A stretch of 32,000 nt of DNA, taken from contig JBBISB010000001.1 in the NCBI GenBank assembly GCA_037441475.1, positions 517,465-549,464 of the forward strand, in the 5' to 3' direction. The position numbers and the translations under genes are program-made. Under the pieces are notes generated by a model. The model ran no database searches, was not told where the DNA came from, and saw nothing but the letters and a program-made list of their open reading frames with translations. Position 1 is the first letter of the stretch. Every line of letters begins with the position of its first letter. The DNA comes from Candidatus Iainarchaeum sp. Its GTDB lineage: Archaea; Iainarchaeota; Iainarchaeia; Iainarchaeales; CSSED10-239. Of this stretch, positions 1 through 32,000 are shown piece after piece.

Positions 1-127
1 CCTTATCTATTAGTATATATTTCCCTATCTGTTTATCTGTTATTTTTAACCTCTTACTCAACTTATAAATAATATTTGTTGAAAGATATCTTTCTTTATA
101 GTAGTTTATAGGGAAGGTAAAAAAGTG

Positions 128-182
128 GTTTTGTTCGGCTGAATGAACAAAAACGAGTAGTTTTGTTCAACAGACTGAACAA
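128..182. promoter_or_regulatory. Two adjacent dyad-symmetric elements upstream of the ATPase gene: GTTTTGTTC-N8-GAACAAAAAC, then TTGTTCA-N6-TGAACAA
   Basis: Read directly. 128-136 pairs with 145-154 with one bulged A. 163-169 is the perfect reverse complement of 176-182. The GTTTTGTTC half-site recurs 32 bp apart (128, 160). Confidence 0.3.
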
Positions 183-213
183 TATATAAACTTTTCTATA
201 AATATAATAATAT

Positions 214-1469
214 ATGAATGAAATTATTTTTTCTAAAATTTTACTTGAAAGTAAGAAAAAAAAGAAAACATTACTTCCTTTAAACATAAAAGATATTTAT
301 TTTCAAATATTGAAAAATCTTCAAAAGACTATTATATAGGTATCTATGGTTTAAGAGGTATTGGAAAAACAGTTTTATTATTACAACTATATTCAAAATT
401 AGACGACTCAGATTCAATATATTTTTCAGCAGACTCTACTTATTTATCTTTGTTTCCTTTATATGATATTTTAAAATTTTTAATAAATAAAAAATATAAA
501 AACATTTTTATAGATGAAATTACTTATAAAGAAAATTGGGTTCAAGATATAAAAACTATTTTTGATGAAGAAAAAATAAATATTTATTTTACAAGCTCTT
601 CTTCTATAAACATACAAAAAGGAGCTGATCTTTCAAGAAGAGTTTTATTATTTGAATTAAAACCAGCATCCTTAAGAGAATATATAAATATTAAGTATGA
701 TAAAGATATTCCTGTAATAACTTTTAATGATATAATAGATTCTAACAAAAGAAAACAAATAACTTCAAATTATGTCCTTTATTATAATTATTATGAAGAA
801 TATTTAAAATTTGGAGGTTTCTTATATTCTAAAGATAATGATCTTATTAGTTATTATAAATCTATAGATAATATTTTTAAAAAAATACTTTATTCTGATT
901 TAAATAACATAAGGAGAATAGATCCTAAAATAGAAACCGATATTTTAAATATATTCTATTTACTATCCAATTCTTCTCCTTTACAGTTAAGTTATTCAAA
1001 TTTAGCTAAATCATTAAATAGTATAAGTAAAAACACCTTAATTTCAATTATTAATGATTTAGAAAAAATTAATTTAATTAAACAATTAAAACCATGTTCT
1101 TTTGGTTATGCTTTAATTAGAAGTGATTCTAAAATATTTTTAAATCTTCCTTTTAGATATTTCTTTTCAAGTCTATTAAATAAGGTGCCAAACACTGGTT
1201 CATTAAGAGAAGATTTTTTTGTAAGTGCTTTATCTCCTGATTGTTATATTAAAACCGGTAAAGATAAGTCTGCTGATTTTATGAAAAGCAATATTATTTT
1301 CGAAATTGGTGGAAAAAATAAAAAAGATAATCAAAAAGCAGATTTTATTGTTTCAGACGATCTTGAGTTTTCTGAAAAAAAATACCTTTATTTTTATTTG
1401 GGTTTATTTACTAAAGAAATACTTTATTATTTTGGAGTAAATAGTATAGTACTTAAGGGTCTAAAATAA
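214..1469 (+). pseudogene. COG1373-type AAA+ ATPase (DUF4143 family), frameshifted near its 5' end
   Basis: ATG at 214 opens a 41-codon ORF (MNEIIFSKILL...NLQKTII*) that stops at 337-339. The body frame is open from 255 and reads KDYYIGIYGLRGIGKTVLLLQ (Walker A) in frame with the listed ORF 450..1469. A 1-nt frame change is needed between about 323 and 338. Overall similarity in layout to the intact paralog at 20745..22067. Confidence 0.6.
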
Positions 1470-1581
1470 ATTAATTTTTAAAAAATAACCCTAAAACAAT
1501 CTACTTTAAAAATATTATCTTCTTATATTTCTTATAGTTATATTAATTATATTTAAATTAAAAAAGAGTTGTTTATAAAAT

Positions 1582-1950
1582 ATGTTTCTAAAAAATGAAA
1601 AAGCACAAATCTCTTTAGAGTTTTTAATAATCTTAGGCGTAATTATCTTAGCTGTAATTATTTTTGTAACCTATTACTTAGGAATAATAAATAAAAACCT
1701 AGATAAAAGCACAGAAGCAGCAAATGCTTCTCAAATAAACCTTAATATTGAAAGAGAAATAGTTCTTCCAACAACAACCTCTCCATCTACATCAATAGCT
1801 ACTTGTGGTAATGGAACAATTGATGCTATGGAAGTATGTGATACTGCGCCTGGCACAGGCACTTTTCCTGCAGGCCTAACTTGCGCAAATATTCCTGGTC
1901 CTGGTAATAATTTAAATTGTAATAGTTGTGCCACTATTACTTGTAGCTGA
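1582..1950 (+). CDS. Archaeal type IV pilin-like protein (class III signal peptide) with a C-terminal six-cysteine module
   Basis: N-terminus MFLKNEKA/QISLEFLIILGVIILAVIIF matches the prepilin peptidase site plus QxSxEF hydrophobic helix pattern of archaeal pilins. C-terminus CGNGTIDAMEVCD...C...CNSC...C resembles the CGNG-x-E-x-CD cysteine-rich repeat. This part is visibly more GC-rich than its surroundings. Confidence 0.65.
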   Translation: MFLKNEKAQISLEFLIILGVIILAVIIFVTYYLGIINKNLDKSTEAANASQINLNIEREIVLPTTTSPSTSIATCGNGTIDAMEVCDTAPGTGTFPAGLTCANIPGPGNNLNCNSCATITCS

Positions 1951-1968
1951 TTTTTAAAAAACCTCCTC

Positions 1969-1996
1969 TTAAACCCCCTAAACATAAGGGGTTTAA
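1969..1996 (+). terminator. Stem-loop between convergent genes (TTAAACCCC-N10-GGGGTTTAA)
   Basis: Perfect 9-bp inverted repeat starting 19 nt after the pilin stop codon. A role in termination is inferred only. Confidence 0.3.
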
Positions 1997-2057
1997 CAAA
2001 CCGGCTAGTGGAACGTCAGGTTTAAGTAGTTAATCTAAAAGTTTTTTTTTAAAAACT

Positions 2058-2399
2058 TTAGACCTTTATCTTCCTTAAAACATTATCGACTTCTTTAATA
2101 TCTATTTCTCTTTTATCAATCTCACTCTTTGATAAAACCTTACTTTCTATAATCTTTTCATAAAAATCTTTATAGCTAAGGCCTGCAAGCTTAGCTGCCT
2201 CTGATAAAGTAGAATTTGTTTTTTCAAGAAGCTCTACAGCTTTTTTAAACCTATATTCTAAAACTCCCTTCTCAATAATACTTCTAAGAAGTTCAGATTC
2301 ACTTATCTTTGTTTCCTTAACCATATAGTTTATATTTTTTATAGTGGAATCAGATAATCTTATTGTTTTTGATTTTAACTTATATTCCATATTTTTCAC
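2058..2399 (-). CDS. Small DNA-binding antitoxin-like protein (RHH-like N-terminus, UPF0175-like HTH C-terminus)
   Basis: TIRLSDSTIKNINYMVKETKISESELLRSIIEKG looks like a ribbon-helix-helix. LSEAAKLAGLSYKDFYEKI resembles the UPF0175 antitoxin helix-turn-helix. No cognate toxin ORF is adjacent. Confidence 0.4.
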   Translation of the reverse strand: MKNMEYKLKSKTIRLSDSTIKNINYMVKETKISESELLRSIIEKGVLEYRFKKAVELLEKTNSTLSEAAKLAGLSYKDFYEKIIESKVLSKSEIDKREIDIKEVDNVLRKIKV

Positions 2400-2479
2400 A
2401 TTTTTTTAAATATTCTTTTCCAATATAAATATATTTTTGTTTTATTTTGTTTGTTAAAAGATTTAAGTAATTATTTGCA

Positions 2480-3215
2480 TTATCTAAAGTTATTTTTTAT
2501 TATTTCTTCACAAATTATTTTAAAATCAATCCTATTTTTTTTAAATATAAAGTGATTTGTAGAGTTATTATAATATTTTATTTTTAGAGGGTCATTTATT
2601 ATTTGTTTTAATTTTAAGGTTACTTTTTCATTTATGCTAAGTCTTTTTATTTTTAGTATGTGATATATATCGTAAATATCTTTTCCTTCATCCCTATTTA
2701 GAAACGCATCTATTTTTTGAAAAAAAAGTTCTTCTAAAGAATATACTTTATATAGAGATGTTATGTTGCTTGTAAATCCTGGATTTATAATTTTTAATTC
2801 TGCAGAATGCATTTTTTATTGTTTATTCTAAATTCTAATCTTATTTTGTATTTTTCATTAAATTCATTAATATATTGTACAGCATACCTTATTGTTTTAT
2901 TCATTATTCTAGGATTACTTAAAATATACTCGTTTAGTTCTTTTTTAATTATTTTGTATATTTCTTCTTTAATTGTATTTATTTCTTTATAGTATATATG
3001 TCAAAATCAATATCTTCTGAAAATCTTTTATTTTCTGAAAAATAAACTCTATTTAATGCCGTGCCTCCTTTTAAAATAATATTTTCTATTTTTCCTTCTA
3101 ATTTTTTAAATATTTTAGAAAGTTCTATATCTTTCATAATATAGTTTATAGATAAACCTGTTTCTAAAGCCTTTTTTCTAATTTCCTTTACTGCAGTCAT
3201 TTTTAATTCCACCAA
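2480..3215 (-). pseudogene. AbiEii-type nucleotidyltransferase toxin (type IV TA), split over three reading frames
   Basis: The N-terminal fragment (2979..3215) carries LKGGTALNRVYFSENKRFSEDIDFD, the AbiEii/DUF1814 GGTAL...R.S.DxDF signature. A second frame is open 3000..2797 (HIYYKEINTIKEEIYKII...). The C-terminal fragment (2480..2812) has EELFFQKIDAFLNRDEGKDIYDIYHI, typical of the AbiEii C-terminal domain. The summed length of about 245 aa fits the family. Confidence 0.65.
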
Positions 3216-3985
3216 CTAATGATGTTTTCTTTTCCAAAATTATCTTTTATTTTCCAATCAGATAAGTATTTGGATTTTCTTTGTTTGCTGTTAAAAAGAT
3301 AAGTTTTTGATTTTTCTTGTTCTTTAAAAAAATCAATTACTTTTAAGGGTATTTTTATGTTTGTTTCTTTATTAATTAAATCTAAGATATAGCCTGTTAT
3401 CTGTTTTTGTCTTTTACTTTTTATTTCTTTATTTAATTTAATAAATTCATCCCAGTTTATTTTATTAGATATTTCGTATATAGCTTTAGAAAGAGTAGGA
3501 TACCCTCCTGAATATTCTATTTTTGAAAAACAATCTAAAATTGTTTTTTCAAGAGTAGATATTGGTATTTCTTCTTTAATAATGTAATTATTGAAATTTT
3601 TCGTATTAATATATTTTATTGTAATTTCGTTTATTTTAATCTCTTTAGATTTATTATTGGTTGCTATAAATATAGTTTCTGGAAGATAATCAATTAGTCC
3701 ATAATTATATAGTGCAGTAGAATATGCAATATACCCAAAGTTATATGTTATTGCAATTTTTTGAATTTCTTTATAACTATATTCTTGATTTAATAGATAT
3801 GTTCCTTTACTTATTCTTAGGATATATTTTTTATCAACTAAATTTTTTAAAAATCTGTTAATCTTATTTGTATTTAAGTCTGGATAAACTTGATGTATTT
3901 CCTTGGTTGTAAAAAGAGTAGTGATGTCTTTTATAGTGGTGTATATTTCTAGTTCGCCTTTAGATAGGTGGTTATTATTTACCAT
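3203..3985 (-). CDS. AbiEi-like antitoxin / transcriptional regulator
   Basis: It sits immediately upstream of the AbiEii fragment and overlaps it by 13 nt. The N-terminal wHTH-like region and the motif GYIAYSTALYNYGLIDYLPETIFIAT are typical of AbiEi proteins. Confidence 0.6.
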   Translation of the reverse strand: MVNNNHLSKGELEIYTTIKDITTLFTTKEIHQVYPDLNTNKINRFLKNLVDKKYILRISKGTYLLNQEYSYKEIQKIAITYNFGYIAYSTALYNYGLIDYLPETIFIATNNKSKEIKINEITIKYINTKNFNNYIIKEEIPISTLEKTILDCFSKIEYSGGYPTLSKAIYEISNKINWDEFIKLNKEIKSKRQKQITGYILDLINKETNIKIPLKVIDFFKEQEKSKTYLFNSKQRKSKYLSDWKIKDNFGKENIISWWN

Positions 3986-4114
3986 ATAATGTAATTATGT
4001 TGCATTAAGTTTAAATAATTAACCATTTACAATAATTAATATTTTTAACCCTTTATTTAGAAAAATAATAAAACCTAATTTTTTATTTGTTAACAAGATT
4101 AATTAAAAAGAAAC

Positions 4115-6436
4115 CTACTCTTCCGCAACTCTATTTTCTTTTATCCTCTTAATAATCCTTGGAGCGAACTTTTCAATATACCATTTCTTCCAAATCTCAA
4201 ACACTTCATCATAGTTTGTCTTACCGTGCTCATCTAAATATTCTTCCTTGGTTATTAAAAGCTTGTTATGAGTAAAAACAGTATTTTCAGCTTCCAAAAG
4301 CTCCATGACCTGGTTTTCCTGAGCAAAGTCTACTTGGAACTTCTTTTCCTTTGCCCTTAAGGTGATGTTATCCCATATCTCTTCAATAGTCATACCAGTA
4401 AGTCTTGATATCTTAGAGAAGATCTCAGAGTCTTTTAAGGCATCTTCATTAAGCACCAAGGTATCCTTTGAAGCATCATACTCCATTAGGTTTAAAATAC
4501 CCCCTTCAACCTCAGGATCAGTACTCCAATGTTTTCTAACCTCTGTTATCTGAACAACCCTTCTATGACTCTTAAGAGAGCCTTTAAACCTAATAGGCTT
4601 TGCAACAACAATAATGTCTGTTGCCTTAAATGAGGTGGTAGGTACATCTAAATCATTAACTACTCTGTCCCATACAGCATAAGCTGAGTCTGCGTGTATA
4701 GTTCCCATTACTACATTCCCTGCAGCACCAACTCTCATGGCTTCATACAGTACTTTTGCTTCAACAGATCTTACTTCTCCTACAATTAAAGCAGAATCAC
4801 CAAGTCTTAAAGCTGTTCTTAAGGCATCCTCTGGCTTCATTTCTGTGTTTGCATCCTCTCTAGTTCCACCAATAGCTGATCTTGTTTTTAATCTTTGGGC
4901 ATTAAAACCAATATCCTTCATATACATTACAGGAAGTTCTAAAGTGTCTTCTTGAACAATAATTCTTGCATTTTGTAAAATTTCAAGCATTAAGGCTGTC
5001 ATTAAAGAGGTTTTTCCTGCACCACGTGATCCTGCAACCAAAAGAGTGGAGTTGTTGTCTATAAAGAAGCTTAACATTCCAGCAGCTAAAGGGTTAAGTG
5101 ATTTAACATTTATAAGTTGAGGTAAGGTCCATGGTGTATCTTTATGTAACCTAAAAGCAAAGGCTATACCGTCTGTTGCAAGGGGCCTACCAATAACAGC
5201 TATCCTTGTGTTTAAATCTGGCATATCAAAGTCTAAGACAGGGTGTGCATCATCAAAAGGTCTTCCTGACATTGCTCTTATTTTTCCAACAAAGCTTTCT
5301 GCATCTTTTTCAGGATAATGAACATTTGTTTGACATTGTCCATATTTTGAGTGCACTAAGTATATTGGTTTTGCACCTAATGGTGAATCAAGATAAACAT
5401 CTGTTACTTGTTTGTCTGAAAGTAATAGTTCTAAAACACCATATCCAATAGTGTATCTTGTAACAATCTCTGATAGTGAATAAACATCATCAGGGGATAG
5501 TTCTATGTTATATTTTTTTGCAATATCAATGATTGTTGATTGATATATTCTTTGGAAATATTTTCTTGTACTCTCTCCAGTTGTTAAAGTTACTTTTCCT
5601 GGTTTATAGTTTGCTACAGTATCTTTTGTTTTTGTTAAAACAAAGTAGTGATCAGGGGAAAGAGTATACTCTGGAGGGTTAATTAAATATATATATTCTA
5701 CTTTTTCTGGATGTTTAAATATCTGTACAGAGGTGTTTAATACCTGGTATTCGTCAACAAATTCTAGAGTATCCATGTCTTTAAAGGTTAATTTTGATCC
5801 TATAAAAGAAGGCTTTATCTCTACTTCAAAGATTGTTCTATAGATATCTGTAACTTCAGATAGGTCTTTTACCTTCATTAAAAGCGGTTTTATTTTTCTT
5901 ATAAACTCTGTTTTTTCATACATCTCTTTTAGTTTTAAAAGATGTTTTACGTTTTGTGTAAAGCAAGGCTCGCATGGTTGTCCTCTTCTCTCTTGCCCTC
6001 TGTTTTTTGTATTTTCAATTTCTTTTAATAAACTAATGTATGAGGCTATAGGGTCATAGGCAAGAAGCTCTCTTGCAAACTTAATAATGTTATTATGTCT
6101 TTCTGGATAACATTCATCACAATCAATGTCTTTAAGGCCTAAGTGTTGTGACACCCAGACAGCTCTGTTTTCAAACTCTAAAAGTAGGTTTACCATTTCC
6201 TTAAGGTACTTGGTTTGTTCTTCATTATAGTTTCTTTCATAAACTTCAGCTAGGATGATTTCATCAGCATCAACAGTTTCTAGAACTTTCATTGCATGGA
6301 ACCTACATCTAGGGTCTTCAGCTATGGAGGTGTTGTAAGGGCAGTTTCTACAATCAAAAACTAGTTTTTTCTTATTTCCTTCAGTTGTTACTGCATAATC
6401 TCCAACTGTGAAATTTCCTATCTTCATACCTATCAA
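4115..6436 (-). CDS. Type II/IV secretion-family ATPase (FlaI/PilB/VirB11 superfamily), probable archaeal type IV pilus assembly ATPase with a long Cys-rich N-terminal extension
   Basis: Walker A is VAGSRGAGKTSLM, Walker B/Asp box is RIIVQEDTLEL, followed by GEVRSVEA and His box GTIHADSA. The N-terminal ~230 aa contain CRNCPYN...CRFH, CDECYPERH and CEPC. Confidence 0.85.
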   Translation of the reverse strand: MIGMKIGNFTVGDYAVTTEGNKKKLVFDCRNCPYNTSIAEDPRCRFHAMKVLETVDADEIILAEVYERNYNEEQTKYLKEMVNLLLEFENRAVWVSQHLGLKDIDCDECYPERHNNIIKFARELLAYDPIASYISLLKEIENTKNRGQERRGQPCEPCFTQNVKHLLKLKEMYEKTEFIRKIKPLLMKVKDLSEVTDIYRTIFEVEIKPSFIGSKLTFKDMDTLEFVDEYQVLNTSVQIFKHPEKVEYIYLINPPEYTLSPDHYFVLTKTKDTVANYKPGKVTLTTGESTRKYFQRIYQSTIIDIAKKYNIELSPDDVYSLSEIVTRYTIGYGVLELLLSDKQVTDVYLDSPLGAKPIYLVHSKYGQCQTNVHYPEKDAESFVGKIRAMSGRPFDDAHPVLDFDMPDLNTRIAVIGRPLATDGIAFAFRLHKDTPWTLPQLINVKSLNPLAAGMLSFFIDNNSTLLVAGSRGAGKTSLMTALMLEILQNARIIVQEDTLELPVMYMKDIGFNAQRLKTRSAIGGTREDANTEMKPEDALRTALRLGDSALIVGEVRSVEAKVLYEAMRVGAAGNVVMGTIHADSAYAVWDRVVNDLDVPTTSFKATDIIVVAKPIRFKGSLKSHRRVVQITEVRKHWSTDPEVEGGILNLMEYDASKDTLVLNEDALKDSEIFSKISRLTGMTIEEIWDNITLRAKEKKFQVDFAQENQVMELLEAENTVFTHNKLLITKEEYLDEHGKTNYDEVFEIWKKWYIEKFAPRIIKRIKENRVAEE

Positions 6437-6795
6437 GTAGCCTTTATTTTCTAAAATATTATATTAATAGTAGGTAAATAGTTTATTTAAATGTTATTAT
6501 TTTCTTTTAATAGTGCTTCTCTTTTTGTTAAAGGTTTTTTTAAAAGTAAAGGAAGGAGAGTAGGTAAATGTTATTTTAATTATCAAAGGGTATTTTTTTA
6601 AAAAATGGTTTACTTTCTCTTTTATCCTGGACAAACCAATTTTTTAAATGTCCAGGGTAAGGCAGTCTTTTCTTTTACAAAGCTTTTTTCTTAGATTTTA
6701 TTTTTTTAAAGCCTTTTCTAAATAATGTAAGAAAAATACCTTATTTCTTACGTTTTTACGTAAGCTTTTAAGTTAACTTTCCTTTTTATTACTTA

Positions 6796-6825
6796 AAAGA
6801 TATCTTTTTGATATCTTTAAGATAT
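6796..6825. promoter_or_regulatory. Candidate operator for the RHH antitoxin: AAGATATC-N5-GATATCTT palindrome plus a third AAGATAT half-site, followed by a TATA-like box
   Basis: Perfect 9-bp inverted repeat 6796-6804 / 6810-6818. AAGATAT recurs at 6819-6825. ATATATTTAAATAT (6822-6835) lies about 25 nt before the ATG at 6857, consistent with a leaderless transcript. Confidence 0.35.
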
Positions 6826-6856
6826 ATTTAAATATGTTTTGTTTAATAAGTAATAT

Positions 6857-7141
6857 ATGGATGAATTTATAGTTAGGTTAAAAGGAAAGCCAAAAGAATA
6901 CATGGACTCTCTTTTAAGTAAAGGTTATTTTAGTAATAAAAACGAAATAGTTAGGCATGGTATTTTAGAGCTTGCAAATAAATATGATATCAAGGATAAT
7001 TATATCTATGATAAAGAAGAACTTACAAAGGTTGGTAAGGTAATTGAAAGGGAATTAAGGGATATTAAGAAAAAGAAAAGCAAGCTTTATTCTGAAAAGG
7101 ATTTCTTAAAGTTATTTCCTCATCTTAAAGATATTAAATAG
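6857..7141 (+). CDS. Ribbon-helix-helix (CopG/Arc-like) antitoxin
   Basis: N-terminal beta-strand plus two helices (FIVRLKGKPKEYMDSLLSKGYFSNKNEIVRHGILEL). It lies 9 nt upstream of a RelE/ParE-like ORF. Confidence 0.55.
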   Translation: MDEFIVRLKGKPKEYMDSLLSKGYFSNKNEIVRHGILELANKYDIKDNYIYDKEELTKVGKVIERELRDIKKKKSKLYSEKDFLKLFPHLKDIK

Positions 7142-7150
7142 TGGTATTAT

Positions 7151-7414
7151 TTGTATGATTATAGTTTAACTGAATCATTTATAAAAGATTTTAAAAAACT
7201 AGACTCTTCTTTACAAAAGATTATTTTTAAAAAAATTAATTATCTAGTGCAAGAGCAAATTACTAGAAAACACTTAAAATATGGTTTGCCTTATTTTGTT
7301 TTAAAAATTAATATTTCTTCAAGGCTTGTTTATGTAATTAAAGAAAATTCATTGATATTTGTGAAGGTTTTTAAAAATCAAAAGGACTATGAAAACTGGT
7401 TTTCTTCTTTATAA
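7151..7414 (+). CDS. RelE/ParE-superfamily toxin-like protein
   Basis: 87 aa. The N-terminal helix SFIKDFKKLDSSLQKIIFKKINYL and the following beta-rich part match the RelE/ParE pattern. TTG start. Position directly after an RHH gene. Confidence 0.5.
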   Translation: MYDYSLTESFIKDFKKLDSSLQKIIFKKINYLVQEQITRKHLKYGLPYFVLKINISSRLVYVIKENSLIFVKVFKNQKDYENWFSSL

Positions 7415-7672
7415 CTTTTTAATAACATCTTCATAGAAACCCTTTGCTATATACCCTAAGCAAGGAGAGGATATATACTCTTTAATCTCATTTATTTTTA
7501 TCCACTTGTAGTTTACTCCTTTCTTAGTAATAGTTTCTTCTAAAGAATCTGTTGTAGCATAATAATACTCGGTATGCATTTTTTTAAAAACATTCTCTTC
7601 TTTTTCAAACCAGTTATGACATTCTCCAATCTTTTTTTTAAGCAAGGTAATATTCTTAATACCAGTGCTCAC
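7409..7672 (-). CDS. Hypothetical protein, possibly the C-terminal piece of a degenerate Nudix-like domain continued from the upstream ORF
   Basis: GTG start overlapping the stop of 7669..8217. Its frame is open 8 codons further upstream (RYLQEIEVSTGI, loosely like the RE-U-x-EE-x-GU end of a Nudix box). The upstream ORF ends with ARGGLVYN...LLITED...WSYPKNLKDKVEG, loosely like the start of a Nudix fold. Weak by-eye evidence only. Confidence 0.3.
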   Translation of the reverse strand: MSTGIKNITLLKKKIGECHNWFEKEENVFKKMHTEYYYATTDSLEETITKKGVNYKWIKINEIKEYISSPCLGYIAKGFYEDVIKKL

Positions 7673-8533
7673 TTCAATTTCTTGGAGATATCTTTACCCT
7701 CTACCTTGTCTTTAAGGTTTTTAGGGTATGACCAAAAAGAACAGCTTGCCTTTTCATCTTCAGTTATAAGTAGTTTCTTAGTTTTGGTGTTATAGACAAG
7801 TCCCCCTCTAGCGTAACCTAAAATAACCTTTAATTTCTTATTACTCTCATATATCTTCTTAAGATCAGTTTTTTCTAAAATCTCTTCAAACTTAAGTATC
7901 TGATTTAAGATTATTTCTTTATCTATGTTGTTATAGTCTTTTATCTTAAGTAACCTGTCCTCTACTTCCTTTTCATTAACCTTTAATTGCCTAAGTAGCC
8001 TTGCATATTTGTAAAGGTTATGATACATTCTATATTTATTATCTTCAAAATAACTTTCTAAAAAATCAATTCTTATTTTTGAAAAAACACTGGTTGTTTC
8101 AAAACTAAACTCAAAGTAACTTTTTTTCTTTAAAATTTCTAATAAATCTTCTTCAAGTCTATTTCCATATATAAAAAAACTGTTTAATATAAAGTCATAA
8201 AGGTAAGGGTAGAACATATCTGTTGTAATATTTTTAAAGTTGTTTTTCTCAACATTGTTTATCTTAAACTCTATTTTAATGTTGTTTTCCTTAGATATTT
8301 TTTTTTATCTTAGAGAGTACTTCTATTTCTTTTTTTAAAATTTCTTTCTTTTTTGTAAACGCCATTATGTTAATATCACTTTCTTTAGGGGTAATCTCTC
8401 CTCTAGCAAAGGAACCATGTATGTATACTGCTTTTATAAAAGAGTATTTTCTACTATTAAACTCTTCTTTTAAGTAGTTTGCAAGCTTATAATAGCTTTC
8501 TAAGTTTTTATCTATAATTTCCATGCTCTTCAT
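7669..8533 (-). pseudogene. Pol-beta superfamily nucleotidyltransferase (MNT/KNTase-like: NTase core plus helical C-terminal domain) interrupted at an A9 run
   Basis: ORF 8291..8533 carries HGSFARGEITPKESDINIMAF (G[S]-x9-12-DxD-type motif, here D-I-N). The frame of ORF 7669..8217 stays open upstream to 8304. Removing one A from the A9 run (8298-8306) joins both into a single ~287-aa ORF. Confidence 0.5.
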
Positions 8534-8750
8534 ACCTTTGTTTTAAAGATATGTTGTCTATATATTTTTTAAAGGTTTTGCTTTTTTTTAACAACCGTTG
8601 TTTTGTTTTCCATATATTTCTCTCTTAATTATTTTGTTTTTATCTTAAGTTCTATTTATAAGGTTTTTTTGATAATAAATAATATTAATCATATAACTTT
8701 TAGAATATTTTCTTATTTTAAAAAACGACGATCTAACTAAGGTGATAAAA

Positions 8751-8954
8751 ATGAATAAAACACATTTACTAATAGGTATATTAGTAATTATAGCAGCATC
8801 CTTTTTACTTGCAGTACAAGTTGACTTTAAAGCTAGTAAGAAAGAACAAATACAGATGTATATATTTGAGGATAAATTAATTGAAGATAATTTTTTGTTT
8901 AATGAAGAAAAATGGTTTTTGAACAATCCACCTCTTCTTTTAATCTTTTCTTAA
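8751..8954 (+). CDS. Small membrane-anchored/secreted protein
   Basis: ATG 8751 is preceded by GGTGA (8741-8745). N-terminus MNKTHLLIGILVIIAASFLLAVQV is a hydrophobic signal/anchor similar to that of the next gene. Confidence 0.35.
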   Translation: MNKTHLLIGILVIIAASFLLAVQVDFKASKKEQIQMYIFEDKLIEDNFLFNEEKWFLNNPPLLLIFS

Positions 8955-9027
8955 ACAATATTGTTTATAAACATTTCTTAACATATATTTTTTAAGTTTT
9001 AAATTAAATAAAAGGAGCAATACAGAT

Positions 9028-9411
9028 ATGAACAAAAGTATAGTTTTAGTAATGGCTTTAGTTTTAGCTGTTACTTTTTTAGTTGTAGTTCAAGTTAAAG
9101 GTGTTAATTGGGCTGATAAAGGTGCTGTTCAAAGTACAGCAAAGTTTGACGTGGATTGGGTAACAGCTGGAGCAGTTTCACTAGAAAAGGACACTAATTC
9201 AACAAAAAAAACAAACTCTGTTGATCAAAACATAGAAATTGAAGAATTAAACAATGTTTTCTTAACAGGTGTAGGAATCACAATTGATAGTTTTGAACCT
9301 TACAATGCTAAATTAAGTGGTGTTGAATCAGAGTACGAAGAATCAGTTGCAGAAGATAGAAGACCTAGACACGGTCTTACAACACAAGACGTATACCCTT
9401 ACAAGTCTTAA
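9028..9411 (+). CDS. Secreted/membrane-anchored protein of unknown function
   Basis: AAGGAG lies 10 nt upstream of the ATG. N-terminal signal/anchor is MNKSIVLVMALVLAVTFLVVVQV. An imperfect hairpin (9444-9483) and T-runs follow the stop. Confidence 0.45.
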   Translation: MNKSIVLVMALVLAVTFLVVVQVKGVNWADKGAVQSTAKFDVDWVTAGAVSLEKDTNSTKKTNSVDQNIEIEELNNVFLTGVGITIDSFEPYNAKLSGVESEYEESVAEDRRPRHGLTTQDVYPYKS

Positions 9412-9614
9412 GTTTAGGTTATATTAAAAAAATAGTTGTAAAGGTTTTTTAAAAAAAATCTTAACCTTTCAACTTTTTTCTATTTTTTTTAAAAAATTAT
9501 ACCTTTAAACAGTATTTTTTCTATATATTTCTTAATAACTACATAATTAACATCCCCCTCTAAAGATACCATTTATTAATATTTTCCCTCCATAATTATA
9601 TTTGTGAAGTACAT

Positions 9615-10946
9615 ATGGAACTAAATAATGCAAAAGATATATTTGAAAAGGTAAAACAAGATACTGGTAAAAGTCAAGAAGAACTTTTAACTATTTTAGA
9701 GAAGATAAAAGAAAAATACCAAGGTCTATTATCAGAGGTTGGAGCAAGTATTATGCTTGCAAATCAACTAGGTGTTAATCTTGATATTAAACATTCAACT
9801 TCCTCAATAGTTAAGATAAAAGACTTAGACAATATCCAAGATGCAGCATCTATCTATGCAAGAGTAAAATTTATATCTCCTCCAAGATACTACACTCAAA
9901 AAGACGGTTCTAAAGGAAAGATTTCCTCTCTTTATATCTTTGATGAGACAGGAGAAATAAAGTTAAACCTATGGAATGAACACTCTGACTTTATAAACAA
10001 TTTAAATCTTTTTAAAAATTCAAAAATATTAATAAAAGATGCATATATAACCACTTACAATGATAAAAAAGAACTTTCTCTAAGGCAAGGAGCAACACTT
10101 TTAAAAGATCCTAAGGACTTTCCATTAATCCCTCCAAAGGAAGAAAATTTAGTAGACGTTTCAAACATCTCAGCAACTGAAAAACTAATAGATGTTATTG
10201 GAAGAATAACAGCTATCTATAATAAAAATACTTTTAAAAACAAAGAAGACAAGGACAGAGGAGTTTTAAACTTTGAAGTTTCAGACGGTATTAAGTCTTT
10301 AAAGTTTGTAGCATGGGATCCTTGGCCTGATTACATTTTAGAAAACTTTACAAAAGGAGATTTAATACATTTAGCAGACCTTAAGGTTAAAGAGGGTTTA
10401 TATGAATTAGAGGTTAGCCTTAATTGGTTTTCAACAGTTTTAAAAAATCCACAAACTACTAAAAAAATACCTTCCTTAACAGAGATCTTAACTCTTACAA
10501 AGTCATTAGAGGAAGGAAAGGTTGAGTCTTTAGAGGATGGAAGAAACTATTCTTTAGATGGCTTAATAGTTTCTATTAACAGAAACAACATTAGATTTTT
10601 CAAATGTAAGGAATGTGGAGAAAAGGTACAAATCATAAATGGAGATTTCATTTGTGAAAAATGTTCAAAGGTAGTTGATGTTAATACAAATCTTTTTGGT
10701 TCCATTGATATTGATGATGGAACTGGTATCTTAAAGGTTGTTTTCTTCTCTGACTTAGCTGAAAAGGTATACAAGCTTAATAAAGAGGATTTAAAGAAGG
10801 ACTTAACAGAGGAAGATAAATTAACAATCTTTGATAGACTTGAAAATGAGCTTTTAGGAAAAATGGTTAAAATCTCTGGAAGAGCAAAATTAAGTAGTTT
10901 TTCTTCAAGAATTGAGTTTTTAGCAGATTCTGTTGAGGTTGTTTAG
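9615..10946 (+). CDS. Replication protein A-like single-stranded DNA-binding protein (multiple OB folds plus Zn ribbon)
   Basis: Repeated OB-fold-like segments (e.g. ASIYARVKFISPPRYYTQKDGSKGKISSLYIFDETGEIKLNLW and VIGRITAIYN...VLNFEVSDGIKSLKFVAW). C4 zinc ribbon CKECGEKV...CEKC is embedded in the last OB fold, as in archaeal RPA. Confidence 0.75.
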   Translation: MELNNAKDIFEKVKQDTGKSQEELLTILEKIKEKYQGLLSEVGASIMLANQLGVNLDIKHSTSSIVKIKDLDNIQDAASIYARVKFISPPRYYTQKDGSKGKISSLYIFDETGEIKLNLWNEHSDFINNLNLFKNSKILIKDAYITTYNDKKELSLRQGATLLKDPKDFPLIPPKEENLVDVSNISATEKLIDVIGRITAIYNKNTFKNKEDKDRGVLNFEVSDGIKSLKFVAWDPWPDYILENFTKGDLIHLADLKVKEGLYELEVSLNWFSTVLKNPQTTKKIPSLTEILTLTKSLEEGKVESLEDGRNYSLDGLIVSINRNNIRFFKCKECGEKVQIINGDFICEKCSKVVDVNTNLFGSIDIDDGTGILKVVFFSDLAEKVYKLNKEDLKKDLTEEDKLTIFDRLENELLGKMVKISGRAKLSSFSSRIEFLADSVEVV

Positions 10947-11076
10947 TTTATTTTTTTTAAAAAAAGGGGTTTATAAAAAACACTTTTTGTTTTTCTATTT
11001 TTTATTATAAAAAACCTACTTCTCTGTTTAAAAAGTATTTGTTACATTATTTTTTTAATAAGAAAAATTATTTAGT

Positions 11077-12030
11077 GTGGTTGTTATGATGGAAATATTA
11101 TCTTTTACAAAGAAAGGAATACAAGAAATTAAGGTTGTTAAGAAAAACACCTGGATAAACCTCTACAATCCGTCTGATGCTGATCTTTTAAAGTTATCAA
11201 AAATCTTAAAGTTAAAAGAAAAAGACTTTAAAGATCTTTTAAATGATATAGAGTCTATTTCTGATGATGATGAAATTCCTTTATTTGAACAAAAGAAATA
11301 TGGTCTTAATTTCTTTATTATAAAAACACCACAAGAGGCAACAGGTTCCTTTGATCAGGATTACATGACTATTCCTTTAGGTCTTATTTTAACTAATGAT
11401 TTATTAATAACTATTTCCTATAGAAAAAACAATGTTATCTCTAGAATGAAACTTAAAAAATTTGATTTTTCTCCACTTTATTTTACCTTAAGGTTATTTT
11501 TAGTAACCTCAAGATTTTATCTTCATTTTTTAAAATTGATTGATAAGAGATTAAGAAAGCTTGAAGATAAGCTTGAAAATAAACAAAATAACACTGAAAT
11601 TTCTTATCTTTTAGATATTCAAAAGTCCTTAGTATATTTTAATACCTCTATCATTAACAATCAGATATTGTTTGAAAAGGTTTCAAGAGTTGAATATTTT
11701 ATAAGAGATGAAGTAAATAAAGAGGTTTTACAAGATGTTTTGGATGAAAATAGGCAAGCTATGCAAACCACTCAGATTTATTCTGATAACATAAAGCACA
11801 CTTTAACAGTTATTTCTTCAATGATATCAAATAACTTAAACAGGAATGTTAAGTTTTTAACCTCTGTTTCAATCATTATCGCCATACCTACTTTGGTTGC
11901 AAGTTTTTATGGTATGAATGTAGATCTTCCTTTCCAGGATGATCCTGTTGCCTTTGGTTTAATACTTGCAATCTCTGTTATTATTTCAATAGGTATTGGT
12001 CTTTTCTTATGGTTTAAGAAGTTGTTTTAA
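11077..12030 (+). CDS. corA: CorA-family magnesium/cobalt transporter
   Basis: C-terminal YGMNVDLPF (GMN motif) lies between two TM helices. Length and cytoplasmic N-terminal domain are typical. The true start is probably ATG 11086. Confidence 0.85.
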   Translation: MVVMMEILSFTKKGIQEIKVVKKNTWINLYNPSDADLLKLSKILKLKEKDFKDLLNDIESISDDDEIPLFEQKKYGLNFFIIKTPQEATGSFDQDYMTIPLGLILTNDLLITISYRKNNVISRMKLKKFDFSPLYFTLRLFLVTSRFYLHFLKLIDKRLRKLEDKLENKQNNTEISYLLDIQKSLVYFNTSIINNQILFEKVSRVEYFIRDEVNKEVLQDVLDENRQAMQTTQIYSDNIKHTLTVISSMISNNLNRNVKFLTSVSIIIAIPTLVASFYGMNVDLPFQDDPVAFGLILAISVIISIGIGLFLWFKKLF

Positions 12031-12033
12031 ATT

Positions 12034-12918
12034 TTATTTTGTAGTTTCAACTCTTTTCCATATCTCTTTTTGAGATTTATTTTTAATATTTATATCTCTA
12101 TAAATAACAATCCATAGATATATTCTTGCAAAAATAAGTTGAATAAACCAAAAAGATTCTCTTATGTTTGTAATATATTTTAATAATCCAAAAACACCAG
12201 ATCCTTCTGATTTAAATGACCTTACTGTAAAGTTTGTCATTTTTTTAATCTGATTGTAACCTCCAGCACTTCTTTTCTTTTGAATTATCCAGTCTTTAAA
12301 AGTAGTTGGATATTTAACATACACTTTTGCTTCTGGTGCATATTTAATAGTGTATCCTTTTTCATATACTTTAAAAGAGATATATCCATCTTCAGATAAA
12401 AGGTTTTCTGGAAGTTTTGGAAATAATTTTTTTCTAATTGCAAATAAATATCCAGTACAAAAAAACTGTTTATTTTTATTTAATGTTTTTTTCCTTATAT
12501 CGTGAGCAATGTTTGTTAAAATATATGCCCAGTAACCTAATTTTGTTTTCTTTGAATCTAGGGAAATTACATTTCCAGAAACAGCACCAACTTTTTCATC
12601 TTTAAATGGTTTGGTTAGTTCAAGGACAGATTTATTATTAACATACACGTCTCCATCTGTAAATATTAAAATATCTCCTTTTGCTTTTGAGACAACAAGG
12701 TTTAAGGCAGCTGGTTTTCCTTCTCCTTTATCTTTAATGATGGTTACTTGTTTATATTTTCTTGCAACAGAGAGTGTTTCTTCGTCAGGAGCAGTAACAA
12801 TAAGTTCTAAATCTTTTATTTTTTGATTTAAGATGCTCTCAATTGCTCTTCCAATAGTTTTTGGTTCTTTAAAAGATGTGATAATAAAGCTTATTTTCAT
12901 ATTATTATAAGAGCGCAT
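12034..12918 (-). CDS. Family 2 glycosyltransferase
   Basis: MKISFIITSFKEPKTIGRAIESILNQ..., a DGD motif (FTDGDVYV) and a C-terminal hydrophobic segment. The likely start is the internal ATG at 12900. Confidence 0.75.
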   Translation of the reverse strand: MRSYNNMKISFIITSFKEPKTIGRAIESILNQKIKDLELIVTAPDEETLSVARKYKQVTIIKDKGEGKPAALNLVVSKAKGDILIFTDGDVYVNNKSVLELTKPFKDEKVGAVSGNVISLDSKKTKLGYWAYILTNIAHDIRKKTLNKNKQFFCTGYLFAIRKKLFPKLPENLLSEDGYISFKVYEKGYTIKYAPEAKVYVKYPTTFKDWIIQKKRSAGGYNQIKKMTNFTVRSFKSEGSGVFGLLKYITNIRESFWFIQLIFARIYLWIVIYRDINIKNKSQKEIWKRVETTK

Positions 12919-12951
12919 ATTCTTATAAACTTTTTGTAATTAGTTTATTTA

Positions 12952-14043
12952 GTGAAGTTTATGAAAATAGCATTTATTGTGCCTTATTTTTCTGGATTTG
13001 GATCTAACGAATCTGAGGTTGTAAAGGAGTTAATGAGAAGAGGGCATGGTGTGACTATTTTTACTACTAATTTAAGGTCTGGATCAAGACTTCAAGATAT
13101 TTCTTTTTCTCAAAATAATAAGTTTAATATAAAGTATGTTAAAGTCCTACATAATTTCACTGGGTGGCCTTTAACAGTTAATTTTTCTAGTCAATTAAAA
13201 GATTTTGATTTAATTATGGCTCAAGAGGATTATCAATATATGTCTTATATTGGTTTTCTTTCTGCAAAGAAATATAATATTAAAATTATTGTTTCTAATG
13301 AAAGATATTATCTGCCTAGTTTTCCAAAATCTTTATTTTTAAAAGTAATTGAAGCTATATATACTAAGAGATTAAGAAATTTTATTCCATTTATAACAGT
13401 TCATGCAGGTAGTGCGAAAAAATATTTAAGAGAAGTGGGTTTTAAAAAACCAGTTAAAGTTATTTTCACGGCTTTAACTTTAAATAATTTTAAAGTTAAA
13501 AAATCTGGTTACGTTAGGAAAAAATATAATTTACTTAAAAAAGATATAATTGTTTTAACTATTGGAAGGTTAGTTGAATTTAAAAACTATAGTTTATTAA
13601 TTGAAAAGTTTTCTAAACTGCCTTTAAATTATAAATTAATAATAGTTGGAAAGGGGTATTTAGAAGATGATTTTAAAAAATATCTTTCTGATAATTCAAT
13701 TAAGAATGTAATTTTAGAAACAAATTTCATTGAACCTGATTTGATAAAAGAATATATTTTATCTTCTGATATTTATATTCAACCAAGCTTAATTGAACCT
13801 TTTGGAATTGCTGTAAGAGAAGCCATGGCACTATGTAAGCCTATAATTGTTACAAAAGAGGGGGGTATGATTGAGGCAATTAATAACAATGGATTTTATA
13901 TTCCAAAAGACTTGTCTGGGCTAAAAGAAAAAATAGATAGTTGCTATAAAAAGAGAGTTTTGTTTGGAAATAATTCTTTACGTTTAGTAAAAGATTATGA
14001 TGTAAAAAAGATAGTTGATCAATATTTAGATTTAATTAAATAA
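12952..14043 (+). CDS. GT-B fold glycosyltransferase (family 4-like)
   Basis: C-terminal EPFGIAVREAMALCKPIIVTKEGG (E-x7-E region) is typical of GT4. The likely start is ATG 12961. Confidence 0.75.
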   Translation: MKFMKIAFIVPYFSGFGSNESEVVKELMRRGHGVTIFTTNLRSGSRLQDISFSQNNKFNIKYVKVLHNFTGWPLTVNFSSQLKDFDLIMAQEDYQYMSYIGFLSAKKYNIKIIVSNERYYLPSFPKSLFLKVIEAIYTKRLRNFIPFITVHAGSAKKYLREVGFKKPVKVIFTALTLNNFKVKKSGYVRKKYNLLKKDIIVLTIGRLVEFKNYSLLIEKFSKLPLNYKLIIVGKGYLEDDFKKYLSDNSIKNVILETNFIEPDLIKEYILSSDIYIQPSLIEPFGIAVREAMALCKPIIVTKEGGMIEAINNNGFYIPKDLSGLKEKIDSCYKKRVLFGNNSLRLVKDYDVKKIVDQYLDLIK

Positions 14044-14998
14044 AACGTCTTTTAAATTTAAGTACATTATTTATTATTATTTTTGGTAAAAAACTTATAA
14101 TGTAATAAATCATTATTTTATTTAAATGTCCAAATAGTTTAAAATATTTTTTAGAATATTTTTTAACTTCTTTAAAATTTTGTTTGTGGAAATTATAAAA
14201 TATTTCTGTTTCTAATACATCTTTATTATTTGTTTTTTTAGGATTTATTTTTAATATACTGTTTGGATTAAATATATTATACTCGTCGTTTCCATATTTA
14301 ATTCTTTGATGATAAAATTCAATTGCTTTTTTATAAAATAATAGTTGTTTATTTCTTTTTTCCATTGACGTTTGAGTATCATGTACTCTATAGTTAAATA
14401 AAATATCTGGAATATTTGTTAATACTTTATTTTCTGAGAGTAATTGTAAAAAAAAATCTACATCTTGAGCATAATATATTTTTTCACGATATCTAATCTC
14501 AGTGTTATTTCTAAACATTATACTTGGGTGGCAAATCCTATTAGTTCCTGAAATTATTTCTTTTTTAATTTTTTCTGAGGTTGTAAGTGTTTTAATTTTA
14601 TTTAATATTTTTCCATCTTTGTCAATATAATTATTTCCAGTGCCTATTAAAAACACATCTTTGTGTTTTTCTAAATAATTAACTTGTTTTTCAAACCTAT
14701 CTGGTAAAGATATGTCGTCATGATCCATCATTGCTATATATTTCCCTTTGGCAATATTTAGTCCTTTATTTGATGAAAGAGATATTCCTAAATTTTTATC
14801 ATTATTAATAATTATTATTCTTTTATCTTTTGTTTGGTACTTTTTTATAGTTTCTAGTGTGTTATCTGTTGATGCATCGTTAATTATTATAAATTCAAAA
14901 TTAGAGTATGTTTGGTTAAGTATACTTTTTATGGTGGGGTGTATTAATTGTCCTGAATTATATACAGGCATCACAACGCTAATAATTATTTTTGTCAT
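14036..14998 (-). CDS. Family 2 glycosyltransferase
   Basis: VVMPVYNSGQLIHPTIKSILNQTYSNFEFIIINDASTDNT and MDHDD (DxD) motifs. Confidence 0.8.
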   Translation of the reverse strand: MTKIIISVVMPVYNSGQLIHPTIKSILNQTYSNFEFIIINDASTDNTLETIKKYQTKDKRIIIINNDKNLGISLSSNKGLNIAKGKYIAMMDHDDISLPDRFEKQVNYLEKHKDVFLIGTGNNYIDKDGKILNKIKTLTTSEKIKKEIISGTNRICHPSIMFRNNTEIRYREKIYYAQDVDFFLQLLSENKVLTNIPDILFNYRVHDTQTSMEKRNKQLLFYKKAIEFYHQRIKYGNDEYNIFNPNSILKINPKKTNNKDVLETEIFYNFHKQNFKEVKKYSKKYFKLFGHLNKIMIYYIISFLPKIIINNVLKFKRRFI

Positions 14999-15897
14999 AC
15001 TTTAATGTATTGTCCATATTTTTTTAAGTTTTTTAATATATGTTTAGGCCAGTTTTTACCCACTTTTTTTAATTTTAATTTTTTATTAGATGTAAGGTGT
15101 ATATTTTTGTTAATTTTATTTAATAGAGTTTGGTAGTTATTATATTCTTTTGTATTATATTCTTGATGTGCATAAGAATTAAGTTTAATTTGTATTTGGG
15201 CTACATTTCCTAAATATGAAAAATGCCAGCCACCATTAATAATTGATTTTGCATTGTCTTTAACATCTCTTATTGTCTGTATTTTAGAATTAAATAGGTT
15301 TTTTAAATTAAAATAATTAGTTATAGTTGTACCCATCCATTTGCTATCATATAAATTTAAATAGTAAAAAAACATGTCTTGTCTAAATGTAATATAATTG
15401 TTTTTTGAAATAAAGGCAGATACAATTTTGTTGTATGCTTTTTTTAGTGAAAAAAAACTTTTTTTATATTTTTGAATTAATTTATCAGAATAGTTAAATA
15501 TAGTATTTATTTTAAATAATAGTGGTATTATTTTATTTTTATTATTTGTAATAAAACTAAAATTTATTAGTTTAGGAATTTCGTCTACATCTGATATCAT
15601 TATTATGTCTTCATCTTTGCAATTTTTAAGTCCTTTTATTATTGCATTTCGTTGAAAATATTCGGCTTCCCAAGCACTATTAAACTTTGGCAGATTTAAT
15701 TTAATATATATAATTTGGTTTTTGAATTTTTTATATCTATTTATGTTTTTTTCTATTAAAAATTCTTTTTGTATTCCTGTAAATGTTTTATCTGCCTCTA
15801 CAATTACAAAATAATCCACCTTTTCTGAAAGTTCATGTAATCTTATTTCCAACAAGTCCAGTTCATTATAAAATGTGAAACAATCGTATATTTTCAT
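14995..15897 (-). CDS. Family 17-like glycosyltransferase (GnT-III-like beta-1,4-GlcNAc transferase family)
   Basis: MKIYDCFTFYNELDLLEIRLHELSEKVDYFVIVEADKTFTG, ISDVDEIP and GGWHFSYLG match the Glyco_transf_17 signature blocks as I remember them. Confidence 0.7.
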   Translation of the reverse strand: MKIYDCFTFYNELDLLEIRLHELSEKVDYFVIVEADKTFTGIQKEFLIEKNINRYKKFKNQIIYIKLNLPKFNSAWEAEYFQRNAIIKGLKNCKDEDIIMISDVDEIPKLINFSFITNNKNKIIPLLFKINTIFNYSDKLIQKYKKSFFSLKKAYNKIVSAFISKNNYITFRQDMFFYYLNLYDSKWMGTTITNYFNLKNLFNSKIQTIRDVKDNAKSIINGGWHFSYLGNVAQIQIKLNSYAHQEYNTKEYNNYQTLLNKINKNIHLTSNKKLKLKKVGKNWPKHILKNLKKYGQYIKV

Positions 15898-15968
15898 AAT
15901 AATCTTTTTTATGTGAATTTAGTGGTAATTACATATTAATATTAATTTATAACAAATTAATTAATTTT

Positions 15969-16943
15969 TTACATTTTAATTAATTCTACACACATAGTAT
16001 CTGAATTTTTGTAAACTATATGATAAATGCTATTTGATATTTTTCTTATTGGATATACATTTAAAACATTATATATGGTTTTTTTCCAATCATTTTTAAT
16101 TATTTGATTTGGAGTTATGTTTTTTTTATGTTTATTATATATTTTTTTAATTAATTCATTTTTATCTGAGGTTAAAACATTCGTTGTTATAAAATTACAT
16201 TTAAATTTATTATTTTTAGCTAACTTTTCTATACTTTTTTTACTAAACCAAATAGTGTGTACTGGAGGAAGGTCTGTATGCCATATCATTTTTTTAGAAT
16301 AATTATCTTTATTAGGAGTTGATATTAACATTTTTCCATTTTTATTAAGTAAGTTATAACATTTATTAATAAATGAATTGTAATCTGAAAGATGCTCAAT
16401 AAGTTCTGTTGCAATAATTAAATCGTATTTTTGATTAATACTATCTATTGTTGTTTTAATATAATTGTTTTGACCGTAATTTTTTTTTGCATATTTTATT
16501 GCATTTTCTGATATGTCTATACCATTCGCATTATAACCTTCTTTGTTAAGAGCATATGTGAAGTACCCGTATCCACAGCCAATTTCTAAGATTTTAATGT
16601 TTTTATTTAGAGGTATTTTTTTAATTATAGTGTAAGATGGTTCTTGTTTTAATAACCATTTAAGAGGCTTATTTTTTGCTTTAATTTTTTGGGCATACTT
16701 AAAATATCGATCATATCCTGGTGTCTTATTAGTTGAATATATTTTATCGTATATTTGTGTATCTAATTTTGTTGTGTTAATAAATTGAATGTCGCATTTT
16801 AGGCATTCAAAAATATCATTTTTTATATTATAATATCCTTCTAAATTTGAACATTTTAATTTTGTGTTTTTAGATTTACAAATAGGGCAAATACAGTTTA
16901 AACGATTTTTTTTTTTCATATATTTATTTCTAAATAAAACCAT
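15969..16943 (-). CDS. Class I SAM-dependent methyltransferase with N-terminal Zn-ribbon
   Basis: CPICKS...CLKC zinc ribbon, motif I ILEIGCGYGYFT, and post-I/II motifs (DLIIATELIEH). Confidence 0.75.
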   Translation of the reverse strand: MVLFRNKYMKKKNRLNCICPICKSKNTKLKCSNLEGYYNIKNDIFECLKCDIQFINTTKLDTQIYDKIYSTNKTPGYDRYFKYAQKIKAKNKPLKWLLKQEPSYTIIKKIPLNKNIKILEIGCGYGYFTYALNKEGYNANGIDISENAIKYAKKNYGQNNYIKTTIDSINQKYDLIIATELIEHLSDYNSFINKCYNLLNKNGKMLISTPNKDNYSKKMIWHTDLPPVHTIWFSKKSIEKLAKNNKFKCNFITTNVLTSDKNELIKKIYNKHKKNITPNQIIKNDWKKTIYNVLNVYPIRKISNSIYHIVYKNSDTMCVELIKM

Positions 16944-17211
16944 TTATATACTTTTCTAAACCATAATTATATCATAAATATGATGAGTAACTAAAAAGTG
17001 AATAGTAAAAAATAAAAAATAATTAAAAAAATGTTTAATAAAAATGAAAACCTTAAATCTCCTATTCTAGAAGCATTTAACATTATTCCTTTCAAATAAA
17101 AACTATTTTTAATAAATAAATTTAATTACTTTTTAAAATTCCTTATACCTTGCTTATTATATAAAAAAAGAAAAAATAACAAAAAAATATAAAAAAAAGA
17201 GTGAATAAAAT

Positions 17212-17402
17212 ATGAATGGTACTGTTAAATTCTACAACTTCAAGAAAAATTTTGGCTTATAACTGGAGAAGATGGTAAAGATTACTTTGTCCATAGTTCA
17301 GGAATAGCTAACAACGAAAGTATAAAGGATGGTATGCCTGTTAAATTCGATGTTACTGAAGATGATAAAGGTCAAAAAGCTATAAATGTTAAAAAAGCTT
17401 AA
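17212..17402 (+). pseudogene. Cold-shock domain protein, inactivated by a 1-nt deletion
   Basis: It is 191 nt versus 192 nt for the intact copy. GGC TTA TAA (stop 17260-17262) aligns with GGT TTC ATA in the intact paralog. The downstream frame still reads ITGEDGKDYFVHSSGIANNESIKDGMPVKFDVTEDDKGQKAINVKKA*. Confidence 0.75.
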
Positions 17403-17836
17403 GTTTATTTATAAATTAATACTTAAATAACAAATTTAGTTTTATACTTTACATTAAAACAAAAAATTAATCTTTTTTCCCTTAAAAAGAAGAAAGCTTA
17501 ATTTTTTTTCTATTTTTACTGTTCCTTAAATTTTTATTGTTAGTTATCTATTTTTTTCTTAAAACAATTATCTTTATATACTTTTCTTAACTATAATATT
17601 ATTACAAATATAGTAAGATTACGTTTAAAAAAGAAAACATAAATTTAGTTAAAAAAACATTTAATAAAAATAAAAAACCATTAAATCTCTTTTATTATTT
17701 TAAAAAAAGAAGCATTTAACATCATTCCTTACAAAAAACCCTATTTTTAATAAATAAAATTAAGTTTATACTTCTTCTCTAAAGGTACTTATTATATAAA
17801 AAAACAAAAAAAATATAAAAAAAGAGTGAATAAAAT

Positions 17837-18028
17837 ATGAATGGTACTGTTAAATTCTATAATTTTAAAAAAAACTTTGGTTTCATAACTGGTGAGGACG
17901 GAAAAGATTACTTCGTTCATAGTACAGGAATAGCAAACGACCAAATGATTAAAGACGGAATGCCTGTAACTTTTGATGTTACACAAGATGATAAAGGACA
18001 AAAAGCTATTAACGTTAAAAAAATGTAA
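17837..18028 (+). CDS. csp: Cold-shock protein (CspA-family cold-shock domain)
   Basis: MNGTVKFYNFKKNFGFITGEDGKDYFVHSTGI contains RNP1-like (KNFGFI) and RNP2-like (YFVH) motifs. 63 aa. GAGTGA lies 9 nt upstream of the ATG. Confidence 0.85.
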   Translation: MNGTVKFYNFKKNFGFITGEDGKDYFVHSTGIANDQMIKDGMPVTFDVTQDDKGQKAINVKKM

Positions 18029-18548
18029 TTTTTTAATAGAATAATGCTTTTTTAAAGCTTTTAAGCTTTCCATAATTTTAAAAAAAGTCTTTCTTTTAAA
18101 AAGAGGGCTTTTTTTAACTTTATTTCTACCTTATTTTAAAAATTACTACTTTATTTTTAATTCACGCTCTGTATAATATACATAATTTTTTTGAACAAAC
18201 ATATATATACTTTTCGTTAACTTTAAAAAATTAACCCTCAAAAGCTCGCTTTTAGCTATTTTTTACCACTTTTCCTTCATTTTCTAAACTAAATCAAATT
18301 ATAATGGTTTTACCTTATAATTATTTTATAATTTCTGCTTTTTTGATAAAAAACTTTACAGTTATTTTATATAACAAAAAAGAGGTTAGTGAAAGAAGAA
18401 AGAAAAAGTACTCTTAAATTAATAAGAAAAGCTTAATTTCTTTTTTCGGCAACGACCTCTCCCTCCCCTTTATGCTTTATATAGGAAAATAAAGCTAATA
18501 TATATAACATTAATAAATTTTTAAAAAAAACAAAAGTGGAATGATTAA

Positions 18549-20687
18549 ATGGTTGACATAGATCTTGAAAGAGAACTTGATAGTTTTGATATAAAAGAAA
18601 CAAAGAGCATATTAGTTGATGAGTATGTTGATCTCTTTGTAGAATTCTTTGAAGAAATATACAAAAAAGAAATAGAACAGCTTGCCTCAAACTATCCAAC
18701 TGAAAAATCCCTAGAAATAGATTACAAAAAATTAGAAGACTTTGATCTAAATCTAGCAGAAAGACTTCTCTCTTCTCCAAACATTATCTTTGAAGCATCA
18801 AACGCAGCTATTAAAAAAATAGATCTAGGTATCCTGGATTCAGAAGTTGAAGATAACTTTGAACCTATGGTTAGGTTTTTCAACCTACCAGAAGAATACA
18901 GAGTTTCAATAAGAGAAGTAGGTTCTGAACATTTAACAGATCTTGTCTCTGTTGAAGGAACAATAAGAGCAATTACAGAAAAATTAGAAAAATTAACTCT
19001 TTCTCACTTCACATGTAAAAAATGTGGAACCCCAGTTATCTTAATGCAAAAAACACAACAGCTTCTAAAACCAGTAATGTGTAATGAATGTAAATCAAGA
19101 GACTTTGATCTAGACTTAGAACAATCAAAATTCATTGATTATCAAAAAATACAAATACAAGAACCTTTAGAAAACCTAAAAGGTTCAGAACAAGCAAGTA
19201 ACATAGATGTCTACCTTTCAGATGACTTAGTTAACAAATGTTCTGCAGGGGATAAAATAATTGTAACTGGTGTCTTAAAGTTAAGACCTACAAAAGGAGA
19301 CATGAACATCTTTTCAAGATACTTAGTTGCAAACCACATAGAAAGAGTAGATCAAGAGTATGAAGAGTTAAAAATATCTTTTGAAGAAGAACAAGAGATT
19401 AAAGCTCTTTCAAAAAAAGAAAATATCTATGAAATGCTTTCAAAATCAGTTGCTCCTAATATCTTCGGACATGAAGTTGTAAAGGAAGCAGTTACCTTAC
19501 AGATGTTTGGTGGTGTAAAAAAAGAAATTGCAAAACAAAAGTTTAGAGGTAACATACATGTTCTTTTAGTAGGTGATCCTTCTACTGGTAAGTCCAAGAT
19601 ACTAGAGTATTCAAACCTTTTAGCTCCAAAAAGTATATACGTTGCAGGAAAGACAGTTTCTGGTGCTGGTTTAACAGTCTCTGCTGTAAAAGATGAATAT
19701 GGAGAGGGTGGTTGGACATTAAAAGCTGGTGCTATCATTTTAGCAAGCGGTGGAATTGCAATGATTGATGAGTTTGATAAGATAGGTGCAGATGATAGGT
19801 CTTCTCTTCACGAAGCAATGGCTCAATCCACAGTTTCTGTTTCAAAAGCTGGTCTTTACAGTAAATTCAGAGCCGATACTTCAGTTCTTGCAGCAGCAAA
19901 TCCAAAGTACAACAGGTTTGATCCTTATAAAAATCCATTAGAGCAAATAGATCTTCCTTTCTCTCTTCTTTCAAGATTTGATTTATACTTTGTAATTCCA
20001 GATCTTTTAGATAGACAGATGGACACTGATATTGCAAAACATGTTTTAAAAACACAGGCTCTTGCAGAAAAGCTTTCTGGAAGAGATAAGACAATAACAA
20101 AAGAGGAGCTTTCAAGTATTGAAAAGCAAATCCTTCCAGCAATTGATCCTAATCTTTTTAAAAAGTTTGTAGCTTATGCTCGTCAGAACATAAAACCTGT
20201 TCTTTCTCAAGAGGCTTCAGATATTATCTTAAAATACTATGTTGAATTAAGAGACATGGGAAGAAAGAATAGAAGCTTTACTGCAACTCCAAGACAGCTT
20301 GAGGGTTTTATAAGACTTTCAGAAGCAAGTGCAAAAATAAAACTTAAAAAAACAATTGAAGCAAGTGATGCTCAAAGAGCAATCAGGATCTTTAAGACTT
20401 CCTTAGAGCAAGTTGCAATGGATAAAGAGACTGGTAAGATCGATATTGATATTTTGCAGACTGGTCAATCACAGAGTGAGAGAAACTTTATAAAAATTGT
20501 TTTAAAATATTTAAAAGATCTTTCATCAAAAGACCCAATAGCTACAAAAGACTTTATAGAGTTCACAACTAAAGAAGGGCATGATAAAGAAAAGGTTATG
20601 GAAGCAATCTCTAAGCTTAAGAAGATTGGGGATATCTATGAACCAAGGTCTGGTCTTTTAAAAGCCACTGAACCTGATGCCTTTTAA
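18549..20687 (+). CDS. mcm: Minichromosome maintenance (MCM) replicative helicase
   Basis: Zn finger CKKCG...CNEC, Walker A GDPSTGKSK, Walker B MIDEFDK, arginine finger SRFDL, and a C-terminal wH region. 712 aa. Confidence 0.95.
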   Translation: MVDIDLERELDSFDIKETKSILVDEYVDLFVEFFEEIYKKEIEQLASNYPTEKSLEIDYKKLEDFDLNLAERLLSSPNIIFEASNAAIKKIDLGILDSEVEDNFEPMVRFFNLPEEYRVSIREVGSEHLTDLVSVEGTIRAITEKLEKLTLSHFTCKKCGTPVILMQKTQQLLKPVMCNECKSRDFDLDLEQSKFIDYQKIQIQEPLENLKGSEQASNIDVYLSDDLVNKCSAGDKIIVTGVLKLRPTKGDMNIFSRYLVANHIERVDQEYEELKISFEEEQEIKALSKKENIYEMLSKSVAPNIFGHEVVKEAVTLQMFGGVKKEIAKQKFRGNIHVLLVGDPSTGKSKILEYSNLLAPKSIYVAGKTVSGAGLTVSAVKDEYGEGGWTLKAGAIILASGGIAMIDEFDKIGADDRSSLHEAMAQSTVSVSKAGLYSKFRADTSVLAAANPKYNRFDPYKNPLEQIDLPFSLLSRFDLYFVIPDLLDRQMDTDIAKHVLKTQALAEKLSGRDKTITKEELSSIEKQILPAIDPNLFKKFVAYARQNIKPVLSQEASDIILKYYVELRDMGRKNRSFTATPRQLEGFIRLSEASAKIKLKKTIEASDAQRAIRIFKTSLEQVAMDKETGKIDIDILQTGQSQSERNFIKIVLKYLKDLSSKDPIATKDFIEFTTKEGHDKEKVMEAISKLKKIGDIYEPRSGLLKATEPDAF

Positions 20688-20693
20688 GGTTTT
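20667..20693 (+). repeat. Left copy of a 27-bp direct repeat (ACTGAACCTGATGCCTTTTAAGGTTTT), covering the last 6 codons and stop of mcm
   Basis: 26/27 identical to 22115-22141. Confidence 0.85.
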
Positions 20694-20723
20694 CTTTAAG
20701 ATTTTAAATTTATTTTTTATTAT

Positions 20724-20773
20724 GGATTCTAAATCCTAATTTAATTGTTTTTATGTGGATTCCAAATCCACAT
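20724..20773. promoter_or_regulatory. Two GGATT-N3-AATCC palindromes (GGATTCTAAATCC; ATGTGGATT-CCA-AATCCACAT) upstream of the ATPase gene
   Basis: Read directly. The second has perfect 9-bp arms (20753-20761 / 20765-20773). ATGGATT recurs at the probable start codon (20805). Confidence 0.35.
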
Positions 20774-22067
20774 ATTTAAAAACCTTTTTGTATATATAAT
20801 TAATATGGATTATATGTTATTAAAGCAAGTTATTATTAATCAAAATATTTTTTTTAAAATCAAACCAGTAGGTTATATAAGAGATAAATTACAATTAATT
20901 AAAAAAGATATTAATACACCTACAATTATTGTTATTACTGGGCACAGAAGAGTTGGAAAATCAACCTTATTTTTACAAATTGCAAATTTTTTTTATAAAG
21001 ATAATTATTATTATTTAGATTTTTCAGATCCTGTTTTAAGAAACATAAATATTGAAGATTTTTTAAAAATTGAAGAAATTTTTTTACAAGAATTTAAAAA
21101 AAGAAAAGCTTTTTTCTTTGATGAGATTCAAGGTGTGCCTGGTTGGAATTTATTTGTAAATCAATTAAGAGAAAAAGGGTATAAATGTTATATAACATGG
21201 TCTAATGCAGAACTATTATCTAAAGAGATTTCAACCTATCTAACTGGAAGACATAAGGATTATGAATTATATCCGTTTTCTTTTAAAGAATACTTATCGT
21301 TTAATAATATAGTTAAAGAACAGTTTACTACATCTAAAAATGCACAACTGTTATCTTATTTTGATACTTATTTAAATGCAGGTGGCTTTCCTGAAATTGT
21401 TGTTTATAATCAAAATGAATTGTTAAAAGAAATTTATAAAGATATAATATTAAAAGATGTTGCATTAAGATGGGATTTAAAAAATATATCTGAACTTGAA
21501 GATTTATCTTTTTATTTATTATCAAACGCCACTCAAGAATATAATTATAATTCTTTAAAAAAAAAAGTTAATATTAAAGATGCAAAAACAATTAAACAAT
21601 ATATTAATTATCTGTGTAAAACATATATGTTTTTTGAAGTATCTCAATTTGATTTTTCATTAAATAAACAAAGAAAACGTAATAAAAAGATATATATTTT
21701 AGATAATGGATTTTTAACACAAGTAGGTTACTCTTTTTCTATAGGTAAAAGTAGATATTTAGAAAATCTTGTGTTTATGGAATTAAAAATGAGAAATTTA
21801 GAAGTTTATTTTTATAAAGATAATTCTAATTTAGAATGTGATTTTTTAATTGTTGAAAATAAACAAGTAAAAGATGCTTTTCAAGTTTGTTTTTCAGTAG
21901 ATAAAAAAGAAACTGAAGATAGAGAAGTTAATGGTCTTCTTTCTGCTTTAAAAGCTTATAATTTAAAAAAAGGCACTATTATTACTTATAATTTTGAAAA
22001 AGAAATTAAAATCAATGGATTTATAGTTAATTTTATTCCAGCCTTTAAATGGTTATTAGATAAATGA
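20745..22067 (+). CDS. COG1373-type AAA+ ATPase with DUF4143 region and C-terminal PD-(D/E)xK-like motif
   Basis: Walker A ITGHRRVGKSTL, Walker B FFFDEIQ, and C-terminal NLECDFLIVENK (E-x-D...E-x-K-like). The probable true start is ATG 20805 (MDYMLLKQ). Confidence 0.75.
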   Translation: MFLCGFQIHIFKNLFVYIINMDYMLLKQVIINQNIFFKIKPVGYIRDKLQLIKKDINTPTIIVITGHRRVGKSTLFLQIANFFYKDNYYYLDFSDPVLRNINIEDFLKIEEIFLQEFKKRKAFFFDEIQGVPGWNLFVNQLREKGYKCYITWSNAELLSKEISTYLTGRHKDYELYPFSFKEYLSFNNIVKEQFTTSKNAQLLSYFDTYLNAGGFPEIVVYNQNELLKEIYKDIILKDVALRWDLKNISELEDLSFYLLSNATQEYNYNSLKKKVNIKDAKTIKQYINYLCKTYMFFEVSQFDFSLNKQRKRNKKIYILDNGFLTQVGYSFSIGKSRYLENLVFMELKMRNLEVYFYKDNSNLECDFLIVENKQVKDAFQVCFSVDKKETEDREVNGLLSALKAYNLKKGTIITYNFEKEIKINGFIVNFIPAFKWLLDK

Positions 22068-22114
22068 TCTTAAATTAATATTTTTAATTTTTTAAACCTT
22101 ACTTATTTAAGTAA

Positions 22115-22141
22115 ACTGAACCAGATGCCTTTTAAGGTTTT
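22115..22141 (+). repeat. Right copy of the 27-bp direct repeat (ACTGAACCAGATGCCTTTTAAGGTTTT)
   Basis: There is a single difference from the left copy, and it is a synonymous CCT/CCA change when read in the mcm frame (TEPDAF*). Confidence 0.85.
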
Positions 22142-22143
22142 AT

Positions 22144-22176
22144 AAAAGGTTTTTTAAAACCTTTTAATCTTTTTTT
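22144..22176 (+). terminator. Hairpin (AAAAGGTTT / AAACCTTTT) followed by a T7 run; likely the ancestral mcm terminator
   Basis: A 9-bp perfect stem 22144-22152 / 22157-22165, then T7 at 22170-22176, directly after the right repeat. Confidence 0.4.
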
Positions 22177-22205
22177 ATTGTATATAATATAAAAATGATC
22201 TGTCT

Positions 22206-22736
22206 ATGATTACCTATAAAAATTATTCTTCAAAAAAACTTTTTGATTTAATACATAATTATTCTTACTTAAAAGAAATTTATAAAGTCAAGTTTAATAC
22301 TAGTAGTGTTCCTGCCATTTATTCTCAAGATATAAAAGATGTTCTTTTTAGAAATTATCCTAACACACATATTTTTTTAGCCTTAAATGAAAATACTCCT
22401 GTTGCTTTTCTTAACGGAAGTTATAATAAAAACAATAATTGTTTTACAATAGAGGCTGTTTTTGCATCTAAGAGATTAAGTCCAGCTGAGCAAGAATTAA
22501 TTAAAGGTAAATTAATGTTAAGAGCAATATCTCATGCCAGAGTTAAAGAAAAAACAGTTAATTTTGCCCCTAGTGTTTTTCTTTCAAAAGAAATAAAAGA
22601 TATTTTTAAAAAAATACATACCAGAAAAATAGATAGCAAAAGATTAACCTATGTTCCAGATAAAAAATTTCTATCTACAAAAGAAAGTTTTTCTATTTTT
22701 AAAAAAGATAAAGTTAAAACTTTAAAAAAGAAATAA
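22206..22736 (+). CDS. Hypothetical protein, weakly GNAT-acetyltransferase-like, with a Lys-rich tail
   Basis: Paralogous to the next ORF (shared MIxYK, ENxxVxFLxGxxNxNN, FxSK blocks). The GNAT assignment rests on the beta4-alphaA-like region only. Confidence 0.3.
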   Translation: MITYKNYSSKKLFDLIHNYSYLKEIYKVKFNTSSVPAIYSQDIKDVLFRNYPNTHIFLALNENTPVAFLNGSYNKNNNCFTIEAVFASKRLSPAEQELIKGKLMLRAISHARVKEKTVNFAPSVFLSKEIKDIFKKIHTRKIDSKRLTYVPDKKFLSTKESFSIFKKDKVKTLKKK

Positions 22737-22745
22737 TGTGTTTTT

Positions 22746-23258
22746 ATGATTAGATATAAGGTTTTTGATTCTGTTAACATGTCTGAGTTTATAAATAATG
22801 AAAAACTATTTAAAGAAGCTTATTCTATAGTTACACAAGATGTTATTTTGTCAAAAGAATATGAAGAAAGAAGATTAAATTTTTTTAAAAGAGATTTTAA
22901 AAATACTAGTGCCTTTGTTTTTATGGCTTTTTCTGAAAACAAACTAGTTGGTTTTCTATCAGGATATACAAACCTTAATAATTTTAATATTCAAAACCTT
23001 TTTGTATCTAAAAAAAATCATTCAAAAGCAATTGGTACAAAATTAAAAATATATTCTATAGCTTACCTAAGATCAAAAAAAGGTACTAGTAATTTTGTGA
23101 GCTTAAATGTGGTTAATCCAAAGGTTTATCAAATAAACAAAAGAATTGTTGAAAGAAAAAACATTTCTAAAAATACTACTTATTCTTTTGAGAAAACTTC
23201 TGCTAATGGGGTTTTTAAAAAAAATTTACATAAAATAATTACTAAAAAAAGAAGATAA
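22746..23258 (+). CDS. Hypothetical protein, weakly GNAT-acetyltransferase-like, with a basic tail
   Basis: FVFMAFSENKLVGFLSGY...NIQNLFVSKKNHSKAIGTKLKIYSIAYL resembles GNAT motif A (V-x-x-x-x-x-G-x-G/A degenerate). It is a tandem paralog of 22206..22736. Confidence 0.35.
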   Translation: MIRYKVFDSVNMSEFINNEKLFKEAYSIVTQDVILSKEYEERRLNFFKRDFKNTSAFVFMAFSENKLVGFLSGYTNLNNFNIQNLFVSKKNHSKAIGTKLKIYSIAYLRSKKGTSNFVSLNVVNPKVYQINKRIVERKNISKNTTYSFEKTSANGVFKKNLHKIITKKRR

Positions 23259-23260
23259 TC

Positions 23261-24127
23261 ATGGTCAAAGATAAAAACAAAGATACCTTTCCATTAAACT
23301 TCATATTATTTTTAACAATTATTTTTTTAGTAGTTCAAGTAGTTGGGTTGTTTGTAACCTCCTACTATGCTTCCTTAACAGATCTAAGGATAGCCTTAAT
23401 AACTGATGATCCTAACGATATAATAAATGCTGTTTTCATAATAGTTCAAATCCTAGTTATAACAGGTATTATTCTTCTAATAAAAAGGTTTTCAAAAAAA
23501 ACCGGTTACTTAAGAATCTTTGAGTATCTTGCATTGTTTGTTGGTATGACAGTTGTTTTTGATGTTATTTTTTCAGAAATAGCTTCAATGTATATATCTG
23601 TTCTTTTACTTTTTATCAAATATCTTTTAGAGAAGTATAAATCTGATTATAAAAAGAGCATAATGTGGTATAACAATTTACTTCTTTCTCTTTCAATAGC
23701 AGGAGCGGGTGCAATAATAGGTCTTTCTCTTTGGCTTATCCCTGTAATTACTTTCTTAATACTTTTATCAATCTATGACATTATTGCTGTTTTTTACACA
23801 AAACACATGATCATCTTAGCAAAAACATTTTCAAAAACAAAGATGGCTTTAATCTTTTATATTCCAACAAAAGAAAAGACCTATCAGTTGGGTGGAGGGG
23901 ACTTAGTTATCCCTTTAGTTGTGTCTTCTTCTTTTTATTTCTATTTAATTAAGTTTTTTTCTTTTACCTTTGCTTTCTTTTATGTTTCTTTAGTATGGCT
24001 TGCTTCTCTTCTTGGTTTATTTATAACCTTTTACCTTCTTAAGAAATATGAGTTTAAGGCAATGCCTGCTCTTCCTATACAGGCCTTACTAATGATTGTA
24101 GTAATTGTTCTTTCAATTACTTTTTAA
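23261..24127 (+). CDS. Archaeal presenilin/signal-peptide-peptidase homolog (GxGD intramembrane aspartyl protease, A22 family)
   Basis: Polytopic membrane protein with YD (SIYDIIAVFY), GxGD (LGGGDLVIPL) and PAL (AMPALPIQ) motifs in the canonical order. Confidence 0.8.
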   Translation: MVKDKNKDTFPLNFILFLTIIFLVVQVVGLFVTSYYASLTDLRIALITDDPNDIINAVFIIVQILVITGIILLIKRFSKKTGYLRIFEYLALFVGMTVVFDVIFSEIASMYISVLLLFIKYLLEKYKSDYKKSIMWYNNLLLSLSIAGAGAIIGLSLWLIPVITFLILLSIYDIIAVFYTKHMIILAKTFSKTKMALIFYIPTKEKTYQLGGGDLVIPLVVSSSFYFYLIKFFSFTFAFFYVSLVWLASLLGLFITFYLLKKYEFKAMPALPIQALLMIVVIVLSITF

Positions 24128-24222
24128 TTTTATTTTTTAAAAAATAAAACAATCTTTATAAATAGTTTGTTCTTTTTTTATATTTGATGGGGGTAGTTAC
24201 ATTTTAAAGAGGTTTTTATATA

Positions 24223-25019
24223 ATGATTAAATTATTAAATATTGGTAAGGGAAAAAAAACCAACCAACCTTAAATTGAACCCATCTATAAATCCTAATCA
24301 ATTAACTTATAAGGACACTATACCTTATAGGTATTATGGTAAAAAACTTGTTTATACTAATTTTGCAATAGAGGTTTTAAAAGAAAACCCTGGTATTATA
24401 AAAGCAATAAATTTCTTATCTAAAAATAAAAAAGAAATAAGGTTTGTTGAAGACAAAGGAAGATTTGAAATCCTAAAGGTAACAAACCAAATTATTAATA
24501 AGAAAAGGACTACATCAGCATACACAAGTGAAGGGTATCTTTTAATAATTAATAAAGCAAAACCAATTAGATTTTTTATAAAAGAAACAAGCGGTGCAGT
24601 TTTCTTTAACAGAAGAGTTGTTGGCTTTACGATTAATTAAAAAAGAAGCTAAAAAATTGGTTTTAAAATAATTAAACCTCACTTTGCTTTTGATAATCAT
24701 GCTAAAATTTCTGGTTTTTTCTTCAATATTCCTGACATGAGATCTTTTATTGTTTATGAACTTTCTTATCTTTTAACTGTAAGTGATGCTATTAAGAAAA
24801 AAATTAACTGCAGTTGAAAAAAAGAACATAGATATAAAATTTTCACAATTAAATCAAACTTTAACCAAGATTGGTTTTTTTGATCTTGATTTAAATAAAA
24901 GAAACTGTTTTATAGATTTTTCTAAAAAGCCAGCAGATTTATATTTATTTGATCCTTTAACCTTTAGTGAAAACTATTCTTTTTTTACAAAAGAGATTTC
25001 TAAAATAGATAAAAAATAG
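24223..25019 (+). pseudogene. Remnant of a small protein-kinase-like-fold gene, broken by in-frame stops and frameshifts
   Basis: Fragments read RFFIKETSGAVFF, then (other frame) SLTEELLALRLIKKEAKKLVLK, then IIKPHFAFDNHAKISGFFFNIPDMRSFIVYELSYLL, then (third frame) IGFFDLDLNKRNCFID...LYLFDP (D-x4-N catalytic-loop-like and D-containing strand). TAA stops at 24638 and 24650. There is a frame change at the A7 run 24797-24803. The family call is tentative. Confidence 0.3.
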
Positions 25020-25100
25020 TTTTTTAAAATAAAATATTCCCTTCTTTTTATTTATTGTTTTTATTAACTTTTTTTATAAACCCGCCTAAACTTACTAATA

Positions 25101-25108
25101 TTTATAAA
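25101..25108 (+). promoter_or_regulatory. TATA-box-like element (TTTATAAA) for the aIF2beta operon
   Basis: It is centred about 27 nt upstream of ATG 25132, the spacing expected for a leaderless archaeal mRNA. A second TTTATAAAC lies at about 25071. Confidence 0.3.
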
Positions 25109-25131
25109 CACTTCTAAACATATAATATATT

Positions 25132-25572
25132 ATGGCAACTAAACAAAACAATACTAAAAATAATCTTTTAGACTATAAGTCACTTTTAGATAGACTATAC
25201 ATGGCTTTGCCTCCAAAAACCCTAGAAAGCACAAGGTTTGAACTTCCTACAGCTGATTCAATGATCCAAGGAAAACAAACTATTTGGAAGAACTTTTCAA
25301 AAGCTGCAAAGGACCTAAAAAGAGATGAAGCACAGATGTATAAGTTTGTAATGAAGGAAATATCAACTTCCTCTACAATAGTTAATGGTACCTTAGTCTT
25401 AAACGGAATCTTTAATAACTTTAAAATGAACCAAATCTTAGAAAAGTATATTAAGTTCTTTGTACTATGTTCTGCTTGTAAAAAACCAGACACTGAGATT
25501 GTAACTCAAAATAATGTTAAGATACTTAAGTGTACTGCTTGCGGAGCTGTTTCACCACTTCCAAGGTTATAA
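25132..25572 (+). CDS. eif2b: Translation initiation factor aIF2 subunit beta
   Basis: YKSLLDRLY...LPTADSMIQGKQTIWKNF...YIKFFVLCSACKKPDT...CTACG: conserved N-terminal helix, central domain and C4 Zn-binding domain. Confidence 0.9.
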   Translation: MATKQNNTKNNLLDYKSLLDRLYMALPPKTLESTRFELPTADSMIQGKQTIWKNFSKAAKDLKRDEAQMYKFVMKEISTSSTIVNGTLVLNGIFNNFKMNQILEKYIKFFVLCSACKKPDTEIVTQNNVKILKCTACGAVSPLPRL

Positions 25573-25603
25573 AAATATAGTGTTTTAAATAAAAGGTAAA
25601 CTT

Positions 25604-25894
25604 ATGATTGGTAAAATGCATGATGTAAACGGTCAAAGAATATTTGCATCCTGTGATAAGTCTTTAATTGGTAAAAAAATAATTATCGCTGATTTTGAAA
25701 TATCTTTTTCTAAAGGCTTTTATGGTGAAGAAGAAATGTCAATAGAAGAGATTATTAAAAACATCTCTAAATGTGATTCTGCAAACATCTTTGGAAAGAA
25801 AGTATGTGGTTTACTTTTAGAAAGAAAAATAATTATTGAGGAAACAATCATCTATATAGAAGATATCCCTCATGTGCAAATTTATAATATATAA
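25604..25894 (+). CDS. DUF424-family archaeal protein
   Basis: 96 aa. The pattern ASCDKSLIGKK...FYGEE...ANIFGKKVCGLLLERKII...IEDIPHVQIY matches the DUF424 family that commonly accompanies translation-factor genes in archaea. Confidence 0.6.
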   Translation: MIGKMHDVNGQRIFASCDKSLIGKKIIIADFEISFSKGFYGEEEMSIEEIIKNISKCDSANIFGKKVCGLLLERKIIIEETIIYIEDIPHVQIYNI

Positions 25895-25909
25895 GGAAGT
25901 GATTAATTT

Positions 25910-26257
25910 TTGGAAGAAAATAATGATCAAGCTAACGTAAGAGTAAGGGCCCCAAACAAAAAAGATTTAGAGCTGTTTGGAGTAGTTACTCAATTAATGG
26001 GTGTTAATAACATCTCAATAATGTGTGAAGATGGAAAAGAAAGAATCTGTAGAATACCAGGTAAAATGTTCAAGCACATCTGGATAAAGCAAGGTGATCT
26101 TGTAATTGTTAAACTATGGGATTTTCAACCTACAAAAGGAGATGTTATATGGAGATACTTAGGCTTTCAAGTTTCTGCTTTAGAAAGAAAAGGTCTTTTA
26201 AATGAAATGAACAAACATGCTCAAAGCACAACAAACAATAGAGTCTCTAGAGAATAA
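25910..26257 (+). CDS. eif1a: Translation initiation factor aIF1A (S1-like OB fold)
   Basis: VRVRAPNKKDLELFGVVTQLMGVNNISIMCEDGKERICRIPGKMFKHIWIKQGDLVIVKLWDFQ. TTG start supported by GGAAGTGA 9 nt upstream. Confidence 0.9.
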   Translation: MEENNDQANVRVRAPNKKDLELFGVVTQLMGVNNISIMCEDGKERICRIPGKMFKHIWIKQGDLVIVKLWDFQPTKGDVIWRYLGFQVSALERKGLLNEMNKHAQSTTNNRVSRE

Positions 26258-26273
26258 AAAAAGGTTTTAAAAA

Positions 26274-27011
26274 ATGATTGAAAAAAGAAAAGTTGAAAAT
26301 TATGTGTTTGATAACAGAACACATGAAGCTATTTTTAAGCTTTCTAAAAACAGCATAATTGATACTATAGATGCTCCAATCTCAAGTGGAAAGGAAGCAA
26401 TTACTTTTATAGGTTACTTAAAGGACACTCCTCTTGCCTTAAAGATATACAAGGTAGAAACCTCAAGCTTTAAAAACATGGATAAATATATCAAAGGTGA
26501 CTTTAGGTTTAAAAGACTTTCAAACGACAAGCGCGAGTTGTTTTTAATATGGGCTTCCAAGGAATACAAGAACTTAACTTTAGCCTTAAGAAACGGTGTT
26601 AAGGTACCAATAGTTATTGCTAAGGAAAAAAACATTTTAGTCATGTCCTTTATAGGAACAAAAGATGGTGTTGCCTTTCCTAAACTTTCAGATATTGAGT
26701 TTTCCTTTGAAAAAGTATATCCTCAAATAATTGATAATTACGCAAAGATGCTTTATGGTGCAAAGCTTGTGCATGCTGATTTCTCTGCATTTAATATTTT
26801 AATAGATCCTGAAACAGAGGATATAACCATCATTGATATGGGTCAAGCTGTTGTTTATAGTCACCCATTATCCAAGGAATTTTTAAAAAGAGATATTATG
26901 TCAATTACAGATTTCTTAAACAGAAAGTTTAGAGAAAAAAACATTACTTATGAATCTTTTTTAGAAGATTTAAAAACAAAGAAAGAAGAGTTGTATGGAA
27001 GAAATAATTAG
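26274..27011 (+). CDS. rio1: RIO-type serine protein kinase (Rio1-like, no N-terminal wHTH)
   Basis: SSGKEA (P-loop equivalent), ALKIYK, catalytic LVHADFSAFNIL and metal-binding IIDMGQAV. Confidence 0.85.
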   Translation: MIEKRKVENYVFDNRTHEAIFKLSKNSIIDTIDAPISSGKEAITFIGYLKDTPLALKIYKVETSSFKNMDKYIKGDFRFKRLSNDKRELFLIWASKEYKNLTLALRNGVKVPIVIAKEKNILVMSFIGTKDGVAFPKLSDIEFSFEKVYPQIIDNYAKMLYGAKLVHADFSAFNILIDPETEDITIIDMGQAVVYSHPLSKEFLKRDIMSITDFLNRKFREKNITYESFLEDLKTKKEELYGRNN

Positions 27012-27564
27012 AGTTGGTGCAAACAGACTCCCTGTCGTCATAGGACCTAACGGTACTGTTAAAAGAGAGATTCAAAGAAAAACAAAGACTAAGCTAGAGA
27101 TAGATTCTCACTTAGGAGAGGTTACAATCTCTTCTGATCATTCTTTCTTTGAAGTACATACTGCAAAAAAAATTGTTTCAGCAATAGCAAGAGGTTTTTC
27201 TCCATATGATGCTTATAAGCTTTTAAAAGATGATTATAGCTTAGAAGTTATACCTTTAGAGGAGTATGTTAAAAACTCAAGAAGTAGGCATACACAGATA
27301 AAAGGAAGAGTTATTGGTAGAGAGGGAAGAATAAAACAAATTATTGAAAAAAGATATAATTGTTTAATCTCTGTTTATGGTAAAACTGTTTCAATTATTG
27401 GGGATGAAGAAAGAATAAAGGAAGCAAGAGAGGTTATTGAAAAAATACTTTCAGGCTCCAAGCATTCAACCATAATGAAAACAATTAAAATAAACTCTAT
27501 TCTTGATGGTTATAAAGAAGTTAAAGAAGAAGAAAACAAGATTGACGATATTAATTTTGATTAA
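26995..27564 (+). CDS. KH-domain RNA-binding protein (Dim2/Pno1-like)
   Basis: Two KH-like modules (VIGPNGTVKREIQRKT; VIGREGRIKQIIEKRY with GxxG loops). It follows rio1 with a 17-nt overlap, a gene order known from other archaea. Confidence 0.7.
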   Translation: MEEIIRVGANRLPVVIGPNGTVKREIQRKTKTKLEIDSHLGEVTISSDHSFFEVHTAKKIVSAIARGFSPYDAYKLLKDDYSLEVIPLEEYVKNSRSRHTQIKGRVIGREGRIKQIIEKRYNCLISVYGKTVSIIGDEERIKEAREVIEKILSGSKHSTIMKTIKINSILDGYKEVKEEENKIDDINFD

Positions 27565-27566
27565 AT

Positions 27567-28424
27567 ATGATCTTTAATAAAGTAACTCCTCAACAGTTCA
27601 TTAATAATGTTGAGAGTGTAGTAAATCTTGAAAAGAACCAGTTAAACTCTGCTCTTGAAAAAGAAAGCATAAAAAGTAAGGCAATTAAATTTACATTATC
27701 TGCAACTGACGAGCAACTTAAAAAATATTTAAAAAATTTTACTTCAAAAGAACTTCTGCAAGTCTTTAATGATTTTAAGGCCCTTAACTACAATCAAAAG
27801 AATCTTTTTTTAAATGTCTTAAACTACAATTCTCTTTACCACTCAAACAACAAAGAATCTACTTTCTTCATGCATACCTTAGATAAAGAGATTTGGAGAA
27901 TTAAAAAAGGTTTATTAAACACCAACATGCTTTTTCAAACACATCGAAAAGAATGTAAACATACTCTGTCTGGTTTTATAAGAGCCTTTAAAACAAACTC
28001 AATTTTCACAACAAAAATAACTATTGATGGAGAGGTAAGAAGAGTTTTTGTAAAAAACGAGATTGGTTCTCTAAAAGAAAAAGGAAATGTAGGGTACCAT
28101 CATCTTATCCTTGATCCAAAGGATATGCATATCTATAACCTTAGTATGATATCAGGAATAACACCTACGAGAATGACTTTAAAGGAAATCTCTAAACTTA
28201 AATTAAATAGTAAAGAAAGACTATTAAGTCTTGATTTTAATCATCTTCAAAAACAAATTCCAAACTACTCTATTGTTAAGTTTAATATTAAAAAAGAAAT
28301 GCAAGAGTACCTTAAAAGATACTCAAAAGGAATTAAAGATGCTAGAAGAGAGCATCATGAAAATTTATCTATATCAAAAGTTAAGTCTAGTAAAAAACCA
28401 TTACTTAAATTTTTTAAAAAATAA
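27567..28424 (+). CDS. Hypothetical protein
   Basis: 285-aa ORF starting 2 nt after the KH gene. Coding-like composition. No motif that I recognise. Confidence 0.4.
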   Translation: MIFNKVTPQQFINNVESVVNLEKNQLNSALEKESIKSKAIKFTLSATDEQLKKYLKNFTSKELLQVFNDFKALNYNQKNLFLNVLNYNSLYHSNNKESTFFMHTLDKEIWRIKKGLLNTNMLFQTHRKECKHTLSGFIRAFKTNSIFTTKITIDGEVRRVFVKNEIGSLKEKGNVGYHHLILDPKDMHIYNLSMISGITPTRMTLKEISKLKLNSKERLLSLDFNHLQKQIPNYSIVKFNIKKEMQEYLKRYSKGIKDARREHHENLSISKVKSSKKPLLKFFKK

Positions 28425-28425
28425 T

Positions 28426-30531
28426 TTATTTTTCTTCCATCTCTATTTTTAGAATATCCAAGTAACCAGTAAACTCATTTTCCATTATTGGGTTTGCACT
28501 TGTTATCCTTATTTTTTTTTTAAACAAAGGAGCATCCAAAACAATTGTCTCATACTCCCCTCCTTCTCCAGCAACATTTATTCCTTTTTTTTTGTTAATT
28601 ATCTTAAGATCAATTAAGTCCTCTTTAGTAAGTTTTTTTCCAAGCCAGGTGTCGTTTAAACCATACCCTGCAACCTTAACTATGATTACTTCAAATTTAT
28701 TATCTAACATCTCTTGGAAAACACCCTCTTGTGTCTTGTTCCAAAGAGGAGAAAACATTCTTAAGCCAAGTTCATTACATATCTCTTGTATCCTCTCTCT
28801 TTGATAATTACTTTTAATAGCTCCAGTAATTATTCCTTGAAGGGAGTATTTTTCTTTAGCCTTTAAGATTAGTTTCTTAAGGTCCTTAAGCTCTTCTTCC
28901 TTTATCCCTTTTGTCTTTTGTAAAACAAATGGTACCTCTAAGGCTTGTGATTGAAGAGAGAGTATCTTATCATCTACTTTTTGAAACATGTAGGAGTCTG
29001 GGTTTTCAGTCATCATTGTCATAAGGCAAGATATCTTATAGTTTTGTTTTGCCATTATGTGAAAGGCAAGGTTTGAGTCCTTTCCTCCTGAGAAAAGACA
29101 TCCTAGGTTTAGGTTTTCTTTTTTAGATACTTCTTTTAAAAATTCGCTCTTTTTTAATTTTTTTTCTTTAGATATTTTTTCAATCATTTTATCAAATCCA
29201 CTTCCATATTGTGCTGCTGTTTTTTTTCTCTGGTAATCTTCTTTTAGAAGATTTATTTTTTTTCCAATTTTTCTTAAAACCACTTTATTTTCTTCATTGT
29301 TTATTTTTTCTTTTTCTTCAAGTAAAAAAGATTCTTCAATAACCTCTTTATCAAGGTATGGTAATCTTACCTCTATGTTGTTGTTCGTACAAACAACGTC
29401 CTCTCTATAAAGATCATTTTCATGCATTTGGTATAACAGGTTTATGCTGTCTTTTAAAACATCAGTTGATTCTTTAAACCTCGAGTATCCTGCAAACAAC
29501 TCATCTGCACCAAGTCCAGAGAATATAACCTTTGCTCCATCCTCTCTTGCTTTTAAAGAGGCAAAGTATATAGGTAAGGACACTCCTATTTTTATAGGGT
29601 TTGATGACTCTATTTTTTCAACAAGTAAAGGAATTGTCTCTTCAATTTCTTTTTTATTTACTTTTATTTTTTCAACCTTAAAGCCATACTCCTTCTCTGT
29701 TCTTAAAACATTTGAAAGGTCCTTTGGGTCTATTACATTCCCTGCATATGCAAAATATCCTTTGAAAGGTATGTTGTTGTCTTTTAATATTTTTGAAATT
29801 AAAAGGGAGTCAAGACCTGAACTATAAAGCACAGCAAGCTTTTGTTTTTCAGGAACTCTTAAAAGAACTGCTTGTTTAATCTTTTCATACATCTTTTCTG
29901 TTGTTGTCTTTTTCTTTTCTATTTTATAGAAAGGTATTTTCTTAAAAGTGATTTTGTTTTTTAAAACTTCATAAAAAAGTTCTTTTCTAGGATCAAGAAA
30001 CTGAATGTTTTTAAAACCAATTTTTTCTAAAACCTTTTTTTCAGAGGCAAAGCCAAAAGATTTATTTTCTAAGGAAAACCATAGTGGCTTAATCCCAAGA
30101 AGATCTCTTCTTAGGTATATTTTATTTCCATCATAAAAGCAAACAGCATATGGTCCATTCATCTCTTCAAATATCTTAAAACCAATCTTCTCTATTCCCT
30201 TAATAATAAAGTCAGAGTCATTTTTAACCTTAATCTTATATTTTAAAGAAAGTTCTTTGTAATTATAGATCTCACAGTTTGAAACAAGTACTTTTCCTTT
30301 ATGTACTATTGGTTGAGATACATTTCCTGTTATAGAAAGTAAGTTATGTGCAAAAACAACACCTGTAGATATGTTTTCTTTATTAAAGTTGTTAATCTCC
30401 TTAGAATAAACACACCTACCATTAAAGTAAACTCCATTATTATCCAAACCTCTTTTTTCTAATATCTTAAGGGAGGCAATAATCTTTTCTTTACTTTCAG
30501 GGACATTAACCAGTCCAATTATTGAGCACAT
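28426..30531 (-). CDS. Fusion protein: AsnB-like glutamine amidotransferase/asparagine-synthetase module plus Dph6/MJ0570-type PP-loop ATPase (diphthine-ammonia ligase-like) domain
   Basis: N-terminus MCSIIG (Ntn Cys2), AHNLLSITGNVSQP, SNCEIYNY, RRDLLGIKPLWF, FASEKK. Synthetase domain LAVLYSSGLDS, EVRLPYLD. C-terminal third LGCLFSGGKDSNLAFH, ITGAIKSNYQRERIQEICNELGLRMFSPLW, NVAGEGGEYETIVLDAPLF, which is the Dph6/MJ0570 signature. Confidence 0.8.
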   Translation of the reverse strand: MCSIIGLVNVPESKEKIIASLKILEKRGLDNNGVYFNGRCVYSKEINNFNKENISTGVVFAHNLLSITGNVSQPIVHKGKVLVSNCEIYNYKELSLKYKIKVKNDSDFIIKGIEKIGFKIFEEMNGPYAVCFYDGNKIYLRRDLLGIKPLWFSLENKSFGFASEKKVLEKIGFKNIQFLDPRKELFYEVLKNKITFKKIPFYKIEKKKTTTEKMYEKIKQAVLLRVPEKQKLAVLYSSGLDSLLISKILKDNNIPFKGYFAYAGNVIDPKDLSNVLRTEKEYGFKVEKIKVNKKEIEETIPLLVEKIESSNPIKIGVSLPIYFASLKAREDGAKVIFSGLGADELFAGYSRFKESTDVLKDSINLLYQMHENDLYREDVVCTNNNIEVRLPYLDKEVIEESFLLEEKEKINNEENKVVLRKIGKKINLLKEDYQRKKTAAQYGSGFDKMIEKISKEKKLKKSEFLKEVSKKENLNLGCLFSGGKDSNLAFHIMAKQNYKISCLMTMMTENPDSYMFQKVDDKILSLQSQALEVPFVLQKTKGIKEEELKDLKKLILKAKEKYSLQGIITGAIKSNYQRERIQEICNELGLRMFSPLWNKTQEGVFQEMLDNKFEVIIVKVAGYGLNDTWLGKKLTKEDLIDLKIINKKKGINVAGEGGEYETIVLDAPLFKKKIRITSANPIMENEFTGYLDILKIEMEEK

Positions 30532-30547
30532 GTTTTAATGATTAGTT

Positions 30548-30652
30548 TTTTAATATTTATTTTAATATAATATATTTTAATATAATATATTTTAATATTT
30601 ATTTTAATATAATATATTTTAATATTTATTTTAATATAATATATTTTAATAT
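30548..30652. repeat. Tandem array of eight TTTTAATAT cores with alternating 12-nt (A) and 15-nt (B) units in order A-B-B-A-B-A-B plus a partial unit; 27-bp higher-order AB unit
   Basis: Read directly: A is TTTTAATATTTA and B is TTTTAATATAATATA. It lies in the divergent intergenic region between 30531 (minus-strand start) and 30787 (plus-strand start). Confidence 0.9.
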
Positions 30653-30786
30653 AACAAGTAAGGTATATATACTTATTGTTACAAATATACTTTAATACTT
30701 CTTATTTTTAAAAAAAGAATAAGCAGGTAAGCTTTTTAAATCTTTTTAACTATATTACATATATAAATATATTTTAGTGATACTTT

Positions 30787-32000
30787 ATGAGTGATGAAAA
30801 ACAAACAAAACAAGAAACTCAAGTTTCAAAAGACGGAATTGATGCAAATGTTCTTTTCTCTGAGTTTAAGGAACATTCAGTAGCTGATTTTTTTAAAAAA
30901 AATAGACAGATGTTAGGTCTTTATGGAAAACAAAGAACCTTAACCACAATAATACATGAACTTGTAACAAACTCCTTAGATGCTTGTGAAGAAGCAGGTA
31001 TCTTACCTGAAATTGAAGTTAAGATATCAGAGATTGGAGAGGAATACTATGAAATCTCTGTTATGGACAATGGTCCTGGTATACCAGAAAGCAAAATTGG
31101 TTCTGCTTTAGGTAAATTACTTGCAGGTACAAAGTTTCATAGGCTTGTTCAAACAAGAGGACAACAGGGTATCGGTGTTTCTGGAATTATTTTATTTTCA
31201 CAAATAACAACTGGTAAACCTACAAAAGTAATATCAGGTACCTCAAAAGAAAAAGCAGTTTTCTTAGAAATAACCATTGACTCTAAAACAAACTCTCCAA
31301 AAATGACAAATAAAGTATATTTAGAAAAGAAGTTTAGAGGAACAGCAATAAAAGCTAAGTTTAAAGAGATCCAGTATAAGAAAGGGCAAGGCTCTGTTGA
31401 TGAATACTTAAGAAGAACAGCAATCTCAAACCCACATGCAACCATACTTTTTGAAGACCCTTTCCAAGAGGTTACAAAGTATGAAAGAATAATTAAAAAT
31501 TTACCAAAAATACCTCAACAAGTAAAACCACATCCAAGAGGAGTTACAGTTGATGAAATGTTATCTCTTGCAAGATACACTCCAGCAAGAAAAGTATCCT
31601 CTTACCTAATGCTTGCCTTTGATAGGTTTGGTCAAACAGCAGTTGATTCTATCTCAAAGATGATACATTTTGATATTAATAAAGATCCTAAAAAATTAAC
31701 CTGGGAGGAAGCTGAAGAAATTGTTGCTGCTATAAAGCAAACAAAATTTATAGCTCCAAACACAAACAATCTTGTTCCTATAGGTGAAGATTTTGTTGAA
31801 AAGTCCTTAAGAACAATTGTTGAACCTGAGTTTTGTTTTGTATACACAAGAAAACCAGCTGTCTATAAAGGAGGGTATGCCTTCCAAGTAGAGGTTGCTG
31901 TTGCTTTCGGTGGAAATGCAGGACGTTTAGTAAGTGTCTCTTCTCCAAAGGCAAAGAACAGAAAAGATGATGTTGATCAAACTGATGAAACAAAGGAAGT
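30787..32000 (+). CDS. top6B: DNA topoisomerase VI subunit B (partial, continues past the window end)
   Basis: Manual translation from ATG 30787 stays open to 32000. GHKL/Bergerat motifs are ELVTNSLDA (N box), DNGPGIP (G1) and TRGQQGIGVSG (G2), followed by the transducer region. It is absent from the ORF track only because it lacks a stop in the window. Confidence 0.9.
   Translation, partial: MSDEKQTKQETQVSKDGIDANVLFSEFKEHSVADFFKKNRQMLGLYGKQRTLTTIIHELVTNSLDACEEAGILPEIEVKISEIGEEYYEISVMDNGPGIPESKIGSALGKLLAGTKFHRLVQTRGQQGIGVSGIILFSQITTGKPTKVISGTSKEKAVFLEITIDSKTNSPKMTNKVYLEKKFRGTAIKAKFKEIQYKKGQGSVDEYLRRTAISNPHATILFEDPFQEVTKYERIIKNLPKIPQQVKPHPRGVTVDEMLSLARYTPARKVSSYLMLAFDRFGQTAVDSISKMIHFDINKDPKKLTWEEAEEIVAAIKQTKFIAPNTNNLVPIGEDFVEKSLRTIVEPEFCFVYTRKPAVYKGGYAFQVEVAVAFGGNAGRLVSVSSPKAKNRKDDVDQTDETKE

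Follow-up and report, generated by a model that had tools for sequence, protein, structure and literature searches.

The CIMEs of streptococci are integrated, cis-mobilizable units that are flanked by att sites and lack recombination genes. Phage 21 and e14 integrate at the 3' end of icd, a protein gene, for which they bring a replacement 3' end. Casposons have Cas1, a polymerase, and terminal inverted repeats, and are bounded by 14-15-bp duplications. Among archaea, the DPANN have tiny genomes, in which recognised mobile elements and classical defence systems are few. COG1373/PDC-S01 genes are among the commonest candidate defence genes of prokaryotes. PDC-S01 is a candidate defence system whose validation is pending; it is common in DPANN, which are enriched in single-gene defence candidates of this kind (PMC12988326). 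The window (the whole 32,000-nucleotide stretch of DNA analyzed here) contains such a gene at the 3' end of mcm in a Forterrea-like archaeon (Iainarchaeota, DPANN). With a probability of roughly one half, this locus represents a non-autonomous, single-gene PDC-S01/COG1373 cassette in an mcm-3' integration hot spot, located after the stop codon and before the terminator of mcm, with Campbell-type entry by means of an enzyme acting in trans.

The features of the locus are collected in Table 1. The left copy of the direct repeat reads ACTGAACCTGATGCCTTTTAAGGTTTT (20667-20693). The right copy is identical at 26 of 27 positions, the sole mismatch being a T to A change at repeat position 9. As the preliminary description had stated, the left copy encodes the MCM C-terminus (TEPDAF*), the CCT to CCA change is synonymous in the mcm frame, the recurrence exceeds chance, and a single real gene (20805-22067, 420 aa, AAA_14 and DUF4143) lies between the copies. 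At up to three mismatches, the 27-mer has two matches in the 32 kb, both of them the repeat copies, and no match was found in 100 dinucleotide shuffles of the window. When gaps are allowed, the similarity perhaps covers ~55-65 nt (20667-20721 vs. 22115-22179), although this extension is of low complexity and uncertain. The same layout is present in the NCBI MAG and in two Logan assemblies from different runs, indicating that the arrangement is not an assembly artefact. The right copy reads ACT GAA..GCC, as does the window's own mcm, and the mcm 3' ends of the relatives L046, L004, and L006 read ACA GAG..GCT. The near identity of the displaced copy and its window-specific synonymous variants indicate that the insertion in this lineage is young. 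No homologue was found in a search with the 47-nt spacer.

Table 1. Positions of the features in the window, with strand and basis of assignment.
Feature	Position	Strand	Basis
Pair of TGTTC-N8-GAACA palindromes ahead of the second family copy	132..181	.	sequence
Second, divergent AAA_14/DUF4143 gene, one frameshift near 322-326	214..1469	+	Pfam, PADLOC, frames
mcm, replicative helicase, 712 aa, target gene	18549..20687	+	Pfam MCM 2.7e-81, MCM_OB, MCM_lid
Direct repeat, 27 bp, left copy: final 6 codons of mcm, stop, and GGTTTT	20667..20693	+	sequence
Cassette left arm, AT-rich, weak likeness to a degenerate terminator	20694..20723	+	gapped alignment
Operator-like palindrome 1, GGATTCTAAATCC	20724..20736	.	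conserved in all subfamily loci
Operator-like palindrome 2, ATGTGGATTCCAAATCCACAT	20753..20773	.	conserved in all subfamily loci
AAA_14 and DUF4143 ATPase, C-terminal restriction-endonuclease-like domain, PADLOC PDC-S01	20805..22067	+	Pfam, PADLOC, AlphaFold
Spacer, 47 nt, window lineage only, small TTACTT/AAGTAA hairpin at 22099-22114	22068..22114	+	
Direct repeat, 27 bp, right copy, CCA variant; displaced non-coding mcm 3' end	22115..22141	+	sequence
Putative native mcm terminator: 10-bp stem AAAAGGTTTT/AAAACCTTTT, then T7	22143..22176	+	fold, conservation
Host gene downstream, on the right flank, 176 aa	22206..22736	+	tblastn synteny in relatives

A hairpin (22143-22166) with a T7 run (22170-22176) follows the right repeat copy only, and the window has no other instance of the hairpin motif. 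At the empty sites of L007, L046, L047, and L049, the hairpin lies directly 3' of mcm, and in L168 and L005 it sits after the cargo. The L047 hairpin has a compensatory GGATTT/AAATCC change, as judged by eye; the folding z-score (-0.87) is not significant by itself. This stem-loop and T-run, kept at the orthologous position, is the predicted intrinsic terminator of mcm. Its earlier identification as the native terminator is thus borne out at the empty sites, with a stem of 10 bp that starts at 22143.

The empty site predicted in the preliminary description, in which the mcm stop codon is followed by the hairpin and then by a homologue of the gene at 22206 (which resembles a paralogue of the next gene, GNAT), was found in L046, L047/48, L049, L006/L022, and L007. 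The nearest relative, L046 (97% amino acid identity in MCM), is among them. In the 75%-identity outgroups, a GNAT-like gene directly follows mcm without the cassette and without the hairpin. Comparison with sister and outgroup genomes indicates that the cassette is an insertion. Each of three occupied lineages has an empty sister in the mcm tree (97-100% bootstrap). The ATPase tree groups the window with L040 and L013 (89%), whereas the mcm tree places L013 outside the window clade (96-100%); L040 has an mcm of the window clade, yet its ATPase is 90% identical to that of L013. This scattered occupancy and the conflict between the cassette and mcm phylogenies indicate repeated gain, at least three times at the same spot. 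A single ancient insertion with vertical descent and several precise losses, the repeat being kept by chance or gene conversion, is very improbable. It would agree with the constant position of the cassette and with the similar ranges of nucleotide identity between lineages for the ATPase gene (84-87%) and mcm (81-87%). However, it needs at least six precise losses rather than 3-4 gains, and it fits poorly with the conflicting trees, the empty site of L046, and a non-coding right copy that is still 26/27 identical when mcm third positions are ~30% diverged between lineages.

Several lineages have other genes at this site. Unrelated cargo without the ATPase is present in L168, L005/L023, and L167, so the site specificity is not a property of the ATPase. 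One cargo gene is Bro-N-like (phage family match phrog_15286, 8e-66), and L013 and L040 have extra genes beside the ATPase. The left arm of a cassette with a 200-aa gene adjoins mcm in L168; in L040 and L013 it lies on the right side of the ATPase, a pattern of serial accretion. These patterns could also be left by a larger integrase-bearing element or provirus at the mcm 3' end that lost its integrase by deletion and remains as immobile attL, cargo, and attR. The repeat has the classic form of 3'-end integration with target regeneration, and the varied cargo, including the phage-family gene, and the additional genes in L013 and L040 agree with this origin. Nevertheless, it is unlikely. The ATPase has the same tight boundaries in four lineages, so that each deletion would need trimming to the same single gene, and no integrase was found in ~20 loci of this site. 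The 200-aa gene stands alone in L168, suggesting that the genes behave as separate cassettes. Furthermore, on IMG/VR viral contigs, the repeat 27-mer and 20-mer are absent and the family relatives have only 27-34% identity.

The preliminary description had proposed an integration at the 3' end of mcm that regenerates its target. The insertion is supported by the empty sites, but the clean repeats are absent in the other occupied lineages. L040, whose left arm is homologous to that of the window in the alignment, has a second, partly decayed duplication that spans ~-6 to +25 relative to the mcm stop codon (p ~0.02), for which L168 provides the empty-site equivalent; the stretch duplicated in the window is -21 to +6. 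No significant repeat was found in the occupied L004/L012 and L013. Because the duplications of the window and L040 differ, a fixed crossover point fits only if the flanking identity is incidental. L004 (occupied) and L006 (empty) share flanks of 97% identity, and their junctions are far more diverged than these, as expected if old alleles were swapped; the adjacent mcm genes have no excess divergence. These observations, together with the repeats missing in most occupied lineages and the role of homologous recombination in shaping Forterrea populations (PMC5905446), would also agree with an ordinary flexible-genome islet exchanged by homologous recombination in its flanks, the repeat being a by-product of one homology-anchored illegitimate join. 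This explanation is possible but not favored, as the L013 transfer bridged clades with just ~70% identity between their mcm 3' ends and left no imported tract in the L013 mcm end. Moreover, donor-type and recipient-type loci do not have the same right flanks, two lineages have duplications centred on the same stop-codon region, and at least three gains occurred at exactly one intergenic position.

The cassette encodes no recombinase, and none was found among the scanned or Pfam-annotated ORFs of the 32-kb window (671-kb genome), in agreement with the earlier report that no integrase, transposase, or Cas1-like gene is present. As in site-specific integrative elements, direct repeats that include part of the target gene are present (27 bp). 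The best inverted symmetry in the repeat (11-nt arms, 11-7-11) pairs 7/11 positions, a value reached by 47% of random windows; this chance-level symmetry gives no positive indication of a core site for a recombinase. Other element classes were considered as well. An IS element, transposon, or MITE was rejected: there is no transposase, the duplication is 27 bp, the palindromes are internal promoter elements that non-mobile loci have too, and no inverted repeat pairing the cassette ends was found among the 25 longest listed. A casposon was rejected as the only gene is AAA_14/DUF4143, with no Cas1. For an Xer-dependent IMEX, the sequence is not dif-like (4/11 complementary in the 11-6-11 register) and the site overlaps coding sequence; archaeal dif sites, by the dif criteria, are non-coding and located at the terminus (PMC2958812). 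The layout expected of a free-standing homing endonuclease gene, in which a single nuclease gene varies in its presence at one intergenic site flanked by conserved genes, is found here, but the 27-bp duplication is not predicted by homing.

The product of the cassette gene belongs to the COG1373/DUF4143 family, as first assigned, now PDC-S01: an AAA_14 P-loop domain (1.8e-34; 118.9 bits, cut-off 27) precedes DUF4143 (1.7e-18; 67.3 bits, cut-off 28.1), each above the Pfam gathering score, and the PADLOC PDC-S01 profile PDLC04787 matches over its full length (2.5e-102, residues 24-419). The AlphaFold model (pLDDT 90.9) has Foldseek matches to the STAND/AAA+ proteins CED-4, RFC, and Orc1/Cdc6. 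In the C-terminal domain (pLDDT >90), the order H310-329, E333-338, E344-351, E354-361, H368-384, and E389-394 matches, judged by secondary structure alone, the alpha-beta-beta-beta-alpha-beta core of PD-(D/E)xK nucleases; like PDC-S01, the predicted protein joins an ATPase to a PD-(D/E)xK-like domain. The nuclease-like fold noted earlier therefore stands in its core order, although the catalytic motif is atypical, with Q360-V-C replacing E-x-K on the strand after the invariant D346. E320, E344, D346, Q360, R373, and E374 are invariant among 41 homologues, and E320, E344, R373, and E374 could substitute for the canonical catalytic residues.

Paired GGATT-N3-AATCC palindromes, which had been regarded as a feature of the cassette end, lie just upstream of the promoter at all subfamily loci, including those not at mcm, and thus appear to be operators rather than element termini. 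Palindrome 2 adjoins a TTTAAAAA box ~30 nt upstream of the ATG, and a promoter role of this region is inferred from its position. The palindromes are probably binding sites for the winged-helix domain of the ATPase itself (autoregulation). The second family copy (Pfam AAA_14 1.9e-11; PDC-S01 5.5e-16) has upstream palindromes of the same layout but different sequence. Its membership in the family holds, but the decay attributed to it is not heavy, as the frame has one frameshift and is open from 255 to 1469.

The preliminary description had also asked whether other COG1373 genes are flanked by duplications of a neighboring gene's 3' end. Significant flanking repeats were found at 3/22 distant family loci, one of them ambiguous, and at 0/59 of the other genes with 300 aa or more at these loci (extra L061 ATPases set aside), although these control genes are mostly phage core genes rather than other accessory genes. 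At L059, a DUF4314 gene has its 3' end and terminator in three copies of 134-167 nt, and the ATPase lies between the first and the second. Duplicated ATPase-Metallophos gene pairs better explain the L061 array. The remaining 19/22 loci lack repeats, as does the S-layer/MJ0538 locus with its 59-69% relatives. It is conceivable, but quite doubtful, that the COG1373/PDC-S01 genes are self-inserting elements, in which the ATPase/winged-helix/PD-(D/E)xK-like protein would recognise its target beside a conserved gene, cut it, and duplicate the neighbor's end and terminator, either in a homing-like manner or by transposition with a long, variable target duplication. The ATPase as the only gene in the insert, the six invariant nuclease-like-domain residues, the repeats at the three distant loci, and the L059 arrangement point in this direction, whereas the unrelated cargo at the mcm site, the many loci without repeats, the L061 array, the Q-V-C motif, and the composition of the control set argue against it. 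We know of no precedent for a self-mobilising element of the COG1373 type.

Taken together, of the minimal mobile cassette envisaged earlier, the insertion and its repeated gain are supported, the in-trans version has about even odds, and the ATPase-driven version is weakened by the unrelated cargo and the 19/22 loci without repeats. In the in-trans version, a circular or episomal copy of the cassette would share a short identical stretch with the 3' end of mcm. One reciprocal crossover with the chromosome, at or just past the mcm stop codon, would leave the common 27 bp on both sides, with the native terminator displaced beyond the insert. The enzyme may be a site-specific recombinase from elsewhere or the host's homologous recombination acting on short homology. 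Points against this account are that 27 bp is short for RadA-type recombination and that no helper recombinase, attP, or circular form came to light. Later, close relatives could swap occupied and empty alleles by homologous recombination in the flanking regions; homologous recombination is documented in Forterrea populations (PMC5905446). The cassette would be expressed from its own, operator-controlled promoter.

The mcm locus offers a base-resolved case of how a candidate defence gene is gained. The hot spot is defined and adjoins an essential gene at its 3' end; in sister lineages it is occupied, empty, or loaded with other cargo, and there is a fresh target duplication without a recombinase in cis. 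The movement of single defence genes between genomes becomes directly testable here. If the enzyme is host-encoded or the ATPase itself, the known routes of defence-gene spread would be extended. Self-insertion, if true, would define a new class of recombinase-free mobile elements with duplications of tens to more than 100 bp, and would explain the patchy, multi-copy distribution of COG1373.

Among known systems, the CIMEs resemble the mcm cassette in that direct repeats of a host-gene 3' end bound the cargo with no integrase in cis, and in the tandem accretion at one site with empty sites in relatives. The mcm cassette differs in its DPANN host, its single-gene unit, and a repeat without recombinase-type symmetry, and no helper element or integrase was found. 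As in phage 21 and e14, the last codons are duplicated with synonymous changes, the gene stays intact, and the native terminator is displaced; however, those elements have their own tyrosine integrase and span tens of kb, whereas the mcm cassette has 1.4 kb and one gene. IMEX, which use the host Xer at dif, likewise have no recombinase of their own and flanking repeats of ~28 bp. Casposons are also archaeal, insert at a conserved gene's 3' end, and duplicate their target, but their Cas1, polymerase, and terminal inverted repeats are all absent here. Finally, defence hot spots and morons also have variable cargo between conserved genes, presence or absence in close relatives, and a promoter for each cassette. 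Unlike these, the junction of the mcm cassette is known to the base and has a target duplication, which implies more than mere variability, namely a specific recombination event.

The gene for the AAA_14/DUF4143 ATPase lies behind mcm, which encodes the replicative helicase, and it is the only gene between two copies of a 27-mer that duplicates the mcm 3' end (see the table below). The two copies agree at 26 of 27 positions, and the single T/A difference is synonymous in the mcm frame. Allowing up to three mismatches, the window holds no further match, and none was found in 100 dinucleotide-preserving shuffles. The 27-mer was also absent from the other loci retrieved and from IMG/VR, with no sign there of the common dispersed repeat that the preliminary description had considered as a counter-explanation. 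Ungapped extension gives 39 nt at 87% identity; gapped alignment pairs 20667-20721 with 22115-22179, but the added part is of low complexity and was not relied upon. A search with the 47-nt spacer (22068-22114) gave no homologue. The NCBI MAG contig (671 kb) and two Logan assemblies, each from a different run, show the identical arrangement, which is therefore not an assembly artefact.

Coordinates of features in the window
Feature	Position	Length	Remarks
Frameshifted AAA_14/DUF4143 gene (second family copy)	214-1469		within the 1-8600 island
RHH/UPF0175-like gene	2058-2399		within the 1-8600 island
AbiEii and AbiEi fragments	2480-2812, 3203-3985		within the 1-8600 island
T2SSE-type ATPase	4115-6436	773 aa	among the island genes
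ParE-like toxin	7151-7414		within the 1-8600 island
MNT-type nucleotidyltransferase	8291-8533		within the 1-8600 island
mcm	18549-20687	712 aa	Pfam MCM 2.7e-81; C-terminus TEPDAF-stop, encoded in the left repeat copy
Left 27-mer copy	20667-20693		ACTGAACCTGATGCCTTTTAAGGTTTT
AAA_14+DUF4143 ATPase	20805-22067	420 aa	AAA_14 1.8e-34, DUF4143 1.7e-18; sole gene between the repeat copies
Right 27-mer copy	22115-22141		T to A at repeat position 9

As had been noticed before, a hairpin with a T7 run follows the right repeat copy only; its stem measures 10 bp. The motif is unique within the 32-kb window, and the ingroup keeps it at the mcm-3' position; in L047, a locus of a related genome, it shows a compensatory double change (2296-2340 vs. 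window 22143-22166; GGATTT/AAATCC vs. GGTTTT/AAAACC). Taken together, its uniqueness, conserved position, and compensatory change identify the hairpin as the native mcm terminator, moved beyond the insert. It is decayed in L006 and absent from outgroups at 75% identity.

A search with MCM led to relatives in Candidatus Forterrea multitransposorum and allied Iainarchaeota/Diapherotrites MAGs. The ancestral gene order, found in all four outgroup lineages (75% MCM identity), runs from mcm through one or two GNAT-like genes and a signal-peptide peptidase gene to eIF2-beta. The predicted empty site, in which mcm leads directly to the hairpin and the downstream gene, exists in sister lineages. In L007, the mcm TAA is followed by AAAAAGGTTTTAAAAAACCTTTT, a T-run, and the GNAT-like gene. 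In L046, the nearest relative of the window (MCM identity 97% aa, 91% nt), TAG is followed immediately by GTTTTAAAGAGGAAGGTTTTAAAAAACCTTTT. Further empty sites of the predicted form are those of L047/L048, L049, and L006/L022. The cassette is a real insertion behind mcm. In terms of reads, the empty-site junction would be ...AAAGCCACTGAACCWGATGCCTTTTAAGGTTTTATAAAAGGTTTTTTAAAACC, and the circle junction of an excised cassette would be ...CTTACTTATTTAAGTAA-ACTGAACCWGATGCCTTTTAAGGTTTT-CTTTAAGATTTTAAATTT.

The cassette is also found directly behind mcm in L004/L012/L021, L013-L018, and L040. In the neighbor-joining MCM tree, every occupied lineage is paired with an empty one: the window with L046 (97% bootstrap), L004/L012 with L006 (100%), and L013 with L007 (99%). 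A single ancient insertion followed by losses, which would need six or more precise losses, is highly improbable, and three or four gains explain the pattern more economically. In the ATPase tree (neighbor-joining, with relatives of 57-69% identity as the root), the window clusters with L040 and L013 (89%), and L012 falls outside; in the MCM tree, the window and L012 form a clade without L013 (96-100%). The incongruence between ATPase and mcm is supported at 89%. Moreover, the mcm 3' end of L040 belongs to the window clade (81-86% vs. 70-73%), and its ATPase is 90% identical to that of L013. The conflict between the trees and the mixed composition of L040 show that the cassette moved between lineages, landing always at the same spot.

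The mcm-3' site also receives other genes. In L168, only a 200-aa gene lies between mcm and the hairpin, and the left arm of this insert (TTTTAG and a T-run) is found again in L040 and L013, there on the right side of the ATPase, which indicates serial accretion with the newest unit adjoining mcm. In L013-L018, the ATPase is accompanied by genes of 355 and 198 aa ahead of the GNAT-like gene. In L005/L023 and L167, a Bro-N-like gene, a cysteine-rich protein with a class-III signal, and an M6-like peptidase take the place of the ATPase (L005 8140-13160; L167 4624-5088); the Bro-N-like gene has an internal stop (phrog_15286, 8e-66), and the peptidase has 801 aa. The L005 locus lacks the GNAT-like genes and contains a run of N. 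Specificity belongs to the mcm-3' site and not to the ATPase gene. A second variable spot is found a few kb downstream, between signal-peptide peptidase and eIF2-beta (L012 8329-10068; L047 4555-5162); some lineages have MazE/PemK and UPF0175/DUF3368 pairs there, and the window has a 132-aa ORF. On the other side, the 1.6-kb region upstream of mcm is very AT-rich (16-24% GC). The cold-shock-domain gene region before mcm is doubled, as 17181-17407 and 17806-18045 both match the single copy of L004/L005; L167 has two such genes too.

The event in the window lineage is recent. The non-coding right repeat copy reads ACT GAA ... GCC, as does the window's own mcm, and the mcm ends of L046, L004, and L006 read ACA GAG ... 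GCT. These lineages differ from one another at about 30% of mcm third codon positions, and yet the displaced copy still matches at 26 of 27. No significant repeat surrounds the cassette in L004/L012 and L013. L040 has a partly decayed duplication, TAGTTTTTCTTTTTTTAAAAAGATTAAA vs. TAATTTTAGTTTTTTTAAAAATTAAA (p about 0.02), from about -6 to +25 around the stop codon, which overlaps the window block (-21 to +6) at the stop codon region itself. The junctions of L004 and L006 are far more diverged than their 97% identical flanks; this pattern fits old occupied and empty alleles swapped by homologous recombination, which has been documented in Forterrea (PMC5905446). Plain exchange of islets together with one illegitimate join is an unlikely explanation. 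A sliding comparison of mcm gave no clear switch, in either the window or L013, that would mark an imported tract.

The match of the ATPase to PADLOC profile PDC-S01 is full-length (2.5e-102). Single-gene candidates of this kind are reported to be enriched in DPANN, and PDC-S01 is described as being among the commonest candidate defense genes, although unvalidated (PMC12988326). Neither the PDB (for a sequence relative) nor NCBIfam (for a named family) had a match to the ATPase, and NCBIfam likewise had none for the 176-aa gene. An AlphaFold model with 41 homologues as input is confident (pLDDT 90.9), and its nearest solved folds are the STAND/AAA+ proteins CED-4, RFC, Orc1/Cdc6, and Avs. In this model, the final 110 residues follow the alpha-beta-beta-beta-alpha-beta order of the restriction-endonuclease fold, and DUF4143/COG1373 is a listed PD-(D/E)xK family of unknown function (PMC3424549). 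The canonical E-x-K is replaced by an invariant Q360-V-C; D346 is invariant, as are E320, E344, R373, and E374. Self-mobilization by this ATPase-nuclease is improbable.

The GGATT-N3-AATCC palindromes are paired and lie about 30-80 nt upstream of the ATG, ahead of a TTTAAAAA box, at every locus of the ATPase subfamily. The boxes are also present in members at 59-69% identity, whose conserved location is another one, between an S-layer gene and an MJ0538-family gene. In L019, L041, and L042-L045, these relatives are convergent with the MJ0538-family gene near the S-layer gene; stop codons are 0-2 nt apart in L041-L045, and L042, L043, and L045 have a second AAA_14 gene nearby. The second family copy, part of the toxin-antitoxin and defense island at window 1-8600, has two TGTTC-N8-GAACA boxes (132-181) in a matching layout, and a distant member in L059, a viral contig locus, has three AAATATAGCAGTT repeats upstream. 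The different pairs suggest operator sequences particular to each subfamily. Occurrence at non-mcm loci and the analogous pair at the second copy contradict a role of the palindromes as element termini, and the data do not support a part for them in driving movement; they are probably operators for the protein's own winged-helix domain.

The data do not show flanking duplications to be typical of the family as a whole. On viral contigs, no close relative of the ATPase was found, and the members recovered there are only 27-34% identical to it; 3 of 22 distinct members of this kind at IMG/VR loci have significant flanking repeats, compared with 0 of 59 control genes (at least 300 aa, same loci, mostly phage core genes, with two extra L061 ATPases set aside). 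The three S-layer/MJ0538 loci have none. L059 (5615-7640) has three direct copies of the 3' end and terminator of a DUF4314 gene, the first two of which flank the ATPase. This locus compares well with the window cassette; its PDC-S01-type ATPase adjoins a GmrSD gene. In L067, 39-nt hairpin-like repeats flank the ATPase. L061 (2598-8017; equal to L087) has three different AAA_14/DUF4143 genes in tandem, separated by 5' fragments of a Metallophos (calcineurin-like phosphoesterase) gene, with the intact copy of the latter last. Because ATPase and Metallophos form a conserved adjacent pair at 14 other IMG/VR loci (L089-L102), duplicated modules with truncated partners are favored over a triple target duplication. 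This pairing hints at a two-gene system. Searches for empty sites of L059 and L061 gave no match in INPHARED, and the L059 flank protein retrieved only the same contigs from IMG/VR. The evidence across the family is suggestive but weak.

No integrase or transposase was found in the examined genes at these loci or in the scanned or Pfam-annotated ORFs of the window, in agreement with the preliminary description, which had also noted no Cas1-like gene. A degraded element that once carried an integrase is rather unlikely. Xer/dif recombination (IMEX) was rejected, as the inverted symmetry of the 27-mer is poor, no greater than in random windows, and the sequence is not dif-like. Terminal inverted repeats are absent, and 27 bp exceeds the length of any transposase-type target duplication known to us. 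One explanation fits all data most simply, and we assign it a probability of roughly one half: a single crossover catalyzed in trans. The crossover would join the chromosome and a circular copy of the cassette with a short segment that matches the mcm end exactly, and either a dedicated recombinase encoded elsewhere or short-homology recombination could catalyze it. Of the minimal mobile cassette proposed initially, what stands is a non-autonomous unit repeatedly gained at one site; movement driven by the COG1373 protein is not supported. Among known systems, integrase-less, att-flanked cis-mobilizable elements and defense-gene hot spots come closest.

Follow-up and report, generated by a model that had tools for sequence, protein, structure and literature searches.

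The window, by which is meant the whole stretch of 32,000 nucleotides that was analysed, carries on its minus strand an open reading frame of 701 amino acids. Translation of this frame gave no internal stop codons. The encoded protein consists of a class II glutamine amidotransferase, a PP-loop domain related to asparagine synthetase B (AsnB) and a diphthine-ammonia ligase (Dph6) domain, in that order. The features are listed below in window coordinates.

28426..30531, minus strand: whole gene, 701-aa fusion of glutamine amidotransferase, AsnB-like PP-loop domain and Dph6, stop codon included (ORF, Pfam, NCBIfam)
29947..30531, minus strand: class II (Ntn) glutamine amidotransferase domain, residues 1-195 (Pfam GATase_7 and GATase_6; invariant pocket residues)
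30526-30528, minus strand: codon for Cys2 of the glutaminase
29122..29919, minus strand: AsnB-type PP-loop adenylating domain of the 'AAQYGS' subfamily (SYN), residues 205-470 (Pfam Asn_synthase; PDB profile alignment to 1ct9 and 6gq3)
29806..29823, minus strand: PP-loop 1, SSGLDS, residues 237-242
29584..29595, minus strand: I313-K314-I315-G316, aligned with T-T-I-R of AsnB (Thr322/Thr323/Arg325 region)
29500..29520, minus strand: SGLGADE, residues 338-344, with Leu340 at the position of AsnB Glu348 (Glu364 of human ASNS)
29200..29229, minus strand: RKKTAAQYGS, residues 435-444, subfamily signature loop with K437 as the Lys449 equivalent
28429..29106, minus strand: Dph6 (diphthine-ammonia ligase) domain, residues 476-701 (TIGR03679; matches to 3rjz and 2d13; Foldseek)
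29074..29091, minus strand: PP-loop 2, SGGKDS, residues 481-486
28546..28569, minus strand: GEGGEYET, residues 655-662, in which E656/E659/E661 correspond to E183/E186/E188 of PF0828

The Pfam matches are GATase_7 (residues 72-169, E 3e-18), Asn_synthase (215-355 and a further stretch, E 4e-33) and Diphthami_syn_2 (PF01902; 478-696, E 5e-61). The first-pass annotation described a single 701-aa fusion of an AsnB-like protein and Dph6, and both the fusion and the quoted motifs MCSIIG (residues 1-6), SSGLDS, SGGKDS and GEGGEYET are indeed there. The proposed division into ~470 and ~230 residues has been refined to three domains, approximately residues 1-195, 205-470 and 476-701, and a linker of just about five residues joins the AsnB-like part to Dph6.

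A fusion of this kind might be an assembly or frameshift artefact joining two genes, and in Methanococcoides (loci L058 and L116) the two parts are in fact encoded separately, by genes with a 4-nt overlap. However, the frame is uninterrupted and the same architecture is common to more than 1000 database proteins, many of them on contigs longer than 500 kb and from independent sources; among the best 150 Dph6 matches in the phylum, about 43 sit in frames of ~700 aa. The artefact explanation was therefore rejected, its likelihood being close to nil.

The AF2 model of the full-length protein has a pLDDT of 92 and a pTM of 0.89, and with the latter value the Dph6 domain must be confidently placed. 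In Foldseek the model matches E. coli AsnB over its first two thirds (1ct9, TM 0.81 on the target) and PH1257 and PF0828 over the remaining third (TM 0.94-0.96). A relative lacking the glutaminase, modelled from an alignment of just 12 sequences, reached a pLDDT of 89.5 and a pTM of only 0.56, so the interface between the middle domain and Dph6 is not robustly predicted; pTM is a weak proxy for tunnels or distances in such models, and the values of 0.89 and 0.56 conflict.

The Dph6 and glutaminase domains

By sequence, the C-terminal domain is a bona fide archaeal Dph6 of the ordinary kind. It scores 247.3 bits against the NCBIfam model Dph6_archaeal (TIGR03679, cut-off 197.3), covering positions 2-216 of 218, and in PDB profile searches it matches 3rjz and 2d13 with an E-value of 5e-51. 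Nine Dph6-specific residues were taken from a published list in PF0828 numbering (Biol Direct 7:32). Eight of these are kept, S44, Y45, E78, Y103, Q104, E183, E186 and E188 being S513, Y514, E547, Y576, Q577, E656, E659 and E661 in the fusion. The exception is A149, which is a glycine (G622) in this protein and an alanine in most relatives. The PP-loop of the domain reads SGGKDS here, versus SSGKDS in most relatives.

As the fusion is the sole match to PF01902 in the 769-kb genome, it is also the only Dph6, and the identity given to the domain in the first-pass annotation stands. The genome encodes one copy each of Dph2 (C1:10464-11315) and Dph5 (C1:394344-395039), and its EF2 bears the target histidine within the sequence HEDAIHRG.

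The assignment of the N-terminal domain to the class II amidotransferases is also borne out. The nucleophile and glutamine-binding residues C2, R27, N85, E87 and D105 are invariant among 36 diverse relatives and align with C1, R49, N74, E76 and D98 of AsnB, and the Ntn glutaminase is in this respect active-looking. In a congeneric genome it has shrunk to about 70 residues and Cys2 has become a phenylalanine, while the middle domain and Dph6 are intact. For fusions that lack the glutaminase altogether, a partner glutaminase gene was sought within 2 kb and none was found; five genomes with such fusions have GATase_7 matches elsewhere, in open frames of ~470-620 aa.

A search of the genome found neither GlnA nor Amt, which makes imported glutamine plausible as the nitrogen currency of this organism. 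Yeast Dph6 amidates diphthine in vitro by itself. To our knowledge the nitrogen source of the last diphthamide step has never been settled, and we know of no archaeal glutaminase-bearing Dph6 that has been assayed. The first-pass annotation was not aware of any glutamine-dependent Dph6 in the literature. AsnB-DUF71 fusions have, however, been reported in Methanohalophilus mahii, Methanosalsum zhilinae and 'Ca. Nanosalinarum', and GAT-II was then proposed as the source of NH3 for Dph6 (de Crecy-Lagard et al., 2012; Biol Direct 7:32). The fusion has thus been in the literature since 2012, as has the idea of glutamine as its ammonia source.

The middle domain as a separate subfamily

Residue conservation was assessed in an alignment of 36 relatives with 41-77% identity. 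S237, G239, D241 and S242 of the PP-loop, K437, and R376/D378 are invariant across these, which argues for retained ATP chemistry, and the middle domain is probably an active catalyst. The domain and stand-alone proteins of ~300 aa can be aligned over their entire length. Its signature loop is R-K-K-x-A-A-Q-Y-G-S. The position of AsnB Glu348 is occupied by L, I, M, T or Q across the subfamily, and T-T-x-R of AsnB is replaced by V/I-K-x-G (consensus V-K-V-G), with K314 and G316 nearly invariant. The protein scores 233 bits against asn_synth_AEB (TIGR01536, cut-off 267.1) and 182 against PRK09431 (cut-off 499). All members that were scanned fall under the AsnB cut-off, a curated NCBIfam family for them was not found, and there are weak NCBIfam matches to lasso and macrolactam cyclases. 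By these characters the middle domain is a distinct subfamily, separate from true AsnB.

If the N-terminal two thirds were nevertheless a genuine, though divergent, glutamine-dependent asparagine synthetase that feeds the AsnRS of this auxotrophic cell, its fusion to Dph6 would be a matter of chance. The genome does encode an AsnRS (424 bits, cut-off 343), a search for another Asn_synthase or AsnA-like gene in it found none, and the TIGR01536 score is not far under the curated cut-off. On the other hand, Glu348 of AsnB (human Glu364), which is replaced by Leu here, is needed for formation of beta-aspartyl-AMP. Human ASNS loses its activity in the E364A and E364Q variants (PMC6748925), and almost all of it in T336I, which lies in the region of the T-T-x-R motif at the aspartate site. 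Methanogens and ANME also have the subfamily in single copy; of five such genomes that carry it, four have no AsnRS. Of 58 high-quality genomes from a phylum in which almost all amino acid biosynthesis has been lost, 55 retain it. With the active-site residues replaced, the score under the curated cut-off and the subfamily occurring in hosts without AsnRS, it almost certainly does not make asparagine, despite being annotated as 'asparagine synthase'. A true asparagine synthetase was rejected as very improbable. The suggestion that asparagine synthesis is coupled with Dph6 is likewise not supported, as the residues that handle aspartate and the acyl-adenylate in AsnB are replaced.

The first-pass annotation also took the non-canonical SSGLDS loop as compatible with the AsnB-like domain acting mainly as a scaffold or tunnel. 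In the strict form of this idea the domain would be non-catalytic and would do nothing but carry glutamine-derived ammonia to the Dph6 site. The loss of the aspartate-handling residues agrees with such a role, and so do the short, rigid connector, the high pTM of the full-length model and the earlier proposal of GAT-II as the ammonia source (Biol Direct 7:32). SSGLDS is, however, a quirk of this lineage; the relatives mostly have SGG[IVL]DS, and it is the supposedly canonical Dph6 loop that departs from SGGxDS in most of them. A passive conduit would have no need for an invariant PP-loop, the Lys449 equivalent and the unique AAQYGS loop. Moreover, the domain persists fused to or adjoining Dph6 even when no glutaminase is present for it to work with, and is also conserved as a stand-alone gene far from Dph6. 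A purely structural role is thus improbable.

Linkage to Dph6 and other translation genes

The genomic linkage was surveyed at 96 loci of the middle-domain family. Complete GAT-SYN-Dph6 fusions are found at 22-23 of these and SYN-Dph6 fusions without glutaminase at 14, while a separate Dph6 gene adjoins the middle-domain gene at seven, in co-directional overlapping, divergent and convergent layouts, and Dph2 adjoins it at two. Physical linkage of the middle domain to Dph6 is seen in many lineages, whether the glutaminase is present or not. On the middle-domain tree the linkage state has changed at least nine times and the presence of the glutaminase at least ten times. Since versions without it exist, the glutaminase is not what holds the two PP-loop domains together. 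These fusions, the adjoining split genes and the decayed glutaminase of the congeneric genome all lead to the conclusion that the tie to Dph6 belongs to the middle domain and not to the glutaminase.

Of 151 sampled Methanobacteriota, 145 have a single copy of the family, which occurs in Thermococcus and Methanothermococcus as well, and was found in 59 of 101 sampled Thermoproteota. A literature search with candidate locus tags of the methanogen or Thermococcus orthologues returned nothing. Taken over the archaea, the subfamily is a near-universal single-copy gene located among translation genes (Dph6, Dph2, Elp3, Pelota and ABCE1).

Distant members are found in heterogeneous contexts, some of them within glycan-synthesis clusters, and the wider family may therefore lack a single function.

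The reading that we tentatively prefer is that of a three-domain diphthamide synthetase in which the middle domain and Dph6 form one unit and the glutaminase is optional. Glutamine would be hydrolysed at Cys2, and the ammonia would pass through an AsnB-type tunnel, presumably reaching the middle domain's adenylation site first. The Dph6 domain would adenylate the diphthine carboxylate on EF2 and then amidate it, and the two PP-loop domains may cooperate in this amidation of the translation apparatus rather than merely travel together. The glutaminase would then be a nitrogen-supply add-on that has been lost repeatedly among the relatives. Against this, Dph6 clearly works elsewhere without the middle domain. 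In the same phylum, one family represented by 14 genomes, the only clade there without the middle domain (0/14), has Dph6 in 12, and about 40% of the sampled Thermoproteota lack the middle domain. Furthermore, a role as conduit leaves the versions without glutaminase unexplained.

The same protein could instead be bifunctional. Dph6 would amidate diphthine, while the glutaminase and the AsnB-like module would amidate or nitrilate another carboxylate of the translation machinery, the fusion providing co-regulation or a shared supply of ammonia. The glutaminase-less forms are natural if there are two substrates. AsnB-like enzymes are known to amidate or nitrilate macromolecular carboxylates, and NH3 can replace glutamine in these reactions (PMC13060819). 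The most attractive candidate substrate is the carboxymethyl group of the cm5U34 made by Elp3 in tRNA, which would become ncm5U or cnm5U. Both cnm5U and cnm5s2U have been recorded at position 34 in T. kodakarensis and M. jannaschii (PMC11323500), and the middle-domain family has members in Thermococcus and Methanothermococcus.

In Thermoplasmatota and in marine contigs (L117, L038 and L039), Elp3 is followed after 3 nt by the middle-domain gene, and the 14-genome family that lacks the middle domain also lacks Elp3 (0/14). This co-loss and the 3-nt adjacency hint at a substrate different from diphthine. In about 40 genomes of the phylum with an unfused domain, the gene and Elp3 are 1.5-8 kb apart, within a cluster that includes Pelota and ABCE1. 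The direct adjacency was, however, seen in only one lineage, to be set against dozens of links to Dph6, the co-loss is a single evolutionary event, and the proximity of 3-8 kb within a wider cluster of translation genes could simply be synteny that was inherited. Elp3 is present in 89 of 101 Thermoproteota and the domain in 59, many having the former without the latter, and the domain is thus not needed everywhere that Elp3 or Dph6 is found. Elp3 was sought in four bacteria with related proteins and was absent from all four, and a tRNA-binding domain is not evident. On balance we consider two separate substrates possible but rather unlikely.

In eukaryotes the Elongator and diphthamide pathways are linked through Dph3/Kti11. 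The more specific proposal that the middle-domain family, as a family of amidoligases, is the missing enzyme converting cm5U34 to ncm5U or cnm5U, so that the fusion would unite the amidations that complete both pathways in a single protein served by one glutaminase, is doubtful. Whichever substrate is found for the middle domain, with diphthine-EF2, cm5U-tRNA or some other molecule as candidates, it would mend a widespread misannotation and might also reveal a missing modification enzyme. This protein or its Methanococcoides relatives offer a system for a clean comparison of glutamine and ammonium.

Comparison with known systems

The AsnB-DUF71 fusions described in 2012 have the same order of GAT-II, Asn_synthase PP-loop and DUF71 on one polypeptide (Biol Direct 7:32), and NCBI already labels such proteins 'diphthine--ammonia ligase'. 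That study placed the fusion in 'a few Archaea', did not set the middle domain apart from true AsnB, and its account does not include glutaminase-less or split forms. In the literature no biochemistry was found for any member. What is added here is the distinct middle-domain subfamily, the tie of this domain rather than the glutaminase to Dph6, and the setting among translation genes.

Residues 476-701 align over their full length, at ~39% identity, with the stand-alone Dph6 proteins PF0828 (PDB 3rjz/3rk0/3rk1) and PH1257 (PDB 2d13). The stand-alone archaeal enzymes have no partner domain, while the fusion has an AsnB-derived partner at the N-terminus. Yeast Dph6 differs from both in carrying two RidA-like domains at its C-terminus.

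With AsnB from E. coli (PDB 1ct9) and human ASNS (PDB 6gq3) the fusion has in common the two-domain fold, the Cys1 glutaminase, the PP-loop, D-x-x-R and the Lys449 equivalent. It differs from AsnB in having Leu for Glu348, I-K-I-G for T-T-x-R and a shorter C-terminal stretch after the Lys449 loop.

An AsnB scaffold with a remodelled acyl pocket that acts on a protein-borne carboxylate is also seen in the peptide C-terminal amidases TsrC and ScdTA, in the nitrile-forming PesC, which takes NH3 instead of glutamine, and in the lasso-peptide cyclases. These enzymes belong to bacterial secondary metabolism, whereas the family described here is a housekeeping single-copy archaeal gene found in translation-gene neighbourhoods.

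The fusion gene and its setting

The gene encodes a single polypeptide in which a class-II glutaminase (residues 1-195, approximately) is followed by an AsnB-type PP-loop domain (approximately 205-470; here called SYN) and by Dph6 (476-701). The features are:

Window 28426-30531, minus strand: fusion ORF, 701 residues, stop-free
Residues 54-169: GATase_7/GATase_6 (Pfam)
Residues 215-355 and a second stretch: Asn_synthase (Pfam)
Residues 478-696: Diphthami_syn_2 (Pfam, E 5e-61)
Window 27567-28424, plus strand: 285-aa ORF, last of the aIF2-beta/aIF1A/RIO1/KH operon, convergent to the fusion gene

All motifs quoted in the first-pass annotation are found at their places in the translated ORF, and the fusion it described on one polypeptide is real. 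Searching 5.8 billion proteins by indexed words gave 1036 matches, of which the best 120 are all about 670-735 aa long with the identical three-domain set at identities down to 41%, many of them from contigs above 500 kb. They carry the NCBI name 'diphthine--ammonia ligase'. An assembly or frameshift artefact is ruled out by the unbroken frame and by the recurrence of the architecture among the 1036 matches. When scored against NCBIfam, the C-terminal part is above the curated cut-off for archaeal Dph6 (TIGR03679, 247 against 197 bits), while the N-terminal part is below that for asparagine synthase (TIGR01536, 233 against 267 bits). An AlphaFold2 model made with 36 relatives as input has a pLDDT of 92 and a pTM of 0.89. 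In Foldseek, residues 1-470 match E. coli AsnB (1ct9; TM 0.81, normalised on the target), and the last 226 match the stand-alone archaeal Dph6 proteins PH1257 and PF0828 (TM 0.94-0.96).

The genome comprises 769 kb on two contigs and is 89.5% complete; the G+C content of the window is about 25%. The closest relatives are labelled Woesearchaeota, Nanoarchaeota, and Iainarchaeota, all DPANN. Downstream, the gene converges on an operon encoding aIF2-beta, aIF1A, RIO1 kinase, a KH/KRR1-like protein, and the 285-aa protein, which gave no match in Pfam; the two stop codons are 1 nt apart. On the other side top6B is divergent, and the intergenic region (window 30567-30712) contains A+T-rich promoter-like hexamer pairs (TTAAAA ... 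TATATT) in several copies about 27 bp apart. The genome encodes both AsnRS and a GatE-like protein; GlnA and Amt were sought in it and not found.

Active-site residues of the three domains

Outside the Dph6 domain, PF01902 has no match in the genome. A genome search for the rest of the pathway, as had been suggested, found one Dph2 and one Dph5 and no second Dph6, and EF2 has the HEDAIHRG motif including the target histidine. Eight of the nine Dph6-specific residues of PF0828 (de Crecy-Lagard et al., 2012) are identical; the ninth, A149, is Gly622 here and Ala in most relatives. The PP-loop, earlier described as canonical, is indeed SGGKDS in this protein, but SSGKDS in the majority of relatives. 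This part is judged to be the organism's own Dph6, and it can be predicted with confidence to amidate diphthine on EF2.

The glutaminase looks active, as Cys2 and the equivalents of AsnB R49, N74, E76, and D98 are invariant in 36 relatives of 41-77% identity. In the nearest relative on the SYN tree, from the same genus (locus L048, G028:C10, 3563-5470), SYN and Dph6 are intact at 49.5% overall identity, while the glutaminase is shortened to about 70 residues and starts with MFKLIG, the Cys being replaced by Phe. The domain gives the impression of being midway through its loss.

The middle domain was compared with 1ct9 and human ASNS (6gq3) by pairwise and profile alignments, which agree. The position of AsnB Glu348 (human Glu364) is taken by Leu340. 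Where AsnB has T-T-x-R, this protein reads I-K-I-G, against V-K-V-G in the family consensus. SYN retains the PP-loop, the D-x-x-R motif, and, as K437, the lysine corresponding to Lys449. The alignment to the aspartate and AMP residues of AsnB, proposed in the first-pass annotation, thus shows an aspartate pocket that is not canonical. In human ASNS, E364A and E364Q are inactive and T336I nearly so (PMC6748925). True asparagine synthesis by SYN and the glutaminase is therefore very improbable, considering also the TIGR01536 score and that AsnRS above cut-off is missing in four of five methanogen/ANME genomes with SYN. The domain is nevertheless routinely mis-annotated as asparagine synthase.

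The SSGLDS form of this PP-loop had also been called compatible with a domain that is mainly a scaffold or tunnel. However, the motif is mostly SGG[IVL]DS across relatives, and S237, G239, D241, S242, K437, and an A-A-Q-Y-G-S loop unique to these proteins are invariant in the 36. This is more than a passive conduit would need, making that role improbable. Judged by its residues, SYN is neither an asparagine synthetase nor a dead scaffold.

Architectures and genomic company of SYN

Searches with the middle domain alone, length-restricted to leave out fusions, returned proteins of about 290-310 aa (SYN alone) and 455-466 aa (glutaminase and SYN). In both, the R-x-K-x-A-A-Q-Y-G-S loop is present and the residue corresponding to Glu348 is not acidic. 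Their alignment with SYN runs end to end and takes in the helices that make up the 'linker' of the fusion. Some 455-aa forms begin with MSG or MGG, not MCG. SYN is a distinct subfamily, found in four architectures. When the best 150 Dph6 matches in 215 genomes of the organism's own phylum were sorted by eye on open-frame size, about 80 were in frames of 209-320 aa, about 43 in frames of at least 636 aa, and about 25 in frames of intermediate size (348-567 aa). From this last group ten loci were fetched; all are SYN-Dph6 fusions lacking an in-frame glutaminase, and tblastn found no glutaminase gene within 2 kb. A scan with one genome per species gave 467 SYN relatives. The best 80 include 22-23 full fusions and three SYN-Dph6 fusions, while a separate Dph6 gene adjoins SYN at six loci and Dph2 at two. 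The adjacent Dph6 gene is co-directional and overlapping in Methanococcoides, convergent in Altiarchaeota, and divergent in others; a seventh pair is on a metagenome contig. In Methanococcoides (L058, L116) the glutaminase-SYN and Dph6 genes overlap by 4 nt, stop to start, and this natural split form in a cultivable methanogen is suited to experiments. Two further lineages, one represented by an uncultured archaeon and the other by an Altiarchaeia genome, have Dph2 beside a stand-alone SYN gene (L120, 2383-4903, and L107).

When 96 SYN domains were placed on a maximum-likelihood tree, every form linked to Dph6 fell into a single clade (SH-aLRT 98), made up of DPANN and Methanosarcinales, within which linkage changes at least nine times and glutaminase presence at least ten. 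Together with the decayed glutaminase of L048, this indicates that SYN and Dph6 are the conserved partnership and the glutaminase an accessory. As to its spread, which was to be checked, the fusion is widespread, but the glutaminase is often missing and SYN and Dph6 are sometimes separate genes.

SYN is found, nearly always as a single copy, in 188 of the 215 own-phylum genomes (55 of the 58 high-quality ones), comparable to Dph6 (200) and Elp3 (192). In the phylum containing Methanobacteriaceae, 145 of the 151 genomes sampled have it, as frames of 480-550 aa. Named members also come from Thermococcus, Methanothermococcus, Methanococcoides, 'Ca. Jordarchaeum', and Thermoplasmata; in Thermoproteota it is patchy (59/101). 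Unfused SYN recurrently neighbours translation genes (DRG-type GTPase, Pelota, ABCE1), and occasionally GatB, Trm1, aIF5B, and TYW3. At six fusion-less loci (L135-L140, in genomes G083, G051, G101, G174, G085, and G163) it shares a loosely conserved 4-8 kb cluster with Elp3, Pelota, ABCE1, a DUF4139 protein, and a Hjc-like endonuclease. Some distant family members lie amid glycosyltransferase, epimerase, and CapK-like genes (Thermoplasmata locus L133, protein P0266, and the locus of protein P0129), so the wider family may include sugar-acid amidases.

Ammonia, the substrate of SYN, and described fusions

Most likely, the glutaminase would release ammonia that is sent via a tunnel of the AsnB type to the site where SYN adenylates its substrate. 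That site would bind ATP together with some carboxylate that is not aspartate, and ammonia might also pass on to the Dph6 site. The pTM of the full-length model implies that the predicted Dph6 domain is fixed in position relative to the rest; for a glutaminase-less SYN-Dph6 relative, modelled on only 12 sequences, the domains are well folded and the pTM is 0.56. That SYN and Dph6 cooperate as one diphthamide-making unit of two PP-loop domains, with diphthine as the carboxylate, seems to us a little short of an even chance. We consider it unlikely that SYN acts on a separate, different translation-related substrate.

A second lead to the substrate is Elp3, the radical-SAM enzyme of tRNA cm5U34, as SYN might carry out the step from cm5U to ncm5U or cnm5U. 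We know of no enzyme for this step. In Thermoplasmatota and marine contigs SYN begins 3 nt past the Elp3 stop codon (L117, 2396-4849; L038, 3483-5930; L039), and a comparison of coordinates, with six regions annotated, places Elp3 1.5-8 kb from unfused SYN, on the same contig and within the Pelota-ABCE1 cluster, in about 40 own-phylum genomes. The only SYN-less clade of the phylum, a family of 14 very small genomes (f34, G198-G211; 0.4-1.0 Mb), lacks both SYN and Elp3 in all 14 and has Dph6 in 12. Both T. kodakarensis and M. jannaschii have been documented to carry cnm5U and cnm5s2U at U34 (PMC11323500), and an AsnB-like enzyme turns a peptide carboxylate into a nitrile using glutamine or NH3 (PMC13060819). 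However, direct adjacency was seen in one lineage only, SYN and Elp3 were lost together in just one event, Elp3 occurs in many Thermoproteota that have no SYN, Elp3 was searched for and not present in four bacteria with SYN-related proteins, and the distant SYN-family members are partly in glycan-synthesis clusters.

The first-pass annotation was aware of no described glutamine-dependent Dph6, but AsnB-DUF71 fusions had already been reported from Methanohalophilus mahii, Methanosalsum zhilinae, and 'Ca. Nanosalinarum', with the GAT-II domain proposed as NH3 source for both PP-loop domains (de Crecy-Lagard et al., 2012, Biol Direct 7:32, PMC3541065). A reviewer of that paper asked which PP-loop takes the NH3, and what the role of the AsnB-like one is. 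Our literature search found no experimental work on the fusion after 2012. The protein is real and conserved, presumably an enzyme, and is a new member of the architecture described in 2012.
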